Source of the DNA: Candidatus Zambryskiibacteriota bacterium
Lineage (GTDB): Bacteria; Patescibacteriota; Minisyncoccia; Phycocordibacterales; DATDWN01
Reading direction: 5' to 3'
DNA: 64,000 nucleotides
Assembly: GCA_023267045.1 (NCBI GenBank)
Contig: JAHFOB010000002.1
Location: 2,032 to 66,031, forward strand
Numbering within the stretch: position 1 is the first letter of the stretch; each line of letters starts with the position of its first letter. This document shows positions 1-64,000 of the stretch, piece after piece. The notes under the pieces were generated by a model. That model did no database searches, had not been told where the DNA came from, and worked only from the letters and a program-made list of their open reading frames with translations. Made by a program: the position numbers and the translations under genes.

Positions 1-981
1 TTTAGCGATGTTATCGGGCAGGATCATGTTGTAAAAGTTCTAGAAGCGGAAGCAAAATCAGGCGAGATTTCTCACGCCTACCTTTTTGCTGGAACGCGTG
101 GAACTGGCAAAACTTCTGTGGCTCGAATTTTCGCCTCGGCCATCGGCACTTCCAAAAATGATATTTACGAAATAGATGCGGCAAGTAATACGTCTGTTGA
201 AGATATTCGAACGCTGAACGACTCTGTTTTCACACTACCTTTTGAATCAAAGTACAAAGTCTATATTTTGGACGAGGTGCACATGCTTTCCAAATCTGCT
301 TCAAATGCTCTTCTCAAAACTCTAGAAGAACCACCAGCACATGTTGTATTTATTTTGGCCACAACAGAAACACACAAAATTCCAGAAACAGTTTTATCGC
401 GATGCGAGGTATATACATTCAAAAAGCCGAGTCAAGAAATATTGAAAAAAGTTGTAATAAACATAGCAAAAAATGAAGGGTACACTATCGATGATGCCTC
501 GAGCGAACTGGTTGCACTTCTAGGAGACGGTTCCTTCCGTGACACACAAGGTATGCTTCAGAAAATTTTGTCGTACAGCAAAAACAAGACCATTTCAGAA
601 GATGAAGTGCGACTTGTTACCGGTGCGCCAAGTGTGGAGTTAGTTCACAATGTTATTACAAGTATTGCCACAAAGGACATAACACTGGGCCTTTCCAGTG
701 TGAAAAAAGCAGCCAGTCAAAATGTTGACATGACGGTGTTTTTGAAACTTGTGTTACATACGGCTCGAGCGGTTTTGCTTGTTCGTTTTGGAGCAGGGAA
801 TCTAGTCAAAGATGATTTGTCGCAAAAAGAATTTGAATTTGTTGAGAAACTTTCAAAAAGTGACGGAACTTTTTCTTCTCAAACCCTAGTCAAACTTTTG
901 ACTGCATACGAACGAACAGTCGGTTCATACATTCCGCAGTTGCCACTTGAACTAGTGCTGGTAAATATTATTCAAAAGTGA
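1..981 (+). CDS. dnaX: DNA polymerase III subunit gamma/tau; the 5' end lies outside the window (frame 1 is open from nt 1)
   Basis: Translation from nt 1 begins FSDVIGQDHVVKVLEAEAKSGEISHAYLFAGTRGTGKTSVARIF, which contains the Walker A motif. It continues into track ORF 118..981 with DEVHMLS (box B) and LATTE motifs typical of clamp-loader AAA+ proteins. Confidence 0.85.
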   Translation, partial: FSDVIGQDHVVKVLEAEAKSGEISHAYLFAGTRGTGKTSVARIFASAIGTSKNDIYEIDAASNTSVEDIRTLNDSVFTLPFESKYKVYILDEVHMLSKSASNALLKTLEEPPAHVVFILATTETHKIPETVLSRCEVYTFKKPSQEILKKVVINIAKNEGYTIDDASSELVALLGDGSFRDTQGMLQKILSYSKNKTISEDEVRLVTGAPSVELVHNVITSIATKDITLGLSSVKKAASQNVDMTVFLKLVLHTARAVLLVRFGAGNLVKDDLSQKEFEFVEKLSKSDGTFSSQTLVKLLTAYERTVGSYIPQLPLELVLVNIIQK

Positions 982-1004
982 TTTAAAAAGAAAAGGAGGT
1001 CGTC

Positions 1005-1045
1005 GTCCAAACGACAACCCCCAGTTTTTACTGCCACAGTTCAGA
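1005..1045. terminator. Bidirectional intrinsic terminator between dnaX (+) and ORF 1073..1423 (-)
   Basis: GGTCGTCGT/ACGACAACC hairpin flanked by A-runs upstream and a T-run downstream. Confidence 0.45.
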
Positions 1046-1072
1046 ATCGATTTCACTCCTAACCGATTCTGC

Positions 1073-1423
1073 CTAAGGCACTTTTTGCCGGTCTTTCGTC
1101 TCCACTTCAGTGTACTTTCTCGTGGCTTGACCACAGATCGATTTTGTAAGCCAAAGCAGAAGTTCCACCAAGATCAGATCCCTTTCTTCCACTGATCTGG
1201 CAAATTCCGAAAGTTCTACCAGAGTTTCTTTCAGAAATCTGACTTCAGGAGCATGTTCGTTGACCGGTAGATGTTTGTCTTGCAGGAAAATGAGCAGTGC
1301 TCTGATCAGAGCATAATCAAACTCACTTTCACCATGGATTTCCTCAAGCCCCACTACTTTTGAGTTCAAGGAATCAAGTACGTCATCTCTTTTTGAATTT
1401 CGCTTGATCTGATCTTCATTCAT
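1073..1423 (-). CDS. hypothetical protein (116 aa)
   Basis: ORF with terminator hairpins on both sides; no recognisable family. Confidence 0.4.
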   Translation of the reverse strand: MNEDQIKRNSKRDDVLDSLNSKVVGLEEIHGESEFDYALIRALLIFLQDKHLPVNEHAPEVRFLKETLVELSEFARSVEERDLILVELLLWLTKSICGQATRKYTEVETKDRQKVP

Positions 1424-1486
1424 CTCTGCCTCCGAGTGGAATAGTAATGAAATACTATAAGTAAGTCAATCAGAATTAGAAGACAA

Positions 1487-1530
1487 AAGAAAAGGAGGCT
1501 ATCGTTTGCGCGATAACCTCCTGGTGTTTA
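1487..1530 (-). terminator. Intrinsic terminator for ORF 1528..1953
   Basis: AGGAGGCTATCG...CGATAACCTCCT 12-bp stem followed on the minus strand by TTTTCTTTTG. Confidence 0.5.
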
Positions 1531-1953
1531 TTTGATGAAGTCGCTTGTCCTTCCTCGGGCTCTGTGATGAGCCTGACTGCGAAGGGATACTCGAGATTGA
1601 TTTTCTCGCAACAGTCCCCACGATATCTGCTTTCCATGCAATGCTCTGATGTGTGTATCATTTTCACGAGACGATACAAGCTTGTGTTTTGAGCATCTCC
1701 CTTTGATTCCGAGGTAGTAAATCGCTTTTTTACCACAGATTTCGCAGGTATTGACTAACTCTGGCAAAGCAACTGATAGAGATATTCGGGAGAGTCGACC
1801 AGCCTTGACCTCCAAGATCATGTTGGCGGCGTCTGCTTTTTCTTTACTTTTTTCTCGCCGTCTAGCTTTCACTATTTCCAGAACCTCAACTATCTGGTCA
1901 TCAGTCCACGGGATTTCTCTGCGCCAGAGAAAATAGCTGATTCGGTTTCCCAT
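1528..1953 (-). CDS. hypothetical protein (141 aa) with a CxxC...CxxH stretch
   Basis: ORF immediately followed by the minus-strand terminator; basic protein with CEICGKK...CSKH. Confidence 0.4.
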   Translation of the reverse strand: MGNRISYFLWRREIPWTDDQIVEVLEIVKARRREKSKEKADAANMILEVKAGRLSRISLSVALPELVNTCEICGKKAIYYLGIKGRCSKHKLVSSRENDTHIRALHGKQISWGLLRENQSRVSLRSQAHHRARGRTSDFIK

Positions 1954-2131
1954 TTTTACCTCATTCCATTGAAGGAACTTTTCTAAATTACAATATAATA
2001 AATGAGAAGGTTAGTCAATCTAAATATTTTCCTATCCTTCATCATCTCAACTACAATGGCAAAAAGTTAAAAAAAGCTAGTGTAACTATAAATTTAACCA
2101 TGAATCACAAAATAATTACGAGATTAATTAC

Positions 2132-2165
2132 ACACCTAATTTGTCTTATAGGACAAATTAGGTGT
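2132..2165. promoter_or_regulatory. Perfect 14-bp inverted repeat, operator-like, upstream of the PaaX/Cas2-like gene
   Basis: ACACCTAATTTGTC-ttatag-GACAAATTAGGTGT, ending 12 nt before the ATG at 2178 and overlapping the probable -10 region TATATGATAAAG. Confidence 0.5.
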
Positions 2166-2177
2166 ATATGATAAAGT

Positions 2178-2759
2178 GTGAATATGGTTAATCTGGAAAA
2201 AGAATCTAGTAAAAGAAGATCGAGAAATAACATGCAGAAAGCTATACTGGCTTCCGTAAAAATAGCGGGACTTTTGAGTTTCGCGGTTGTTGCACCAAAT
2301 TCAATTAAATATTTAAAATCATTCGGCGTAATTCCAGGCAAAAGACAAAAAGAAATTATGGCAAGATCTAGAGACCGTTTAATTCAAAATGGTTTATTAA
2401 AATATAAAAACGGATTCATAAGATTGACAGAAAAAGGACAAAAAAGATTAGATTCATTAGAAATTAAAAGTTGGAAATTTGATAAACCAAAGAAATGGGA
2501 CAGTAGATGGCGCATGCTTATATTTGATATACCAGAAAAAAGAAGATCGCTTCGTGCTAAAATTCGTCTGACACTTTTAGGTGTCGGATTTTCTAGACTT
2601 CAAGACAGTGTTTGGATTTATCCGTATGATTGTGAGGATTTCATCACTTTATTAAAAGCGGATTTCAGAGTAGGTAAAGACCTTCTGTACATTATTGTTG
2701 ATTCTATTGAAAACGACAAGAATCTTAGGAAATTATTTGGTTTACCATTGGAAAAATAA
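2178..2759 (+). CDS. PaaX-like transcriptional regulator with a Cas2-like C-terminal fold
   Basis: C-terminal RWRMLIFDIPEKRRSLRAKIRLTLLGVGFSRLQDSVWIYP matches the Cas2/PaaX-C pattern (YDV...RR...L...G.R.Q.SVF). N-terminal part is basic with a wHTH-like/hydrophobic segment. No CRISPR array nearby. Confidence 0.5.
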   Translation: MNMVNLEKESSKRRSRNNMQKAILASVKIAGLLSFAVVAPNSIKYLKSFGVIPGKRQKEIMARSRDRLIQNGLLKYKNGFIRLTEKGQKRLDSLEIKSWKFDKPKKWDSRWRMLIFDIPEKRRSLRAKIRLTLLGVGFSRLQDSVWIYPYDCEDFITLLKADFRVGKDLLYIIVDSIENDKNLRKLFGLPLEK

Positions 2760-2899
2760 ATAAGTACTACATACACTTAACCAATCCTATAGGGTTATTT
2801 AAGTGTGTAATGATATAGAGTATTAATTTTATTAACTGACAGAGAAGACGACTGGTGAAAAGTCAGAAAAAGTGTTAATATAATTTGCGTTTACTGTAT

Positions 2900-2970
2900 T
2901 GGGAGATCGTCTAACGGTAGGACAGGAGCCTTTGAAGCTTCTAATCTAGGTCCGATTCCTAGTCTCCCAG
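2900..2970 (+). tRNA. tRNA-Gln (anticodon UUG)
   Basis: Hand-folded cloverleaf: acceptor TGGGAGA/TCTCCCA, D-arm GTCT-AACGGTA-GGAC, anticodon stem GGAGC/GCTTC with loop CTTTGAA (UUG), T-arm CTAGG-TCCGATT-CCTAG, discriminator G. Followed by hairpin CTTCGATTTT...AAAATCGAAG. Confidence 0.8.
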
Positions 2971-3172
2971 CACTTCGATTTTAATGAAATGAAAATCGAA
3001 GTCACTGAGGAGTGAAACGACGAAGTGTCTCTTACATTTTACATTTCAATTCGTGTTAAAATCTCAGTGTCTTCGACCAAGCCCATGTCTTATTTCACCT
3101 ACATTCTCCAATGTTCTGATAAATCTTTTTATGTTGATTGCATAAATAGTTTTGTTCAAGGTTTCGCCTTGA

Positions 3173-3436
3173 ACAAAATTTAGTAAGGTTGATCAAGATG
3201 TTTGGGATAGCATTGAAGCTGTCAGAACGGTTGGTAATATTGGAGCACACATGGAAAAGGATATAAACATCATTGTTGATGTTGAGCCAGAAGAAGCGCA
3301 GTTACTTATCAGTCTAATCGAACAATTGATAGATGAGTGGTATGTTACTCGTAATGCACGTAAAGAAAGAACTGCAAGTTTGAAAAATCTTGTAGAAATT
3401 AAAAAGAATCAAACAACTATTGAAGCTGGGGAATAA
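3173..3436 (+). pseudogene. Truncated C-terminal remnant of a DUF4145-like protein
   Basis: Frame open from the stop at 3170-3172: TKFSKVDQDVWDSIEAVRTVGNIGAHMEKDINIIVDVEPEEAQLLISLIEQLIDEWY. There is no start codon before 3251. Sits downstream of tRNA-Gln. Confidence 0.4.
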
Positions 3437-3506
3437 GCTATACTTAGAGCCATAGCTGTTCCTATATCCAACCAAACTGTCAGCAATGTGAATAAAGAAT
3501 ACTCTC

Positions 3507-3836
3507 ATGTCCACCTCACCAGAAACAATTGAATTTATTTTAGAAAAACTAAATGATTATGATAGATTTTCTACCAGATCAATGTTTGGTGAGTATGCTC
3601 TGTACGCAGATGGAAAAGTTGTCGGCCTTGTTTGCGATGACCTTTTGTATGTAAAAATACTTCCCGAGAGTCACGAGCTTGAAAGTTTGTGTGAGAAAGG
3701 GGAACCGTATCCAAAAGCAAAACTATGGTATGTAGTTGAAGAAGATCAGCTGTCTAAAATAGAGAATTTGCCGGATATTCTATTTGCCGTCGCAGACTCT
3801 CTTCCAGCAAAGAAAAAGAAAACGAAGAAGAAATAA
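3507..3836 (+). CDS. TfoX N-terminal domain protein
   Basis: RSMFGEYALYADGKVVGLVCDDLLYVK matches the TfoX_N core (MFGGYGLY.DGKMFALI.DD.LYLK). Confidence 0.6.
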   Translation: MSTSPETIEFILEKLNDYDRFSTRSMFGEYALYADGKVVGLVCDDLLYVKILPESHELESLCEKGEPYPKAKLWYVVEEDQLSKIENLPDILFAVADSLPAKKKKTKKK

Positions 3837-3855
3837 CTTTGGTATAATCATTTTT

Positions 3856-4638
3856 ATGAAAATTCTTTCTCTGAATACCTGGGGAGCGAGAGCAGGGCAT
3901 GCTGATTTTTTGAATTTTATAAAAAGGCAGAGTAATTCGATTGACGTTTTTTGCTTTCAAGAGATTTGGCATGTAGATTCAGAAAATTTTGAGCATGCAA
4001 AACTTCAAATTGAAGATGCCGTAGCTGGTGGGGTTGTATTAAAAAATATGATGAAAGATTTATTTCCTCAAATTAGCAAAGTCCTTACTGATTACAAAGG
4101 ATTTTTCCGTCCCCACTATGGAACTCACTACGGACTAGCGATATTTGTCAAAAAAGATTTAGATTTAATAGAAGAAGGAGATATTTTTGTATTTAAGGAT
4201 CGAGATTTTGTTCCGACAGGCGATGTAGGTAATCACGCAAGAAATGTTCAATACGCGTGTATACAAACAGAAAAAGGTTTACAAACAATAGTTAATTTCC
4301 ATGGATTATGGAATGGCAAGGGTAAAACAGATACGGAAGATAGACTACTCCAGTCAGATAATATTATTAAATTTCTCAAAACCATAAAAAATCCCTTCAT
4401 TTTGGTTGGGGATTTTAATTTACTGCCAGATACAGAAAGTTTGAAAAAATTTGAAGAGTTTGGTTTGAGAAATCTCATAAAAGAAAATAACATAACTTCA
4501 ACACGAACAAGTTTATATAAAAAAGAACACAAATTTGCTGACTACGTTTTTGTCAGCAAAGGGATTGAAGTAAAAGATTTTAAAATTTTACCAGATGAGA
4601 TTTCGGATCATAATCCAATATTTTTAGAGATAAAATAA
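3856..4638 (+). CDS. Endonuclease/exonuclease/phosphatase (EEP) family protein
   Basis: LSLNTWG...FCFQEIW...VGDFNLLPDTES...SDHNPIFLEI are DNase I-like EEP motifs. The in-frame ATG at 3856 is preferred over the track start 3784, which overlaps the upstream gene. Extended -10 TGGTATAAT lies at 3839-3847. Confidence 0.75.
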   Translation: MKILSLNTWGARAGHADFLNFIKRQSNSIDVFCFQEIWHVDSENFEHAKLQIEDAVAGGVVLKNMMKDLFPQISKVLTDYKGFFRPHYGTHYGLAIFVKKDLDLIEEGDIFVFKDRDFVPTGDVGNHARNVQYACIQTEKGLQTIVNFHGLWNGKGKTDTEDRLLQSDNIIKFLKTIKNPFILVGDFNLLPDTESLKKFEEFGLRNLIKENNITSTRTSLYKKEHKFADYVFVSKGIEVKDFKILPDEISDHNPIFLEIK

Positions 4639-4696
4639 ATCTCACTCTTGTCTTTATTACACAATTGAGCTAAATTGGTTTGAGAAGGAGATATAT

Positions 4697-5056
4697 ATGT
4701 CAATTCCACTTCCAATGCCAAAGAGGGTTCCGGAAACTGGCCTCTACTACCACTACAAGCATGACCCAACTGGCACAGTCAACAACTACGCCTATGAAGT
4801 AGTCGGAGTTGGTTTTCACACAGAGGATAACTGTCGTCCTGGGGAACGGCATTTTCTGGTCTATCGTCCCTTGTACGAATCCAGGGAATATCGATTTTCA
4901 AAGTACGGAGGAATCCCTTGTTTTTACAGTAGGCCACTTGCAATGTGGATGGGAGAAGTGGAAAAGGACGGACAAGTTGTTCCGCGCTTCCAGAAAATCA
5001 CTGACCCAAAGGTTATCCGGAAACTGAAAAGAATCCGGAACAAGATGTACCCATGA
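4697..5056 (+). CDS. DUF1653 domain protein
   Basis: GLYYHYKHDPTGTVNNYAYEVVGVGFHTE resembles the DUF1653 core (YrHYKG..Y.V). Strong SD GAGAAGGAGATATATATG. Confidence 0.55.
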   Translation: MSIPLPMPKRVPETGLYYHYKHDPTGTVNNYAYEVVGVGFHTEDNCRPGERHFLVYRPLYESREYRFSKYGGIPCFYSRPLAMWMGEVEKDGQVVPRFQKITDPKVIRKLKRIRNKMYP

Positions 5057-5062
5057 CCGCCC

Positions 5063-5096
5063 AAGAGCCACCGTGCTTTTGGGTGGCTTTTGTTTA
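5063..5096 (+). terminator. Intrinsic terminator
   Basis: AGCCACC-gtgcttttg-GGTGGCT followed by TTTTGTTT. Confidence 0.5.
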
Positions 5097-5148
5097 TAAA
5101 ATAAAAGAGGATATCAACAGTTTATACACTTATCCACATCTAGAACAT

Positions 5149-5176
5149 TTGACATAAAATTTTTAGGGTATATACT
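5149..5176 (+). promoter_or_regulatory. Sigma70-like promoter (TTGACA, 16 bp, TATACT)
   Basis: TTGACAtaaaatttttagggtaTATACT. No ORF lies downstream. Confidence 0.35.
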
Positions 5177-5182
5177 CTTCGT

Positions 5183-5711
5183 CAGAGAGTTCGAAGGGTA
5201 CTAAAGGCTGTACTGGATTAGAGGATGAGAAGGAATATCTTATTCTTGGGTTAAAAGCCAATAATTCAGTGGGAGAGAAATCTTCCTTCAAAAGGTTCGC
5301 TGAAAGGCGGATCCCAAATACGAACAGTCATACGTATCATTGACCGACCTAATAATTGTGCAGGCAGGGGCAATCTCCGAATCCAAAGAGATTCTTGTCG
5401 GCACAAATGTCGTCTGGTGACGCGGGTAAGGATAAATCGCGTTAGGTTCAAAGCCACCAGAAGGCTAGGGAAGTTGATTCCACATCCTTGGATTACCGAA
5501 GGCGAATTCAATCGTCGAGGTAAAAATGGGTATCTGTGGGTGTTTAACAGAACAGCCACGTAGGTGCGACTGCATCAGGAAGATGGGGAAACTCACACAA
5601 TTTAGGTATGAAAGGTCTAACGACTGATCTGCCCAAATTGGGTGTATAACCCACTTCCTGATCTGAGCTAAGATCTGCGCACTCCGCGACGAAAAATCCG
5701 GGGTGTTTTTT
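5183..5711 (+). ncRNA. Candidate structured ncRNA; RNase P RNA is the leading hypothesis, identity not established
   Basis: About 530 nt with no credible ORF, visibly GC-richer than the flanks, between a consensus promoter and an intrinsic terminator.
- Many stable hairpins: TCTGGTG[ACGCG-GGTAAGGATAAAT-CGCGT...]CACCAGA; GAAGGAA...TTCCTTC; AATCTC...GAGATT.
- RNase P-like motifs: AAAG-GCUGU (5207) can pair with ACAGAA-CAGCC (5546), as in P4/J18-2.
- GGUG...CCACC-AGAAGGCUAGGGAAG resembles the P11/J11-12 consensus (CCACC.GGAGCAAGGCCAAAUAGG). Confidence 0.35.
5677..5711 (+). terminator. Intrinsic terminator (plus-strand)
   Basis: CACTCCG-cgacgaaaaatc-CGGGGTG, 7 bp including a G-U pair, followed by TTTTTT. 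Confidence 0.55.
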
Positions 5712-5727
5712 GTATCAGTTTATTTTT

Positions 5728-6627
5728 TTACTTAAAAAATTCCATAAATTTCATCGGGTCGATTGAGACTCCGTTTAGTCTGATACTCAAATGCAGATGT
5801 GGAGCGTCTGTGTAGCCAGTTTGACCAGAAAGTCCGATAATTTGCCCCGGTAAAACAAGTTCACCAACATTTACTTTTATTTTGGAGAGATGAAGGTAGA
5901 ACGTTTGCAATCCCAATCCGTGGTCGACAACGATCGTTTTGCCATAAGAAATACCAGTCCGAGCAATCCGAACAACTCCACGATTCATGGCCATGACAGG
6001 AGTGCCTTCGCTCGCTCTGAAGTCCGTGCCTTTGTGTGGGATAGTATATGCGCCAGTTTCGCGAGAATATCCATATGGGTCCGTCACGAAAATTTGTGAA
6101 AGAGGGAAGTGAAATGATTCTGTCCAAAAAGCTTTTTTGCCAGTGTACAGGTTGTTCAGTGTCGAATTTTCCGTCGCCAACACTGCGATCAAATTATTCT
6201 GACTTGCAGTTGTATTTCCGCCAAGTTTTTCTGGTATGCCGAGTGGTTCCTCGACTTTTTCTCTTTCTAAAACGGTAATAACTTTTTCTAGCGTTTGTCC
6301 GTTTGTTAATTTTACCTTCAGATTATAGTTCCCGGGTTTTTTACGAAGATCAACACCAATAAAAGCTGTGACTTTTTTGCCTGCCCCGTTGGAAGCTTGC
6401 TTTCCTTCGGGGCTGTACAAAAACACTGGCACATGAATGCCATCAAAAGTTATTTCTTTCACTTCAGAAATCTTTGTTAATCCAACCACGGTAATCATCA
6501 CAGGATCACCCCGCTGTATTTTTTCAGGAAAAGTAATCAGTGTAGGAGAAACAGCCCAAGTTATATTTGGGGTTAAAAAAGTTATACAAAATATCAAAAC
6601 AAAACCAAGCTTGAGCACTTTATTCAT
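5728..6627 (-). CDS. M23 family metallopeptidase (LytM-like) with a signal peptide
   Basis: HKGTDF...HxxxD and YLHLSKI...HLHLSI (HxH) motifs; N-terminal hydrophobic signal. Confidence 0.85.
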   Translation of the reverse strand: MNKVLKLGFVLIFCITFLTPNITWAVSPTLITFPEKIQRGDPVMITVVGLTKISEVKEITFDGIHVPVFLYSPEGKQASNGAGKKVTAFIGVDLRKKPGNYNLKVKLTNGQTLEKVITVLEREKVEEPLGIPEKLGGNTTASQNNLIAVLATENSTLNNLYTGKKAFWTESFHFPLSQIFVTDPYGYSRETGAYTIPHKGTDFRASEGTPVMAMNRGVVRIARTGISYGKTIVVDHGLGLQTFYLHLSKIKVNVGELVLPGQIIGLSGQTGYTDAPHLHLSIRLNGVSIDPMKFMEFFK

Positions 6628-6650
6628 GTCCCAATTGTACTACTTTTTGC

Positions 6651-7214
6651 TCAACTACTCTTTTTTCGCAAAATAAAAACAGTCATAGTTGTATTTGCCA
6701 TAATCATAACTATTGAATGTAGAGTTGTAGCGATGTTATATGTCTGCAGAGAAAAAAGAGCCAGAGCGTGACGTAGGACGTTTGTGCCGTAAAGCAGAGG
6801 AGTTTCAGTTTTTGGTTTGAGCCATGTTTTGCGCAAAGTCGGGATGAAAGCGATGAGATCAATCGATACGGCGATGATGACTGAAATAGTCGGGTCTTTT
6901 GTTAGTATCCAAGGAATAAGACCTAGCAGGGCAACGACTAGGAAAAATGTGTCGATTTTTTTAACATGCTTAAATCCATTTGGCAGGGAAAAGAAAAATA
7001 TAATAATAGTAAAAATTTCCGAGGCTCCAGTTGGTAGTGCACCGATGCCAGCGCCTTTTGACAACTGTCCGAAAAAAACAATACACGAAACAATGCTCCA
7101 AACGAACCATGTATATGCGTGCGGTTCTACTTTTCGTTTTATGACATCCCAGAGGTAAGGCAGATTTCCTACAACCGCAAGTATCGCAGCAATTATAGCG
7201 ATGTTTTCTTTCAT
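6651..7214 (-). CDS. polytopic membrane protein, function unknown
   Basis: Multiple hydrophobic segments. Confidence 0.5.
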   Translation of the reverse strand: MKENIAIIAAILAVVGNLPYLWDVIKRKVEPHAYTWFVWSIVSCIVFFGQLSKGAGIGALPTGASEIFTIIIFFFSLPNGFKHVKKIDTFFLVVALLGLIPWILTKDPTISVIIAVSIDLIAFIPTLRKTWLKPKTETPLLYGTNVLRHALALFSLQTYNIATTLHSIVMIMANTTMTVFILRKKSS

Positions 7215-7216
7215 GA

Positions 7217-7588
7217 CTAAAGAAAGTTTCGAACTTTTATTATTTGGTACAGATTAAATGTAACTCCAGAATTGACTACCAAAGCTCCCCAGACCAGAGA
7301 CCAGTCTTTATAATGAATACCTTTTACAAACAAGACGCATTGAATAAAAAAGACGGCGATGGGTAGGAAAACTGATACATTTTTGGCACTTTTTGAAGCG
7401 TGGACCAGCGAGCCCTGATTATAATAACCCAGCGAGACCACTAGCCATCCACAAGCTAGAATAATGCTCCAGATTGTTTGAGTATTCCAAAATCCTTGTC
7501 TGTCTAAAAGATAGTTATAAACAAAATAAGTCGGTACAAGAACAAGCGCGGCAGTAAGAAGTATTTCTAGAAATATTTTTTTACTCAT
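7217..7588 (-). CDS. small polytopic membrane protein, function unknown
   Basis: Four hydrophobic segments; adjacent to and co-oriented with 6651..7214. Confidence 0.5.
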   Translation of the reverse strand: MSKKIFLEILLTAALVLVPTYFVYNYLLDRQGFWNTQTIWSIILACGWLVVSLGYYNQGSLVHASKSAKNVSVFLPIAVFFIQCVLFVKGIHYKDWSLVWGALVVNSGVTFNLYQIIKVRNFL

Positions 7589-7841
7589 TACTAATTAAAT
7601 TACACTATAATTATAACACGTATGTATCTTCTAGACCAAAACTGCTCTTGGCAGTATACTTATGAAATATTGGTATTACTTTATAAATATAAAAAATGAC
7701 TATACAATGGAACAAAGTTACTTGGTATTCAAAACTAGTGGCAGTTATACTTTTTCTTCTTGTTTTTCTGGTGGCTTTTAAACTGGGCTATGGCTATGGT
7801 CAACTAAAAGGGTTATAATTATAAAAATTAATAACAAAAAC

Positions 7842-8030
7842 ATGCCACAAACAAAAATAGTAACAGGGATAGTTGTAGTGATAGCAGTTGCAGTTATTGC
7901 TTACTTTGGTTTTTATAGGTCTACCCCTTCAAACAGTGGGGAAGTTAAAGGAGAAACAACAAGTCAGGGCACAACTGGTCAAACGACAGACAATACAGCA
8001 CTCGGTGAGATGGGTGAACAGGCAAACTAA
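7842..8030 (+). CDS. small membrane-anchored protein (62 aa)
   Basis: N-terminal TM segment followed by a Thr/Gly-rich tail. Confidence 0.35.
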   Translation: MPQTKIVTGIVVVIAVAVIAYFGFYRSTPSNSGEVKGETTSQGTTGQTTDNTALGEMGEQAN

Positions 8031-8035
8031 TCAAG

Positions 8036-8497
8036 ATGAAAAATAAAAAACTTTGGTTATTTGTTGCCTTCATTTTTGTCGTGGCTATTTGCCTAGTATT
8101 TGCCTATGGTAAAAAAGCCGAGGCCCCTTTGCAGGAAAAATCAGAAAGCAAAATCAACTACACCAACTCTTCAGCTGACCTCATAGTAGTTGACCTACCG
8201 TATCCAGACGCGGTAACGGGCAAAGATTTTTCTGTTATAGGGAAGGCTCGCGGAACTTGGTTTTTTGAAGCGTCATTTCCTATAAAAGTTTTAGATAAAG
8301 ATGGAAATACACTAGCTACTGCCATAGCTCAAGCGCAAAGCGATTGGATGACAGAAAATTTTGTTCCGTTCAAGGCTGATGTTAAAATTCCACAGAGCTA
8401 CATAGGAAAAGCAACTTTAATTTTGAAAAAAGATAACCCCTCTGGTCTACCAGAGCACGACGCTTCAATTTCTTTTCCAATAAATATTGAGTATTAA
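8036..8497 (+). CDS. Gmad2 immunoglobulin-like domain protein, secreted
   Basis: Signal/TM segment, then ...GKARGTWFFEASFPIKVLDKDGNTLA... typical of Gmad2 domains. Confidence 0.55.
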   Translation: MKNKKLWLFVAFIFVVAICLVFAYGKKAEAPLQEKSESKINYTNSSADLIVVDLPYPDAVTGKDFSVIGKARGTWFFEASFPIKVLDKDGNTLATAIAQAQSDWMTENFVPFKADVKIPQSYIGKATLILKKDNPSGLPEHDASISFPINIEY

Positions 8498-8640
8498 ACT
8501 CTCTCCAAATAAGCCCCAAGGTTAGCCATATTTTGGTTGTTGCTATAGGTAATCTACAGGGGCTATACTTTACAGCCCTAGAGGGTGTATACTGTAGGGG
8601 AATCACATATTATAAATAACGTATAGATAGAATAAAAAAT

Positions 8641-8895
8641 ATGGCAAAAGAAAATTCTGCGTTTATGAAGCCAATGACAATTAGTAGCGATTTGGCAAAG
8701 GTAGTTGGCAGTGGTCCAATGCCTCGATCTGAAGTTGTTAAGAAGATTTGGATATATATAAAGAAGAACAATCTTCAAGACGCAAAAAATAAACGAAACA
8801 TCAATGCTGATGAAAATTTGAAGAAAGTTTTCGGAGGCAAGTCTATGGTAAATATGTTTGAGATGACAAAGCTTGTTTCAAAGCACCTAAGCTAA
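8641..8895 (+). CDS. SWIB/MDM2 domain protein
   Basis: RSEVVKKIWIYIKKNNLQDAKNKRNINADENLKKVFGG...MFEMTKLVSKHL matches the SWIB domain. Confidence 0.85.
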   Translation: MAKENSAFMKPMTISSDLAKVVGSGPMPRSEVVKKIWIYIKKNNLQDAKNKRNINADENLKKVFGGKSMVNMFEMTKLVSKHLS

Positions 8896-8915
8896 GATTT
8901 GAATAAAAAAGAAAC

Positions 8916-8955
8916 GACCCCGAGAATCCGCAAGGACCTCGGGGTTGTTTTTTTG
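8916..8955 (+). terminator. Intrinsic terminator
   Basis: ACCCCGAG...CTCGGGGT followed by TGTTTTTTT. Confidence 0.6.
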
Positions 8956-8986
8956 TATAATCATTTTGTCGTGGTATAATAAAGTG

Positions 8987-9529
8987 ATGAAAAAGTCACT
9001 TATTTATTTTATTTTATTTTCAGGTGTATTTGTTACTCTAACTTTTTTGTCGTATCTTCTTGTTCAACAGGATTTGCGAATGTCGGCTAACGATCCACAA
9101 ATACAGCTAGCAGAGGATGATGCACGAGCTCTTTCTCTTGGCGCAGTGCCAGCTTCTGTAGTTAGTCGTGGTAAAAGTATTAATATTTCAGAAAGTTTAG
9201 CTCCTTTTGTTATTGTCTATGATAACAAAGGCCTAGCTCTTGAATCTGAAGCAAAACTTCACAACTCTATTCCCATACCACCAAAAGGTGTTTTTGACTA
9301 CACCAGAACAAACGGCGAAGACAGAATAACTTGGCAACCAGAAGACGGTGTGCGTATGGCAACTGTCATAACTAGATGGCAATCCGGAAACAGTTCAGGT
9401 TTTGTTCTTGCCGGCAGGTCAATTCGAGAAGTTGAAAATAGAGCTCAAAATCTACTGCGGATTACTCTTGTCGTTACTCTCTGGCTTGTTGGTTTAAGTT
9501 TGATTTTGGCTATAGTTTTGCCGAAATAA
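8987..9529 (+). CDS. membrane-anchored hypothetical protein
   Basis: ATG at 8987 lies after the terminator and the extended -10 TGGTATAAT (8972-8980). The track start 8945 sits inside the terminator. Has N- and C-terminal TM segments. Confidence 0.5.
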   Translation: MKKSLIYFILFSGVFVTLTFLSYLLVQQDLRMSANDPQIQLAEDDARALSLGAVPASVVSRGKSINISESLAPFVIVYDNKGLALESEAKLHNSIPIPPKGVFDYTRTNGEDRITWQPEDGVRMATVITRWQSGNSSGFVLAGRSIREVENRAQNLLRITLVVTLWLVGLSLILAIVLPK

Positions 9530-9533
9530 TCAA

Positions 9534-10559
9534 ATGAACTTTGCAAAAAGAGAATGGATAATCACAGGGTCAGTCGTTGCTGTCGTTGTTCTCGCCTTTG
9601 GCATATATTTTTTTATAACTGGTAGCAAAACCCATCAACTCGTGGCAAAAAAAGATGCTGTACAGAAAGATCTAGAAAGTGCTAAACAGGTTTTGACTGA
9701 TGAAACTGAAACTCTGAACAACATGGTTATCGGTTTACGAAACTCTTTTTCTTTCGCCATGTCTATTCAGGATCAAATAAAGATAACTAAAGGTTTGGTG
9801 GCACAGACAGACTTTCTCTTCACCGGCCCAAACGGTAACAACCCAAAGATGATTTTTAAAAATTCAGACAGTGATATTTTAATAAACGCCGAAAGAAGAG
9901 ACATAAATATTATTTTGGAAGAGTGGCAGAAAAAAATCAGTCTTTCCGCACTTAACGACCTAGATGAACAAGAAGCTCGTTTGATAGAGGAACAGACTAG
10001 AATAGTACAGAGATATATAGAAGATATTACAGAAATAGTTAATACTTCAACTCCAGAAAACTCTGGTTTGACTGTGGCAAAAATAGAAGACTATAAATCC
10101 AAACTTCCTGGAGCAGATTCTGTTACCGATGTTATAACTTCTATAGCTCAAGCGGTTGTTGATAACCAGAATAAAAACACACAGAACAATACTTCTCCAG
10201 TTGTTGCCTATGTTCAAACCATATATCCAGAAATGCAGGCTTCGACCACAGGAAGCTTTACTCCACAAACACCTTCCATTACTCCAGAGGACGTTATTGC
10301 CCAACAAGCTATAGTTGATGCTGCTCAAGCGCAAGTTGACGCTCTGCAAAAACAGCTTGAACAAATAAACCAGCAGATAGCCGATCAAAATAAAACAAAT
10401 ACAGCTACAACCACAGTAGTAAATCAAAATCAGGATGGGCAAACTACTAATTACAACTACTCGAACTATAGTGGTAGTTACATATATAGTCAGGGGGAAT
10501 CAGGTTTTCAGGATCTTATTGCAAAACCTGGTGTGCCACAACCTCTCCAAGGAAATTAA
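9534..10559 (+). CDS. membrane-anchored coiled-coil, Q/N/T-rich hypothetical protein
   Basis: N-terminal TM, long charged helical region, Q/T/N-rich tail. Confidence 0.5.
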   Translation: MNFAKREWIITGSVVAVVVLAFGIYFFITGSKTHQLVAKKDAVQKDLESAKQVLTDETETLNNMVIGLRNSFSFAMSIQDQIKITKGLVAQTDFLFTGPNGNNPKMIFKNSDSDILINAERRDINIILEEWQKKISLSALNDLDEQEARLIEEQTRIVQRYIEDITEIVNTSTPENSGLTVAKIEDYKSKLPGADSVTDVITSIAQAVVDNQNKNTQNNTSPVVAYVQTIYPEMQASTTGSFTPQTPSITPEDVIAQQAIVDAAQAQVDALQKQLEQINQQIADQNKTNTATTTVVNQNQDGQTTNYNYSNYSGSYIYSQGESGFQDLIAKPGVPQPLQGN

Positions 10560-10564
10560 TAAAA

Positions 10565-10586
10565 GCCCCGGTTTCGGGGCTTTTAT
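10565..10586. terminator. Bidirectional intrinsic terminator
   Basis: AAAAGCCCCGgtttCGGGGCTTTT. Confidence 0.6.
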
Positions 10587-11365
10587 TATTTGTGATTCTG
10601 ACAATAAACATACATCGCATCTCGCATAAAGACAGCTAGTCCTTTTGCATATTTTTCGAAATATGCAGTGAAGCGTGGGTCGTCGACATACATTTGGGCA
10701 AGTCCACGGTACATTTCTATGTTTGGTTCATAAAATGTTCGCAGGTTGTTGTAGTGTCTGTCTATCAACTTCTGAACGTCACGACTTTCAGGACCTTTGT
10801 TCATATTTGCCACGATCTCTTTCATAAGTTCATCACCATTTTTTTTCATAGTAAACATGTCTTCTTTGGACATTTTCTTTACCTTTTCCTGTGACTGTTT
10901 ATAAGCTTCGGTATTTCCCCATCTCTCTTTTGCTTCTTTTGCATATTTTTTATCATGCTCTTTAAATGACTGGTATAATTCTTCATCTTTCATAGTAGTT
11001 TCTTTTTTGGTCATACGGCCACTGCTCGCTTGCAGCGGTTGTATTCTTTTAATTGTTTTATCAATTGTCTGAACAAGTTTTTCTAGCCTAATTTTTTTGA
11101 TTTCAATAAGTTTTTTGTGATCTCTCAAAGCTGCAGTCGTATCAAACTTTGGATCATCCATTATCTTCTTTATTTCTACGATAGGGAAGTCAAGCTCTCG
11201 AAAAAACATTATTTGCTGTAGTTTCAAAAGCTCTTTTTCCTCATAGAACCTATATCCATTATTTTTTACTCGGCTAGGTTCAAGAAGCCCGACTTCGTCA
11301 TAGTAGTGAAGCGTACGGACTGTAACTCCTGAAATATTGGCTAGTTTTTGAACTGTGTAAGACAT
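10586..11365 (-). CDS. MerR family transcriptional regulator with a TipAS-like C-terminal domain
   Basis: MSYTVQKLANISGVTVRTLHYYDEVGLL (MerR HTH); C-terminal ...YNNLRTFYEPNIEMYRGLAQMYVDDPRFTAYFEKY is TipAS-like. Confidence 0.85.
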   Translation of the reverse strand: MSYTVQKLANISGVTVRTLHYYDEVGLLEPSRVKNNGYRFYEEKELLKLQQIMFFRELDFPIVEIKKIMDDPKFDTTAALRDHKKLIEIKKIRLEKLVQTIDKTIKRIQPLQASSGRMTKKETTMKDEELYQSFKEHDKKYAKEAKERWGNTEAYKQSQEKVKKMSKEDMFTMKKNGDELMKEIVANMNKGPESRDVQKLIDRHYNNLRTFYEPNIEMYRGLAQMYVDDPRFTAYFEKYAKGLAVFMRDAMYVYCQNHK

Positions 11366-11554
11366 TAATAAAATTTTTAATTTCCAATTTTTAATTTTTA
11401 AACTAAGACCTTCGACCTAGGCTATCACACTATAAACTATGACGCAACGTCAGAGTCAAGAGATTTTACATAGATGATTTATTACTGTAGTCTTTAAAAT
11501 GGAGTCAACGTTTTTAACGAGGATCAGATCAATGATGCTTACTTGGGAGGTAAA

Positions 11555-12304
11555 ATGAAGAACTTTGACTTACACGAGAGATTAGCAATTGCGTGTGACT
11601 TTGAATCATTGCCTGGAGAAAATGCAGCAGCGGCAAAAGTTCGCCTGTTTCAGTTTCTCGAAAAAATTAGAGATTTTCGAGGTCACATTAAAGTTGAGTC
11701 TCTCTTGCGGCAGTGTGGCTATCCGTTCATCCAGGAAATTCAGAAAGCAGGCTTTCTCGTTTTTGCTGATCTCAAGCTTTATGGAACAAACAAAACGTTA
11801 AAGCTGGATGGGCAGTTTCTCTCCCTGTATGAGCCAGATATGTTGTCTGTGGCATGCTCGGTTGGAGTAGAATCGTTGAGGCTCTTGAAAGGCTTGTTGC
11901 CTCATACTGAGGTTGTTGGAATTACTTTTCCAACCAATCTAGATGAACAAGATGCAAGAGCTTTCCACTTACGCTCGATTGCAGAAACAGTAGATTTTTT
12001 CACCAAACTAGCTGATTTTGCAGGAATTGACGGGATTGTTTGCGGAGGCAAGGAAATCCCCATTGTCCCTGTAAATCTACACACGCTTTCTGTGAACGTC
12101 GTAAATGTACGACCGGATTGGGCAAAGGTAAGAGGGGATGATCAAAATTCTCTTCGATCTGTCACACCACGAGAAGCAATTCTGGGGTTTGCAGATAGAG
12201 TAATTGTTGGTCGCCCAATCACAGACGCCAAAAATCCAATGGATGCAATCAAGCGTATTCTCGATGAGATCAACTTAGCGTATGCAGACAGTTATTTAGG
12301 CTAA
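11555..12304 (+). CDS. pyrF: orotidine 5'-phosphate decarboxylase
   Basis: LAIACDF...ADLKLYGTNKT...VIVGRPITDAKNP resembles PyrF motifs. ATG at 11555 is preceded by SD GGGAGG; the track start 11543 lies inside that SD. Confidence 0.65.
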   Translation: MKNFDLHERLAIACDFESLPGENAAAAKVRLFQFLEKIRDFRGHIKVESLLRQCGYPFIQEIQKAGFLVFADLKLYGTNKTLKLDGQFLSLYEPDMLSVACSVGVESLRLLKGLLPHTEVVGITFPTNLDEQDARAFHLRSIAETVDFFTKLADFAGIDGIVCGGKEIPIVPVNLHTLSVNVVNVRPDWAKVRGDDQNSLRSVTPREAILGFADRVIVGRPITDAKNPMDAIKRILDEINLAYADSYLG

Positions 12305-12321
12305 AACAAGTTCGAAAATAG

Positions 12322-12358
12322 CTCGCACACTTCGGTGTTCGGGCTATTGCTTTATGTA
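12322..12358 (+). terminator. Terminator hairpin after pyrF
   Basis: AATAGCTCG-cacacttcggtgtt-CGGGCTATT followed by GCTTTATG. Confidence 0.45.
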
Positions 12359-12388
12359 AGAAATATTTTTGATAGTACATTGTATTAG

Positions 12389-12973
12389 ATGTATAGTAAA
12401 CAAATGAATAGCCATACGGATATCTCTGATGAGGAGCTAGCTAGGCTTGTCCAAAATGGGGATAAGGAAAAGTTCGGTGTACTTATGGAGCGTTATAGTA
12501 CAAAGCTTTTTCGTTATGGTAGAAAATTTATTTCTGGTGATGACAATATAGAAGATGTTGTTCAAGACGTATTCATAAAAACATATAAAAATATAAAAAG
12601 TTTTGATACATCGCAAAAATTTTCACCGTGGATTTATCGAATCGCTCACAACACATATATAAATGCTATAAAAAAGAATTCTCTGAACCCGATGTATCTT
12701 TTTGACTTCGACACACTGATTTCACATACAGTTGTTGAGGATCCAATAGTTCGTGAACGTGAACAGAAAGAAATGAAAGAGATTGTGGACAAGGGACTCT
12801 CTCAAATCGAGCCGAAATATCGAGAAATTCTAGTACTCTACTATATCGAAGAGTTAAGTTACAAAGAAATATCCGATATTCTGCACATTCCGATAGGTAC
12901 AGTAGGGGTAAGAATCATGAGAGCCAAGGAAATACTGAAAGGAAAATACAAAGAGATGAAAATAGAAATATAA
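12389..12973 (+). CDS. RNA polymerase sigma factor, ECF (sigma-70 group 4) family
   Basis: Region 2 (DVVQDVFIKTYKNIKSFD...WIYRIAHNTYINAIKK) and region 4 HTH (ELSYKEISDILHIPIGTVGVRIMRAKEIL). Confidence 0.85.
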   Translation: MYSKQMNSHTDISDEELARLVQNGDKEKFGVLMERYSTKLFRYGRKFISGDDNIEDVVQDVFIKTYKNIKSFDTSQKFSPWIYRIAHNTYINAIKKNSLNPMYLFDFDTLISHTVVEDPIVREREQKEMKEIVDKGLSQIEPKYREILVLYYIEELSYKEISDILHIPIGTVGVRIMRAKEILKGKYKEMKIEI

Positions 12974-12976
12974 AAC

Positions 12977-13705
12977 ATGGAACAAGAAAATAACACACAA
13001 AATAATAGTTTCAAACAAAAAATTCTAGAAAAGATAGAAACAGGGGAAGTGAAAATGAGATCAAAAACCTTTTTCTTTCTCAGAGTCTCTTTTCTAGTAG
13101 TTCTTGCTGTCATGGTTTTTGTTTTGTCAGTTCTTCTAGTCAGCTATATTCTGTTTAGTCTGAAAGCTGCTGGGCATTTGTATTTACTTGGTTTTGGTTT
13201 TCGCGGTTTTTATGAATTTTTACTTGTTTTTCCTTGGTTTGTCTTGATCATAGATATTTTACTTCTTGTCTTTTTTGATTGGTTGGTTAAGCGATGGAAG
13301 TTGGGCTATCATAGCCCGATTATTTACTTGTTTTCTGGGTCAGTTGTGCTCATTGTCCTACTTGGTTCTATTGTCGACAGAACTTCGTTTCACCAAAGTA
13401 TGATGTATAGAGCAGAAAATCGTAATTTACCAATGATGAGTAGTTTTTACAACGGTTTACGTAAATCACATAGAGAATACGGCATTTTCCGTGGTTTTGT
13501 CACGGCGATAGACATGAATACTTTCACTATAAAACACAGTGACTATGACATAGACAGTGATGACGGGTTGAGCAGAGTAGTTATGCCAACAAATTTTGAT
13601 GTTAGGGCTATTTTGCAAGTTGGAGATCAAGTTTTTATTGCTGGTGATGTTGTAAACGGCGAGATAAGAGCATACGGTATAAGGAAATTGAATCCAGATG
13701 AATAG
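12977..13705 (+). CDS. putative anti-sigma factor / membrane protein co-transcribed with the ECF sigma
   Basis: Starts 4 nt after the sigma gene stop; N-terminal cytoplasmic segment, four TM helices, C-terminal extracytoplasmic domain. Confidence 0.45.
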   Translation: MEQENNTQNNSFKQKILEKIETGEVKMRSKTFFFLRVSFLVVLAVMVFVLSVLLVSYILFSLKAAGHLYLLGFGFRGFYEFLLVFPWFVLIIDILLLVFFDWLVKRWKLGYHSPIIYLFSGSVVLIVLLGSIVDRTSFHQSMMYRAENRNLPMMSSFYNGLRKSHREYGIFRGFVTAIDMNTFTIKHSDYDIDSDDGLSRVVMPTNFDVRAILQVGDQVFIAGDVVNGEIRAYGIRKLNPDE

Positions 13706-13767
13706 CCAAATTTCGGTGAAATAAATTCTTTTTCTTGTTGTATCTATAGGGGTAGAGCCATAATACA

Positions 13768-14157
13768 ATGAAAGAAAAAAGATATAAAAGAATGAGAAAA
13801 GCCATTATAGCTTCGGCTGGGACCAGTATTGTCACAGGAATGCTTTTTTTTGGGGCAGGAAACACGGCTTTGGCTGAGAGTTCAGATCTTTCTGTAGCAC
13901 CGTATAGTCAAAATACCACTGCAAAAGGTATGCACATGATGCATCGTTGGAATTCTGTCGGTAGAGCTGGTAGTTTAGCAGTACATTTAGGCCTCGATCC
14001 AGAAAAAGTTAAAACTGAGCTAAAAGATGGTAAGACTCTAAAGCAAATTTTACAAGAGAACGGCATAGTGCCAGGTCAACTACAAAAAGCTTTTGAAAGC
14101 AAGAAAAGCTACAACAAAAGAATGTGGAAAAAAATGAATGGAACTGGTACACTATAA
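13768..14157 (+). CDS. secreted hypothetical protein
   Basis: Basic N-terminus plus hydrophobic signal (ASAGTSIVTGMLFFGAGNTALA). Confidence 0.5.
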   Translation: MKEKRYKRMRKAIIASAGTSIVTGMLFFGAGNTALAESSDLSVAPYSQNTTAKGMHMMHRWNSVGRAGSLAVHLGLDPEKVKTELKDGKTLKQILQENGIVPGQLQKAFESKKSYNKRMWKKMNGTGTL

Positions 14158-14189
14158 AAATAAATTCTATTATTAATATTCAGTAATTC

Positions 14190-14684
14190 ATGGAAGGACA
14201 AAAGAAAAGTAGATCGGTAGTATGGGTAGTTATCGCGCTTGTCGTTGCTGTAGCGACATACGGAGCTTTTAAGTATGTAAAAAGAAATAATACTATTGTT
14301 GATAATACAATCAATTTGCCACAAGCAACACCTACACCTACTCCGACTCCTGTCCCAGCAACACCAGCCCCAAAACCAATTTCATCTACATATAAAAATG
14401 GCAACTATTCAGCCAGTGGGTTTTATAACTCACCAGGTGGCACAGAACAAATAAATGTTAGTGTCACTTTGAAAGATGGTGTTATCACAGATGCCACGGT
14501 CACATCTCTAGCTCGTAGATCAGAAGCAAGGTTTTATCAAGGGGAGTTTATTTCTGGATTTAGTTCGTATGTTGTTGGTAAAAGTATAGATAATGTTGTT
14601 TTGTCAAAAGTTTCTGGTTCGTCACTTACACCAAGGGGTTGGAATAATGCGATAGCACAGATAAAAGTTCAGGCAAAGGCATAA
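14190..14684 (+). CDS. FMN-binding domain (NqrC/RnfG-like) membrane-anchored protein
   Basis: TM anchor, Pro/Thr linker, then YKNGNYSASGFYNSPGG...VTLKDGVITDATV...VSGSSLTPRGWNNAI. Resembles the FMN_bind domain with an S/TGAT-type flavinylation site. Confidence 0.65.
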   Translation: MEGQKKSRSVVWVVIALVVAVATYGAFKYVKRNNTIVDNTINLPQATPTPTPTPVPATPAPKPISSTYKNGNYSASGFYNSPGGTEQINVSVTLKDGVITDATVTSLARRSEARFYQGEFISGFSSYVVGKSIDNVVLSKVSGSSLTPRGWNNAIAQIKVQAKA

Positions 14685-14728
14685 AGAATAAATCTCTTAC
14701 TCTCGACGAGATTTATTCTTCAAAAAAT

Positions 14729-15592
14729 ATGACAAAATTTGAATTTGAGGCTATTGGGACTTCGTGGGTAATAGATATAGACAAAGATCTCTCGGATAAA
14801 GAGAAGGAAAATCTTTTGCTAAAAATAAAAGATAGAATAGATATTTTTGATATCGCATATTCGCGGTTCCGCGAAGATTCGCTTGTAACAAAAATGTCAA
14901 AAGAAGCGGGGGAATTTACTTTGCCGGATGATGCGGACAAAATGATTTCGCTTTATAAAAAAATGTATGACGTAACAGGTGGTTTGGTTACGCCACTTAT
15001 TGGTGATGTTTTGTCTGATGCTGGTTATGACGCAGACTATTCTCTTCAGCCGAAATCATTAAAAAAACCAAAAAGTTGGGATGAAGTTATAAAATGGCAA
15101 AACCCAAAACTAAAATTAAATTATCCGACGATTTTGGATTTTGGTGCAGGTGGTAAGGGTTATTTGGTAGATATTGTCTCTGAAATATTGGAAGAAAATG
15201 GAATAGATTCGTATTGTGTGGATGCCAGTGGTGACATGAAACGTAGAGGTCAAGAGGGATTACGTGTTGGTTTAGAACATCCAGAAGAGACAAATAAAGT
15301 TATTGGGGTTGTTACAATTTCAAATCAAAGTTTGTGTGGTTCTGCAGGCAATCGTCGAAAATGGGCCGATTTTCATCACATTATAAATCCAAAAACTCTT
15401 TCTTCACCAAAAAATATTTTGGCAGTTTGGATAGTTGCTGAAAACACATTACTCGCTGATCTTTTAACCACAGGATTATTTTTTGTCGAGCCGGAAATTT
15501 TGAAAAAACATTTTAATTTTGAATACATTATTTTGAAAAATGATTATTCTATAGAGAAATCAGGTGGATTAGAAGTGGAATTATTTACGTAA
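14729..15592 (+). CDS. apbE: FAD:protein FMN transferase (ApbE family)
   Basis: TGGLVTPLIGD...ILDFGAGGKGYLVD...CGSAGNRRKW...HIINPKT are ApbE signature regions. Confidence 0.8.
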   Translation: MTKFEFEAIGTSWVIDIDKDLSDKEKENLLLKIKDRIDIFDIAYSRFREDSLVTKMSKEAGEFTLPDDADKMISLYKKMYDVTGGLVTPLIGDVLSDAGYDADYSLQPKSLKKPKSWDEVIKWQNPKLKLNYPTILDFGAGGKGYLVDIVSEILEENGIDSYCVDASGDMKRRGQEGLRVGLEHPEETNKVIGVVTISNQSLCGSAGNRRKWADFHHIINPKTLSSPKNILAVWIVAENTLLADLLTTGLFFVEPEILKKHFNFEYIILKNDYSIEKSGGLEVELFT

Positions 15593-15611
15593 GAAAGTGG
15601 TAATATATAGG

Positions 15612-15720
15612 ATGAATCCCGTTAGAAATATCGGAGATTCAGTGTTACCACGGTCAGGTTAACTTTAATCATTAACATAAGGAGTTATTATTAAATATAT
15701 GATCTCCTATTTCTAACGGG
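15612..15720 (+). repeat. L-element copy 1: ~107-nt terminal-inverted-repeat element abutting the start codon of 15721
   Basis: ATGA|ATCCCGTTAGAAATATCGGAGAT...ATCTCCTATTTCTAACGGG|ATGAAG; -10-like TAATATATAG immediately upstream. Confidence 0.85.
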
Positions 15721-17253
15721 ATGAAGTTCATAGATAATTTTCTAAACGGCATAACCATGTACAAATTGGTTTTGTACGGACTTTTGGTTTTGGCCGTGTT
15801 TTCTATAGCTCTAAGTTTTGCAGGAATTTTATCGTACAGTCCTCAAAGTTTGTCCAGTTCTTTTATTATTTTGTTAATAGTTTGTTACATAACAAACTAT
15901 CTTTTTTCCAAAGTATTTAGAGTTTCTGTAAATAGTGAATCATATTTCATAACCAGTCTGATATTGTTTTTGATATTGTTTCCTGTAGGTAGTTTATCTC
16001 AACTATGGGTTTCTATTATTGTTGCCACTATAGCAATGGCTTCAAAATATCTTTTGGCAATAAATCAAAAGCATATTTTCAATCCTACCGCTATCGCAAT
16101 TTTTATCATTGGTTTTTTCGGTTATGGTTCGGCCATCTGGTGGATTGGTAGTTCCTATATGATTGTGCCAGTTGTCATTCTCGGTTTTCTAGTTATACGC
16201 AAAGTTCGCCGTTTTGCTTTGTTTTCTTCTTTTCTTCTGGCGGGTGTTGCCAGTATTTCTGTCTTTAGTTTATATCACGGTTTCAACCTAGTTGAAGTTT
16301 TGAAACAAACTTTTCTTTCAGGGCCGATACTTTTCTTCGGCAGTATTATGTTGACAGAACCACTAACGACTCCGCCAAGTGTTGGTCTTCAGGTAGCGTA
16401 TGGCGTTTTAGTCGGAATATTTTTTGGTGCAGAGTTTCAATTTGGCCCATTATATTCTTCACCAGCTCTAGCACTACTTATCGGTAATTTGTTTTCATAT
16501 ATTGTTAGTCCAAGAGCTCATTTAACATTGACTCTGCTTCGCAAAAATAAACTATCCCATGACGTCTATGACTTTGAGTGGAAAATATCTGGTCATAAAA
16601 CAGACAGAAAAATTGGCTTTATGGCGGGTCAGTATATGGAATGGACATTAGCTCACAAACATCCAGATATAAGAGGCAATCGGCGATTTTTTACTCTAGC
16701 TTCCTCTCCGACAGAAGAAAACTTACATCTTGGTATAAAGTTCTACAAAGACTCTAGTAGCTTCAAAAAAGCTCTAAATTCCATGGCTTTGGGTAGTAAA
16801 ATCGTGGCATCGCAAATAGCTGGGTCATTTACACTACCAAAAGACTCAAGCAAGAAGATGGTTTTTATTGCTGGTGGTATAGGTATTACACCGTTCAGAA
16901 GTATTATCAAATATCTGCTCGATAAAAAAGAGGATAGGGAGGCTGTACTTTTCTTTTCAAACAAAACAACAGAAGATATAGTTTACAAAGATATTTTTGA
17001 CGAAGCAGAAAATAAACTTGGGATAAAAACTATTTATGTCATAAACGATATGCAAGGCGGTGTTGAAACTTCAAAAATAAAAGCTGGAATTGTTACAAAA
17101 GAAATGATCGTAGCTGAAGCAACGGATTATAAAGATAGAATTTTCTATATTTCTGGTTCGCACGCGATGGTTGAATCTTTCAAAAACGTTTTACACAAAA
17201 TGGGTGTAAAAAGATCCCAAATCAAAACCGATTTTTTTCCGGGCTTTATGTAG
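15721..17253 (+). CDS. membrane oxidoreductase: polytopic N-terminal domain fused to a ferredoxin-NADP-reductase-type FAD/NAD(P)-binding domain
   Basis: C-terminal RRFFTLASSP (RxYS-type FAD motif), GGIGITPF (NAD-binding) and YISGSHAMV. N-terminal ~280 aa has 8-9 TM helices, with HIFNPTAIA reminiscent of NqrB/RnfD. Confidence 0.6.
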   Translation: MKFIDNFLNGITMYKLVLYGLLVLAVFSIALSFAGILSYSPQSLSSSFIILLIVCYITNYLFSKVFRVSVNSESYFITSLILFLILFPVGSLSQLWVSIIVATIAMASKYLLAINQKHIFNPTAIAIFIIGFFGYGSAIWWIGSSYMIVPVVILGFLVIRKVRRFALFSSFLLAGVASISVFSLYHGFNLVEVLKQTFLSGPILFFGSIMLTEPLTTPPSVGLQVAYGVLVGIFFGAEFQFGPLYSSPALALLIGNLFSYIVSPRAHLTLTLLRKNKLSHDVYDFEWKISGHKTDRKIGFMAGQYMEWTLAHKHPDIRGNRRFFTLASSPTEENLHLGIKFYKDSSSFKKALNSMALGSKIVASQIAGSFTLPKDSSKKMVFIAGGIGITPFRSIIKYLLDKKEDREAVLFFSNKTTEDIVYKDIFDEAENKLGIKTIYVINDMQGGVETSKIKAGIVTKEMIVAEATDYKDRIFYISGSHAMVESFKNVLHKMGVKRSQIKTDFFPGFM

Positions 17254-17540
17254 AAATAAATATTGACTCTATCACACTACTGTATTCTCGTGATGTTTTT
17301 CTTTTTTCTACAATAATATCTGTAAATAGTGAAATATGACTAAAATAGTCGCTTTTTTAGCGATTTTTCGTCTTTTTCTCGTTTCCTATCAATTTTTTTA
17401 TTAATAATTAGCAAAAATACATGATTTTGTGGTGGTCAAGTCTTGCACTTAAAATACTTGAGTGTTATTTTATTGTTAAGAGTGTGTCGTTTTTTTGATT
17501 TAAGTTTTAATAATAAATTTATAAATTAGTTTTTTATAAC

Positions 17541-20528
17541 ATGAAAAAAATATTTTCTTATTTGACTGTCCTATCAATGGTTATTTCCACTATAGGGGCT
17601 TTTCCGCTAACAGCAAGTGCACATCAGAATAAATTTGACTGGACACCACACTCCGTTTTTCATAATGGTCACGAACACGGAGATCAAGGTGATGATGAAA
17701 AAGGTGATAAAGATGATAATGAAGATCATGATGACCATGAGTCCAAAGGTTCAATCACAGTTTGTAAAATAATAATCAAACCAGATGGTACGACAGTAAC
17801 TGACGGAAGTGAATTATCGTCACCAACAAGTGTTACTGTCCCTGGGGGAACAGTCCCAAACAACTCTCACGGTTATGCTCTCTCTGTAACTACTTTCACT
17901 ACTCCTCTCTCAATGACAGACGGCTTTCTTGATTCCAGTGGGGAGGAAAATGACGCTCAATGTGTCACATATAGCGATTTGAAAATCGGAAGCTACTATT
18001 ACGGACAGGAAACAGCAACTGATCCTTCTCTATGGGATTCTACTATGTACAATGATCAGTTTTCTAACACAGTAAATGATGTTACTGATTTCTATTCATA
18101 TAATACTGACGGTACTCAAAACGGTTACAATTCCGACGGTGTTATTACACTTACAAAAAATAAACCAAATAGAACTCTTATTGTTCTAAACAAACTAAAA
18201 ACCCCACCCACCTCAACTATTGTTGCTACGAAAATCGTCTGTGATAATGAGTCCGACTTGCCAAACTGGGGTTCCGGCGGTCCTGATATAACAGATACAA
18301 CTGCTAGCACTTTCATATCTACCCACCCAAATTGTCATTTAGCATCTGATTGGCAATTCCAGTGGGTTAAGGATTCTGACTCAAATACAAACCCCGGAGA
18401 TAATGTACTGACTCCAGCTAGTTCTCCTTGGACAACAATGCCATCTACAAACGGTTCTGGACAAACTTCAGTCACGGTTCCAGCAGGTTCCAAAATATGG
18501 GTTCGTGAAGTTTTGAAAGACGGTTATGTTCCATTTACTTTCAACACAAATAATCAGACTAACGTAGATAACGTTTCCGCTGAAATTTACTGTAACACCG
18601 ACGTTTTGAATTATGATAACTGGGATTGGATTGATCCAGTCATAGCGGGACAGACTTACCAATGCGTTGCTTTCAACGCTCTAAAACAGGCTCCTCCGAC
18701 TCTAGATATACAAAGCTGTGGTGTTGTACAGTCACCATATCCACCTTCTGGTGAAATGTTATCTCCTACGACATACGACTATTCGGGCCCAAACGACCCA
18801 GGTGATTCTACATCAGGAAATCAAGTTGATCACAAATGGGTTCATGTACACCAAACTCCTGTAGTTTGGGATATGATAACTCCTACAGACACAGCTTATC
18901 TAGTTCCAAGTATTGATCACGATCCTTTCCCAGCCGAATCTCACGAAGCAACACTTTTCGGATCTGACAGTCCAACTGGTCCTTGGGTAGCCGGAATAGA
19001 AACAACAACTTTCCCTCTCGGTCCTACAAGTTGGATTTCTGATAACGACACAACTTCATGGAAATTTGGACAAGCATACAGATATATTTCTGCTACAGCC
19101 GGAGGAACATTGCAAAACGATGGTGATGCAGAGATTGACGCCGTTTGCAGTCCAGAAGTCATTCCTCCACCTATTTGTGACCCAGGGCAAGAGTTAATCC
19201 AGAATGGCTCGTTTGAAACACCAGCAGTTCCTTTGGCAAGTTGGGATATCTTTCCTTCAGGTGCGATTTCGCTTGATTGGGTTGTGTCATGGTTTGGTGG
19301 ATCAACAACCTTTGGTTCTGGAACAAGACCGACTGTTGCAAACCTTGAAATCCAGACTAATGGGCTAAATAGTTCAATTGCTTCAAATGGCACACAGTTT
19401 GCCGAACTTGATACTGATTGGGATGGACCTTCAGGATCACTAAACGGTGAACCAGCTTCTGTGGCAATATCTCAAAATATTACTACTGTTCCTGGAACAG
19501 ATTATAAATTGACTTATGATTTTTCACCTAGACCAAATACTGGTTCTTCAGAAAATAAACTGGAGGTTATTTGGGGTGGAGTACTTGGTGATACGGTTGG
19601 GCCTATAGTCGGAGGGGTTAGTACGATATGGTCATCACATACTCTAAACTTTACTGCAACAAGTACAAACACATTTATTACATTCCGTGATGCTGGGACG
19701 CCAGAGGATTCGCTCGGTACTTTGCTTGATAATGTAAGTCTACGATGTGTACCACCAGAAAATATTCCGGAATGTGATGAAGGTGAGCATCTAAATATAG
19801 ACAACGAATGCATAAGTGATGATGTTCCACCACCTACAGATGTTTGTCCAAATATAGACGGTAACCAGTCAACAGTTCCTGAAGGTAAACATCTAAATAA
19901 TGATGGCCAGTGTGTTCCTAACGGAGATGATAACGATGATGAGGATGAAAATACACCAACTGATGTTTGTCCAAATATAGACGGTAACCAGTCAGAAGTT
20001 CCAAGTGGAAAACATAAAAACGACGACGGTCAGTGCGTAGATAACACAACAACAGAATCTACAAATGACGAAAATAATGGCGGTGGCGGTGGAGGAGGTG
20101 GTGGCGGTAATGGTCCGGGTGGAAACAATGGCCCTATAAACTTCGGATTTGTTAATGGTGGAAATGGCGGTGGAGGCGGTAATGGTGCGCCACAGGGACA
20201 AGTTCTTGGTGCATCTTGCACACCTTATCTTGATTCATACATTGGTTTTGGAAAGAAAAATAATCCAGATCAGGTTAGGAAACTTCAAGAGTTCCTTAAT
20301 GAATATCTAGGTCTTCATATACCAGTTACAGGGTTCTTCGGGCCACTTACATATAACGCCGTAAAACAATTCCAGATACAAGAAAACATAGATATTATTG
20401 GTCCATGGTCAAAACTTGGGTTGCTCAAGGACAAAGAAGCAACCGGATATGTTTACAAGACAACAAAGAGAAAAATAAATCTGATAAAATGTTCTGAACT
20501 AGACATACCAATACCACAGTTACCTTAA
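17541..20528 (+). CDS. large secreted/surface protein (995 aa) with a C-terminal peptidoglycan-binding domain
   Basis: Signal peptide; His/Asp-rich stretch (HEHGDQGDDEKGDKDDNEDHDDHE); triplicated DVCPNIDGNQS.VP.GKH.N.DGQCV modules; poly-Gly tracts; C-terminal VRKLQEFLNEYLG...GFFGPLTYNAVKQFQ matches PG_binding_1. Confidence 0.6.
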   Translation: MKKIFSYLTVLSMVISTIGAFPLTASAHQNKFDWTPHSVFHNGHEHGDQGDDEKGDKDDNEDHDDHESKGSITVCKIIIKPDGTTVTDGSELSSPTSVTVPGGTVPNNSHGYALSVTTFTTPLSMTDGFLDSSGEENDAQCVTYSDLKIGSYYYGQETATDPSLWDSTMYNDQFSNTVNDVTDFYSYNTDGTQNGYNSDGVITLTKNKPNRTLIVLNKLKTPPTSTIVATKIVCDNESDLPNWGSGGPDITDTTASTFISTHPNCHLASDWQFQWVKDSDSNTNPGDNVLTPASSPWTTMPSTNGSGQTSVTVPAGSKIWVREVLKDGYVPFTFNTNNQTNVDNVSAEIYCNTDVLNYDNWDWIDPVIAGQTYQCVAFNALKQAPPTLDIQSCGVVQSPYPPSGEMLSPTTYDYSGPNDPGDSTSGNQVDHKWVHVHQTPVVWDMITPTDTAYLVPSIDHDPFPAESHEATLFGSDSPTGPWVAGIETTTFPLGPTSWISDNDTTSWKFGQAYRYISATAGGTLQNDGDAEIDAVCSPEVIPPPICDPGQELIQNGSFETPAVPLASWDIFPSGAISLDWVVSWFGGSTTFGSGTRPTVANLEIQTNGLNSSIASNGTQFAELDTDWDGPSGSLNGEPASVAISQNITTVPGTDYKLTYDFSPRPNTGSSENKLEVIWGGVLGDTVGPIVGGVSTIWSSHTLNFTATSTNTFITFRDAGTPEDSLGTLLDNVSLRCVPPENIPECDEGEHLNIDNECISDDVPPPTDVCPNIDGNQSTVPEGKHLNNDGQCVPNGDDNDDEDENTPTDVCPNIDGNQSEVPSGKHKNDDGQCVDNTTTESTNDENNGGGGGGGGGGNGPGGNNGPINFGFVNGGNGGGGGNGAPQGQVLGASCTPYLDSYIGFGKKNNPDQVRKLQEFLNEYLGLHIPVTGFFGPLTYNAVKQFQIQENIDIIGPWSKLGLLKDKEATGYVYKTTKRKINLIKCSELDIPIPQLP

Positions 20529-20602
20529 CGCTAAGATAAATTGTAAAAACACAGCTCCGAAAGGGGCTTTGTTTTTTACTATTTTTGTGATTTAATATTG
20601 TA

Positions 20603-21607
20603 ATGAAATGGTTTAAAAAGTACTTTGTCCCACATGACAATAATGACTTTAAACCTCATCTTTTCAGAGAAGCTGGAGCTACAGCTTTGTTCTCTGTAAT
20701 TTTCCTGCTTTTTCTTTTATCAGTTTCAGGAAAGCTTATCTTGATTAGAACGGATTTAACAGCTCTAGTTTTGCCAAAAGTTTTGGTTGATTATGCAAAC
20801 GAAGATCGAGCAACTCAAAACTTTGGACATTTAGCTATTAGTCCTGTGTTAGAGAAGGCTGCTCAATTGAAAGCTAATGACATGGCGATTAAAGGTTATT
20901 TTGCTCATAAAAGTCCGGACGGGCATTCTCCTTGGTATTGGTTTGGGCAAGTTGGATATGACTTTAGTTACGCTGGTGAAAATCTGGCTGTGAACTTTAC
21001 AGACTCTGTCGATGTTAATACTGCCTGGATGAATTCTCCAGGACACAAGGCTAACATAATGAATGGTAATTTTACGGAGATAGGAATTGCCACTGCTGAG
21101 GGTTTTTATCAGGGTAGGAGAACAGTTTTTGTTGTACAGCTTTTTGGTAGGCCATCAGAGGAGGAACCGATAACCGTTACAAAAAAATCGACGACTTCAA
21201 CATTAACAAAAACAGGCACCCAAACACCTTCAACTACGGTTAAATCAGCAACTACAGTATCAGAGACTGTTCTTTCTGAATCAGTCTCGACTGAAGTTTT
21301 GGCACAAAACGGCACGAATGAACTTTACGTTTCTGTACAGAAAAAAAGCAAAGCCACAACATCTACAGAAACTTCGAAATATTCAAATTATTTCTATAAA
21401 TTAGTTGTTTCACCAAACAAAGTTCTAAGATTTGTTTATATGATTCTTGCTTCTATGATTTCACTGACCCTTCTGATGATGATTTTCATAGAATCCAAGC
21501 GTAGACATCCACGCCATATACTGATGGCAATTGGATTTATAGTTATTATTTTAGGTTTACTTTATATTTATCAATCTCTCATTTTTGCTCCATTACTTAT
21601 TGTTTAA
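20603..21607 (+). CDS. CAP/SCP/PR1-like (YkwD family) domain protein with N- and C-terminal TM anchors
   Basis: YFAHKSPDGHSPWYW...GENLA...SPGHKANIMNGNFTEIGIA are CAP-domain motifs; Thr/Ser-rich linker; C-terminal TM. Confidence 0.75.
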   Translation: MKWFKKYFVPHDNNDFKPHLFREAGATALFSVIFLLFLLSVSGKLILIRTDLTALVLPKVLVDYANEDRATQNFGHLAISPVLEKAAQLKANDMAIKGYFAHKSPDGHSPWYWFGQVGYDFSYAGENLAVNFTDSVDVNTAWMNSPGHKANIMNGNFTEIGIATAEGFYQGRRTVFVVQLFGRPSEEEPITVTKKSTTSTLTKTGTQTPSTTVKSATTVSETVLSESVSTEVLAQNGTNELYVSVQKKSKATTSTETSKYSNYFYKLVVSPNKVLRFVYMILASMISLTLLMMIFIESKRRHPRHILMAIGFIVIILGLLYIYQSLIFAPLLIV

Positions 21608-21634
21608 TTTTTGATAAAGTAGGATAATACTTTT

Positions 21635-22192
21635 ATGAATGAACAAAAACTTGAAATCGCCGTGTTTGGGGGAGGATGTTTTTGGTGTACAGAGGCGGTT
21701 TTCAAAATGCTTAGGGGTGTAGCTACTGTTTTGCCTGGCTATGCTGGTGGTAGTATGGAAAATCCTAGTTATGAAAAAGTTAGTGGTGGCAATACTGGTC
21801 ATGCAGAGTGCGTCAAACTAGAATTTGATCCAAGAGAAATTTCATATAAGGATTTACTTACAGTTTTTTTTGGTTCCCATGATCCCACGACATTAAACAG
21901 ACAAGGTAACGATATTGGTACTCAATATCGCTCGGCTATTTTTTATACTACAGAAGATCAAAAAACTACAGCTCTGGATTTCATAAAAGACCTAAATCAA
22001 TCTAACGAAGATGGCAAGACAATAGTTACAGAAGTTGTGCCACTTGACAAGTTTTTTGTTGCAGAGAATTATCACAAAGATTATTATGAGAGAAATAAAG
22101 ATGCCGCATATTGTGAAATAATTATAAATCCAAAATTGGAAAAAGTTCAGAAAAAGTTTGCTAATTTATTAAAAGATCACCCAAAAAACTAA
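21635..22192 (+). CDS. msrA: peptide methionine sulfoxide reductase A
   Basis: AVFGGGCFWCTEAVF...GYAGG...NPSYEKVSGGNTGHAECV...GNDIGTQYRSAIFY. Confidence 0.9.
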   Translation: MNEQKLEIAVFGGGCFWCTEAVFKMLRGVATVLPGYAGGSMENPSYEKVSGGNTGHAECVKLEFDPREISYKDLLTVFFGSHDPTTLNRQGNDIGTQYRSAIFYTTEDQKTTALDFIKDLNQSNEDGKTIVTEVVPLDKFFVAENYHKDYYERNKDAAYCEIIINPKLEKVQKKFANLLKDHPKN

Positions 22193-22197
22193 AAAAT

Positions 22198-22596
22198 ATG
22201 GAAAAAATGGACATAAATGAAGAAGAATTGAAGAAAAAATTAACTCCCGAGGAGTATGCAGTTTTGAGAGGAAAGGGGACAGAAGCACCTTTTTCTGGAA
22301 AACTTTTACATGACAAACGTAACGGCATGTATACCTGCAAAGTTTGCGGGAACGAACTTTTTTCTTCGGATGCTAAGTTTGATTCTGGCACTGGATGGCC
22401 AAGCTTCGATAAAGCCATATCTGGAAGCATCGTAGAGACTCCAGACAACGATATGGGTATGCATAGGACAGAGATAACATGTGCTCGTTGTGGGTCGCAC
22501 CTAGGTCATGTTTTCAATGATGGACCTACTGATACTGGAATGCGATATTGTCTAAATTCAGTCTGTTTGGACCTCGAAGAAAAACCTAAAAATTAA
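22198..22596 (+). CDS. msrB: peptide methionine sulfoxide reductase B
   Basis: CxxC...CxxC zinc site and GWPSF...RTEITCARCGSHLGHVFNDGP...RYCLNS. Confidence 0.9.
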   Translation: MEKMDINEEELKKKLTPEEYAVLRGKGTEAPFSGKLLHDKRNGMYTCKVCGNELFSSDAKFDSGTGWPSFDKAISGSIVETPDNDMGMHRTEITCARCGSHLGHVFNDGPTDTGMRYCLNSVCLDLEEKPKN

Positions 22597-22597
22597 C

Positions 22598-23626
22598 ATG
22601 GATAAAGATTTACTTCAAAAATATTTCTTCGTTGGACTTCTACTTATAGTTTCAGTATTGGTTGGTTTCATTTTTCTTCCTTTTCTGAGTATTTTAGTCT
22701 TATCTTCAATTTTTGGTGTGATTTTAACCCCTCTTCATATAAAAATATCAAAATTTTTTGGTGGCAGAAAAGGTATATCGGCTTTTATTGTAGTTTTGCT
22801 TTTTTGTATAGTTGTTATAATTCCAATGTTTTTCATTTTTATGCAGGTTTTGGGTGAATCAAAAGATCTTTACAGTCAATTGGCAAATCACGATAGTATT
22901 GGATATATACAAAAAATAACTCTAGCCATAGAAAAACCGATACAAAAAATTTATCCGACATTTTCTATAGACCTGAACCAATTCGCCAGTTTTGGGGCAA
23001 ATTGGATTGCTCTGCACTTGAGTTCTATATTATCTAGTGCACTTTCAGTTCTTACCAGCATTGTTTTTATATTTATCTCACTATTCTTTTTCCTTAAAGA
23101 TGGTAGCAAGTTTAAAAAAATGCTAGTTAGCCTTTCGCCACTTCAAGATAAATACGACGAACAAATTTTTGATAAGCTTAAGCAAACAATTACATCCACA
23201 GTACGCGGGGTTTTGCTCGTAGCTATTATTCAAGGAGTTTTGGCTGGTCTAGGGCTTAAAATATTTCACGTTCCACAAGCAATACTGTGGGGGTGTATTG
23301 CTGCCGTAGCATCTGTTATACCTTTCGGCACACTTTCCGTTTATCTACTTTCTATCGCATATATGTATATAACGGGCAATATTCCGTACACTATAGGACT
23401 TGTTTTGTGGACAACTGTTGTTATAGGTCTTGTTGATAATTTTCTTGGTCCATATCTATATTCCAGGGGAGTTGAAATCCATCAACTTGTAATGCTTTTT
23501 GCTATTCTTGGTGGGCTTATAGTTTTTGGCCCGGTAGGATTTATTTTTGGCCCTATTGTTCTGTCTTTGTTTTTTACACTTATAAACATCTATCAGGGTG
23601 TCATTTTGAAAAAAACTTTGTTATAA
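22598..23626 (+). CDS. AI-2E family transporter (UPF0118/PerM-like)
   Basis: About 340 aa, 7-8 TM helices, typical size and topology. The 3' end overlaps the -10 box of the next transcription unit. Confidence 0.55.
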   Translation: MDKDLLQKYFFVGLLLIVSVLVGFIFLPFLSILVLSSIFGVILTPLHIKISKFFGGRKGISAFIVVLLFCIVVIIPMFFIFMQVLGESKDLYSQLANHDSIGYIQKITLAIEKPIQKIYPTFSIDLNQFASFGANWIALHLSSILSSALSVLTSIVFIFISLFFFLKDGSKFKKMLVSLSPLQDKYDEQIFDKLKQTITSTVRGVLLVAIIQGVLAGLGLKIFHVPQAILWGCIAAVASVIPFGTLSVYLLSIAYMYITGNIPYTIGLVLWTTVVIGLVDNFLGPYLYSRGVEIHQLVMLFAILGGLIVFGPVGFIFGPIVLSLFFTLINIYQGVILKKTLL

Positions 23627-23633
23627 TGAGACC

Positions 23634-23740
23634 ATGAATCCCGTTAGAGATTTCAGTTTATTGAAAATTCTTCGGGTAAAATAACATTATTAAATAATTT
23701 GTATATTCAGTAGTTAAAAGCTACTGGTATCTCTAACGGG
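23634..23740 (+). repeat. L-element copy 2 (divergent core) abutting the start codon of 23741
   Basis: ATGA|ATCCCGTTAGAGAT...ATCTCTAACGGG|ATGAAA; TATAAT box at 23622-23627. Confidence 0.8.
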
Positions 23741-24244
23741 ATGAAAACTCCAAAAATATTTGAATCAATTTATCAATTCTTGTTTTCTAATGTAAAGTTT
23801 TCTGTTTTCTGGTTAGTTGTTAGAATTTATTTAGGATGGGAGTGGTTACATGCGGGGTATGAAAAAGTTATAAATCCTATGTGGGTTGGTAAAACTGCGG
23901 GGGGAGCATTAACAGGTTTTATAAATGGCGCTTTAGCAAAAACCGCAGGAGCTCATCCTGATGTGTCTATGTGGTACGCTTGGTTTTTGAAGCACGCAGT
24001 TTTAACATACGTCGTTACTTGGTCAAATTTGGTAGCGTATGGTGAACTTCTTGTTGGTATTGGACTTATTTTGGGTGCTCTAACTTTCCTATCTGCATTT
24101 TTCGGATTCTTTATGAATTTGAATTATCTTTTAGCTGGTACTGTTAGTACGAACCCAGTCCTCTTAATTTTAGCCATTCTTATAATGCTTGCTCACAAAA
24201 CAGCAGGGTATATTGGACTTGATCGCTGGCTTGTTAAGAGTTAG
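23741..24244 (+). CDS. DoxX family membrane protein
   Basis: Four TM helices, RIYLGWEWLHAGYEK..., DoxX-like size and pattern. Confidence 0.55.
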   Translation: MKTPKIFESIYQFLFSNVKFSVFWLVVRIYLGWEWLHAGYEKVINPMWVGKTAGGALTGFINGALAKTAGAHPDVSMWYAWFLKHAVLTYVVTWSNLVAYGELLVGIGLILGALTFLSAFFGFFMNLNYLLAGTVSTNPVLLILAILIMLAHKTAGYIGLDRWLVKS

Positions 24245-24646
24245 TTATTTGTTTGTTGTAGTAGTTGCTTGGCGTATTTGAATCATCGAAGCGGTTAAAC
24301 TTCCGTCGGAGTTTGCTGTACCTGTTCCACTTATTTCTTTTCCGATTTCCAAATCAGTCAGTGTCCCATTTACTGACTTCATTACTGAAGTTGAACTCGA
24401 AAGTATTACTATTTTTGAGCTACCGTCACGCATTTTTATCGTTATACCATTTGGGTCTTTTGAAATTATTTCTCCACTGATTGCTCCGCCTCCTGTAAGG
24501 CCTCTTCCACCACCTTGACCTGGTGTAAAGTTTCCGTTTCTAAAATTTGCAATTATTGCGACTCTTTTACTTTCAGAATATTTCATACCACCATAAAATG
24601 CTATAACTACCAAGACTAATCCCCCTATTATTATTTTCGTATTCAT
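24245..24646 (-). CDS. secreted Gly/Thr-rich hypothetical protein, last gene of the export operon
   Basis: N-terminal TM/signal, GQGGGRGLTGGG. Confidence 0.45.
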   Translation of the reverse strand: MNTKIIIGGLVLVVIAFYGGMKYSESKRVAIIANFRNGNFTPGQGGGRGLTGGGAISGEIISKDPNGITIKMRDGSSKIVILSSSTSVMKSVNGTLTDLEIGKEISGTGTANSDGSLTASMIQIRQATTTTNK

Positions 24647-24669
24647 TTTATTTTTTATTAGTTAATTTT

Positions 24670-25899
24670 TTATTCGTATCTTAACGCATCAATCGGATTA
24701 AGCCCCGCCGCTCTCCTTGCTGGGTAATATCCGAAGATAACTCCTATAAAAGCTGAAACACCAAAAGCTAAAATAACCGATCCCCATGAAACACTGGTTG
24801 TGATAAGTCCGGACCAATTAACCAAAAAAGCTATAAGCCAGCCAAGAATTATCCCACCAGCTCCGCCAACTAAAGTTAAAATTATTGCTTCAATCAAAAA
24901 TTGTTTACTAATGTCAGATTTTTTTGCGCCGATAGCTTTACGTAGACCAATTTCACGGGTTCTTTCAGTTACCGTTGTTAGCATCATGTTCATAATTCCT
25001 ATTCCACCAACGATTAAAGAAATTCCAGCTACGGCCGCAAGTAGATAAGTCAAAGTGTTTGTGATAGATGATGCACTTGAAATAATATCGTTTTGGTTTA
25101 ATACGCTGAAGTCGGCTTGCGTTGAATCAGAGATTTTGTGTCTTGCCAATAAAATATCTGTGATATCTGTTTGAAGTTGTGTCATGACATTTGAATTTGT
25201 GGCCTCTATATCAATAGATGTTAAGTATTGATTACCTGACAAGAAACGTTGGGCGCTTTTTGTTGGCACGTAAATCATGTCGTCTTGGTTGTTAAACCCT
25301 GAACCACCTTTCGAAACTGTAACTCCAATAACTTTAAATTCCATACCCTTTATTCTAATTATTTGTCCTACTGCATCTGCAGGGAGAGCCGTATCGCCAA
25401 AAAGGTCCGTTACAACAGTTGGGCCAATGACAGCAACTTTAGAACTGGATTCATTTTGCGAGTCACTTATAAATGACCCTTGGTCGATTGTGACATTCCT
25501 AATTTCTGGATATGAAGAAGTCACACCGTCGACCGTGGTGTTTGTATTTGTGCCTTTTGCCGTGACCTGATAACGTCCTGAAACTTCTTCAGCCACGGCA
25601 TTTACATTTTGAAGAGTTCTTATGGCATCTGCATCACTCAAAGTCAAAGTTTTAGCTCCACCACGACCCAAACTCACCCCAAAACCCTGACCCCTTTGAG
25701 CTCCTGGAGTAACCATTATAAGGTTTGAGCCAAGAGCTTGAATGTTGGAAGAAATCGAGTTTGATGCTCCAGCGCCAATTGAGACCATGGCAATAACAGA
25801 TGATATTCCAATAACAATACCTAAAACCGTTAATCCCGATCGGACTTTATTTGCCGATAGGGCAGTATATGTTTCTTGTAATACATCAATTATTTTCAT
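24670..25899 (-). CDS. ABC transporter permease, MacB/FtsX family
   Basis: N-terminal TM, large periplasmic domain, C-terminal FtsX motif GIGIMNMMLTTVTERTREIGLRKAIGA. Confidence 0.85.
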   Translation of the reverse strand: MKIIDVLQETYTALSANKVRSGLTVLGIVIGISSVIAMVSIGAGASNSISSNIQALGSNLIMVTPGAQRGQGFGVSLGRGGAKTLTLSDADAIRTLQNVNAVAEEVSGRYQVTAKGTNTNTTVDGVTSSYPEIRNVTIDQGSFISDSQNESSSKVAVIGPTVVTDLFGDTALPADAVGQIIRIKGMEFKVIGVTVSKGGSGFNNQDDMIYVPTKSAQRFLSGNQYLTSIDIEATNSNVMTQLQTDITDILLARHKISDSTQADFSVLNQNDIISSASSITNTLTYLLAAVAGISLIVGGIGIMNMMLTTVTERTREIGLRKAIGAKKSDISKQFLIEAIILTLVGGAGGIILGWLIAFLVNWSGLITTSVSWGSVILAFGVSAFIGVIFGYYPARRAAGLNPIDALRYE

Positions 25900-26588
25900 T
25901 TTGTTTTACTCGTTGATCGATCACTCACTATGACCCCATCTTTTATAGTTATTACTCTTCTGGCATGTTCAGCAACTCCTAGTTCGTGAGTAATTAAAAT
26001 TATTGTTCGACCTTTTTCTTTATTAAGCTTTTCAAATGTTTCTAAAACTATTTCACCAGTTTTTGTGTCCAAATTTCCGGTCGGTTCGTCAGCTAAAATT
26101 AAAGTCGGCTCATTTACTAGTGCTCTAGCAATAGCCACACGCTGTATTTGTCCGCCAGAAATTTCATTCGAATGATGGTTATAATGAGTCTCACTAAGGC
26201 CTGCGGAAGTTAAAGCTTCTTTTGCCCTTCTTTCTCTCTCGTCCCCCTCTACTCCAGCGTAGACAAGGGGAAGCATGACATTTCTCAGGACAGTGGTTCG
26301 TGGAAGCAAGTTGAATGATTGAAAAACGAAACCGATTTTATCTTTACGTATGTCGGCCAGTTCCTCATCAGAAAATTTTGAGACATCTTTTCCATCAAGA
26401 AAATATGTTCCAGATGTTGGTGTATCTAAACAGCCAAGGATGTGCATTAAAGTTGATTTGCCGGAGCCAGAAGGCCCCATGATGGCCACAAACTCGCCAT
26501 CTCTAATTGTAAATGAAACTCCTTTTAACGCCGAGAATGCCGTTTCACCGGAGCCATATGTTTTGTTTATATTTTTTATTTCTATCAT
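25896..26588 (-). CDS. ABC transporter ATP-binding protein (MacB/LolD-like)
   Basis: Walker A GPSGSGKST, signature LSGGQ, Walker B ILADEPTGNLD. Confidence 0.9.
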   Translation of the reverse strand: MIEIKNINKTYGSGETAFSALKGVSFTIRDGEFVAIMGPSGSGKSTLMHILGCLDTPTSGTYFLDGKDVSKFSDEELADIRKDKIGFVFQSFNLLPRTTVLRNVMLPLVYAGVEGDERERRAKEALTSAGLSETHYNHHSNEISGGQIQRVAIARALVNEPTLILADEPTGNLDTKTGEIVLETFEKLNKEKGRTIILITHELGVAEHARRVITIKDGVIVSDRSTSKTK

Positions 26589-26602
26589 GCAGTATTTTAT
26601 TT

Positions 26603-28390
26603 CTAGAATCGTATTACATTAGTACCGCCAACGGTTCTCGTTCCCGTTGTTGTTGTGCGAGTCGTGCCAGTAGTTGCAGTTGTAGCTGTACCAGTAACAG
26701 TTCTTGATACCACCTGTTCTCCTTCTGTTAGGCCAGAAATAATTTCAATGTTGTTATCATCTGATATGCCGACAGTAACTTCTACTTGTTGTGGGGGAAT
26801 TGAAGATACAGTTCCAGATGTTCCGACTGTTTCAGGAAGTGGTGGAGTAAATATCTGAACACGACTTACACCACCTACTGTTTTTACAGAACTATTTGGG
26901 ACTGTCAAAACATCTGTATGAACATCAGTCTGTATCGTCGCGTTTACAGTCATTCCAGGTTTTATTCTCGAGTCTGCGGTGTCAAAAGTTATTTTTGCTA
27001 TATAACTAACAACACCTTGAGAAACTGTCCCGACAGGATCTATTTCCTCAACTGTTCCACTTAAACTCAAACCATCGATGGCATCAAAAGTAAGAGTAGC
27101 TTTCTGACCAGGTTTTATTTTGGCCGCATCAACTTCATTAAGAGACAGTTCAGCTATTTGCTCATTTGTTACAATAGTTGCAATAGTTGCTGCTGTTTGA
27201 CCAACTTTTGCGCTAACAGAAGCTACCGTTCCACCAAATGGTGCTACGACAGTGTAATAACTCAAAGTTCTTTTCAAATCCTCCAAATTTCTTTCTTGTT
27301 TGTTCAAATTACTTTGGGATATTTGGAGACTAATAGGATTATTACCATTATCATTTCCGACTTTTGATAGTTCAATATTTTGCTCATACGTTGTAATACT
27401 TTGTTTCGTTGTATCAATTGATTTCTTTTGAGATAAAAGTGAACTCAAATCTGAATTAACCGTCGAAAGTCTAGTCCGAGTGTTTGTTTGTAATGTTGTG
27501 ACGACACTAGATAAACTTATACTGTATTGATTTGCAATATCTATAGATGTACTCAAAAAATTCAGTTCGCTTTGTAGGGATTGGGCAGTGGCTGTGGTCA
27601 TGTCTATTGATTGTGCAAGAAGGGATTCCAACTGCTCTGGACTAGAAGTTCTGCTTATTTGTTTATAAATCACTAGAGCTGAGTCGTATTTGTCCCTAGC
27701 TATTTTATAATCACTTGTAGATTTCAAAGCAAAGTCTTGGACTTTTGCCAAAGATTCATCATGAAAAACATTTAATATGGCGTCATAGTTTACCTGAGTT
27801 TTACTTATATTTAGATCGTATCCGTATAGAGTGTTTTGTATTCCAACTATTATGTTTGGTAAATCTAGATATGTATTTGATAGCGTATTGAAAGTATCAT
27901 TGTATACACTAACTAAATCATTTTTTGCATTCTGGAGATTATCCAGATTTTTCTGATAGTCTATTGGTGCTTGAGCTTGGTCTTTTTGGAACTGAAGTTT
28001 TGCTTCAGCAAGTGAAGCTTCGGCATCAACAACAGCAGCCTTTGCATCTCTATTATCTAGTCCTGCCAAAGCTTGTCCGGCGTAAACCTTGTCTCCGGCT
28101 TTTACATTTACCCACGTCACGTCTCCAGAAACTTTCGCTTTGACGTCAAGCTGGTTTGTAGCTGAGACTTGGCCACTACCAGTTACGGTTGAAATTATTG
28201 TTTGTTTTTTTACTATGGCAGTGACATATTGTGTCTGACCGGTTGTTGATGTAGCTTTTTTGTATTCATAATATCCACCACCTACAATAATTATTATCAA
28301 ACCAGTGGTTACTACTTTATGGGCTAGTGCAAACTTTTTGACTTTCAAAAACGTTACATTTTGGGAGAGTTTAGTCAGGTAGTTTTTCAT
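26603..28390 (-). CDS. HlyD/MacA-type periplasmic adaptor with a long coiled coil and a T/G-rich tail
   Basis: TM anchor, biotinyl-lipoyl-like hairpin (VKAKVSGDVTWVNVKAGDKV), long alpha-helical segment, beta-barrel region, C-terminal low-complexity TGTATTATTG. Confidence 0.7.
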   Translation of the reverse strand: MKNYLTKLSQNVTFLKVKKFALAHKVVTTGLIIIIVGGGYYEYKKATSTTGQTQYVTAIVKKQTIISTVTGSGQVSATNQLDVKAKVSGDVTWVNVKAGDKVYAGQALAGLDNRDAKAAVVDAEASLAEAKLQFQKDQAQAPIDYQKNLDNLQNAKNDLVSVYNDTFNTLSNTYLDLPNIIVGIQNTLYGYDLNISKTQVNYDAILNVFHDESLAKVQDFALKSTSDYKIARDKYDSALVIYKQISRTSSPEQLESLLAQSIDMTTATAQSLQSELNFLSTSIDIANQYSISLSSVVTTLQTNTRTRLSTVNSDLSSLLSQKKSIDTTKQSITTYEQNIELSKVGNDNGNNPISLQISQSNLNKQERNLEDLKRTLSYYTVVAPFGGTVASVSAKVGQTAATIATIVTNEQIAELSLNEVDAAKIKPGQKATLTFDAIDGLSLSGTVEEIDPVGTVSQGVVSYIAKITFDTADSRIKPGMTVNATIQTDVHTDVLTVPNSSVKTVGGVSRVQIFTPPLPETVGTSGTVSSIPPQQVEVTVGISDDNNIEIISGLTEGEQVVSRTVTGTATTATTGTTRTTTTGTRTVGGTNVIRF

Positions 28391-28850
28391 GGTTTTTTGT
28401 TACTGTATGGTTTAATACAAGCCAAAGTAGCCTAATCTTTCATTGGCTCTATCATAGTAAATATAATGACAAACCTACAAAATCTGTATTGCAACAAAGC
28501 AGATGGAGTGATTTTGAGTATTTTACAAAAACAAAACCTCCGCACGTAGCGAGAGGTTTTGTTTTTGGCCGGTCACACTCATTTGTTAGAGAGGACATCC
28601 CATTTGTTATATTTTTTAGTCTCTAATGTCGGCTAGGCCGACATAAACGAGACAGGGTTTACAATTGAGGATGTTTCTCCTGTGAGCATGTACCTACTAT
28701 AATTCTGTGCCTCATACTAAAATTGTCAACAAAATTTCCGTGCAAATCCTGTTTATAAACTGTGCGAAACTTCCAAAAACTGTGGATAAAATATTTGTGG
28801 CACATATATGACGAACCGGCAAGTCACAATGACCTGCCGGTGTTTTGTTT

Positions 28851-29216
28851 TTACCAGAGCTTCACCCGAAGACGCTTTAACCCCTGGGTTTTATCCAAAC
28901 CTTCCCAACTGTCATTAACGTAGGTGGATTCTGGATCTCTCCTGTTTGGTCTGAAAATTCTTTTGGTCAATTTGACCAGAGGCTTCACCAATATTACGTA
29001 AAAGACAAAAAACAGGATGAGTGTCCCCGCAATTTTGGCCAGAGTCAAACACAGGAAATATATCTGATAAATCGCCGTAAAGGTCCAATCAAACAAATTT
29101 CCGACTACGTATCCGGCAAAACTGAAGATTGGAACGTATAGGTCTATTTGCACTACCGTATAACTCATAATGCAAACAAAAAGCAAAAAAAGTGCAATGC
29201 GAGATGATCTATTCAT
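28851..29216 (-). CDS. membrane hypothetical protein
   Basis: Three hydrophobic segments. Confidence 0.4.
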   Translation of the reverse strand: MNRSSRIALFLLFVCIMSYTVVQIDLYVPIFSFAGYVVGNLFDWTFTAIYQIYFLCLTLAKIAGTLILFFVFYVILVKPLVKLTKRIFRPNRRDPESTYVNDSWEGLDKTQGLKRLRVKLW

Positions 29217-29373
29217 GTAGACCTCACAATCTCTAAGATGTTACGTTTTGCAACATCTAAATCCAAAAGAAAAATAGCATATTTTTAGATTTCAGTCAAT
29301 TCCGGGTTTGACATATTCATTTATTAATATAAAGTAAGTAGATTGAGTTTTCTGACTATCTCAATCTAATTAA

Positions 29374-30591
29374 ATGGAAAGAAATACATATAGAAGTTCT
29401 GGGCCACGAAAATTTGGTCGACCATCTTTTTCTCATAACAGAGGTGGTTTTCGTGGTGGAAATCGCGGAGGTGGAAGATCTGGAAGCAAGCACATTGATC
29501 CGTCACGATTTATAAATAAAGCTGTTATCACTGAACAAGTTGAACATTTTGTACCAGAACACAAGTTTAGTGATTTTGCTGTGGACACTAGATTGTCAAA
29601 AAATATTATTGCTAAAGGCTATGTAGATCCGACTCCAATTCAAGATAAATCCATTCCACACATTTTGAAAGGAGAAGACGTGGTTGGTATCGCAAATACA
29701 GGCACTGGAAAAACAGCAGCCTTTCTTATTCCTCTTATAAACAAAGTTCTGAGTCATCAAAAAGAAAACGTTTTAATAATAGTTCCGACTCGTGAACTGG
29801 CTTTACAAATCGAAGAAGAATTAAACGGTTTTACTTTGGGTATGAAAATGTACTCCGTTTGTTGCGTTGGAGGTTCGTCTATTGGAAATCAAATCAGAGC
29901 TTTAAGATACAGAAACGAGTTTGTTATCGGTACTCCGGGAAGATTGAAGGATTTGATAGAAAAAAAAGTTTTGAATCTATCTCATTTCAAAACAGTTGTA
30001 CTCGACGAAGCTGACAGAATGCTAGATATGGGATTTATAAATGACATGAAGTTCATGATGGCTCTTATGCCGAAAAATCGTCACACACTTTTCTTTTCAG
30101 CTACACTTTCCCCAGAAATCTCTATACTCATCAAAGATTTTTTGAAAAATCCAGTAATGATTTCTGTTAAAACAGGGGATACGGCAAGAAATGTTGATCA
30201 AGATGTTGTTCGAGTAAACAGAGGAGAAAATAAACTAGATGTTTTACACAGTATGCTTATCAAACCAGATTTCAACAAAGTCTTAATTTTTGGACGGACA
30301 AAACACGGGGTGGAAAAATTGACTAAACTTCTGGTGGCTCGCGGATTTAGAGCAGAATCAATTCACGGAAATAAAAATCAGTCAGGTAGACAGAGATCAC
30401 TAAAACTTTTCAAGGAAGGCAAAGTTCAGGTTTTGGTTGCAACAGATGTTGCCGCGAGGGGACTAGACATCAGCGATGTTTCTCATGTCATCAACTTTGA
30501 TATTCCAGCGACATATGAGGATTATGTGCATAGAATAGGACGAACAGGACGGGCCGGCAAGAAAGGCAAGGCTCTTACCTTTGTTGAATAG
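29374..30591 (+). CDS. DEAD-box ATP-dependent RNA helicase with an N-terminal RGG-rich tail
   Basis: Q-motif, GTGKTAAF (motif I), DEAD (VLDEADRML), SAT, HRIGRTGRAG; N-terminal GGFRGGNRGGGRSG. Confidence 0.9.
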   Translation: MERNTYRSSGPRKFGRPSFSHNRGGFRGGNRGGGRSGSKHIDPSRFINKAVITEQVEHFVPEHKFSDFAVDTRLSKNIIAKGYVDPTPIQDKSIPHILKGEDVVGIANTGTGKTAAFLIPLINKVLSHQKENVLIIVPTRELALQIEEELNGFTLGMKMYSVCCVGGSSIGNQIRALRYRNEFVIGTPGRLKDLIEKKVLNLSHFKTVVLDEADRMLDMGFINDMKFMMALMPKNRHTLFFSATLSPEISILIKDFLKNPVMISVKTGDTARNVDQDVVRVNRGENKLDVLHSMLIKPDFNKVLIFGRTKHGVEKLTKLLVARGFRAESIHGNKNQSGRQRSLKLFKEGKVQVLVATDVAARGLDISDVSHVINFDIPATYEDYVHRIGRTGRAGKKGKALTFVE

Positions 30592-30631
30592 CTCAGGTCT
30601 TTTTACTAAATCTCTAACGTCTAACGTAAAT

Positions 30632-30755
30632 AAAATCTCTTTCTCATCACAACTTTTTCTAGTAACAGAATAATTTCTTGCTAGAAATTTTCTTTCTGCT
30701 CACCTTTTCACAGGTTCCGCAGATACTAGAAAAAGTTGTGATTCGACGAGATTTT
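30632..30755 (+). repeat. R-element copy A: REP-like palindromic element (124 nt) with ~32-bp imperfect terminal inverted repeats
   Basis: AAAATCTC...CACAACTTTTTCTAGTA...core...TACTAGAAAAAGTTGTG...GAGATTTT. Confidence 0.8.
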
Positions 30756-30814
30756 GTTTCTGAGCATTTTCTATAAATAGCAACGATAATATACTTTATG
30801 TTACAATAGCCCTC

Positions 30815-30921
30815 ATGGATCCCGTTAGAAATATCGGAGATCAATGTTACGATTATCAGGTTAATTTTAATTTTATAATAGGTCGTCATAGCAGAATGTA
30901 TGATCTCCTATTTCTAACGGG
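30815..30921 (+). repeat. L-element copy 3 abutting the start codon of dedA (30922)
   Basis: ATGG|ATCCCGTTAGAAATATCGGAGAT...ATCTCCTATTTCTAACGGG|ATGGAT. The duplicated hexamer ATGGAT matches this gene's own start; TACAAT box lies upstream. Confidence 0.85.
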
Positions 30922-31539
30922 ATGGATTATTTGATAAATAGCATAACTATACTTGGATATTTTGGCTATGGGCTTTTATTTATAATCATATTTTTTGAGT
31001 CTTTTCCACTAACATTTTTCTTGCCAGGAGACAGTTTGCTTTTTACATCTGGGTTTCTGGCTTCACAAGGGCACTTCAATCTTGCTCTACTTATCGCCAC
31101 ACTTTTTCTAGCAAGTATCGCCGGCTATCTTTTCAGCTATGCAATGGGGGAGAAACTTCGACAAATTATTTTGAAAAGTAACGACAAGTATTGGTTCAAA
31201 AAAAAGCACTTGGACTACACAGAAAAATTTTATGCAAAGTACGGCACAAAAACAGTAATTATCGGTCGCTTTGTTCCCATAGTCCGTTCTTTTAGTCCGA
31301 CATTGGCTGGAGCTGTAGATATGAACTTCAAAAAATTTCTAAAACTGACTATGCTTGGCGGATTTCTCTGGACGGTAGGAATAACTTCTGCCGGTTTTTA
31401 TTTGGGTAAAGCTATTCCTAGCGCTCATTTATATTTAACACCGATAATTCTCGGTATTATTTTTGTGTCACTTTTGCCAGCAATCATAGAATATATTCGT
31501 GATCAGGTTGCCAAAGGTAAAATAAATCCAAAAGTATAA
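30922..31539 (+). CDS. DedA family membrane protein
   Basis: LPGDSLLF...GRFVPIVRSFSPTLAG, DedA/SNARE-associated pattern. Confidence 0.8.
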   Translation: MDYLINSITILGYFGYGLLFIIIFFESFPLTFFLPGDSLLFTSGFLASQGHFNLALLIATLFLASIAGYLFSYAMGEKLRQIILKSNDKYWFKKKHLDYTEKFYAKYGTKTVIIGRFVPIVRSFSPTLAGAVDMNFKKFLKLTMLGGFLWTVGITSAGFYLGKAIPSAHLYLTPIILGIIFVSLLPAIIEYIRDQVAKGKINPKV

Positions 31540-31542
31540 ACT

Positions 31543-32715
31543 ATGAATTCTGAAAATATTATTTCGGTCAGCAAATATCTAGATAAACTAAACTCTACCC
31601 TCAAAACTGAAAGTGCAAAAATAATCGGCGAAGTTTCTGGACTGAAACTACATCAAAATGGCCACTATTATTTTTCTTTGTTAGACAAGACTGATCAAAG
31701 CAAGATAGACTGTGTTATTTGGAGATCAAATTATAAAATATTTGGGGTGGAGCTTGCTGATGGTTTGGAGGTTATTGTTTCTGCCTTACCAAATGTCTAC
31801 AAAATGAATGGCAGACTTAGTTTTATTGTAAATGCTGTTGAGCTGGTCGGCGAGGGAGCTTTGCAGATTGCATATGAAAAACTAAAAAAGAAACTAGAGT
31901 TGGAAGGACTTTTTGTTGAAAGTAGAAAAAAAGAAATACCTTTATATCCACAACGTATTGGTGTTATAACATCACGTAGTGGGGCTGTTATAAATGATTT
32001 TACGACAAACATAGGAAAGTTTGGTTTTGAAATTTTGTTTGTTGATTCAAAAGTTGAAGGTCAGGATGCAATAAAAGATTTGCTCTCGGCTATGGCTACT
32101 TTGAAAAATAAAAATTTAGACGTTCTTGTTATGATGCGCGGGGGAGGATCGCTTGAGTCTTTTCAAGCTTTCAACAACGAGACTCTTGTCCGAGTAGTTG
32201 CCGAATTTCCAGCGCCTGTTCTAACTGGTATTGGTCATGACAAAGACGTTTCACTTGTTTCTCTGGCTTCAGACAAAAATGTTTCTACTCCGACGGCGGT
32301 AGCAAACTTGCTAAACTCTGGTTTTCTAGAAGCTCGTGGTGAAATCAGATTTTTGGAAGAAAAAATTTTTTCCAATTTTCAATCGGCAATTTTTGATACT
32401 TTTCGTCGTGCTGAAGACACTTTATTTCGCGAGATGGATGGGGTAGAATTAAAACTGAAGCAGATTTCTGATATGATAATTTTACAAACAAGAGAACTAA
32501 TTCGTGGTTTTTCTGATCTTTCTGCAAATGCACTAGATTTTCTAGTTCAAAGTGGTAAAACTATACAACTTTCCAATCCCGAAAGACAACTTGCTTATGG
32601 CTATAGTATTATAAAATCCAAAGGCAAAGTGGTTAGATATACTAAAGACGTAAAAACGGATGACAATATTGAACTTATGGTTTCTGACGGTATAATAAAA
32701 TCAAAAGTAATATGA
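31543..32715 (+). CDS. xseA: exodeoxyribonuclease VII large subunit
   Basis: OB-fold N-terminus and catalytic region (QRIGVITSRSGAVINDF...MRGGGS); followed by an overlapping xseB. Confidence 0.85.
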   Translation: MNSENIISVSKYLDKLNSTLKTESAKIIGEVSGLKLHQNGHYYFSLLDKTDQSKIDCVIWRSNYKIFGVELADGLEVIVSALPNVYKMNGRLSFIVNAVELVGEGALQIAYEKLKKKLELEGLFVESRKKEIPLYPQRIGVITSRSGAVINDFTTNIGKFGFEILFVDSKVEGQDAIKDLLSAMATLKNKNLDVLVMMRGGGSLESFQAFNNETLVRVVAEFPAPVLTGIGHDKDVSLVSLASDKNVSTPTAVANLLNSGFLEARGEIRFLEEKIFSNFQSAIFDTFRRAEDTLFREMDGVELKLKQISDMIILQTRELIRGFSDLSANALDFLVQSGKTIQLSNPERQLAYGYSIIKSKGKVVRYTKDVKTDDNIELMVSDGIIKSKVI

Positions 32716-32933
32716 AAAAACAAAACGAAAAAACTGATGGTTCCAATCTAAACGAGACACTAAAAAAACTAAATCAAATAGTTTCTTGGTTTGAGTCACA
32801 ATCGGAACTAGATGTTGAGAAAGGTTTGGAATATGTCAAAGAGGGAGCTAAACTAATAAAATCATCAAGACAACGTCTAGGTGAAATCGAAAACGAATTT
32901 AAAGAAATCAAAAAAGAAATCAGTAGAAATTAG
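32712..32933 (+). CDS. xseB: exodeoxyribonuclease VII small subunit
   Basis: 73 aa helical protein overlapping the xseA stop; LEETLKKLNQIV..FE.....LE pattern. Confidence 0.75.
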   Translation: MKKQNEKTDGSNLNETLKKLNQIVSWFESQSELDVEKGLEYVKEGAKLIKSSRQRLGEIENEFKEIKKEISRN

Positions 32934-32935
32934 TA

Positions 32936-33688
32936 TTATTTCTCGACTTTTATACCGTGCTTTTCTAGCTCGTAACGATCAAACTTTATTCCGTTGTGTA
33001 TTGGAGCATTTCGTATTATATCTAGGATCTCATTCTCGTCATCAGTAATTTTGTAGAGAAGAATGTCTTCTGGGTCTATTGTCCCACGAGAAAGTAACTC
33101 TTTTTTCATCAGTTCATCAAGTGGTTCCCAAAAATAACTTCCGACCAAAATTATAGGTACTTTTTCTATCTTTTTAGTTTGTATTAGTGTCACTATTTCA
33201 AAAAACTCATCCAGCGTTCCGTATCCACCAGGGAAAAATATATATGCTTCTGCGGAGAAAGATAAACAAACCTTTCGACTGAAGAAATAATAAAAATCTA
33301 TATTTTTTGTCAGATAGTCGTTCTGTATTTGGTGTCTTGCCAGTTCTATAGTTAGTCCCAGTGAATCACCTCCTGACTCATATGCTCCACGATTTGCCGC
33401 TTCCATTATTCCAGGTCCACCACCTGTGAAAACTGCATATTTTAAATCTTTCACCACACGAGTCGCAAGTGATCGCGCTTTTTCATATTCAATATCAGTT
33501 TCTTTGAAATGGCTTCCACCAAAAATTGTTACTGATTTTGGATAGTGTCGAAGAAAATTAAATCCGTCAGTAAACTCTTTTGCAATAAGTGAAACTCGAT
33601 CAACAGATGTGTCGTGGAGCTCTCTTTTAGTAAGAGGTCTCATATCCAAACTTTTAAAAGGTAGATTGACTTTTTTCTTTTTCAGCAT
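32936..33688 (-). CDS. LOG family protein (TIGR00730; cytokinin riboside 5'-monophosphate phosphoribohydrolase-like)
   Basis: GGGPGIMEAANRGA...PGGYGTLDEFFE motifs. Confidence 0.8.
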   Translation of the reverse strand: MLKKKKVNLPFKSLDMRPLTKRELHDTSVDRVSLIAKEFTDGFNFLRHYPKSVTIFGGSHFKETDIEYEKARSLATRVVKDLKYAVFTGGGPGIMEAANRGAYESGGDSLGLTIELARHQIQNDYLTKNIDFYYFFSRKVCLSFSAEAYIFFPGGYGTLDEFFEIVTLIQTKKIEKVPIILVGSYFWEPLDELMKKELLSRGTIDPEDILLYKITDDENEILDIIRNAPIHNGIKFDRYELEKHGIKVEK

Positions 33689-33721
33689 TGCCTAATTGTA
33701 CTTTGAAAAACTTCCTATATC

Positions 33722-33755
33722 AAGATCAAAGGCCGGTAGCTACACTTGTAACTGC
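33722..33755 (-). terminator. Terminator hairpin for 33769..34158
   Basis: GGCCGGTAG...CTGCCGGCC followed (minus strand) by TTTGATCTTG. Confidence 0.4.
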
Positions 33756-33768
33756 CGGCCTCATGTGA

Positions 33769-34158
33769 TTACTGCGTGAGCTTTTCTCGGAGCTCTTTCG
33801 GAATTATTTTTGACCTTCCGTTTTCGTCCTGAAGAACGATCAGACGAGTGTGAGTGAGAATCAGTTTTTGCCTAACATTTTTTTCGAAGAGTTTGTGTTC
33901 GAAAATCATGCCAAGTTCTGTCAGGATCAACTGACTTTCCACAAGATAGGGCAACTTACAATCCCAACTAAAAGAGTTGTGTGAAGTGTGAGTTGATCTT
34001 ACTTCCGCTCGAACAGCATACTTTTTTTGAATTTCTTCCAGAGATGTGCCAGCTTTTAACAGCAAGTCATATTGAAAGAGATGAAAAAAGTATGGTGGCA
34101 TGGTTGCTGGACTTATGCCAGCCAATCTAAATCCCTGTAAATCTGATGTTATTTTCAC
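33769..34158 (-). CDS. hypothetical protein (GTG start)
   Basis: ORF followed by the terminator; no recognisable family. Confidence 0.4.
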   Translation of the reverse strand: MKITSDLQGFRLAGISPATMPPYFFHLFQYDLLLKAGTSLEEIQKKYAVRAEVRSTHTSHNSFSWDCKLPYLVESQLILTELGMIFEHKLFEKNVRQKLILTHTRLIVLQDENGRSKIIPKELREKLTQ

Positions 34159-34239
34159 GTCGGCACCTCTAGGCTAAAATTACTCTTATTTATAAAGTTG
34201 TCAATTTACAAATCGTCACAAAAATAATATAATTACGTC

Positions 34240-34346
34240 ATGAGTCCCGTTAGAAATAGCGGAGATCAATATTACCAGAGTCAGATAAGTTTAATAATTA
34301 AATAAGGAGTAATAGTTTTATACTAGATCTCCTATTTCTAAACGGG
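34240..34346 (+). repeat. L-element copy 4 abutting the start codon of the FKBP gene (34347)
   Basis: ATGA|GTCCCGTTAGAAATAGCGGAGAT...AGATCTCCTATTTCTAAACGGG|ATGAAA; TTTACA-17-TATAAT promoter directly upstream. Confidence 0.85.
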
Positions 34347-34802
34347 ATGAAAACATTAGATACAAATGAGTGGATAGCTGTCATAGTTTCTGTTTTTGTT
34401 GTTGGTTTCTTTTTTATATTTGGCCAAAGTCTTATTTCCTTATTTAATAACAGTAATTCAAAAAGTATGGTCACTACTCCACAAGTTATTTCAACAGATA
34501 CGGTTATAGGTGCAGGTCAAACGGCAACAGATGGCGATCGTGTAGTGGTTCATTACACCGGACATTTTGTTGATGGCAAAGTTTTTGATAGTTCTGTCAC
34601 TCGTGGCGAGCCATTTCAATTTGTCTTGGGCAGAGGACAAGTTATAAAAGGTTGGGATGAGGGTATAGTCGGTATGCGAGTTGGTGGCAAAAGAACTCTC
34701 TCAATCCCACCAGAACTTGGCTATGGGGCAAATGACTACGGACCGATTCCTGGCAGATCGACGCTTATCTTTGATGTTGAGTTATTGAAAGTGGAAAAAT
34801 AG
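34347..34802 (+). CDS. FKBP-type peptidyl-prolyl cis-trans isomerase, membrane-anchored
   Basis: N-terminal TM; VVVHYTGHFVDGKVFDSS...FQFVLGRGQVIKGWDEG..GM.VGG.R.L.IPPELGYG is the FKBP domain. Confidence 0.9.
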   Translation: MKTLDTNEWIAVIVSVFVVGFFFIFGQSLISLFNNSNSKSMVTTPQVISTDTVIGAGQTATDGDRVVVHYTGHFVDGKVFDSSVTRGEPFQFVLGRGQVIKGWDEGIVGMRVGGKRTLSIPPELGYGANDYGPIPGRSTLIFDVELLKVEK

Positions 34803-34814
34803 CCACTTGACAAT

Positions 34815-35185
34815 ATTTTGATATTAGTGTAGCCTAGTAAGTAGATATCTCCGACCCAAGGGTGGTCGAAGACAGCCAAGAGGACATGATAGGCAGTCCC
34901 TTGCTCTTGGTTGGTTCTTTTTACGGGATGCAGGATAAGTGTAGTGTTACACTTTTCCGAAGATGCTTCAGACGGTTGGTTGCTACTGGTTCCAAGGCAA
35001 CTGGGCGATGTGTGAACACTCACGTATCATTGCCCATTTCATTTTAGTTTTTCCGAGGTCGTTTCGGTGACTCCATCATTTAGTTGGGCACACACTGAAA
35101 CAACAAACGCCTTGCATCGTTGCTACTCCATACTGTCCGAAAGGATAGTGGTAAAGTAGTCGATGCAGGGCGTTAAAATTTTACA
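34815..35185 (+). ncRNA. Candidate structured ncRNA, identity unknown
   Basis: About 370 nt, GC-rich and ORF-free (only short overlapping frames), with TTGACA at ~34807.
- It ends in an extended ~30-bp hairpin with a GAAA tetraloop: CGCCUUGCAUCG-UUGCUACU...CUGUCC-GAAA-GGAUAG...AGUAGU-CGAUGCAGGGCG.
- The U-G wobbles in that stem only pair on the plus strand. A UUAAAAUUUU tract follows.
- Internal hairpin CCAAGAG...CUCUUGG. Confidence 0.3.
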
Positions 35186-35225
35186 AAATTTTCTTTTTCC
35201 TTTTTAAAATGCTAGTCTGATTTGA

Positions 35226-36476
35226 ATGAATAAATTTTCTTTTGAAATACATAAAGAATTTACAAATGGTTTGGGGAGAGTTGGTACAATACATACTCCG
35301 CACGGTGACATACTGACACCAGCTTTTGTAGCAGTTGGCACAAAAGGAACGGTCAAAGGCTTAACACCAGAACAAATAAAAAGTACAGGTGTACAAACGA
35401 TTATCGCAAACACATATCATTTGTATCTTGATCCGGGAGCAGAACAGGTCGAAAAAATGGGTGGATTGCACAAAGTCATGGGCTGGAACGGACCACTTTT
35501 AACTGACTCTGGAGGTTTTCAGGTTTTTTCTCTTGGTGTGGCGTATGGAAAAGGCATTAGTAAAGTTTCTCATGGAAAAATCGAAGAGTTGGTATTGTCG
35601 GAGCCAAGCGAAGATGCCGAGCAAAGCGAGGTGCCGAAAATCGCGAAGGTAGACGCAAATGGTGTTATGTTTCGAGCGCACGACAGCGGAGATGCACATT
35701 ATTTTACTCCAGAAAAATCAATCGATATTCAGTACAATCTTGGCGCAGATATTATTTTTGCTTTTGATGAATGCACTGCTCCAAATGAGTCAGATCATTA
35801 TCAAAAAGAAGCACTTGAGCGGACTCACAGATGGGCGAAGAGGTCATTAGAACATCATAAGAAATTACTCTTCCAAAAACAAAACATGTCAAAGATGCCC
35901 TTTGACATCTTTCCCGCGATATTTGGGGTAGTTCAAGGGGGGCGAGACGAAAAGCTAAGAAAGGAAAGTGCGGAATACATCGGCTCACTAGATTTTGATG
36001 GGTTCGGTATTGGTGGATCGTTTGAAAAAGAAGATATGGAAAAAGCAGTCGAGTGGGTCAATGGAATTTTACCAAAAGAAAAACCTAGACACTTGCTAGG
36101 AATCGGTGAGCCAATGGATTTATTTATGGCAGTTGAAAAAGGTTGTGACTTGTTTGACTGTGTTGCGCCGACACGACTTGGTAGAAACGGGGGGGTTTAC
36201 ACAAGTCATGGGAAAATAAATTTATTTAATAAAGAATTTCGGGATGACTTAAAACCACTTGATGAAAATTGTACTTGTTATGCGTGTAAAAACTTTTCTC
36301 GTGCCTACATTGCGCATCTGTTCCACGCAAAAGAAATGCTCGCAGGAACTCTGGCTTCCATTCACAATATTTATTTTATAACACACATGGTTTCCAAAAT
36401 GCGTGAAGAAATGTTAAACGGCGATTTTTTATCTTACAAAAAGGACTTTCTGAGTAAATATTATAGAAATCCCTAG
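35226..36476 (+). CDS. tgt: queuine/guanine tRNA-ribosyltransferase (TGT family)
   Basis: LTDSGGFQV, zinc site CTCYAC...H, with an acidic insert; TGT fold motifs throughout. Confidence 0.85.
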   Translation: MNKFSFEIHKEFTNGLGRVGTIHTPHGDILTPAFVAVGTKGTVKGLTPEQIKSTGVQTIIANTYHLYLDPGAEQVEKMGGLHKVMGWNGPLLTDSGGFQVFSLGVAYGKGISKVSHGKIEELVLSEPSEDAEQSEVPKIAKVDANGVMFRAHDSGDAHYFTPEKSIDIQYNLGADIIFAFDECTAPNESDHYQKEALERTHRWAKRSLEHHKKLLFQKQNMSKMPFDIFPAIFGVVQGGRDEKLRKESAEYIGSLDFDGFGIGGSFEKEDMEKAVEWVNGILPKEKPRHLLGIGEPMDLFMAVEKGCDLFDCVAPTRLGRNGGVYTSHGKINLFNKEFRDDLKPLDENCTCYACKNFSRAYIAHLFHAKEMLAGTLASIHNIYFITHMVSKMREEMLNGDFLSYKKDFLSKYYRNP

Positions 36477-36530
36477 AGACTTGCCGCCCTTTTTCTTTAT
36501 TCAAAAATATTGTATAGTACAAGGTCACTT

Positions 36531-36654
36531 AAAATATCTTTCTCGTCACAACTTTTTCTAGTAACAGAATAATTTTCTACTGAAAATTTTCTTTCTGCTC
36601 ACCTTTTCACAGGTTCCGCAGATACTAGAAAAATTTGTGACTCGACGATATTTT
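36531..36654 (+). repeat. R-element copy B, immediately upstream of the uvrB promoter
   Basis: AAAATATC...CACAACTTTTTCTAGTA...TACTAGAAAAATTTGTG...GATATTTT. Arm substitutions relative to copy A are mirrored on both arms. Confidence 0.8.
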
Positions 36655-36675
36655 GTGAGTTTTATAATCAAATTT

Positions 36676-38790
36676 ATGAAGTTCCAAATCAAAAGAGAGT
36701 TTGAACCAGCAGGCGATCAGCCAAAAGCGATCAAGAGTTTGGTAGAAGGTGTAAAAAAAGGTCTGAAGCACCAGACTCTTTTTGGCGTGACTGGAAGTGG
36801 AAAAACTTACACTGTTGCCAACGTCATCCAAGAAATTCAAAAACCAACTCTAGTCATTGCCCACAATAAAACACTCGCTGCTCAGCTGGCCCAAGAGTAT
36901 CGAGAATTTTTCCCAAACAACGCAGTACACTTTTTCGTTTCGTACTATGACTACTATCAACCAGAAGCTTATATGCCGGTTTCTGACACATACATAGAAA
37001 AGGAAGCAATGATAAACGAGGAGATTGAGCGACTTCGGCATGCATCAACACAGGCATTATTAACCAGAAATGATGTCATAATTGTCGCTTCAGTTTCCTG
37101 TATTTACGGTTTGGGTTCTCCAGTTGAATATGAAAAAGTTAATTTGAAAGTAAGTGTGAGTGAAAAAATATCACGGGCAGATTTTATACGAAACTTAATA
37201 GACATTCATTTTGAAAGAACAACAGCTGATCTGAAACCAGGAATGTTTCGAGCCATTGGAAATATGTTGGAAATTATGCCAGTGTCAGAAAAAGTAATTT
37301 ATAGGATAGAAATAGAAAATAATAAAATAGAAAATATAATAAAATTAAATGCAATAACAAGAGAAATTATAGAAAAAACCAACACATTTTTTCTTTTCCC
37401 GGCAAAACATTTTATTTCGACACCAGAACAAAGCCAGCGAGCATTCAAGACAATAAAAGCCGAGCTCGCCATGCGTTTAAAAGAACTCGAAAAAGAGGGC
37501 AAAAATCTGGAAGCAGAACGACTAAAACGTCGAACGACCTACGATTTGGCTTTGATACGAGAAATGGGATATTGCAACGGAATCGAAAACTACTCACGAC
37601 ATTTTTCTGGTAAAAAAGCAGGTGAAGCGCCAGACACATTACTTTCGTATTTTCCACACAAGGCTGATGGTAGTGCTGATTTTTTGACTATCATTGATGA
37701 AAGTCATGTCTCTGTTCCGCAGATCGGGGCAATGTATGCTGGGGACGCTTCTCGAAAACAAAGTTTGGTTGACTACGGATTTAGATTACCAAGTGCAAAA
37801 GATAATAGACCACTGAAGTTTGCCGAGTTTGAAGCACGTGTTGGACAGACTATATATACATCAGCAACACCAAGCGACTATGAAAGAGAACACAGTGAGC
37901 AAATAGTGGAGCAAGTTATACGACCAACAGGGCTTATCGATCCTGTTGTTGAGGTGCGTCCAATAGTAAGTAACTTAAAATCAAATGAGAATAAAAAACA
38001 TTCTAATATTCTCAAGAATACGAGAATAAGTGGATATCCTGGGCAGATAAAAGATTTTATCGAAGAGTCTCAAAAAGCAATCAAAGTTGGCGGGAGAGTT
38101 ATTGCCACGACGTTGACCAAAAAGATGGCAGAAGATTTAAGTGAATATCTCAAAGAGAAAAAGATCAAATCTGAATATTTGCATAGCGATATAAAAACAA
38201 TAGAAAGAATAGAAAGACTGACAGAATTTCGTCGAGGTACATTCGACGTTCTTGTTGGGGTAAATCTTTTGCGAGAGGGGTTGGATTTACCAGAAGTCAC
38301 TTTGATCGGAATTTTGGACGCTGATAAAGAAGGATTTTTGCGAAGTCAGACGAGTTTGATACAGATTATTGGTCGAGCGGCAAGAAATGTAGACGGCAAA
38401 GTTATTTTGTACGCCGACACCGTTACGGGTTCGATGAAATATGCTATAGACGAGACACAAAGACGTAGAGATCTACAGATGGCATATAACCAAAAACACG
38501 GTATCACGCCAAAAACAATCATAAAAAAAATTCAGGACATTACCGATCAGATGAAAACGGAACACGCAAAAACAGTTGGAGCTTTGATCGAGCTTGATAA
38601 ACGGATGATGGCAAAAGATCCACAAAAACTTATCGCTCAAAAAGAAAAACAAATGGATGGTGCGGTGAAGATTTTGGATTTTGAAACGGCGGCAATACTA
38701 CGGGACGAAATCGCAGCACTTTTGAAAATGATTGCACCGAAAAAAGAGAAAAAGATCAAAAATCCAAGAAACAAGGATTTATTGATGTAG
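36676..38790 (+). CDS. uvrB: excinuclease ABC subunit B
   Basis: MKFQIKREFEPAGDQPKAI N-terminus, GVTGSGKT, helicase motifs, C-terminal UVR domain. ATG at 36676 is preferred over track start 36637; TTTTATAAT box at 36660. Confidence 0.9.
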   Translation: MKFQIKREFEPAGDQPKAIKSLVEGVKKGLKHQTLFGVTGSGKTYTVANVIQEIQKPTLVIAHNKTLAAQLAQEYREFFPNNAVHFFVSYYDYYQPEAYMPVSDTYIEKEAMINEEIERLRHASTQALLTRNDVIIVASVSCIYGLGSPVEYEKVNLKVSVSEKISRADFIRNLIDIHFERTTADLKPGMFRAIGNMLEIMPVSEKVIYRIEIENNKIENIIKLNAITREIIEKTNTFFLFPAKHFISTPEQSQRAFKTIKAELAMRLKELEKEGKNLEAERLKRRTTYDLALIREMGYCNGIENYSRHFSGKKAGEAPDTLLSYFPHKADGSADFLTIIDESHVSVPQIGAMYAGDASRKQSLVDYGFRLPSAKDNRPLKFAEFEARVGQTIYTSATPSDYEREHSEQIVEQVIRPTGLIDPVVEVRPIVSNLKSNENKKHSNILKNTRISGYPGQIKDFIEESQKAIKVGGRVIATTLTKKMAEDLSEYLKEKKIKSEYLHSDIKTIERIERLTEFRRGTFDVLVGVNLLREGLDLPEVTLIGILDADKEGFLRSQTSLIQIIGRAARNVDGKVILYADTVTGSMKYAIDETQRRRDLQMAYNQKHGITPKTIIKKIQDITDQMKTEHAKTVGALIELDKRMMAKDPQKLIAQKEKQMDGAVKILDFETAAILRDEIAALLKMIAPKKEKKIKNPRNKDLLM

Positions 38791-38835
38791 TTGACTTTTA
38801 GTCAAATATATCATACATTATCGGTTGGAGGTAGT

Positions 38836-38928
38836 ATGCATCAAGCAGCCTTGTATGGGTTTATCATGGTCTTTTTAGGAGTTGCCCTCGGTTTGATACC
38901 AGTGATCTTGTATAGACCGAGGAAGTGA
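38836..38928 (+). CDS. small hydrophobic peptide (30 aa) with a strong SD
   Basis: GGAGGTAGTATG; MHQAALYGFIMVFLGVALGLIPVILYRPRK is a single TM helix. Confidence 0.35.
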   Translation: MHQAALYGFIMVFLGVALGLIPVILYRPRK

Positions 38929-39044
38929 TTTCCTGCCGGCAGATTCCATCGTGGGTCTGTCGGTTTGTCGTATATAGAAAGTATGATATTATCCCACATA
39001 CATGTATAGACCGAACGCGGTCTCTATTTGCGTGTATCTTTCAT

Positions 39045-41744
39045 ATGAATATGAAAAAAAACGAAGAAAAAATCATAGTTAAGGGCGCTCGAACCCACAA
39101 TCTGAAAAACATCACGGTAGAAATGCCACGTAATAAAATGGTCGTTTTTACAGGACTTTCAGGTTCTGGTAAGTCCTCTCTAGCTTTTGACACTATTTTT
39201 GCTGAAGGCCAACGTAGATACGTTGAGTCATTATCTTCATACGCTAGACAGTTCTTGCGCCAAATGCAAAAACCAGACGTCGATGAGATCGCCGGACTTT
39301 CTCCAGCAATTTCTATTGACCAAAAGTCTCGATCAAATAATCCAAGATCGACGGTTGCAACTATCACCGAGATTTATGACTATCTTCGAATATTATATTC
39401 ACGTATTGGTCATCCACACTGTCTGGTCTGTGGAGATGAAATAACAAAACTTTCAAACGAAGAAATAAAAAACTTCATTTTAGAGAAGATAGAAAATAGA
39501 AGATTAAATTCAAAAGAAGGAATTAAACCAAAAATTCCTCTACCAGTATATGTGGAGATCTTTGCTCCAGTGGTCAAGGGTCGGAAGGGTGAGTATTACC
39601 AGCTTCTTTATGATCTTTTAGGAAAAGGATTTTCACATATTTTGGTTGATGGTGTTCGCAAGTCACTCCGCGAGAGGATCGAACTTTCTAAAACAACTCG
39701 TCACAGTATCGATGTCCTCGTTGACTCGATTTCTCTTTTAGACTTTAATTCTGATCCGAAAAGTGCTGAAGAAAGACTGTCAGAAGATTTGGAAAAAGCT
39801 TTGCACGAATCCGATGGTCAAGTAAAGATTATTTTCCGGGACTTAGCAGAAGAAGGTCGGCAACCGCCGAAGGCGAGCAGTGGTCGTATGACCAACGAAT
39901 TTTTCATGTCCTCAAAACTTTCTTGTCCAAAGGATGGTTATTCCTATCCAGAAGTTGAACCACGACTTTTTTCTTTCAACTCTCCGTACGGTGCCTGTCC
40001 AGAATGTAATGGTTTGGGGACACGGCACTTTTTTGGAAGTGAACCGTGTCCAAAGTGCCACGGTGCCAGACTTCGAGAAGAGGCTCTACATGTGACCCTT
40101 GGAGATTCAACTCCAAGGAGTCATGCCGAAAGTAATTCTGAGGCATCAAAAAGAAAAGGAGAAAATATTGTGGATTTAACAGCTATGTCGATTAAAGACG
40201 TCTACGATTTTTTTCAGAAAGTAAAACTAACCGAGCGTGAGAAAAATATTTCTAAAGTAGTGATGAAAGAAATAGAATCAAGACTAATTTTCATGATAAA
40301 TGTCGGTATTGAATATTTGTCGCTCAATCGTCGAGCTCATACTCTCTCTGGTGGAGAAGCACAGAGAATTCGTCTTGCTTCACAACTTGGTTCAGGTCTT
40401 GTTGGCGCGCTGTATGTTCTAGATGAGCCTACGATCGGACTTCACTCACGCGATAACGACCGTCTGATCAAAACACTTTTAAATCTACGCGATCTAGGAA
40501 ACACCATAATCGTCGTGGAACATGATGAAGATACGATTTTTGCTTCGGATTATTTGGTTGATATTGGTCCAGGTGCTGGTGTTCATGGTGGATACGTTGT
40601 TGTTTCAGGAGATTTGGATGAACTGATCACTGCAAAGAAAAATACATCTGGTTCAGTGACGTTGGACTATTTGCGAGGTGACAAAGTTCTCGAAGTTCCA
40701 CAGGAGAGACGAGAAAGCGAAAAAGGTCAGTTGCAGATTAGGGGCGGAAAAATATTTAATATAAAAAACATGAACGTTGATATTCCACTCGGGCGATTTA
40801 TTGCTGTGACTGGAGTGTCAGGTTCTGGTAAATCATCTTTTGTTTACGAAATTTTGCACAGAAATTTGCAAGCTCGTTTTGAGAGAAAATATCGATCAGC
40901 CGAAATTTATAATTGTAAATCGTTTGCTGGCACAGAATATTTGGGTCGAGCAATACTGATAGATCAGTCACCGATCGGACGAACTCCACGCTCAAATCCA
41001 GCGACATACACGGGCTCATGGACTTTTATTCGAGATTTGTTTGCTGAAACTGTAGAGGCTCGTGCTCGTGGTTGGAAGTCAAACAGATTTTCTTTCAACG
41101 TCAAAGGTGGTCGATGCGAAACCTGCCAAGGAAACGGAATGATCGAAGTTGAAATGCACTTTTTGCCGACTGTTTATGTGCCTTGCGATGTCTGCAAAGG
41201 CAAGCGGTTTATGAAAGAAACCCTCGAAGTTCATTACAAAAAGAAAAATATTTATGATGTTTTGAAAATGACAGTTGAAGAAGCGCTGGCGTTTTTTGAA
41301 GATATTCCTGCTGTATCCGATCGTCTTAAATCCCTAGACGATGTAGGTCTGGGCTATCTCGAACTTGGCCAGTCAGCCACAACTCTTTCTGGTGGAGAAG
41401 CTCAACGTGTTAAAATATCTTCGGAACTATATCGACCACATTTGCAAAAAACTATCTACCTTTTGGACGAGCCGACTATTGGACTTCACTACGAAGACGT
41501 CAAAAAGTTAATCGAGATTTTGCAAAAACTTGTTGATAAAGGTAATACCGTTGTTGTTATTGAACACAACATGGATATTATAAAATCCACTGACTATATT
41601 TTAGACATCGGTCCAGAAGGTGGTGACGGAGGTGGTCAGCTCGTTGCAAAAGGAACGCCAGAAGAGATAGCAAATAATGATCGGTCATATACCGGCAAGT
41701 ATCTAAAGAAGGCACTTAAACAATACAGGGCTTATAGGAAGTAA
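39045..41744 (+). CDS. uvrA: excinuclease ABC subunit A
   Basis: Two ABC modules (GLSGSGKSS / [14 protein letters not shown] signatures) and zinc-finger Cys clusters. The start is at 39045 or 39051 ([20 protein letters not shown]); the track's N-terminal extension from 38925 is unlikely. Confidence 0.9.
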
Positions 41745-41942
41745 AGTTTCTTTTTCCTGATGATTTTTTCTAGTAACAGAATAATTTCTTGTTAGAAATT
41801 TTCTTTCTTCCTTACAGGAACTGTACACCTTTCGCATTCTGATTACAGAACGCTCAAGGTCTTGCGAAGTGATAACATCACTTCTCACTCACTTTCACAG
41901 GTTCCGCAGATACTAGAAAAAATCATAAGTCAACGAAACTTT
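41743..41942 (+). repeat. R-element copy C (200 nt, with an ~85-nt internal insertion), overlapping the uvrA stop codon
   Basis: AAAGTTTC...TGATTTTTTCTAGTA...core+insert...TACTAGAAAAAATCA...GAAACTTT. Both the inner and outer arm differences relative to copies A/B are compensatory. Confidence 0.75.
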
Positions 41943-41973
41943 AAAATGTTGTTTGTAATTTTGTGTAAAAGAA

Positions 41974-41998
41974 AACGGCGCCGATTTCTCGGCGCCTA
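41974..41998 (-). terminator. Terminator hairpin for 41996..42214
   Basis: GGCGCCGAgaaaTCGGCGCC followed on the minus strand by GTTTTCTTTT. Confidence 0.5.
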
Positions 41999-42214
41999 GC
42001 AAACACGTGATGAGATTACTTCCCAATGCAGATTAACCGCTTCAACTCCTGACCAGTTGTATTCCTCAAGCTCGTCTTCAAGGATATCAGCAACTGTCTT
42101 GAAAGTTATTTTATCGGAAGAATGTACACAGGGAAGATATAATTCTTCTGGCCCAATGTTTTTCAAGACATTACCTCTCAAATCCGTGTAGATCATTTTC
42201 AGAAGAATTGGCAT
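41996..42214 (-). CDS. hypothetical protein (72 aa)
   Basis: ORF with its own terminator; acidic C-terminal half. Confidence 0.4.
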   Translation of the reverse strand: MPILLKMIYTDLRGNVLKNIGPEELYLPCVHSSDKITFKTVADILEDELEEYNWSGVEAVNLHWEVISSRVC

Positions 42215-42246
42215 CAGTACCTCTATACTAATGATACAAAAATCAA

Positions 42247-43611
42247 ATGGATAATCAAGCCAAAAAAATATTAGCTAAATTACCAGATACTCCCGGGGTG
42301 TATATTTTTAAACATGCCGATAAAATTCTCTACATAGGCAAAGCCACATCTCTTCGCGATCGAGTCCGTAGCTATATGTCAAAGGGCACCTTTGACAGTA
42401 GAGGTCCGCTCATTACAAAAATGCTGGGAGAGTTTGACAATATTGAACATATTAAAACTGATTCTGTTTTGGAGGCACTTGTTTTAGAAGCTAGTCTTAT
42501 AAAAAAATATCAGCCCGAAGCAAATATAAAAGAAAAAGATAATAAAAGTTTTAATTTTGTTGTTATTACAAAAGAGGATTTTCCAAGAGTTTTGATTGTT
42601 CGTGGAAGGGAATTAATGGACTCAAATGTTAATACTTCATCTCTTTCGATATATCGAAAGAGATTAAATTCTACCGATTTTAAAATTCAATATTCGTTCG
42701 GACCATTTCCAAATGGAAACCAACTCAAAGAAGCTATGAAGATTGTTCGTAAAATGTTCCCTTTTCGCGATAAGTGTATTCCTTGTATTATTCAGCGTCA
42801 GTCTGTGAAAAGTCTGCATAAGTCTGCGACTTGCCGACCTTGCTTTAGTAGGCAAGTAGGTTTGTGTCCTGGAGTTTGTACTGGGGAGATTTCAAAAGAA
42901 GAATATGCCGAGCGAGTAAAAAACATCATTTTATTTTTTGAAGGAAATAAAAAGAAATTAATGAAGAACCTTGAGAAACAAATGCAAAGTTTCGCAAAAG
43001 ATAAACATTTTGAAGAAGCAAACATTGCTAAACGTACATTATTTACACTAAACCATATTCAAGATATATCACTCTTAAAAGATGATATCAGCCATGGCGT
43101 ATATCCCCTTGATGGCCGTCTTCAAGGGGGATCTCAAGTGAGACAAGTGGGAATTAGGATTGAAAGTTATGATATCGCTCATATGTCTGGTCAAAATGTT
43201 GTTGGTGTTATGACGGTGGTGGAGGGTGGGGAAGTTAAAAAGTCTGATTATAGAAAGTTCAAAATCAAGAATGATCCTGGAGTAAACGACACAAAAGCGT
43301 TGTCAGAAGTTTTGGAAAGACGACTGGCACATATTGAGTGGAAATTTCCGGATCTTATTGTTGTGGATGGTGGTATTGCACAAAAAAATGTCGTGGAAAA
43401 AATTCTTTCAAAAAATAATCTTAAAATCCTAGTCGTTTCAGTTGTAAAAGACGAGCGACATAGACCACGAGAAATTATTGGTGATCGTTCGATTGCACTG
43501 ACGACAGGCAAAAAGTGGTCTGAAATTGAAAAAGAGATTCTACTTTCGAACGCCGAAGCGCATCGATATGGTATCGCCTTTCATAAACAGCTTCGTGGAA
43601 AGATAAAATAA
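42247..43611 (+). CDS. uvrC: excinuclease ABC subunit C (short form, 454 aa)
   Basis: GIY-YIG N-terminus (PDTPGVYIFKHADKILYIGKATSLRDRV), UvrBC-interaction region, RNase H-like endonuclease domain. The C-terminal HhH region appears to be absent. Confidence 0.8.
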   Translation: MDNQAKKILAKLPDTPGVYIFKHADKILYIGKATSLRDRVRSYMSKGTFDSRGPLITKMLGEFDNIEHIKTDSVLEALVLEASLIKKYQPEANIKEKDNKSFNFVVITKEDFPRVLIVRGRELMDSNVNTSSLSIYRKRLNSTDFKIQYSFGPFPNGNQLKEAMKIVRKMFPFRDKCIPCIIQRQSVKSLHKSATCRPCFSRQVGLCPGVCTGEISKEEYAERVKNIILFFEGNKKKLMKNLEKQMQSFAKDKHFEEANIAKRTLFTLNHIQDISLLKDDISHGVYPLDGRLQGGSQVRQVGIRIESYDIAHMSGQNVVGVMTVVEGGEVKKSDYRKFKIKNDPGVNDTKALSEVLERRLAHIEWKFPDLIVVDGGIAQKNVVEKILSKNNLKILVVSVVKDERHRPREIIGDRSIALTTGKKWSEIEKEILLSNAEAHRYGIAFHKQLRGKIK

Positions 43612-43661
43612 ATCTTTCTCGACTTTTCGACATTGTGAGTGTACGGATGTATAATATTTCT

Positions 43662-44645
43662 ATGAATAATTTGTCTCGCTCTCTTCACATCGGTGTTATA
43701 CGAGGTGGACCATCTTCAGAATATGAAGTTTCGCTACAAACCGGTGGAAATGTTTTGAAAACTCTTTCAGAAACTCACAGTCCTGTAGATATTTTTATTT
43801 CTCGCGATGGTAAATGGCATATAAACGGTGTTGAGAGATCTCCGGAGAGAATTTTGAAAAATATCGACGTGGTTTTCAATGCTTTGCACGGAGAGTATGG
43901 TGAGGACGGTGGAGTTCAGGAAATTTTAGTTCATCACGGCGTGCCATTTACAGGTTCAGAAAGATATCCGTCGGCTATTGCAATGAACAAGTGGATGACA
44001 AAAGAACGTGCCAAAGCTATCGGTATAAAAACACCATTGGCAATGCTCGTTAGAAGGGAAGATTCTATAAATGAAAAAGCCAGAGAAATTTGGAGTGCAA
44101 TGCCACATCCTTTTATAGTTAAACCGACTTGTGGAGGATCATCCATCGGAGTATATATTGCAAATACTTTCAAAGAACTAGTTTCTTCACTTGAAAAAGT
44201 TTTAGAAATTCATGGTTCAGCTGTTGTTGAGGAGTATATTACTGGCAAAGAAGCGACATGCGGAGTAATAGATAATTTCCGTGAGCAGAAACTCTACGCT
44301 CTGCCGGTAGTAGAAATAATTCCACCAAAGAAAAGTAAATTTTTTGATAATGAATCAAAATACAATGGCCAAAGTAGGGAAGTTTGTCCTGGCAATTTTA
44401 GTGCAGAGGAAAAAACAGAAATGGAGAAAATCTCCAAAGAAATTCACGAAGTTCTCGGCCTTCGACACTATTCACGATCTGATTTCATCGTCTCACCTCG
44501 TCGCGGGATTTATTTTCTAGAAGTTAACACTCTTCCCGGTTTGACAAAAGAATCTCTTTTACCAAAATCTCTCCAAGCTGTAGGGGTATCTTTTATTGAT
44601 TTTATACATCACGTTTTAGGTTTGGCATTGAATAGAAACAATTAA
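43662..44645 (+). CDS. ddl: D-alanine--D-alanine ligase
   Basis: HIGVIRGGPSSEYEVSL..., HGEYGEDGGVQ, ATP-grasp motifs. The ATG at 43662 sits 6 nt after a TATAAT box (TCGACA-17-TATAAT), suggesting a leaderless mRNA. Alternative starts are GTG 43635 and ATG 43647. Confidence 0.8.
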   Translation: MNNLSRSLHIGVIRGGPSSEYEVSLQTGGNVLKTLSETHSPVDIFISRDGKWHINGVERSPERILKNIDVVFNALHGEYGEDGGVQEILVHHGVPFTGSERYPSAIAMNKWMTKERAKAIGIKTPLAMLVRREDSINEKAREIWSAMPHPFIVKPTCGGSSIGVYIANTFKELVSSLEKVLEIHGSAVVEEYITGKEATCGVIDNFREQKLYALPVVEIIPPKKSKFFDNESKYNGQSREVCPGNFSAEEKTEMEKISKEIHEVLGLRHYSRSDFIVSPRRGIYFLEVNTLPGLTKESLLPKSLQAVGVSFIDFIHHVLGLALNRNN

Positions 44646-44692
44646 TTGTTTAATTATTGACTTTTTGCTAGTCTTACTTCGGGAGGCTTAAA

Positions 44693-45007
44693 ATGCCTGA
44701 GCACAGGATTGCTATTGCTGAAGACATGGAACGGGATAAATCCAAGTTTCTCAAGTTACTTGAGAAACATGCTGTAGTGTGTCAGTATGATGGGCCGGAG
44801 GAATACATTCGATTTGTACTCGGCAAGTTCACCGACATTGATGTTGTCATTGCTCAACTCAAAGCGGAAGGGGTTTCGTTTGAAGAAGCTTACAACAAGT
44901 CCATGGTCTGGCCGAAGTTAACACCAGCTCCACCTAAGCTAAAGCCGACTCCGCCCAGAAGTTCTTGGTTCTCTAGATTTTTCGGCGCCTTTCATCTTCA
45001 CCGATGA
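44693..45007 (+). CDS. hypothetical protein (104 aa)
   Basis: SD GGGAGG; followed by a 12-bp terminator hairpin GGCGCCTTTCATC...GATGAAAGGCGC. Confidence 0.45.
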   Translation: MPEHRIAIAEDMERDKSKFLKLLEKHAVVCQYDGPEEYIRFVLGKFTDIDVVIAQLKAEGVSFEEAYNKSMVWPKLTPAPPKLKPTPPRSSWFSRFFGAFHLHR

Positions 45008-45054
45008 AAGGCGCTTGTCGTTTATCAAAATTTTTGTTATTATTTTTCTCGATT

Positions 45055-45093
45055 GGGCCCTTAGCTCATCTGGTAGAGCACCTCATTTGCAAT
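45055..45093 (+). other. Left junction (attL-like): 5' part of a disrupted tRNA-Ala(TGC) gene, ending in the core TTTGCAAT
   Basis: GGGCCCTTAGCTCATCTGGTAGAGCACCTCATTTGCAAT gives the acceptor 5' strand, a complete D-arm, the 5' anticodon stem and the anticodon loop UUUGCAA. The sequence after the core (AAATAGGTCTACCCC) cannot complete the tRNA. Confidence 0.75.
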
Positions 45094-45276
45094 AAATAGG
45101 TCTACCCCTTATTAATCAAATATCCCTTAGAATAAGGATAAAATTGATGTAAAACAGTCGACAAGACCACTTCTCTCACAAAACAGGTCACCGGCTCATT
45201 GAATTCATGTTGTTTTGACTCGTGTATTTTGACCAGGAATCCAATGAAATAATAACAACGGTAGGTTGTTATTATT

Positions 45277-46176
45277 ATGAATATACAAATATTGGCTCAG
45301 AAATTTTACGACTATTCATTGTATATGCGTGGTCGCAGACCAGCAACAATTAGACGATATAGACAGGCAATCAACTTGTACTCCAGACTGGCAGGAGTTT
45401 CAGAAATAGAACAAGTGACGGAAGACAATGTAAGACAATTCTTTTTTAATGGAAGAACTAAACGCAACTGGAAACCAAATTCGTTTATTTGTTTCTATCA
45501 TTCTCTGTTAGTATTTTTCAAATGGTGTCTGAATGAAAAGTATCTGACAAAAAATCCAATTGATGATCTTGAAATACCAAAGGTAGAAAAACGGTTGCCG
45601 GCCTGCCTTACCAAGCAGGATGCTTTCAAACTCATTGAAGTTGTTTATAACTATCCGTACGATTATAAATATTTGCGATACAGAAACCATGCTATATTTT
45701 CAACTTTTATTTTCTCTGGTTTAAGAAAGAAAGAGTTGTTGAAATTAAAATATACTGATATTGACCTGGAGAATCTAAGTATATTTGTTAATCAGGGCAA
45801 GGGTGGTAAAGATCGAATAATACCGATATGTAGCACTTTGGCCCAGAGCTTAAAACGTTACTTGGAGGAACGCAAACGACTCAACAAAACATGTCCAGAA
45901 TTCTTTGCATCTCTGAACCGAAATTGTGGATTTACTGATATGGGGCTCCGGGGGTTAGTCTTTAAGATAAGAAAGGCGTCTGGTATAAAATTCACAATTC
46001 ATAAACTCCGACACACCTTTGCAACATTAATGTTGGAAGGTGGTTGCGATATTTTTAGTTTGTCTAAAATGATGGGTCACAGTGACATCAAGACCACAAC
46101 AATTTATCTCTCAGCCAGTGCTAATCATTTAAGGTCGCAGATGATTAAACACCCGTTGAATGATTTGGTAACCTAG
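45277..46176 (+). CDS. tyrosine-type site-specific recombinase/integrase (int1)
   Basis: C-terminal catalytic region HKLRHTFATLMLEGGCDIFSLSKMMGHSDIKTTTIYL (R...HxxR...Y). Confidence 0.85.
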   Translation: MNIQILAQKFYDYSLYMRGRRPATIRRYRQAINLYSRLAGVSEIEQVTEDNVRQFFFNGRTKRNWKPNSFICFYHSLLVFFKWCLNEKYLTKNPIDDLEIPKVEKRLPACLTKQDAFKLIEVVYNYPYDYKYLRYRNHAIFSTFIFSGLRKKELLKLKYTDIDLENLSIFVNQGKGGKDRIIPICSTLAQSLKRYLEERKRLNKTCPEFFASLNRNCGFTDMGLRGLVFKIRKASGIKFTIHKLRHTFATLMLEGGCDIFSLSKMMGHSDIKTTTIYLSASANHLRSQMIKHPLNDLVT

Positions 46177-46192
46177 CTGTCTACTGTTTCTG

Positions 46193-46265
46193 TGGACCCT
46201 GCCGGATTCGGACCGGCGACCTCCGCATTGCAAATGCGGCGCTCTACCAACTAAGCTAAGGGCCC
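46193..46265 (-). tRNA. tRNA-Ala (anticodon UGC), intact, carried inside the island
   Basis: Reverse complement reads GGGCCCTTAGCTTAGTTGGTAGAGCGCCGCATTTGCAATGCGGAGGTCGCCGGTCCGAATCCGGCAGGGTCCA. G3:U70 acceptor pair; anticodon stem CCGCA/TGCGG with loop TTTGCAA. Confidence 0.85.
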
Positions 46266-46364
46266 TTCTTTCAGGACAAACTATAGCAGAATTACATGAA
46301 TTAAGCAAAATGAAAATTTTTACTTAATGCTTAAATATAATTCTATTTTGATAGTATCACTTAA

Positions 46365-46532
46365 TTAATTTTTGTCTTTATGGATTTTGATATACTTCTC
46401 AGTTTCTTCAAAGAGAATATCAAATGCCTTTTGTACTTTACGTTCCTGTTCTGCTTTTTCTTCCGGTGTCTTTGGCTCGACGTAGGTATACGTGATCTTT
46501 AGTCCGTCTGTTTTTGAGGTTCCTTTTTTCAT
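46365..46532 (-). CDS. small charged protein (55 aa), below the ORF-track cutoff
   Basis: MKKGTSKTDGLKITYTYVEPKTPEEKAEQERKVQKAFDILFEETEKYIKIHKDKN. Confidence 0.3.
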   Translation of the reverse strand: MKKGTSKTDGLKITYTYVEPKTPEEKAEQERKVQKAFDILFEETEKYIKIHKDKN

Positions 46533-46560
46533 AGACTGTTAAAGCTTGTAATGGCACCCA

Positions 46561-46974
46561 TCATGGATACACTGTTTTGTTTGGCCGCTCCAGGAGGTGC
46601 GGATTTTTAGTAATCATCTCGTTATAGATGGCCATATCCCGGTCGCAATTCTGTGCAAAGTGGCGTTGAATCTCTGCGGGTCCCATATCCTCTCCGCTAC
46701 CGGCCCCCGCTCCGTATTGCATGTAGTAGCTCAAAGTAATGATGGCGAGGTCCCAATCGATGCCATTTGCGGCGGGACACTCCGGAACTGTGCTCTCGAG
46801 TGCATACGAGTAGAAATAAACCGGTAGTATCACCCCGCTTGACTCCTCATCCGGGCTTGGTGATTCATTGGCTCGGGAGAGAGTTTCTGGAATAGACCCA
46901 TGTTTGAGAAGCAGGGTGCCAGCAACAAGTGCCACCGCAATAACCGCTATGAGAATGTAGGGGGCTTTGTTCAT
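46561..46974 (-). CDS. secreted hypothetical protein, GC-rich
   Basis: Signal peptide; composition differs from the host genes. Confidence 0.45.
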   Translation of the reverse strand: MNKAPYILIAVIAVALVAGTLLLKHGSIPETLSRANESPSPDEESSGVILPVYFYSYALESTVPECPAANGIDWDLAIITLSYYMQYGAGAGSGEDMGPAEIQRHFAQNCDRDMAIYNEMITKNPHLLERPNKTVYP

Positions 46975-46978
46975 GTTT

Positions 46979-47872
46979 TTATTTTTTGTATGCTGTTTTA
47001 TTATATTTTAATCTTATGGCCTTAAGCATTGATTCTGATTCGCCAATTATTCTTTCTGACGAATGAGTGATGGTACGATAATTCATTCTCTCCATCATTT
47101 CACTGTCTACTCCAATATATGAATCACGTTCAAGTATCCAACCAGCAAGAAGTAATCGATTCTTCGATAACGGCAAAGTCACATCAACATCTTTATATGC
47201 AAATCCCGGGAGACTCCCAAATGCATTTGGACCATATTTTTTAATTGCCTCTGGTCTTAACAAGACAATTGGATCATCAGATGTCACATAGCCTCCACTT
47301 GGGGATTCCCATATAGACCATTTCATATCAAATATTATTTGAGAGAGATGTGGAAGTTGGGCGAGGATACTCAATGCATGTTCTTCTTTGTAGTTCTCTA
47401 AATATTCTTCAATATCGCTCATGTGAATCGCTTTACCACTGCTTGGGGTTGCGGCTGCAATTCGCCTTGCTTCTGGGTTATCTTCGTATCGTTGTCTCCA
47501 TTCCTCCATACTTTTTTTCATGGATAAAACCATGCGATGCATACTCTCCCTATGTGGTCTTGTTCTAAGAAAAAGTGCTGCAATAAATACAGAAACTTTT
47601 GCTCGTTCTTCATCTGTCAGAAACAAATTTTTTGTTATCTTTTTTTCAAATATGGCCGCATAAGTACCCTCGATATTGGCTAATGTATCTTCAACAAATA
47701 AACTCTTATCACCGTTCTTTAATGTGACGGTATAGAAATGGCTTTCTACCAGAATGTTCTCGGGTTTTGTTTTGAAAATATTATCCTTCGTATCAAGCAC
47801 CCAAACGAAACCATCACTGTCAGTGAAATTTTGTAGGTAGCATCTTGGTATTGTGTGGTGACGTTTTTTCAT
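46979..47872 (-). CDS. DUF4238 domain protein
   Basis: N-terminal HHTIPRCYLQNF matches the DUF4238 signature (HxVPqfYLrxF). Confidence 0.55.
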   Translation of the reverse strand: MKKRHHTIPRCYLQNFTDSDGFVWVLDTKDNIFKTKPENILVESHFYTVTLKNGDKSLFVEDTLANIEGTYAAIFEKKITKNLFLTDEERAKVSVFIAALFLRTRPHRESMHRMVLSMKKSMEEWRQRYEDNPEARRIAAATPSSGKAIHMSDIEEYLENYKEEHALSILAQLPHLSQIIFDMKWSIWESPSGGYVTSDDPIVLLRPEAIKKYGPNAFGSLPGFAYKDVDVTLPLSKNRLLLAGWILERDSYIGVDSEMMERMNYRTITHSSERIIGESESMLKAIRLKYNKTAYKK

Positions 47873-47928
47873 ATAATTGAGATCATTTTACACTAAAATA
47901 GACCTCATTTAAGGTTACCAAAATATCA

Positions 47929-47957
47929 TTGACAGTATAGGTAAAAAGGTGTATAAT
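47929..47957 (+). promoter_or_regulatory. Consensus sigma70 promoter for 48036..48887
   Basis: TTGACAgtataggtaaaaaggtgTATAAT (17-bp spacer); SD CAAGGAGTAAGGAAATG further downstream. Confidence 0.6.
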
Positions 47958-48035
47958 TGTCAGCAGAAATTACCGTTCTCGTGAGTTATTCCGAGGACTA
48001 GAATCCCGTAACGATCTTTCACAAGGAGTAAGGAA

Positions 48036-48887
48036 ATGAAGATTCTCGCAGAAGCTGATACGGCACAGGTTCTTACTGGTCTGTTCCATCAGATCGGTGA
48101 CCAGAACTGCTACGTCGTGCAGATGGAACAAAGACGAGACACGTACGATACGTTGCAAAACGTGTCAGGACTCGACCTCGTTCTCAACGTCGCTCCGGAA
48201 GGTACACCCGTCGTCATGCTTGGATGGATGACGCCGAAAATGTATACCGACCTCAAGCCACAGGAGTGGTTCGCAGCGATGGGCTACCCGAACGTGATGT
48301 TCCGTCGCCTACCGGCAACACTGGAAGACGTTGTGAGTGCGCTTGAAGAAGTGAAGATTGGCAGTCGCCAGTCAGATCCTCTTGCAATTGCACTTCTCGG
48401 CGTCGATCAGATGAACTCGACTGTCAGAGTCCTTAACCACGATCTTTTGTCCGCTGAACGAGATTCAGAGCGGATGATTCGATGGGTTGAGCGAGCTCGG
48501 GCAGCATTCGGCGACAAGCCCCAAGCCGAACTGATTTCCTTGGTGAAAGATGCCGGGAAATTGGGAGGTCTTCCTGGTCCACTCACGGGTCAAATGTTCC
48601 CTGATGTCTGCGTGGATGTCGAGGGGACACTTCTGGTCGACGGGCAGATTCGTTCCGAAGTTATCGCTTTGGCACAAGAGAAAGCGAACGGCGGACCGAT
48701 CACTGTTTGGACTGGTGGGAACATCTACGACCTTACCAAGCAACTTCGTGGTTTGGGAGTGACCCACAAGATTACCTCCAAGCACACCATGAAGGATGCG
48801 ACTGTTCGAGTGGTGATCGACGACCAGCCGGAAGAAGCGTTCAAGAGCAACTACGGCGTCGGTTACGAAAAGTACATTCAGATCTAG
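48036..48887 (+). CDS. hypothetical protein, strongly GC-rich, with a possible C-terminal HAD-like phosphatase motif
   Basis: GC visibly ~55%. VCVDVEGTLLVDGQ resembles HAD motif I (DxDGT) and VVIDDQPEE motif IV; the N-terminal 170 aa are unknown. Followed by a bidirectional terminator (AGCCCCA...TGGGGCT, TTTTT). Confidence 0.45.
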   Translation: MKILAEADTAQVLTGLFHQIGDQNCYVVQMEQRRDTYDTLQNVSGLDLVLNVAPEGTPVVMLGWMTPKMYTDLKPQEWFAAMGYPNVMFRRLPATLEDVVSALEEVKIGSRQSDPLAIALLGVDQMNSTVRVLNHDLLSAERDSERMIRWVERARAAFGDKPQAELISLVKDAGKLGGLPGPLTGQMFPDVCVDVEGTLLVDGQIRSEVIALAQEKANGGPITVWTGGNIYDLTKQLRGLGVTHKITSKHTMKDATVRVVIDDQPEEAFKSNYGVGYEKYIQI

Positions 48888-48964
48888 TGTCTGCACTTAG
48901 TAGACACAAAAAGAAAGGAGAAAACACAAAGCCCCAAGCAAACACGCTGGGGCTTTTTCAATTA

Positions 48965-49729
48965 TTATTTAATACCAATTATTAAATCATCTCTTGTGTC
49001 ATCTGGTATTAGAATGTAAACATTTTTAAATCCAGCGACTTTCATTTGTTCAACAAGTTCTTCTTTTGTTATGAGATAACTTTTTCTTACTACCTCTCCT
49101 TCACTCAAATCACTTTCAACTCTCGTGGTCCATGTGTTTATTCTTTTACCCCAGTCAAATGTTGATTTCCAAATAGTGTGATATTGCTCACCATTTCTTT
49201 CTGAATCAAAAGTCCTATCAGAACCTTTGTAACTTGGTACATAATGTTTACCTAATCCTATGACAACGAGTCCATTATCCTTTGTAGCTTCAAAAAAACT
49301 TTTCAAACACATTTGTATTCTTGGAATAATGTTTTCTAATTTCTCCGGAGTTTCTCCACCCATCCAACCGTCCATATATACGAAGGAGTTATCTGCATTT
49401 ACAATCACATCAAATTTTTCAGATATTTTATTACCTAATTCCTGCCAAGAAGAATGATAAGCTGATATTTCCATTCCCTCTGATTTAAATTTCTCCTGTA
49501 ATTCCTTAGCGTATGTTTCGTTTCCATCGGTAACACTTAGATTTGTAAATCCTAACTTATATAAATCGAAGGTAGGAAAACCTGTGCCTCCAGCAGTATC
49601 CAGTATTTTAAGATTTTTATCTTTCAAAACAAAAGCTAGAGCTTTTGAATAATTAGTACGATACTGCTCGTCATGTAAAGCATTTCCTGCAATTTCCCAA
49701 ACTTGTGATTGTGTGAGTTCTTTTTTCAT
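48965..49729 (-). CDS. class I SAM-dependent methyltransferase
   Basis: Motif I ILDTAGGTGFPT, motif II/post-I acidic residue, VIVNADNSFVYM. Confidence 0.8.
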   Translation of the reverse strand: MKKELTQSQVWEIAGNALHDEQYRTNYSKALAFVLKDKNLKILDTAGGTGFPTFDLYKLGFTNLSVTDGNETYAKELQEKFKSEGMEISAYHSSWQELGNKISEKFDVIVNADNSFVYMDGWMGGETPEKLENIIPRIQMCLKSFFEATKDNGLVVIGLGKHYVPSYKGSDRTFDSERNGEQYHTIWKSTFDWGKRINTWTTRVESDLSEGEVVRKSYLITKEELVEQMKVAGFKNVYILIPDDTRDDLIIGIK

Positions 49730-49732
49730 AAT

Positions 49733-50263
49733 TTAATTGTTTTTAATAAATGGCTCTACATTCTTTATGATTTCTTGAATGTCATTATATTTGTGGTCTT
49801 CACCTGGTAATTCTAACAAATTATAATTTTTAACACCTGATTTATTTAACACTTCCCTTAAAACAGTAGAAGATGTTGTTCTATCATTTGTTTGTTGAAT
49901 AAAGAGACTCGGAATAGCAAAGTTATTTAATAACTCATCCATGTCCCACCCATTTTCCTTACTCCATTCATAAGCTGTGCCGGCAAAAATACATTTGATT
50001 GGTTTTATATACCCATTGCGTATAGCTTGAAGCGTAAGTGCGACTCCTACAGATTTGGCAAAAATTACAAGATCATTTTTTCCTTCCGCTAATTTTTTTA
50101 AGTTTTCTACTTCTGACCTAATATCAACATCTTCTTTATAATCTTTCCAATTTTCATAATAAAGAATCTCTACTGAATTGAACAAACCTCCGAATGTTTT
50201 TCGGATATTTTCTACCCATTCTTTATTATAATCACTGTAGCCCCCAAGGATAATAAGATTCAT
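49733..50263 (-). CDS. small alpha/beta-fold serine hydrolase-like protein (YdeN/RBBP9-like size)
   Basis: 176 aa; LVIFAKSVGVAL contains a G/A-x-S-x-G nucleophile elbow. It sits 4 nt from each neighbour in the operon. Confidence 0.4.
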   Translation of the reverse strand: MNLIILGGYSDYNKEWVENIRKTFGGLFNSVEILYYENWKDYKEDVDIRSEVENLKKLAEGKNDLVIFAKSVGVALTLQAIRNGYIKPIKCIFAGTAYEWSKENGWDMDELLNNFAIPSLFIQQTNDRTTSSTVLREVLNKSGVKNYNLLELPGEDHKYNDIQEIIKNVEPFIKNN

Positions 50264-50267
50264 GTAT

Positions 50268-52103
50268 TTAATTTAGAGTTGGGTTATACACCTTTTCAAA
50301 CGCATATATACCAATAATCTCCACCAAAACATCATTTATATTGCCATAAAATGCCTCTGTTTGCATTCTTGCTTCATCGTTACCCAAAAGACCTTCAATG
50401 AACTCTTTTTTGTATACACTCTGAAGAAGTGGTGATGACAACATACTTTCCTTATTTTTTTCAATGATGTCAAAAAGTTCCTCACTATAATTCTTCTTTT
50501 TTGGTCCAGGACTTTTTACTCTGTAGACAATCTCATGTGGTAATTTATCCTCCAACATTTTTCTGAATAAATGTCGTCCAGAAGTAGTAGATGCGATATG
50601 AGTTTTATAATCACATTTGTCCGCAAACTCTACGAGTAGTCTATTCACAGTAGGGACCCTGACCTCAATTCCTGAATGCATTCCGAATTTATCTTCACTC
50701 GCAAGCATTGTTGGTAACATATTCTCCCTTATAAATGCCGTGATAAGTTTCTGTTGATTTTCCTGCTGTCCGATGTCACCAAAAACACTTTTTACGTATT
50801 CTGTTGAAGTTAATTCTGCGTCCTTAGTAAATTGATCCGAAAGACCTGATAGTTTTAATGCGTTGAGTTTCTTAAAATAGTCTATGACATTTTCAGTGTT
50901 AAATACTCCTTCTCTGTAAAAAATGCTCATCCAATAATCGAGAGGATAATAACCATAAAAGACTTCGTCAGCACCTTGTCCATTAAAACAAACTTTCAAC
51001 CCAGCTTTTTTAACGGCTTGGTAGTTTTTTAGCTTGGTAATATAACGAATATCCACCACTGGTTCTTCTCTGGCAATAGTCGCTTCCATGAAATCCTCAA
51101 GAGTAAATGGGTCATCAAGGTTTAGTTCGTGCGGTTCAAAAACATTTCCGTATTTCTCAGAAAGAATTCCTAACAATTTTTGAGTATACTCTAAATCTGT
51201 CTTCTCACCTCGTTTATTAAAGTAGTATGTAAACGTTGGTATTATTTTCTCCTTCTCTACTAGGTATGGAGTAGCTAGTGTTGAAATAAAAGTACTGTCT
51301 ATACCACCAGAGAGAATCATTCCGATTGGTACATCACTTCGTGTTTCCCAATGAATAGCTTTGTCTGCAATAACACTGAAATCGTTCTCGATTTTTGAAA
51401 TATCTTCTGTAATGGACGTTTTAAAATCTGGAATGTAATAAGCCTCCTTATTTTTTACAGCTCCACTTGAATCTAAAATTAAATAATTACCTGGTTCTAA
51501 GCTCTGAATACTTTTGAAAAAAGACTTTGTTTTCTGACTACCAATAAAGCGATCGAGAAATAGGTGAGTCTGTAACATTGAATGATCCAGTTGTGCAGGA
51601 ACATAGTTCAGTATGGAAGCAATTTCAGATGAAAAAATAAACTTTTCTTTATCGTGATAATAGAAGAGGGGTTTTACACCAACTCTATCTCTAGCAACAA
51701 TATATTCTTTTTTCTGGGAGTCATAGAAACAGAAGCCGTATATTCCGTTTACTTCTTGCAAGAAATCAATTCCTTTATGGGTCAGTCCAGCAATTAAAAC
51801 CTCAGTGTCCCCAGTTGTTTTAAATTCATAGCCTTCTTTTCTCAAGTCCTCTCGTAATTCTATGAAGTTATATATTTCACCATTGAACACAAGCCAATTG
51901 TCATGATAATGGAATGGTTGCATAGCTTCAATTTTCAAATCTTGAATTGATAGCCAGTTAAAACCAAATAAACAGTTTTCGTTGATCTTCTCTACCAAAG
52001 AACCATCCGGACCCCTGTGTTTTGATTTTTCTAGAGCACGTTCAAATACCTCTTTGTCTAGGTTTGATTGGTTTTCTGAGATTATGCCGATTATTCCACA
52101 CAT
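50268..52103 (-). CDS. asparagine synthetase B-like glutamine amidotransferase (class-II GATase plus PP-loop synthetase)
   Basis: N-terminal MCGIIGII (Cys2 nucleophile); PP-loop ILSGGIDSTFIS. Confidence 0.8.
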   Translation of the reverse strand: MCGIIGIISENQSNLDKEVFERALEKSKHRGPDGSLVEKINENCLFGFNWLSIQDLKIEAMQPFHYHDNWLVFNGEIYNFIELREDLRKEGYEFKTTGDTEVLIAGLTHKGIDFLQEVNGIYGFCFYDSQKKEYIVARDRVGVKPLFYYHDKEKFIFSSEIASILNYVPAQLDHSMLQTHLFLDRFIGSQKTKSFFKSIQSLEPGNYLILDSSGAVKNKEAYYIPDFKTSITEDISKIENDFSVIADKAIHWETRSDVPIGMILSGGIDSTFISTLATPYLVEKEKIIPTFTYYFNKRGEKTDLEYTQKLLGILSEKYGNVFEPHELNLDDPFTLEDFMEATIAREEPVVDIRYITKLKNYQAVKKAGLKVCFNGQGADEVFYGYYPLDYWMSIFYREGVFNTENVIDYFKKLNALKLSGLSDQFTKDAELTSTEYVKSVFGDIGQQENQQKLITAFIRENMLPTMLASEDKFGMHSGIEVRVPTVNRLLVEFADKCDYKTHIASTTSGRHLFRKMLEDKLPHEIVYRVKSPGPKKKNYSEELFDIIEKNKESMLSSPLLQSVYKKEFIEGLLGNDEARMQTEAFYGNINDVLVEIIGIYAFEKVYNPTLN

Positions 52104-52107
52104 ATAT

Positions 52108-54252
52108 TTATATAATTTTAATTACACCTGAGTCTGCATTTACTTCTACCTTATCTCCATCTTTTAAAACTTTTGTCGCTATTTTTGTCGCAATGATACA
52201 GGGTTTATTAAGCTCTCGAGCAATTATGGCCGCATGACAGGTAACACCTCCTTCATTAGTGATTATAGCAGAAACTTTAGATAGGATCTGAGTAAATTCT
52301 GGTCGTGTCATAGATGTAACCAATATATCTCCATCAACTATTTTATGAAAATCATTTCGAGATAATACTATCTTTACTGGACCAACTACTTTCCCAGGCA
52401 TCGCAGAGACGCCTTTTATTGTTTTTACATTGTCGCCAACTTCAACATTTTTAACAATTGCTTTCCATTCATCGTGAGATATATCTATCAAGCCATCATG
52501 AGTTACTTCGGCAAATCTTACACCCCCATAGTTTTTTAATGTCTCATTCTTATTCTGTTCAAACTCCTCTACAGTAGACATCACCGCTGTTTCTCGAGAA
52601 ATTTTATACTTACTACACTCTTGAATAAGATAGCGATCTAATAAACCATCAACAATTAAATTAGACTTCTTCCGTTCGTCTCGCATCATGGTCAAAAAGT
52701 CTATCCATTCCAACATAGTGTTTGGTTCCTGTAATTCAACCTCAGAATAACTAACATCTTCCTTCAAAATCTCGTTTTTTCTTTTTATAAAATCTTCTTC
52801 GGTCGTTCTGTATTCTCCAGAGTAGTCATTTTGAAGCCATGAATACTTGAGAGTATGCTCAGTTACTTTATCTTCAAAAGACTCCGACTCATTAAAAATC
52901 TGCTTCAACTCATACTTCTCTTTTTGTGCAAAAGAAAAGTATTTCTTTTCGAGTGTAGAAATATTAATTCCTTCATTTTTGATGTATTTGTCAAAAGCAT
53001 AATCCAATGAGTAACCAATACCTATGGCAACACTATAAATCGCATCAAATTCTTGGTAAAAATCTTTTATATCACTAACAGTTTTATTTTTCAGGTCCTT
53101 GTAGTTTCTCTTCTCGAGTCTTTTATTTAACTCCAAGAGTTTTTGAGCTAAATCAAAAAGATAATTTTCAAATACGTGATCATTTTTCAGTAACAAATCA
53201 AAAAAGAAATCACCGTATTCTTCAAATGAGCTTTCAGGGGCATCAACGATCGTTGTCGTTCCATAACGAAATTTTACAAACCAACCACCCATTAAATACT
53301 TGTTATTATATTTTTGTTTTGGAGCATTTGCGGTAGAAGAATAGAAAAACGGGTATATTGGATTTTCAAAAGAAACAAACTTTTCTAAAGTTGTAATAGG
53401 TCTACTCTGTAGAATATAAAACTTGTCTTTTTCAAAAGCCCATTCAATATCACATGGAAAACCGAAATGGTTTTCAATTTGAATGACGATATCAGACAAC
53501 TCCATGATTTGTTCATCAGTTAGAGTTGGTTTATCAATAGGATTACTTTCGAGAATAGTTTTTGTATCTTTTTTTACCACATAACTATCGGGAGTAACCG
53601 ACCCAGATACGATAGCTTCACCAAGTCCATGCACTGCCTCTATAATGAGTTGATTTTTATCTTGCGTAACTGGGTGAACAGAGAAAGCAACGCCAGATAC
53701 AACGCTCTGTATCATTTTTTGTACGACAACGGCTACTGATATTTGAGTAGTGTGTAAACCTTTTTCAAAACGATAGAAAATGGCACGAGGAGTAAAAAGC
53801 GATGCCCAGCAATGCTGTATTTTTTCCACTAGATCTTTCTCGCTGATATTTAGAAAACTATCAAGTTGTCCTGCCCATGCATGTTCCTGACCATCTTCAC
53901 TTGTAGCTGAAGAACGAACGGCAACATATTCCGCATTGAGATTTTTGAATTGTTCTATAACCTCTGTTGCTATGTCCTCAGGTATTACAGCATTTTTAAT
54001 TAAACCTTGGATTTTCTCCGAAGCATTCTCGACTGCATGTATTTCTTTGTGATTAACAGCATCTAGAATTGAATCTATTTTTTGAGTTAAATCTGTCTCG
54101 TTGAGGAAGCGATCAAAAGTGCTGGAAAGCACAACAAAACCTTCTGGGACAGAAATGCCTAGTTGGACCATCTCGCCCAAAGAAGAACCTTTTCCGCCAG
54201 CGATATCAACATCATTTTTGTTAATCTTTTGGAATGGTCGAATTAGCTCCAT
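52108..54252 (-). CDS. PEP-utilising enzyme family protein: PPDK/PEP-synthase N-terminal ATP-grasp domain plus phospho-His swivel domain (rifampicin-phosphotransferase-like architecture)
   Basis: N-terminal GGKGSSLGEM..GISVPEGFVV (PPDK_N). C-terminal TNEGGVTCHAAIIARELNKPCII is the PEP-utilisers mobile-domain His motif. No C-terminal TIM-barrel domain is present. Confidence 0.7.
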   Translation of the reverse strand: MELIRPFQKINKNDVDIAGGKGSSLGEMVQLGISVPEGFVVLSSTFDRFLNETDLTQKIDSILDAVNHKEIHAVENASEKIQGLIKNAVIPEDIATEVIEQFKNLNAEYVAVRSSATSEDGQEHAWAGQLDSFLNISEKDLVEKIQHCWASLFTPRAIFYRFEKGLHTTQISVAVVVQKMIQSVVSGVAFSVHPVTQDKNQLIIEAVHGLGEAIVSGSVTPDSYVVKKDTKTILESNPIDKPTLTDEQIMELSDIVIQIENHFGFPCDIEWAFEKDKFYILQSRPITTLEKFVSFENPIYPFFYSSTANAPKQKYNNKYLMGGWFVKFRYGTTTIVDAPESSFEEYGDFFFDLLLKNDHVFENYLFDLAQKLLELNKRLEKRNYKDLKNKTVSDIKDFYQEFDAIYSVAIGIGYSLDYAFDKYIKNEGINISTLEKKYFSFAQKEKYELKQIFNESESFEDKVTEHTLKYSWLQNDYSGEYRTTEEDFIKRKNEILKEDVSYSEVELQEPNTMLEWIDFLTMMRDERKKSNLIVDGLLDRYLIQECSKYKISRETAVMSTVEEFEQNKNETLKNYGGVRFAEVTHDGLIDISHDEWKAIVKNVEVGDNVKTIKGVSAMPGKVVGPVKIVLSRNDFHKIVDGDILVTSMTRPEFTQILSKVSAIITNEGGVTCHAAIIARELNKPCIIATKIATKVLKDGDKVEVNADSGVIKII

Positions 54253-54344
54253 AATTAAGCAAATTTTAACACATTTTCAACCTTTTTGTCCCAACAAAAA
54301 ATGGCGGTAACCCATGACGGGACCGCCGTTTAATGTTATCTCCT

Positions 54345-55040
54345 CTATCTCCGTGATGTCATAAGAAATGACGATATCAGTTCCGATGCATCAAATTTGG
54401 AACATGACTCTGCTTCCTGTAGCCATCGTTCTCGTTCAGTTGGACTGGCAATACGTTCGAATATAAGGGACGTCAGCAAATCCTTTTGTTTTGCTGTAAT
54501 TGGTTCATCTTCACCACCTTCGTATTTCTTGGGAAAGAAATTGCTGGAGCCATTGTTTACACTCTGGACCGTTTCCTCCTGAATTACTTCAGGTGAAATG
54601 TCTTCGAGATCGCTAGTAAAGATGTCTGAGAGTCCTGTGGAGCGAATGACGGCATCTATGAAAGCTGATTTTTGCGCCATCTTCACTGTCTTGTTGGCAT
54701 CGTTGCCATGACTCTTTAGCACTGCCGCACCACGACCCTGACCTACCGTTTCCCCGGACCGAGTGAGTGTGCAGACATATGCTAACAACCCCTCTACACT
54801 CCTAAATGACTCTATGGTATCGGCATCCTTTGTGAATGTGGCAACTAGCGAGTATATCGTGGCTAGTTTCTCTGCACCGGCTTTGCCGAGCGACTGACGA
54901 CCCTTGATAGTGTAGTAGTCTCGATTCTCCACAAGCTTTGGGAGTATCTTCTGAATGAAGTAATCCCGTTTCTGCAACAGTGAATCAACTCCAGTTTTGA
55001 ATTGGGCGATGCTATCTGAAGCAATGAGTGCTGTATTCAT
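54345..55040 (-). CDS. hypothetical protein, possibly a phage-type ssDNA-annealing/recombination protein (weak)
   Basis: 231 aa; overlaps the upstream gene by ATGA and has a terminator at 54262-54300. Its resemblance to RecT/Rad52-like annealing proteins is uncertain. Confidence 0.35.
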   Translation of the reverse strand: MNTALIASDSIAQFKTGVDSLLQKRDYFIQKILPKLVENRDYYTIKGRQSLGKAGAEKLATIYSLVATFTKDADTIESFRSVEGLLAYVCTLTRSGETVGQGRGAAVLKSHGNDANKTVKMAQKSAFIDAVIRSTGLSDIFTSDLEDISPEVIQEETVQSVNNGSSNFFPKKYEGGEDEPITAKQKDLLTSLIFERIASPTERERWLQEAESCSKFDASELISSFLMTSRR

Positions 55041-55354
55041 GATGTTTTATTCTTTTCAACTTGTTTGTAATAGAACAGGAACACGTTTCGCTTAATGCGT
55101 TTGACGATATTCCCGTTATTGTCCTTCACTTCGACAAAAGTGACGGATCGAATAGCTCTCTCTCCTTTACGAACTACATAACCAAGAGATAGCCATTTAG
55201 CGAACGTAAGAGTGTTGTGGTGTGGGTCGTACTTTTCGACCTCGTCATCACCCCAGCGACTCTTTATTTCCGAAGCGACCAGATCGTAGGTAGTTTCGGA
55301 GCCGGTATAGCCTGAGATTGGCGGACCAGCCATTATTTGCTTGAAACTTTTCAT
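55037..55354 (-). CDS. ArdC N-terminal-like (DUF1738) ssDNA-binding domain protein
   Basis: FAKWLSLGYVVRKGERAIRSVTF matches the ArdC_N core (W...GY.V+KGEKG). Confidence 0.45.
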   Translation of the reverse strand: MKSFKQIMAGPPISGYTGSETTYDLVASEIKSRWGDDEVEKYDPHHNTLTFAKWLSLGYVVRKGERAIRSVTFVEVKDNNGNIVKRIKRNVFLFYYKQVEKNKTS

Positions 55355-55625
55355 GTATGTCTATGCATGTGCAACGCATACCTCGACTATGGAATGCAAA
55401 GGGCTTGTGTTGTGTTAGTAATTAAGTCCTTCATAAATCAAAGTGGTAATGAGTTGTGGGGTGGCTGGAGGGGTGATTTGTCATTTTTAAGGACAGAGAT
55501 AGGGACCGTATGATAAGGGACTCGAATGGGTCCCTTTTTGGTTTCAGAAATCAATGGTCATAAAAAATTTTCTGCAAAAAATTCCAAAATGAGTAAGTCA
55601 TAAAGGACTGAGATACGATTGAGGT

Positions 55626-56192
55626 ATGACTACTAAAGAAAGACATTTCGTAGAAGACTGCTTTTTTCTTAGGCCTAAGGATGCCTTAATGGGCCTTAGG
55701 GTAGATAAGATAGTGGGAAAAGAGAATACTAATACTACTAATAAGCCGGGAGAGCTCTATCTATGGTTTGAAGAGGACCTAATTGATCCAAATATTGTAC
55801 ATGTCAGCGTGAATGGCAATGAGCCCCAGAAGCTTGTTCTGGAGTACATTAATGCTACTTATGGTCAAAGATGCTATCTCATTTGTAATTGTGGTCACAG
55901 AGTCGCCAAATTGCATTTAACGCCACATGGTAAAGAATTTCGCTGCAGAGTATGTCTAAATTTGAGATACCGGATTTCAGTAACAAACTCTAGGTCTATT
56001 GCTGGTGGAGCTTTACATAACTTCAGCAGGATAAGTAAGTTAATGGAAATGCGAGAAAGAATCGATAGGATATTTTACAGAGGTCGTTTTACTAAGAGAT
56101 ACAAGCGTTTTTTGATGTTGTGCGGTAAGGCAGGGCTCAATAGTGAGGTTGATCGTGCGCAAAATCTACTTGAAACAATCAAATCTCATTAG
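55626..56192 (+). CDS. zinc-ribbon containing hypothetical protein
   Basis: CNCGHRV...CRVC 4-Cys cluster. Confidence 0.45.
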   Translation: MTTKERHFVEDCFFLRPKDALMGLRVDKIVGKENTNTTNKPGELYLWFEEDLIDPNIVHVSVNGNEPQKLVLEYINATYGQRCYLICNCGHRVAKLHLTPHGKEFRCRVCLNLRYRISVTNSRSIAGGALHNFSRISKLMEMRERIDRIFYRGRFTKRYKRFLMLCGKAGLNSEVDRAQNLLETIKSH

Positions 56193-56740
56193 ATTAATAC
56201 AAAGCCAGTAGATTACCGATTTTTATAATGTGTAGAACTACCAAAAGGTCTATTTGAGGGGTAAAAGACCCAACCCAGCCGGACGTTTTCTATTTTCTAG
56301 AATATTTTCTCTCTATTTCGGGTTATTTCCCTTGACAAATGGAAAAGAAGGGAGTACATTTATCAGCAGGAGGAGCAAAGGTTTCTCCGGCAGAACAATA
56401 AAATCTGGTTTTATGGAGGGCAGGAGGTTAAATCAATTACCTCGCCCCGGTAGCACTTATAAGCAAGCTACTTAAATTGATTTCTATCATAAGAGGCCTA
56501 CATACTCTTACGGTTAGTAACGAAAGCGACCCTTTGAGACGTTAGTCGGGTCAAAGCGTAGTAGGCAACGCAAACAATGTCCCCAGAAGTGATGTGTTTA
56601 TGAGTTAATCTCGTAAATAGATCATTAAGCGGGGACTTTTTCATTTCCGCATATATTGCATTGTCGGTGAAGTCATTATCACCAATGCAGTCGCCTCAGT
56701 CTGAAGCGGCTCCTCTACTGTAAACCAAGGGTCACTACAC

Positions 56741-57748
56741 TTGGTAAATGAGACATACATGCGAACTAAAAAGAAGGATGTAGCTGTTATCCAAAAAGAT
56801 CCGCTGAATTCGCTAAATCCAGATCGTCTGGATGAGCTTTTTGATCAGTTTATGACGGAAAAGAAATATGTGACACTACTTCGCCCTGCTACCTTGATTG
56901 GGTATAGAGCATCGTATGACCTTTTTAGAAAACTCTCGTATGTCACAATTGATTCACTCACCACAAAATCGCTGACTAATTTTTTCAAGGAGATGCAAAC
57001 CAGAACTAGAATTGTTGGTAAGGGGGTTGAGAAAATTGGTGTTAAGGATTCAACCATAGCAACATATGCTATGAAGCTTAATGTATTTTTTGAGTGGTTA
57101 GTTCAAGAAAAACATATCATTGAAAATCCAATCAAAAAATTGCCAAAATACAGACCAGTCTATGATGACAAAAGAGCCTTACGCAAAGGAGATATCGAAT
57201 ATATCAGAACAGCAATTGAAAACCACTCCACTACTTTGCTACAAAAGAAGAGAGATCAAACGATGCTCGCTGTACTTCTGTTTTGTGGGATAAGAAGAGG
57301 AGAACTACTTGGCTTGAAAGTGACTGATATCGACCTGGAAAAAAGGCAACTGATAATTAGAGGCGAAACATCGAAATCAAAGCGTACGAAAATTTTACCG
57401 ATTACCAATAAAATATTAGCAATGGCTTTACAAGATTATTTGAATGAGAGAAAAAATTACAAAACTCCGCAATTATTTGTTTCGTTAAATACTGACAAAG
57501 GACTAAGCTACGAAGGATTCAAACATTGGATTGACAGGTTGGAACTATTGTCTGGTGTAAAATTTCATTCGCATCGATTTCGTCATACCTTTGCTACAAA
57601 TCTTGAAGCTAACGATGTTGGCATTATAAAGATTTCAAAACTTATGGGTCATAAAGATACAAGAATGACTCAAGTGTATCTTCGCTCGATGGGATCAGAG
57701 GACTTAGGACCAGAGATGAGTACCCTGACATTTGACAACTTGATATAA
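56741..57748 (+). CDS. tyrosine-type site-specific recombinase/integrase (int2), reading toward the right junction
   Basis: HSHRFRHTFATNLEANDVGIIKISKLMGHKDTRMTQVYL catalytic motif. Confidence 0.85.
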   Translation: MVNETYMRTKKKDVAVIQKDPLNSLNPDRLDELFDQFMTEKKYVTLLRPATLIGYRASYDLFRKLSYVTIDSLTTKSLTNFFKEMQTRTRIVGKGVEKIGVKDSTIATYAMKLNVFFEWLVQEKHIIENPIKKLPKYRPVYDDKRALRKGDIEYIRTAIENHSTTLLQKKRDQTMLAVLLFCGIRRGELLGLKVTDIDLEKRQLIIRGETSKSKRTKILPITNKILAMALQDYLNERKNYKTPQLFVSLNTDKGLSYEGFKHWIDRLELLSGVKFHSHRFRHTFATNLEANDVGIIKISKLMGHKDTRMTQVYLRSMGSEDLGPEMSTLTFDNLI

Positions 57749-57930
57749 GTCTAATTTTTTAATATAATATGAGCACATTATTAGTTAATTTGCAGTCTGT
57801 TGTTGTAAATATTTCATGGACTTTCCTAGGTAGGAAACAGGTCATTGCAACGGTATGAATTTAAGGAACCAAATCACAATTTTACCGCTTAAATAAAGGA
57901 TATTTCAAGAGAAATAGGGGTACTAGTTTC

Positions 57931-57972
57931 TTTGCAATGAGGGGGTGGCAGGTTCGAGTCCTGTAGGGTCCA
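57931..57972 (+). other. Right junction (attR-like): 3' part of the disrupted tRNA-Ala gene, beginning with the core TTTGCAAT
   Basis: TTTGCAATGAGGGGGTGGCAGGTTCGAGTCCTGTAGGGTCCA gives the 3' anticodon stem, variable loop, T-arm GCAGG-TTCGAGT-CCTGT and acceptor AGGGTCC-A. Confidence 0.75.
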
Positions 57973-57984
57973 CTGACAACACAA

Positions 57985-58010
57985 ACTATCCCGCCTGCGC
58001 GGGATTTTGT
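57985..58010 (+). terminator. Terminator of the ancestral tRNA-Ala gene
   Basis: CCCGCctgcGCGGG followed by ATTTTGTG. Confidence 0.45.
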
Positions 58011-58373
58011 GCGTCAGTGGAAGACAGAGTCATGTTTTTATACCAATAAAAACGGACGAGTCAGGGTCGTGGAAATTTTGTTTTGACGAAAATAAAATTA
58101 TTCCTGACCACAAAATGTATTAGGAAAATAGTGGCTGACCCCATTTTCCCTGACCCCATTTTCCCCATCTTCTAAATAAATCATTGCTATGGTATTGTTT
58201 TGTTACAACTAAATAAGTTAAAGTAGCCTAAACCAAGTAATTGGCATGGTGAAAAGCCCAGTAACGAATAAAAAACCCATCATGCGGGCTTGTCGTTACT
58301 GGCCATATCGGGAAACCGGTATGGGGAGCTTCGGCTCCCACCCTGTGGTGGGCTTTTTGTATAAATAAAAAAT

Positions 58374-58661
58374 ATGGAAAACGAATCTATTGAAAAAGAT
58401 GTATCTATTGTATCCAAGAAAGATAAGTGGTTTGCTGGTTATATAGTAACAGGATTAATTTTTAATGCGTCACAAATTTTTGACAGAACAACATATGACG
58501 GGTTCTTTATTATTGTAGTATCAATAATGTGTGGGTATTTTTATCACAGATTAAAGAATAAAATAAAATTAAAAAATGAGGGAAATAGAATTATTGTTAC
58601 CTTCTTGATTCTTGAATTAATTGCTGGTTTTTTAATAGGAGCTATAACACGTTTTTTCTAA
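58374..58661 (+). CDS. small membrane protein (95 aa)
   Basis: Three TM segments. Confidence 0.4.
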   Translation: MENESIEKDVSIVSKKDKWFAGYIVTGLIFNASQIFDRTTYDGFFIIVVSIMCGYFYHRLKNKIKLKNEGNRIIVTFLILELIAGFLIGAITRFF

Positions 58662-58662
58662 A

Positions 58663-59451
58663 ATGAAAAAACTCTCAAAAACTTATGTATTCATCGGGCT
58701 GATAGTTTCATTGGTAATTTTACTTGGAATATTTTATAAAAAAAATGATTGCAATGTATATGGCATCAATATTCATGGAGATATTGTTACCTACAACGGA
58801 AACGATTCTTATAATGATCAGAATAAGTTAATTTACGATCAAACTTCTGCGGATGACGTTTTAAATCTCATAAAAGATGCTAATAGTAATAATGATATAA
58901 AGGCTATAACCATAGAAATTGACTCAAGTGGTGGTTCTCCTGTGGCAGGAGAAGAAATAATGAGGGCTTTAAAGGACTCTGGTAAGCCAACAGTAGCCTT
59001 TATCCGTAACAGGGGGCTATCCTCTGCATATCTCATTGCTACTGGGGTAGAAACTATATTCGCCTCTCAATTCTCGGATGTAGGAAGTATAGGTATTACA
59101 ATGTCTTATTTACAAAATACAGAAAAAAATAAAAAAGATGGACTGACATATATAGACTTGAGTTCAGGAAAATATAAAGATTCTGGCAATCCAAACAGAT
59201 CTCTGACTGAAGAAGAAAAACAAATTTTCATGCGTGATGTAAAAATATCACATGATTATTTTGTAGGCCTTGTATCTGAGAATCGTAACTTAGATATTGA
59301 AATGGTAAAAAAACTAGCAGACGGTTCAAGTATTAATGGAATGGGAGCATTAAAAGAAGGTCTTATAGATAAGATCGGTATACTACCCGATGTGGAGAAT
59401 TTTCTCGCAGAAAAAATTGGAACAACAGCAGAGATATGTTGGCAAAATTAA
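58663..59451 (+). CDS. signal peptide peptidase SppA-like S49 family protease (short form)
   Basis: N-terminal TM; ITIEIDSSGGSPVAGEEIMRAL...SSAYLIATG...SDVGSIGI are ClpP/crotonase-fold S49 motifs. Confidence 0.75.
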   Translation: MKKLSKTYVFIGLIVSLVILLGIFYKKNDCNVYGINIHGDIVTYNGNDSYNDQNKLIYDQTSADDVLNLIKDANSNNDIKAITIEIDSSGGSPVAGEEIMRALKDSGKPTVAFIRNRGLSSAYLIATGVETIFASQFSDVGSIGITMSYLQNTEKNKKDGLTYIDLSSGKYKDSGNPNRSLTEEEKQIFMRDVKISHDYFVGLVSENRNLDIEMVKKLADGSSINGMGALKEGLIDKIGILPDVENFLAEKIGTTAEICWQN

Positions 59452-59455
59452 TTAT

Positions 59456-59746
59456 ATGAAAAAATTTATCAACGAAAATTGGTTCAAAATAATAGTAGTT
59501 GGTGTGTTAATTGGAGCATTAGGAACTCATCCTTACTCATACTATCAATTTACTAGATGGGCTATGACTATTTGTAGTGTCTACCTTGCATATCACTACG
59601 CAGAAAAAGAGAAAAAGGGTTGGATGTGGATATTTATCGCCCTTACGATTTTATTTAATCCGATTTTCCCATTTTATTTTGCAAAAAACACATGGCAGGT
59701 GTTTGACTTACTTGGAACTATTTTACTCTTTACAACATTTTTCTAA
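59456..59746 (+). CDS. small membrane protein
   Basis: ATG at 59456 lies just after the SppA stop; the track ORF 59390 overlaps SppA. Confidence 0.4.
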   Translation: MKKFINENWFKIIVVGVLIGALGTHPYSYYQFTRWAMTICSVYLAYHYAEKEKKGWMWIFIALTILFNPIFPFYFAKNTWQVFDLLGTILLFTTFF

Positions 59747-59748
59747 AT

Positions 59749-59979
59749 ATGAAAATAATTCTAGACCGATTACTAGATGTGTTTATATGGGTGTATGGAA
59801 TCTTTTTGTATTCTCTGGTTCTACCATTAACTCTTGGTGTCATTTTGATTTTTATTGTGCCAATAGCAGATTGGTTTAATGAAATACCTATAATTATAAA
59901 AATCCCTTCTTTTATTCTTATTGGTGCTGGTTTGAAATTTTTACACACCAAAAAGAACATATTTAATGTTTATAAATAA
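59749..59979 (+). CDS. small membrane protein (76 aa)
   Basis: Two TM segments. Confidence 0.35.
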   Translation: MKIILDRLLDVFIWVYGIFLYSLVLPLTLGVILIFIVPIADWFNEIPIIIKIPSFILIGAGLKFLHTKKNIFNVYK

Positions 59980-60145
59980 GGAAAAATGGTGTCTAACCCC
60001 ATTTTCCATTTTCCCCAAGAAAAACTACCGATGCTACTTACAAACAAGTATCAGTCACTAGAAGACGCTAAGGATGTTTTAGGAGAAGCAAAAGGTATAA
60101 GCTCTCTATTTTTCAACTTCCAAAAGTATCTATACCAAAAATAGA

Positions 60146-60598
60146 TTAATATCTTTTATAACTTTTACTCGTATCAATGTGAGTATTTTTGAAAGCAATA
60201 AAGTAAAATATCTTTTGACTATCAACGGTAAAAAAGAACAGTCTACCTTTTTCGCTGTAACCACCACTTAAATAAGCTTCTTCTACTTGCACACCATCGT
60301 CTAGTCCTGTATACAAATCAGAATAATCACCATCATTTACAACAGGTTTTATTGTTACTCCCAACTTAGAAATATCGCTCTTAACAAAAACTTTAGTGCC
60401 TATTTGTTTTATCAGTTTCAGACTATTTTTTCTTTGTTTATCATCAAAGCTTCCTTCCAACTGACACATCTTGTCATTGTAATTTAAAAAAGAAATTAGA
60501 TATGGCTGTGTCTCCGGTTCTATTTCTTCAGACAATTCTGCGAGTGAGTTTGGTAAAACGCCTTTCTCCTCATTTATTCCGGGTTCGGGAACATCCAT
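60146..60598 (-). CDS. candidate toxin partner of the Panacea-domain antitoxin (uncharacterised, 150 aa)
   Basis: Lies immediately downstream (11-nt gap) of the Panacea gene on the same strand; acidic N-terminus, no recognisable toxin family. Confidence 0.4.
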   Translation of the reverse strand: MDVPEPGINEEKGVLPNSLAELSEEIEPETQPYLISFLNYNDKMCQLEGSFDDKQRKNSLKLIKQIGTKVFVKSDISKLGVTIKPVVNDGDYSDLYTGLDDGVQVEEAYLSGGYSEKGRLFFFTVDSQKIFYFIAFKNTHIDTSKSYKRY

Positions 60599-60609
60599 AA
60601 TAGTAGTTT

Positions 60610-61095
60610 TTATTTTGCAGTAGCTTCCTCCATCTTTCTAGTGTAAAAATCCATCATAGACTTACGAGTAATTTCTTGTTCAGAATTTTCACTCGCTTCT
60701 AATCCAGCTCTAGCGTCTTGCCATGGTGCTTCAGAGTGAGTAAGCATTTCTAAATATGAAGAATCATATTTACCATAAAGCTTCCAGACTTGTTCCAACA
60801 GATTTTTATCAATATCTGATATTTTGTTAATTAATTCTATATCGGGCTCCTTTTTAATTGGGTTAAATCCGAACTCCTTATATTTAGCATAAACACTTTT
60901 TATTGCTGGACCATGAACCCATGCTTCAATTTTTTCTTTGAAAAGAGGTTTTTTGTTTACTACAAGAGACCATGCTTGTGCATAATAAACAAGTTTCTGA
61001 ATCTTCTTATTGGTTATAACCTTTCCAGATAGATTAGCCTTCTGAATGAAAAATTCAGCTATAGAACTAGCTGAAACTGTCTTTGCGACTTTCAT
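60610..61095 (-). CDS. Panacea domain (DUF4065/SocA-like) antitoxin
   Basis: GKVITNKKIQKLVYYAQAWSLVVNKKPLFKEKIEAWVHGPAIKSVYAKYKEFG matches DUF4065. The start is probably at the internal MKVAKTVSASSIAEF (61095) rather than 61155. Confidence 0.6.
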   Translation of the reverse strand: MKVAKTVSASSIAEFFIQKANLSGKVITNKKIQKLVYYAQAWSLVVNKKPLFKEKIEAWVHGPAIKSVYAKYKEFGFNPIKKEPDIELINKISDIDKNLLEQVWKLYGKYDSSYLEMLTHSEAPWQDARAGLEASENSEQEITRKSMMDFYTRKMEEATAK

Positions 61096-61405
61096 ATAGT
61101 AAGTATACAACACTATTGCGAATTTTTTCGCAAGTTTTCCACTATCCAAGAACATACAAGCATATTTTATAAAACAGACCCGGGTCCATAAGGAAGGGCA
61201 ACCCCCTACTGTCTATGCCGAAATTTTTGCGAAATTAGCTTTATATTCAATAATTATTTTGCTATTGTCCAATTTAGTAAGTTATAAGTCTCTAAAACCC
61301 AGCTTTCGACTTGGTTCCAACTTTTACTTACCAACTTCACCTTTGTAATATCTTTTCCTCTTTCACTGTATAATACCTATACAATTACAAATTAAATTAA
61401 ATAAT

Positions 61406-61648
61406 ATGATGTATAACTACGGTTATTATAGTCCTTTTAGTGCATTGTTCGGTATTCTAGGCTGGGTTATTTTTGCACTTATTATAGTTTGGATTTTGAA
61501 ACTTGGACGGAGAGATCATTGGATGGATAAAATGGGGAAGCATGGCTTTATGAAAGATAGCGCTATGGAGATTTTGAGAGAAAAATATGCAAAAGGTGAA
61601 ATATCAAAGGAGGAGTTTGAAGCAAAGAAAAAAGATTTGAGTCAATAG
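61406..61648 (+). CDS. SHOCT domain membrane protein
   Basis: N-terminal TM; C-terminal LREKYAKGEISKEEFEAKKKDL is SHOCT. Confidence 0.65.
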   Translation: MMYNYGYYSPFSALFGILGWVIFALIIVWILKLGRRDHWMDKMGKHGFMKDSAMEILREKYAKGEISKEEFEAKKKDLSQ

Positions 61649-61732
61649 CTCTCTTCTAGCGTATTTTTATTGCTATGATAGAATAGCCGGTATATCATAA
61701 TATCAGCAATTAAAAATTTAAAATAAAAATAA

Positions 61733-62419
61733 ATGACTAAAGAAAAGATTTTTCAGATTGTCGGTATAGTTGTGGTGGTTGGGGTAGTCGGGGGACTTGC
61801 TTTTTTTGGTGCTAATAAGTGGCATAAACAACCTGTGGCAGAGAAATCTCCTTCTGTTGCTACTGTAAACGGAGTGGTTTTGACACAGGCAGACTTTGAT
61901 ACTCAGCTCGCTACTACTTTGACCACTCTGAAATCACAAGGCGTTAATACAGAAGACCCTACTAAACTTGCAGAAGTTAAAGCTCAAGTTCTGAACGACA
62001 TGATAAGTAACGAGCTTGTTGCAGAAGAAATAGCAAAAGAAGGAATAAAAACTACTGACTCCGATGTGGAAACACAGTACCAGACGATATTGACTCAAGT
62101 CGGCGGCGCAGATCAGCTCAAGACTCAACTTGCTTCTGCAAATATGACAGATACACAGCTTCGAACTAATATATCAAAACAACTAACAATCAAGGCTTAT
62201 CTCTTGAAACACATAGATATGAATACAGCTACTGCAAGTCCAACAGAGATTTCTAAGTTTTATGACGATAATGTTAAGGGTCAGAAAGGCGCGCCAACTC
62301 TGAAAGACATAACTGATCAGATAAAACAACAGATAATAAACACTAAACAGCAACTTCTAATAAATACTTTCATAGCTTCTCTACGCGAAAAAGCTAAAGT
62401 CGAAACGACACTGAAGTAG
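61733..62419 (+). CDS. SurA N-terminal-like chaperone domain protein, membrane-anchored
   Basis: TM anchor; VATVNGVVLTQADFDTQL... resembles SurA_N. Confidence 0.5.
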   Translation: MTKEKIFQIVGIVVVVGVVGGLAFFGANKWHKQPVAEKSPSVATVNGVVLTQADFDTQLATTLTTLKSQGVNTEDPTKLAEVKAQVLNDMISNELVAEEIAKEGIKTTDSDVETQYQTILTQVGGADQLKTQLASANMTDTQLRTNISKQLTIKAYLLKHIDMNTATASPTEISKFYDDNVKGQKGAPTLKDITDQIKQQIINTKQQLLINTFIASLREKAKVETTLK

Positions 62420-62446
62420 TATTTTCTCAGTAGTGTGCTATTCTAG

Positions 62447-62671
62447 TTGGTGGAAAAGGGGTGGATTATGATGCCGCTCAATTACCTTGACTGGCCTGTA
62501 ACTTCCGTGGCACTAGCAATCTTTCTCGTCGTCTGGCGACTACTTCTCAATGTCAAAGGAGACAAAGCTATTCGCTGGACATTCTCTCCATTTGGAGGTC
62601 TGTACGCCGCTCTAATCTTTTTCTGTCTCTACGTTTCCATCAAGATGTTTGTCGAGTGGCTATCGCGGTGA
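62447..62671 (+). CDS. small membrane protein
   Basis: Two TM segments. Confidence 0.35.
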   Translation: MVEKGWIMMPLNYLDWPVTSVALAIFLVVWRLLLNVKGDKAIRWTFSPFGGLYAALIFFCLYVSIKMFVEWLSR

Positions 62672-62739
62672 GGGGGGTGTCATGCAATGCAGACACCTCC
62701 CTTTTTGTGTCTCTGAAAAGGTTTTGGTTCGACGAGATT

Positions 62740-63534
62740 TTAATAATACTTATCAATATTTTTCAAATGACCTTCGTATGTTGCTGAACAATGAATATTT
62801 CCTTTTTTGTCGTGAAGGTAGAAAAGACAGTTTGTTTTTTGAGGATTGTAAGCGGCGTCGATAGCTGCTAGACCTGGATTGGCGATAGGAGTCGGTGGAA
62901 GTCCAACATGCAGATATGTATTGTAGAGTGAGTTTATGCTTTTGTCTTTTGGATAAACTTTTGACCACCAACCATCTTCTTCTGAACCTTTGGCGTATTG
63001 CAGCGTGGCGTCTATTTGTAGTTTCATACCGTTGAAAAGGCGATTCCAAATAATTCCGGAAATTAATTTCATATCATTTTTTCCGCCGGCTTCACGCTGG
63101 ATGATGGAGGCGATAGTCAGAGCTGTTTCTGGGTTGATTATTTTTGCCGTTTTTGGTTTTTTAATTGCGGATGTTTGTGTGCTGAACTGGTGAAGCATTA
63201 TACTGGTTACTCCAAGCGGGTTTTCATCTTTCAGTAAAATATAAGTTTTTGGAAAATATTTTCCTTCCAAGTCGTCTGTGTTCAGTGCTAAATGTGCATT
63301 TATAAACTGGCTTTTTTCTGAATCACCCCAACCTAGTTTACTTCCAACAAGATCAGCGATCTCTTCTTTACGCAGTCCCTCTCTGACTTGAACTATACGA
63401 GCGTCTGGGTTGGCCAAACTCTGGTAGAAAGAAAGGTCAGCCAACAGAGAAAAATCTAACCTATAGTGATACATCATTCCCAAAAGAGTTCCGAAAGATA
63501 AAACAAAGAGTGTAGCAATGTATCTTAACTTCAT
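62740..63534 (-). CDS. mltG: endolytic murein transglycosylase MltG/YceG family
   Basis: N-terminal TM; YceG-like domain pattern (NTYLHVGLPPTPIANPGLAAIDAA). Confidence 0.8.
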   Translation of the reverse strand: MKLRYIATLFVLSFGTLLGMMYHYRLDFSLLADLSFYQSLANPDARIVQVREGLRKEEIADLVGSKLGWGDSEKSQFINAHLALNTDDLEGKYFPKTYILLKDENPLGVTSIMLHQFSTQTSAIKKPKTAKIINPETALTIASIIQREAGGKNDMKLISGIIWNRLFNGMKLQIDATLQYAKGSEEDGWWSKVYPKDKSINSLYNTYLHVGLPPTPIANPGLAAIDAAYNPQKTNCLFYLHDKKGNIHCSATYEGHLKNIDKYY

Positions 63535-63641
63535 CCCGTTAGAAGTACCAGTAATTTGAATATTAAAGGTATAAAAATTAACTTAATTTTTAAATTATTC
63601 TCAAAAGAAGATTTTCGACTGAAACTTCTAACGGGATTCAT
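63535..63641 (-). repeat. L-element copy 5 (minus-strand orientation, divergent core) abutting the start codon of mltG
   Basis: The minus strand reads ATGA|ATCCCGTTAGAAGT...ACTTCTAACGGG|ATGAAG; a -10-like TATGATATAG lies upstream. Confidence 0.8.
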
Positions 63642-63724
63642 TTCTAAACTATATCATATTTGAAAATATTTCTTTTGTTTTTTCCACATGGACTTATAGA
63701 TTGATTCTGATAAAATAGAGTCTA

Positions 63725-64000
63725 ATGTCGAGAAAAATTTTTGTTCTAGTTGGGCATCCCGATACGGAAAGCATGTGTCGAGAGTTTGGCATGGCTTATG
63801 CCGATGGTGCGCGTGGGGGTGGTAATGAAGTCAGGTTTACAAACCTTGGTGATATGAAATTTGACCCGATACTTCATCATGGTTACAAAGTCATACAGGA
63901 GCTTGAACCAGATTTGAAAAAATTTCAAGAGGATGTCAGGTGGTGTGATCATTTTGTTATCATTTATCCATCATGGTGGTCAACTATGCCAGCTCTTCTC
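63725..64000 (+). CDS. flavodoxin-like fold NAD(P)H dehydrogenase (quinone) family protein; 3' end outside the window
   Basis: MSRKIFVLVGHPDTES...HFVIIYPSWW matches the Flavodoxin_2/NQO-like N-terminus. Confidence 0.55.
   Translation, partial: MSRKIFVLVGHPDTESMCREFGMAYADGARGGGNEVRFTNLGDMKFDPILHHGYKVIQELEPDLKKFQEDVRWCDHFVIIYPSWWSTMPALL

Follow-up and report, generated by a model that had tools for sequence, protein, structure and literature searches.

Stand-alone Panacea domains neutralise toxins directly, and for one of them contact with the unstructured N-terminus of the toxin has been reported (Ernits et al. 2023, PMC10440598). The closest described systems are Panacea-toxin pairs catalogued by Kurata et al. 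(2022, PMC8832971); partners with similarity to RelE, ParE, HigB-2 or YoeB are listed there in the clusters T14, T28, T58, T59, T60 and T76, and an "mRNase" class of partners includes the large cluster T1 (example accessions are WP_013022263.1 of M. agalactiae and WP_074844970.1 of C. cadaveris in T1 and WP_015641600.1 in T14). In the same work, the cluster T1 "mRNase" protein of Clostridium cadaveris proved toxic to E. coli and its cognate PanA failed to neutralise it; three of the four expressible "mRNase" partners listed in its Table S1 were non-toxic in this host. A different architecture is represented by CapRel-type proteins, in which a fused toxin-antitoxin can act as a phage-triggered switch (cited via PMC10440598).

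The window investigated here, i.e. the whole analysed stretch of 64,000 nucleotides from a Candidatus Zambryskiibacteriota bacterium, encodes on its minus strand two co-directional genes that are each present in single copy. The upstream ORF (60610..61155, minus strand) comprises 181 aa if read from its first ATG and 161 aa if read from an internal ATG at 61095; the latter value fits the length of most homologues that are encoded upstream of related toxins (156-168 aa), and public data hold both gene calls. It is annotated as panA, a stand-alone Panacea (DUF4065) antitoxin of 161 aa at 60610..61095 (181 aa from the upstream in-frame ATG at 61155). As the first-pass annotation had stated, a co-directional gene follows 11 nt downstream: the stop codon of the upstream ORF ends at 60610 and the next ATG lies at 60598. 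This gene, panT (60146..60598, minus strand), encodes a putative toxin of 150 aa that belongs to an unnamed family and has a predicted RelE/ParE-superfamily fold (based on the ORF, the family search and AF2/Foldseek). The assignment of 60610..61095 to DUF4065/Panacea was likewise borne out: PanA matched Pfam PF13274 (SocA_Panacea) over profile positions 1-113 of 113 with E=1.1e-20 and 75.1 bits (gathering score 25.7), i.e. above the Pfam threshold that serves as the domain criterion of PanAT systems, and phrog_1281 with E=2.8e-44, and the strings quoted in that annotation (ITNKKIQKLVYYAQAWSL, WVHGPAI, YAKYKEFG, GGYSEKGRLFFFTVDSQKIFYFIAFKN) were all found in the two ORFs. PanA lacks an N-terminal HTH and any further accessory domain. 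The region 5' of panA (61096..61405, minus strand), which separates the latter from a divergent SHOCT-domain gene (61406..61648, plus strand), contains no ORF of at least 40 aa on either strand and presumably harbors the panAT promoter; a scan of the region upstream of panA for sigma-70-like sites yielded 7 sites versus 6.2 +/- 2.5 in shuffled sequence, i.e. no excess, and found no promoter or operator. The 2017 paper on many new candidate RNA motifs does not mention the LOOT RNA in its main text.

The downstream gene is a conserved partner of the Panacea gene. A Panacea gene was located directly upstream of the panT homologue in every context examined, comprising 18/18 GTDB species genomes, 4/4 close relatives and 3/3 distant clades (Rhabdochlamydiaceae P0157, P0151 and P0062, with the same gene order); the search for the same pair in other genomes that the first-pass annotation had set as a check thus came out in favor of the pairing. 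The 18 species genomes, which were recovered by a toxin-derived peptide pattern (from a subset of 8 sequences), were mostly those of Patescibacteria, besides MAGs of Melioribacteraceae, Ignavibacteria and Gammaproteobacteria. In each of the 18 genomes the end of the Panacea gene was positioned between 35 nt inside and 15 nt before the toxin ORF, the latter being called from the first possible start codon (the L020 pair required UGA to be read as a sense codon). The genes flanking the pair varied from locus to locus; together with the 11-nt gap, the recurrence of the same pair among different neighbors corresponds to the pairing criterion of PanAT systems. Furthermore, the pairwise identities of PanA and PanT co-varied (r=0.74; Mantel test, 0/5000 permutations), and a natural Panacea-PanT fusion from Anoxychlamydiales (P0104, NGX32563.1) was found on two contigs.

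At the sequence level, PanT of the window showed no significant match to Pfam, NCBIfam, PADLOC, PHROGs or PDB sequences, and a tblastn search of phage and plasmid records gave no match either. Word-indexed homologue searches that started from the single sequence returned 4 relatives, and those that used a profile returned 23; only an exhaustive HMMER search exposed the family, which comprises at least 160 clusters at 50% identity, consists of proteins of approximately 140-150 aa and occurs mostly in Patescibacteria/CPR MAGs, with all members publicly named "hypothetical protein". In an alignment of 137 PanT homologues, on which the conservation figures and the deep structural model are based, Y40, C45, Y92, E107, R119, F121 and H140 (numbering of the window protein) were near-invariant (Y92 100%, H140 99%, R119 97%, E107 95%, F121 95%). 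The C-terminal block that had been described as conserved-looking in the first-pass annotation is thus truly conserved around R119 and F121, whereas its GGYSEK stretch is a lineage-specific insertion absent from most relatives. Similarly, the acidic N-terminal half noted there applies to residues 1-31 of the present protein (pI 4.05, net charge -8.5; the remainder, residues 32-150, has a slightly basic pI of 8.7) but is no trait of the family, in which this segment is acidic in 79/137 and basic in 34/137 members. The N-terminal tail (residues 1-31; 60506..60598, minus strand), delimited from the RelE-like core by conservation, charge and pLDDT, carries two semi-conserved I-P motifs at positions 3-4 and 15-16 in addition to E29 (P4 83%, P16 74%, E29 76%); both I-P motifs are retained in the fusion protein. 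Only one Pfam family, the Gp49/HigB-like PF05973, was matched by more than one member (4/137, all sub-threshold, best E=0.0066), and the 137-member profile retrieved from PDB sequences only a chance match to uL22 (E=0.53).

The AF2 model of PanT that was calculated from the 137 sequences reached a pLDDT of 88.4 and a pTM of 0.76 (residues 1-31: pLDDT 71-79), whereas a model based on only 4 sequences was unusable (pLDDT 49). The core (residues 32-146; 60161..60505, minus strand), as defined by the secondary structure of the model and the near-invariant residues, is predicted to consist of a strand LIS (34-36), an insert containing Y40 and C45, two helices (53-69, 73-79), a strand (82-85), a further helix (90-96) and three strands (106-109, 119-125, 130-137), followed by an H140-x-D-T-x-K end; this arrangement corresponds to that of the RelE/ParE fold, in which an N-terminal strand and a pair of helices are combined with an antiparallel sheet of three to four strands. 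Foldseek searches against the PDB returned RelE of P. horikoshii as top match (1wmi_A, E=8.8e-3, probability 1.00, target-normalised TM 0.70), followed by S. aureus YoeB (7v6w, probability 0.98-0.99) and V. cholerae YafQ (9lew, probability 0.96); most of the best 25 matches were toxins of the RelE, YoeB, HigB2 or ParE type, with modest E-values of about 1e-2. As a result of the approximately 50 extra N-terminal residues of PanT, the query-normalised TM was only 0.44. The statement of the first-pass annotation that the protein has no recognisable toxin fold was therefore overturned by the AlphaFold check that it had itself proposed. At the level of curated models, there was no above-threshold match of PanT to the RelE/ParE clan (ParE_toxin PF05016, YoeB, YafQ, HigB, Gp49 PF05973), and hhalign comparisons of the 137-sequence PanT alignment with a 4-sequence YoeB set and a 105-sequence RelE set gave probabilities below 1%, the RelE template profile being narrow (each of the 105 sequences shares no less than 68% identity with RelE of E. 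coli). According to the model, PanT is predicted to belong to the RelE/ParE fold superfamily, albeit as a highly diverged member; given this fold, the pair represents no new type of toxin. The novelty of PanT is one of the sequence family only: the earlier designation as a candidate new toxin family holds insofar as no curated model covers the members and all are merely "hypothetical", but not with respect to the fold, which is already known.

A comparison with the mRNA interferases YoeB, RelE and YafQ (2a6q, 1wmi, 7v6w, 9lew) points to a common predicted fold with the same order of elements, a small basic core and a similar placement of polar residues: the C-terminal sheet starts with a strand that carries an acidic or basic residue, an arginine opens the next strand and a histidine or arginine comes after the last one. 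In PanT these positions are occupied by E107 (codon 60278..60280, minus strand) on the first of these strands, R119 (60242..60244, minus strand) at the start of the next strand and H140 (60179..60181, minus strand) just past the last strand. In the hhalign alignments, all of which were non-significant, E107 paired with K52 of RelE, R119 with R65 of YoeB and R61 of RelE, and H140 fell at E82 of RelE (R81-R83 region); the YoeB alignment stopped four residues short, and the correspondence of H140 to YoeB H83 was therefore deduced from its position just after the last strand. In consequence, the residue equivalences are based on a non-significant alignment in combination with the order of secondary structures: for E107 and R119 on conservation and the alignment, for H140 on conservation, the alignment register and position. 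From their conservation and placement, E107, R119 and H140 are putative catalytic residues, and since they are near-invariant and placed where the catalytic residues of RelE and YoeB reside, PanT would most likely act as an endoribonuclease. In contrast to the YoeB, RelE and YafQ toxins, to which it has no significant sequence or profile similarity, PanT carries about 50 additional N-terminal residues, its invariant Y40, C45 and Y92 have no established counterpart, and its partner is a globular Panacea protein instead of YefM, RelB or DinJ with their wrapping C-terminal peptide.

With the "mRNase" and RelE-like PanAT clusters of Kurata et al. (PMC8832971), the locus shares the two-gene organization with the Panacea gene in first position, the short gap or overlap and a toxin that is annotated as "hypothetical" and resembles RelE, YoeB, HigB-2 or ParE. 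Cluster T14 includes Saccharibacteria and T1 includes Mycoplasma agalactiae, PanT being set beside these clusters by their descriptions only. In contrast to T14, for which an HHpred value of 99.7% is given for the toxin and an HTH for many of the PanA proteins, PanT is missed by the curated HMMs and PanA contains no extra domain; further differences from these clusters are the N-terminal tail of approximately 30 residues and the insert after the first strand. Parcubacteria, Vogelbacteria and Kazan had no entries in the searched part of the cluster table of Kurata et al., whereas the PanT family is centered on MAGs of Patescibacteria. The sole curated model that weakly matched PanT relatives was NCBIfam NF046006 (MAG6450 family), an uncharacterised mycoplasma family named for the M. 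agalactiae gene MAG6450, on which the literature offers no more than a conserved hypothetical, non-essential gene. It was matched by 18/137 PanT members (best E=2.8e-6), in all cases under its 40-bit cut-off, and PanT of the window gave no match at E<=1; the match to P0151 (23.1 bits, E=8e-5) extended over profile positions 2-99 of 103 and thus end to end with the conserved core. The assumption that the basic-tailed PanT members were those matching this model was rejected, P0151 and P0137 being matched instead.

The evidence moderately favors the interpretation of the locus as a PanA-PanT module of type II whose toxin is a RelE-like mRNA endonuclease. The analysis itself demonstrates the gene pair with its Panacea domain, the toxin family, the strict synteny, the fusion, the predicted fold and the conserved residues; that PanT is toxic, is neutralised directly and acts as an RNase, and that its tail has a role, is what we infer for this module. 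PanA would most likely neutralise PanT by direct protein-protein binding and may grip the conserved N-terminal tail via its I-P motifs, which makes the tail a candidate docking or latch segment; once freed from PanA, PanT would cleave mRNA, probably on the ribosome, and thereby stop translation.

Several other explanations have to be weighed against the mRNA endonuclease module. It is rather unlikely that PanT, albeit a conserved Panacea partner, is normally no growth-arresting toxin but an inactive or regulatory RelE-fold protein or a cue-specific effector, the latter of which would appear non-toxic in a standard assay. In support of this possibility, the "mRNase" partners of E. coli MOD1, Salmonella phage Emek and Listeria phage B025 are recorded as non-toxic in E. 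coli (PMC8832971), Panacea has been proposed to be mainly a sensor (Ernits et al., PMC10440598), and there is the natural fusion P0104, in which antitoxin turnover by itself could not release the toxin. On the other hand, the near-invariance of the putative active site in no fewer than 137 diverse members speaks for selected enzymatic activity, and a compact operon that starts with the antitoxin and whose genes overlap or nearly abut is the typical toxin-antitoxin layout. That the same fold serves another target, PanT being a ParE-like DNA gyrase poison or another non-RNA binder neutralised by PanA, seems unlikely. The folds of RelE and ParE are indistinguishable by Foldseek, and the matches include YoeB/ParE 6n90 and the ParE-like PfiT 9w3a; ParE_toxin-domain partners of Panacea are on record in Kurata et al. 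(PMC8832971), and Ernits et al. (PMC10440598) stressed that RNA cleavage and gyrase inhibition can both arise from one and the same fold. Against this stand the best structural matches of PanT, which are the RNases RelE, YoeB and YafQ, and the glutamate, arginine, histidine and tyrosine that are 95-100% invariant at RNase positions. ParE toxins are not known to share such a set of conserved polar residues for catalysis.

The view implied by the first-pass annotation that the fold or family of PanT is new and has no relation to known toxins is very unlikely: while the single protein matched nothing in the curated libraries or PDB sequences searched, the family profile retrieved no relative from the PDB sequences and the hhalign comparisons with RelE and YoeB were non-significant, the confident AF2 model is RelE-like in topology and has RelE-superfamily toxins as its best PDB neighbors, and several members match, though weakly, the Gp49/HigB-like Pfam family or, in the case of the 18 mentioned above, the MAG6450 model. 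Less likely still is a SocAB-like (type VI) system in which PanA would be an adaptor handing PanT to a protease, e.g. ClpXP, for constant degradation. The Panacea domain takes its name from SocA, and PanA matched the NCBIfam SocA_antitoxin model over most of its length with E=4.9e-18; the score of 65.4 bits, however, is far under the 190-bit equivalog cut-off, and the partner is predicted to have a RelE fold instead of being of the SocB type. Moreover, validated PanA proteins behave as type II antitoxins that bind their toxins in stable complexes (PMC8832971), and a covalent PanA-PanT fusion is a poor fit with an adaptor that delivers the toxin for destruction.

With regard to the biological role of the proposed PanA-PanT module, its genes are located in a low-GC stretch, with an integrase gene and what remains of the C-terminal part of a type I restriction gene beside them, which suggests a mobile or defence-island context. 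The fusion P0104 resembles the CapRel-type fused phage sensors (PMC10440598) in that antitoxin and toxin domains are combined in one chain; it differs in its toxin domain, which is RelE-like and not of the toxSAS type, and in the order antitoxin then toxin, and the window encodes two separate proteins. As a speculative and rather doubtful extension, the CPR-centered, Panacea-controlled RelE-fold effectors might form a distinct lineage that works as a phage-triggered abortive-infection switch and not as a plain addiction module. In this switch the tail with its I-P motifs would serve as handle for the stand-alone Panacea protein and Panacea as sensor, the fusion would represent a CapRel-like end point, and a role in defence islands would account for the repeated siting by type I restriction genes.

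The general picture of toxin-antitoxin systems is left unchanged by the present locus, as the combination of Panacea with RelE/ParE-like toxins has already been documented (PMC8832971). If confirmed, a sizeable unnamed, Patescibacteria-centered family would join the Panacea network, and PanT would represent a RelE-fold toxin too divergent for curated sequence models. With its conserved toxin tail, the strict one-to-one pairing with co-evolving antitoxins and the natural fusion as useful features, the PanT family offers material for elucidating how a globular Panacea protein neutralises, or senses for, a RelE-type toxin.

The two genes lie on the minus strand, panT (60146..60598, 150 aa) being situated 11 nt downstream of panA (60610..61155, 181 aa counted from the first ATG). 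The first-pass annotation had delimited panA as 60610..61095, which corresponds to the alternative ATG at 61095; the resulting protein of 161 aa agrees with one public gene call and is consistent with the 156-168 aa of most homologues. PanA is a Panacea protein with Panacea as its sole domain (Pfam PF13274: E=1.1e-20, 75.1 bits, threshold 25.7); its score against the NCBIfam SocA model (65 bits) was under the equivalog cut-off of 190. For PanT, no significant match was present in Pfam, NCBIfam, PADLOC, PHROGs or PDB sequences. In consequence, the observation of a Panacea gene followed after 11 nt by an unclassified 150-aa partner was right as written.

A word-indexed search revealed only four close relatives of PanT (60-100% identical). 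The exhaustive HMMER search of 1.84 billion cluster representatives, with the alignment of these four as query, yielded 160 proteins at E<=1e-3, of which 69 also passed E<=1e-10; with few exceptions their length is 135-175 aa. Pfam annotates none of them, and wherever a public source gives a name it is "hypothetical protein". Judged by its sequences, the PanT family is real, unnamed and without a curated model. In the 137-member family alignment, Y92 (window PanT numbering) is invariant and H140 (99%), R119 (97%), Y40 and C45 (96%) as well as E107 and F121 (95%) are near-invariant. The C-terminal block that had appeared conserved in the first-pass annotation does contain R119 and F121; the GGYSEK segment within it is an insertion restricted to close relatives of the window. 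The acidic character assigned to the N-terminal half does not extend to the family: the approximately 30 N-terminal residues are acidic in 79 and basic in 34 of the 137 members, and two I-P motifs are kept within them. At pI 8.7, residues 32-150 of PanT form a basic core; over the whole family such cores have a median charge of +5.

Sought in other genomes, the same pair was present in 4 of 4 close relatives, with the Panacea gene preceding the toxin gene, at 18 of 18 GTDB loci (one of them with UGA read as a sense codon) and in 3 of 3 distant branches. The 18 loci come from a scan with a toxin-derived peptide pattern in which each GTDB species was represented by a single genome, so that the sample is free of bias towards Panacea; they are mostly of Patescibacteria (Saccharibacteria, Kaiserbacteria, Vogelbacteria, Zambryskibacteria, Doudnabacteria, Kazan, Paceibacterota, Parcubacteria), the others being of Melioribacteraceae, Ignavibacteria and Gammaproteobacteria MAGs. 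At 17 loci, a Panacea ORF (phmmer against window PanA: E=1e-50 to 1e-73) ends between 35 nt inside and 15 nt before the toxin ORF, the latter taken to begin at the earliest start codon available. The distant branches represented by the homologues P0157 (Rhabdochlamydiaceae), P0151 and P0062 each possess an overlapping PF13274 gene upstream. Between loci, PanA identity rises and falls with PanT identity (r=0.74 for the pairwise values; none of 5000 permutations as high), so that panA and panT are inherited as a unit, and since the flanking genes are not conserved, the module comprises two genes. With high confidence, we regard the two genes as a conserved module of Panacea and partner. Mean pairwise identity across loci was 57% for PanA versus 47% for the toxin (137-member alignment A2), the reverse of the expectation for type II pairs.

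The homologue P0104 (NGX32563.1, Candidatus Anoxychlamydiales), found on two contigs (L006, 5001..5921; L007, 2102..3022), is a 306-aa fusion of an N-terminal Panacea domain (residues 34-128) and a PanT domain, whose linker retains both I-P motifs of the toxin. The remaining GTDB locus, L020 (contig CAZWBM010000004.1, approximately 3480..4400, labelled Candidatus Peribacteria), shows in-frame TGA codons that interrupt both genes where residues are conserved (e.g. VH*PAI versus VHGPAI in relatives), which implies that this genome reads UGA as sense (code 25 or 4), unexpected given its taxonomic label.

Convergent with the toxin gene, which ends 2 nt away, a 52-aa ORF (59986..60144, plus strand) is what remains of the C-terminus of a type I restriction R subunit (EcoEI_R_C domain). 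At the equivalent, likewise convergent position the relative L004 carries an hsdR ORF (929..2668, minus strand; 579 aa or more, as the contig ends within it; domains ResIII, helicase and EcoEI_R_C) with a near-identical C-terminus; most of hsdR is lost from the window. Genes of type I restriction-modification (hsdM or hsdR) directly adjoin the pair in L029 (2797..4554), L030 (1362..3119) and L004, and hsdM adjoins the P0151 pair; their recurrence beside unrelated family members hints at a defence-island location. The GC content is 0.30-0.36 over 58.2-61.7 kb versus 0.38-0.44 in the flanks, and a tyrosine recombinase/integrase gene (56741..57748, plus strand; Pfam Phage_integrase, E=5.5e-29) is located approximately 2.4 kb from the pair; relatives of the toxin were absent from phage and plasmid collections. 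About 480 nt downstream of the integrase gene lies a full-length LOOT RNA (Rfam RF03000; 58225..58339, plus strand; 80.7 bits, gathering score 46.4), a motif on which the 2017 paper reporting many new candidate RNA motifs has no discussion in its main text. Direct repeats of 25 nt (AAAATAGTGGCTGACCCCATTTTCC; 58125..58149, 58140..58164 and 59983..60007, the distal copy 88% identical) flank a 1.85-kb block of the LOOT RNA, a 95-aa ORF, an S49/NfeD-like peptidase, a DUF6804 gene and a 76-aa ORF; the coincidence of the right-hand repeat with the hsdR-remnant breakpoint suggests a site-specific insertion or deletion. Divergent from the panAT upstream region, a gene for a small membrane protein with SHOCT domain (61406..61648, plus strand) is a neighbour in L001 and L002 as well, the closest relatives of the window.

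The AlphaFold2 model of PanT (137 sequences; pLDDT 88.4, pTM 0.76) depends on the deep alignment, a four-sequence input giving a pLDDT of 49. It consists of a short strand (34-36), helices 53-69 and 73-79, strand 82-85, helix 90-96 and the C-terminal strands 106-109, 119-125 and 130-137. Its top Foldseek match in the PDB was archaeal RelE (1wmi_A; E=8.8e-3, probability 1.00, target-normalised TM 0.70), followed by three YoeB chains of S. aureus (probability 0.98-0.99) and YafQ of V. cholerae (probability 0.96), with HigB2, E. coli and M. tuberculosis RelE, HP0892 and YoeB/ParE 6n90 at lower rank, i.e. consistently RelE-superfamily toxins at modest E-values. The earlier statement that PanT has no recognisable toxin fold is thereby superseded: according to the model, a RelE fold is likely. 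The only Pfam family matching more than one member was Gp49/HigB-like PF05973 (four members, best E=0.0066), and in hhalign the comparison of the family with YoeB and RelE alignments, which were small or narrow, stayed below 1% probability; the assignment is therefore well supported by structure prediction and unconfirmed by sequence statistics. The non-significant hhalign register placed E107 on RelE K52, R119 on RelE R61/YoeB R65 and H140 at RelE E82 (R81-R83 region), positions which are catalytic in RelE/YoeB; by its position just after the last strand, H140 would be equivalent to YoeB H83.

Among curated models, NCBIfam NF046006 ("MAG6450 family protein") weakly matched 18 of the 137 members (best E=2.8e-6, under the 40-bit cut-off), and in P0151 the 103-position profile and the conserved core are aligned over their full length. 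For MAG6450 of Mycoplasma agalactiae the literature has just a conserved hypothetical, dispensable gene; Dataset S1 of Kurata et al. 2022 (PMC8832971) assigns M. agalactiae PanT to toxin cluster T1, of which the Clostridium cadaveris toxin, labelled "mRNase", was toxic in E. coli and not neutralised by its own PanA (Table S1 therein). The same dataset reports HHpred similarity to HigB-2, YoeB/ParE or RelE for clusters T14 (99.7%, with Saccharibacteria among its members), T28, T58, T60 and T76, and a ParE_toxin domain for T59, so that Panacea partners with RelE fold are an established class; the PanT family may be a branch of T1 or separate from it. Ernits et al. 2023 (PMC10440598) concluded that a Panacea domain standing alone acts directly on toxins to neutralise them, with contact to the unstructured toxin N-terminus in one case, and proposed that Panacea is a sensor.

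The stand-alone PanA would bind and neutralise PanT (type II), which, once released, would act through E107, R119 and H140 as a RelE/YoeB-like endoribonuclease, cleaving mRNA and arresting translation; such RNase activity is cautiously favoured over a ParE-like or inactive role. PanA may bind PanT through the conserved I-P tail, a speculative assignment drawn from the case of Ernits et al. and from the tail's retention in P0104. Of the candidate new toxin family proposed by the first-pass annotation, an uncurated, strictly Panacea-paired sequence family stands; the toxin itself would be a divergent RelE-fold protein and not a new kind. The combination of Panacea with a RelE-like toxin is already published; the PanT family is notable mainly for its Patescibacterial distribution, strict Panacea pairing and natural fusion protein.

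Follow-up and report, generated by a model that had tools for sequence, protein, structure and literature searches.

The window, by which is meant the whole 64-kb stretch of DNA that was analysed, contains five genes preceded by copies of one sequence of about one hundred nucleotides, whose last base is in all five cases the A of an ATG opening a real open reading frame. The question raised by this arrangement is what such a sequence can be and how it came to stand exactly on start codons. The explanation retained here, to which a probability of about 0.75 is given as a whole, combines a non-autonomous, MITE-like transposon, the self-repair of the start codon hit by this transposon, the survivorship of the copies inserted there and a relay of expression through the element.

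Five copies in the window and a family beyond it

All five copies measure 103–105 nt, carry TCCCGTTAGA at their start and TCTAACGGGA at their end, and are each predicted by folding to form a long hairpin (-28 to -37 kcal/mol; z = -4.0 to -5.7). About 83 nt separate the arms; a paired pattern with a gap of 40–70 nt matched nothing, and a search tolerating up to 2 errors per arm found no sixth copy in the window. A previous sequence-only reading had reported these five copies with their flanks, and both their presence and the left/right pentamers were confirmed: ATGAA/ATGAA for the first, second and fifth copies, ATGGA/ATGGA for the third and ATGAG/ATGAA for the fourth.

The first copy (forward strand, 15617–15721, 105 nt) follows a left ATGAA (15612–15616) and a -10-like TAATAT (15601–15606, forward) and leads into the main ATG (15721, forward) of a 510-aa RnfD-like/NAD-binding membrane protein. 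The second (forward strand, 23639–23741, 103 nt; 23634–23741 with its left ATGAA) ends on the ATG of a DoxX/DoxD protein (23741, forward), and the TATAAT upstream of it (23622–23627, forward) overlaps the stop codon of the upstream gene. The original spacers at these first two sites are just 19 and 7 nt long. The third copy (forward strand, 30820–30922, 103 nt; 30815–30922 with its left ATGGA) precedes a DedA/VTT protein beginning with Met-Asp (ATG at 30922, forward) and has TGTTACAAT upstream (30799–30807, forward); the upstream ORF opened by its left ATG passes through the whole element and meets a TGA at +10. The fourth (forward strand, 34245–34347, 103 nt; 34240–34347 with its left ATGAG) precedes a membrane-anchored FKBP isomerase (ATG at 34347, forward), follows a TATAAT (34228–34233, forward), and shows a mismatch in its repeat and a 1-nt insertion in its right arm (TCTAAACGGGA).

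The fifth copy lies on the reverse strand (63534–63636, 103 nt, TCCCGTTAGAAGT...ACTTCTAACGGGA), and its last base, at 63534, is the A of the start of MltG, whose ORF (62740–63534, reverse) lies downstream. Its left ATGAA (63637–63641, reverse) corresponds to the original start, made of an A (63641) and the left duplication TGAA (63640–63637), while the right duplication TGAA (63530–63533, reverse) completes with the terminal A of the element the MltG start ATGAAG. A TGn-extended -10-like box, TGATATAGT (63648–63656, reverse), is found 6 nt 5' of the left ATG; it is recognized from sequence only, without transcript data, and is kept in an orthologue devoid of the element. As previously described, the upstream ORF of this copy, 36 codons long, reads through the element and stops at a TGA overlapping the main ATG. 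Altogether, a -10-like box lies 5–7 nt 5' of the left ATG of all five copies, with a TGn extension in four of them. The layout that had been cited to argue that leaderless genes are normal in this genome, a TATAAT followed after 6 nt by the ATG of ddl at 43662, is indeed present.

The wide sample was obtained by an exact scan for TCCCGTTAGA-N68-98-TCTAACGGGA with one genome per species and comprises at least 120 loci. As it was chosen by exact 10-nt arms, it overstates the conservation of these arms, and the combination of exact arms with a length window leads to under-sampling of divergent lineages such as L128 and L132. The element is not local to the source genome but spread across many lineages. 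Going by the names attached to the closest MltG homologues, the window comes from a Paceibacteria/Minisyncoccia-like organism. Most of the listed matches are from Patescibacteria (Saccharibacteria, Paceibacteria, Kaiser-, Nomura- and Yanofskybacteria), and others are from MAGs labelled Omnitrophota, Planctomycetota (Sedimentisphaerales), Elusimicrobia, WOR-3, Stahlbacteria and Desulfobacterales; these labels are those of the MAG records, were not verified, and some bins may be mixed or mis-binned. A second assembly of the source genome (L145) matches the window at 100% identity and brings no further information. Only one match was obtained among 2.9 million viral contigs, and phages were for this reason rejected as vectors.

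The element is 90–118 nt long, with minimal forms of 39–67 nt, and its interior, variable outside the stems, has no transposase gene, only short and variable upstream ORFs. Its terminal inverted repeat, P1, had been described as a 9-bp repeat, which proved too short: it has 13 bp, that is 10 invariant pairs, on which the sample was selected, and 3 covarying ones. At these pairs 11–13, AU (45–52) and GC (24–31) coexist with UA and CG, 95.9% of the cells are paired, and the covariation score is reached by none of 500 shuffles. In the commonest class (112–118 nt), a 4-nt bulge on the 3' strand (ACCU, AUCU or UCCU) comes after P1 and precedes a G+C-rich stem P2 (CGCGRYC/GRYCGCG); in other classes, a local 3' hairpin replaces the bulge and P2. 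The minimal forms amount to little more than P1 alone and still show the duplication, so that the determinants of movement appear to be located in the arms. The asymmetric interior faces a single way relative to the gene (46:0 among the listed copies), and its sense strand is purine-rich (A exceeds T in 80/105 listed copies). Consensus scans for a promoter or a terminator inside the element were uninformative.

In 104–105 of the 127 elements from the listed loci (82%), an ATG opening an ORF of at least 50 codons takes its A from the end of the element. Downstream of the listed copies are found genes of every kind, such as topA, atpA, glyS, pheT, ribosomal protein genes, secG, ssb, clpP, dnaN, gyrA, mreB and glycosyltransferase genes, and the element therefore marks no regulon. 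The five downstream products of the window are all membrane proteins, from which a membrane-protein regulon might have been inferred, but only 30 of the 105 downstream proteins of the listed loci have an N-terminal hydrophobic segment; this idea was dropped, and the five membrane proteins of the window are a coincidence.

Target duplication and empty sites

Among the listed copies that have a left ATG, the left ATGNN is identical to the ATGNN of the gene itself in 71 of 78, and the concordant bases at positions 4–5 are AA in 44 of the listed cases, AG in 11, GA in 9, CG in 2, and CA, CC, TA, GG and AT in 1 each. The five copies of the window provide by themselves only one concordant variant, the third copy, and the pattern is therefore statistically solid only in the wider sample. 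The result that would have refuted a duplication according to the sequence-only reading, a flank remaining constant irrespective of the downstream gene, was not obtained, since the flank follows the second codon of each gene.

The target-site duplication claimed by that reading thus stands inasmuch as the repeat tracks the gene, whereas its length of 5 bp does not. Copies located elsewhere than on start codons carry other 4-bp repeats directly against the T...A termini (TTTA in L059, L103 and L010; TAAA in L132; CCCG in L083 and L077; CTCG in L090), and in several of them the base 5' of the left repeat is not A. Furthermore, the closing T-A pair is changed to C-G in L116 and L077, the start codon of L116 then being GTG. 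These non-start repeats and these changes indicate that the terminal A belongs to the element and that the duplication is TGNN. The duplicated unit is therefore read as 4 bp, the new ATG being composed of the A of the element and the duplicated TG; a 5-bp repeat or a one-base slip is found in some listed copies. Position 5 of the gene is a purine in 96% of the listed copies versus 54% of background ORFs (p = 8e-16), the starts of the background ORFs being approximate, and the target corresponds roughly to YNNR, with outer bases tending to be complementary.

The possibility that the repeat was kept because it lengthens the stem was considered and rejected. Pairing would require the reverse complement (TTCA), whereas positions 4–5 covary as identities; pairing therefore cannot account for the match between the flanks.

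The comparison of copies, whose identity was computed after removal of the 13-nt arms, also bears on the origin of the repeat. The most similar pairs belong to the same MAG, at different genes and with different repeats, interior identity within MAGs being 80–95% against a median of 56% for all pairs. For example, the adk and rpmC copies of L067 are 95% identical, and each shares 88% identity with L080, where the repeat is ATGCG and not ATGAA; the L007 and L054 copies, 80% identical, have ATGAG and ATGAA. In the window, the first, third and fourth copies are 72–78% identical and the second and fifth 74%. As near-identical copies have different repeats, the repeat is not carried by the element. 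Nine listed copies have (A)CTTG instead of ATGNN on their left, and neither a duplication nor an upstream AUG. Copies can be dense, at least 4 in 8 kb in L067 compared with 5 in 64 kb in the window, and tandem arrays sharing one common TGAA are found in L009, L061, L087 and L113, the junction being a 10-4-10 palindrome, TCTAACGGGA-TGAA-TCCCGTTAGA.

Mobility is supported by empty sites. The examination of orthologues without the element, proposed by the sequence-only reading as a check, involved 19 metagenome contigs syntenic with the window (22–37 kb), in which the identity of XseA is 44–69% and that of its neighbours up to 93%. Empty orthologous sites were found for all five genes that carry a copy in the window, with the same -10 box directly before the ATG, and the left ATG of the window always coincides with the start codon of the orthologue behind this box. 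Thus, at the DedA gene, the empty sites gctacaatagccctcATGGAA (L130) and gctagaatagcccttATGGAA (L136) correspond to gttacaatagccctcATGGA-element-ATGGAT in the window, and L132–L135 display gttacaatg-N5-ATG or GTG. At the MltG gene, the empty site tatgatatagtctttatATGAAG (L143) corresponds to tatgatatagtttagaaATGAA-element-ATGAAG, the left ATG of the fifth copy being at the position of the orthologue ATG behind a common tatgatatagt box; another empty MltG site, in L144, is gttataattccctcATGAAA. The start of the FKBP gene is empty in L134, L136 and others and holds a different sub-lineage of the element in L132; the starts of the RnfD-like and DoxX genes are empty in L136 and L124, respectively. 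The reverse case also occurs, L128 having copies at the starts of a DEAD-helicase gene and of xseA, both of which are empty in the window. From empty to filled sites, the sequence grows by the element and 4 bp. The interpretation as a mobile MITE is thereby supported, as is its survival at start codons.

Why start codons

An element that begins with T and ends with A repairs by itself the damage caused by its insertion with the TGNR of a start codon. The left copy of the duplication keeps the original ATG with its signal, whether the -10 box of a leaderless mRNA at its 5' end, a Shine-Dalgarno site or an overlapping ATGA stop, and the right copy rebuilds the ATG of the gene together with the terminal A of the element. 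The insertion had been proposed to occur at the starts of leaderless genes, with which the boxes of the window agree, but it is not confined to them. In 40 of the 105 listed copies, a same-strand upstream ORF ends 5 nt or less from the left ATG, about twenty of these 40 being ATGA overlaps, where the duplicated TGA(A/G) keeps both the upstream stop and the downstream start; among listed copies with free upstream space, only 13 of 40 have a -10-like box at 5–8 nt. Targeting of the transcription bubble of leaderless promoters was also considered and was rejected because many copies occupy ATGA overlaps inside operons or have no -10 box. The common denominator of the insertions is the start codon itself, the left copy inheriting the existing initiation signal of the gene.

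Two explanations of this location have to be weighed. In very compact genomes, nearly all other insertions are inferred to be destructive or quickly deleted, and copies on start codons would therefore come to dominate after near-random insertion. Alternatively, near-random insertion followed by survival would not suffice, and the element would integrate actively at translation starts, in one orientation, by reading an asymmetric feature, for which the ATGR sequence, a guide RNA or DNA and the initiation region are candidates. The share of start codons among the listed copies (82%) and the 46:0 orientation speak in favour of such targeting. So do the repeated hits of the same start by different sub-lineages (secG in four genomes; the FKBP gene in the window and in L132), the tandem double hits in a single TGAA and the location of all five copies of the window at starts, though unoccupied ones exist, for example the ATGAAT of ddl. 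However, the duplications of non-start copies (TTTA, TAAA, CCCG and CTCG) never are TGNN, so that the preference of the enzyme looks like YNNR rather than ATG. Moreover, non-start copies are commoner in MAGs of larger-genome lineages, as survivorship predicts: they occur in 5 of the 15 listed loci from non-CPR MAGs, against 3 of the 105 others (p = 7e-4). In addition, near-identical copies, including those of L003 and L021, have different repeats without any compensating change in the element.

Survivorship is therefore favoured, on the basis of non-start copies that lack TG and are commoner in non-CPR MAGs. The start-codon share of more than 80% nevertheless greatly exceeds what could be expected from neutral survival without very strong selection or deletion, and together with the orientation lock it leaves targeting as a possible rival, although an unlikely one. 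The same reserve applies to its extended form, a tentative proposal in which an unrecognised class of transposons, integrating in one orientation at start codons by reading the initiation region, would later have been domesticated as a general relay leader, made of a hairpin and an upstream ORF, that gates several per cent of the genes of Patescibacteria and other streamlined lineages.

How the gene remains expressed behind the element can only be inferred. Both the A and the U of the main AUG are paired in P1, and a Shine-Dalgarno sequence at normal distance is missing. An upstream ORF (M-N/D/S-P-V-R...) begins at the left AUG, and among the listed copies the interior is free of stops in the frame of the upstream ATG in 28 of 78, versus 9 and 7 in the other frames (38% versus 15% and 10% after cluster weighting), about a threefold difference. 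The open upstream ORFs end at a UAA (-7) 18 times and at a UGA (+1) 10 times, both stops being contained, in two frames, in the conserved 3' arm; the third arrangement, in frame with the gene, is depleted (13/78, listed copies) and always closed by a stop. From these features the following relay can be proposed, all statements about transcription and translation being inferences drawn from DNA. The gene would be transcribed with a leader of about 110 nt, whose stem would hold the main AUG by pairing with its A and U; ribosomes would start at the inherited left AUG, and the translation of the short upstream ORF would melt the stem. They would then reach a stop within the element, or the UAA (-7) or UGA (+1) of the conserved 3' arm, and restart at the main AUG, a reinitiation that no experiment shows.

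This putative relay resembles known termination-reinitiation coupling through short upstream ORFs and ATGA overlaps: its upstream ORF ends at a UGA overlapping the main AUG or at a UAA 4 nt before it, and its left ATG frequently shares bases with the stop codon of the preceding gene. It differs from known coupling in that the arrangement is created by a transposon, a single conserved arm giving stops in two frames. Two observations count against the relay: 50 of the 78 upstream ORFs of listed copies stop well inside the element, and the nine (A)CTTG copies lack the upstream AUG that it requires. The strict orientation, unusual for a cut-and-paste element with symmetric ends, also weighs against the preferred explanation. 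When the interior is reversed in silico, it is still open in 17 of 78 copies versus 28 of 78 (p = 0.08), so that the openness of the upstream ORF does not alone explain the orientation. It is inferred that the single orientation found is the only one that keeps the gene expressed, the reason being not established.

Other readings and known systems

A second way to account for a hairpin of about 100 nt with a strict orientation and no internal transposase is a single-strand HUH/Y1 element, of the IS200/IS605-PATE or REPIN/RAYT type, that would insert 3' of a fixed target and carry a matching copy of it at its own end, without true duplication. The GTTAG/CTAAC head, which is reminiscent of the GTAG head of REPs, and the L132 variant CCCGTAGTG are compatible with it. 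However, the repeat follows the second codon of the host gene even among same-genome copies that are 88–95% identical, and the comparison with empty sites reveals a net gain of the element and 4 bp. The N-terminus of the gene is moreover intact in comparison with orthologues, as for the DedA protein of the window, which begins with Met-Asp-Tyr like that of L123, and the hairpin is terminal rather than subterminal. The site-dependent duplication indicates that the element is neither of the IS200/IS605 type nor a REPIN, and this reading is improbable; no Y1/HUH transposase was seen in the window ORFs that were scanned.

The position 5' of genes, the stable and covarying stem, the fixed orientation, the purine-rich sense strand and an upstream ORF open more often than by chance would all suit a cis-regulatory RNA leader passed on by vertical descent, such as a riboswitch, a thermosensor or a hairpin that binds a protein, of which the upstream ATG would be a designed part. 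Very little credence can be given to this reading. The gene set is incoherent, the interior is variable except in the stems, and Rfam 15 returned no match, either at gathering score for the window or at E <= 10 for a 117-nt copy. Furthermore, sites are empty and promoters intact in close relatives, the repeat varies in step with the gene, and nearly identical copies precede unrelated genes of one genome. A secondary, exapted regulatory role of the element is not excluded.

Barely tenable, finally, is the reading as sites of a site-specific recombinase (integron attC-like or Xer/dif-like), the repeat being the crossover core, for although conserved ends around a variable centre, a length like the 57–141 nt of such sites, the 10-4-10 palindrome formed by abutted tandem ends and the presence of two tyrosine recombinase genes in the window recall them, attC sites have RYYYAAC at their 5' end and GTTRRRY at their 3' end and accompany promoterless cassettes next to intI, whereas the element shows the inverted order, with GTTAGA lying 5' and TCTAAC 3', its neighbours are housekeeping genes and not cassettes, empty sites have no recombinase-binding arms, the recombinase genes of the window adjoin no copy, and a 4-bp spacer is shorter than known tyrosine-recombinase cores.

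The MITE-like transposon that repairs start codons remains the preferred reading, and by every structural criterion except a known autonomous partner the element is a MITE. The search for a cognate transposase, suggested along with the initial interpretation, did not succeed: no DDE transposase was found among the 25 ORFs of the window or in about 1.1 Mb of related loci, and the latter contained neither arm pairs 0.5–3 kb apart enclosing a transposase nor a recurrent cluster of mobile-looking ORFs.

Several bacterial MITEs are known to be co-transcribed with their neighbours, namely the Correia/NEMIS elements of Neisseria, ERIC, RUP and BOX (PMC10969869). Like the element, they are short, non-coding sequences with terminal inverted repeats, target duplications and many dispersed copies, form RNA hairpins within mRNAs and vary in presence between relatives. 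Unlike the element, they are confined to a genus or family, occupy varied intergenic sites in either orientation and rebuild no coding signal, whereas the element is located exactly on start codons, completes the ATG with its own last base, is locked in orientation and keeps 10 terminal bp unchanged in MAGs attributed to several phyla. The Rickettsia palindromic elements (RPEs) insert in-frame within ORFs, so that the protein includes their translation (PMC10969869). They share with the element a palindromic structure, mobility, compact host genomes and the tolerance of the gene that is hit, but the element lies outside the protein, in-frame arrangements being depleted and always closed by a stop. 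Neither a 2024 review nor a 2024 survey of prokaryotic MITEs (183,232 genomes) mentions start codons or these phyla; full-text literature searches on MITEs, start codons, leaderless genes and Patescibacteria yielded no description of the element, and literal searches for the arm sequence in papers retrieved primers only. The element is distinct from described bacterial MITEs by the rebuilding of the start, the near-exclusive location on start codons, the fixed orientation and the conservation of its termini across distant lineages.

Introner elements of algae and fungi are miniature DNA transposons whose target duplication and terminal bases together recreate a splice site; they are eukaryotic, are spliced out and occur anywhere in genes. 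The element, by contrast, is bacterial, rebuilds a start codon instead of a splice site, stays in the mRNA and is found only at the start. By analogy alone, the introner is the closest counterpart as far as logic is concerned.

Regarding the enzyme, insertion sequences with DDE transposases (IS5, IS701 and IS1380 groups; the piggyBac superfamily, with its TTAA target) generate duplications of 4 bp, occasionally 5 bp, and those of the IS1380/piggyBac type have ends beginning with CC(C). The element is similar to DDE insertion sequences with 4-bp duplications in duplication length and in complementary outer bases, and its termini, T followed by CCCGTTAGAAA (T+CCCG...), are reminiscent of piggyBac CCCTAGAAAG and of IS1380-group ends (CC...). 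This resemblance is a lead only; no such transposase was found near any copy and the target is neither TTAA nor YTAR; a search of the IS1380/piggyBac literature provided no usable data on IS1380 ends.

If confirmed, the element would be a bacterial transposon built in such a way that its insertion into a start codon is harmless, a counterpart of introners, and this would explain the high density of a selfish element in some of the smallest and most compact genomes. Since genes that were leaderless or coupled acquire a structured leader and an upstream ORF from the element, it could offer a natural system for the study of leaderless initiation, 70S reinitiation and hairpin unwinding, for which cultivated Saccharibacteria could be used, provided that they carry it. 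Gene callers may also select the wrong ATG at sites occupied by the element. Without any link to the element having been shown (two that were examined lack it), some MltG homologues are annotated as 8–23 residues longer.

Repeated insertion at gene starts in other genomes

The start codon of secG carries the palindromic element in four genomes (loci L044, L049, L076 and L105), and these copies come from at least three different sub-lineages. Two of them, both from Yanofskybacteria, are 94% alike, yet their left flanks are unrelated (CATAG vs ATTCA). A single Patescibacteria MAG (locus L067) contains at least four copies in an 8-kb stretch around adk and genes for ribosomal proteins (at 325, 2264-2344, 5340-5451 and 6262). 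The repeat is TGAA at every one of them, and one pair reaches 95% identity, which points to a recent burst. In an Omnitrophota MAG, the element (L010, 4498-4604) lies within the first codons of a long ORF of the minus strand, and together with its TTTA repeat it amounts to 111 nt, i.e. 37 codons, leaving the frame unbroken. This copy may represent an insertion in frame, as in RPEs, in a gene whose actual start is uncertain.

Copies with divergent arms or flanks

A divergent sub-lineage is found in L128, a relative of the window, where the copies lie at the start codons of the DEAD-helicase gene (4664-4768) and of xseA (6187-6290); their arms, TCCCGTAAGA...TCAAACGGGA, lead to two A.A mismatches in the stem. 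This locus is devoid of a DedA gene between the two genes.

In nine other copies, the sequence abutting TCCCG is (A)CTTG in place of the usual ATGNN (L006, L033, L039 at 4812, L063, L095, L096, L101 at 5101, L114 and L132 at 8661, the variant in L063 being ATTG). None of these nine copies displays a 4-bp repeat matching the right flank, and most of them are preceded by a -10-like box at a distance of 7-9 nt. The sequence TTG-TCC-CGT-TAG at these copies would be a three-codon upstream ORF.

Translation initiation and start-site annotation

Among the 61 ORFs of at least 120 codons in the window, an early ATG is preceded at 5-16 nt by a Shine-Dalgarno-like tetramer in only 10, and TANNNT is present at a distance of 5-8 nt in 19. 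Initiation that is leaderless or does not rely on an SD motif thus seems to be common in the genome. Many homologues of MltG, whose gene carries a window copy at its start codon, exceed the 264-aa form by 8-23 residues in their annotation (P0006, P0011 and others); in L141 and L142 the extra length results from the choice of an in-frame ATG further upstream. The annotation of start sites looks unreliable in this clade.

Tyrosine recombinase genes in the window

A XerC/D-like tyrosine recombinase gene (45277-46176) adjoins a tRNA gene (46193-46265, minus strand), and past this pair lie DUF4238 and further accessory-looking genes on the minus strand; the region 45277-46265 looks like an integration hotspot or an island boundary. 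Elsewhere, a phage-type tyrosine integrase gene immediately precedes a LOOT RNA (Rfam RF03000; 58225-58339, plus strand, 80.7 bits), downstream of which come a small ORF and the gene for a peptidase of the S49/NfeD type (56741-57748 and 58374-59451 are listed with this neighbourhood). This stretch may be a piece of an integrated element.
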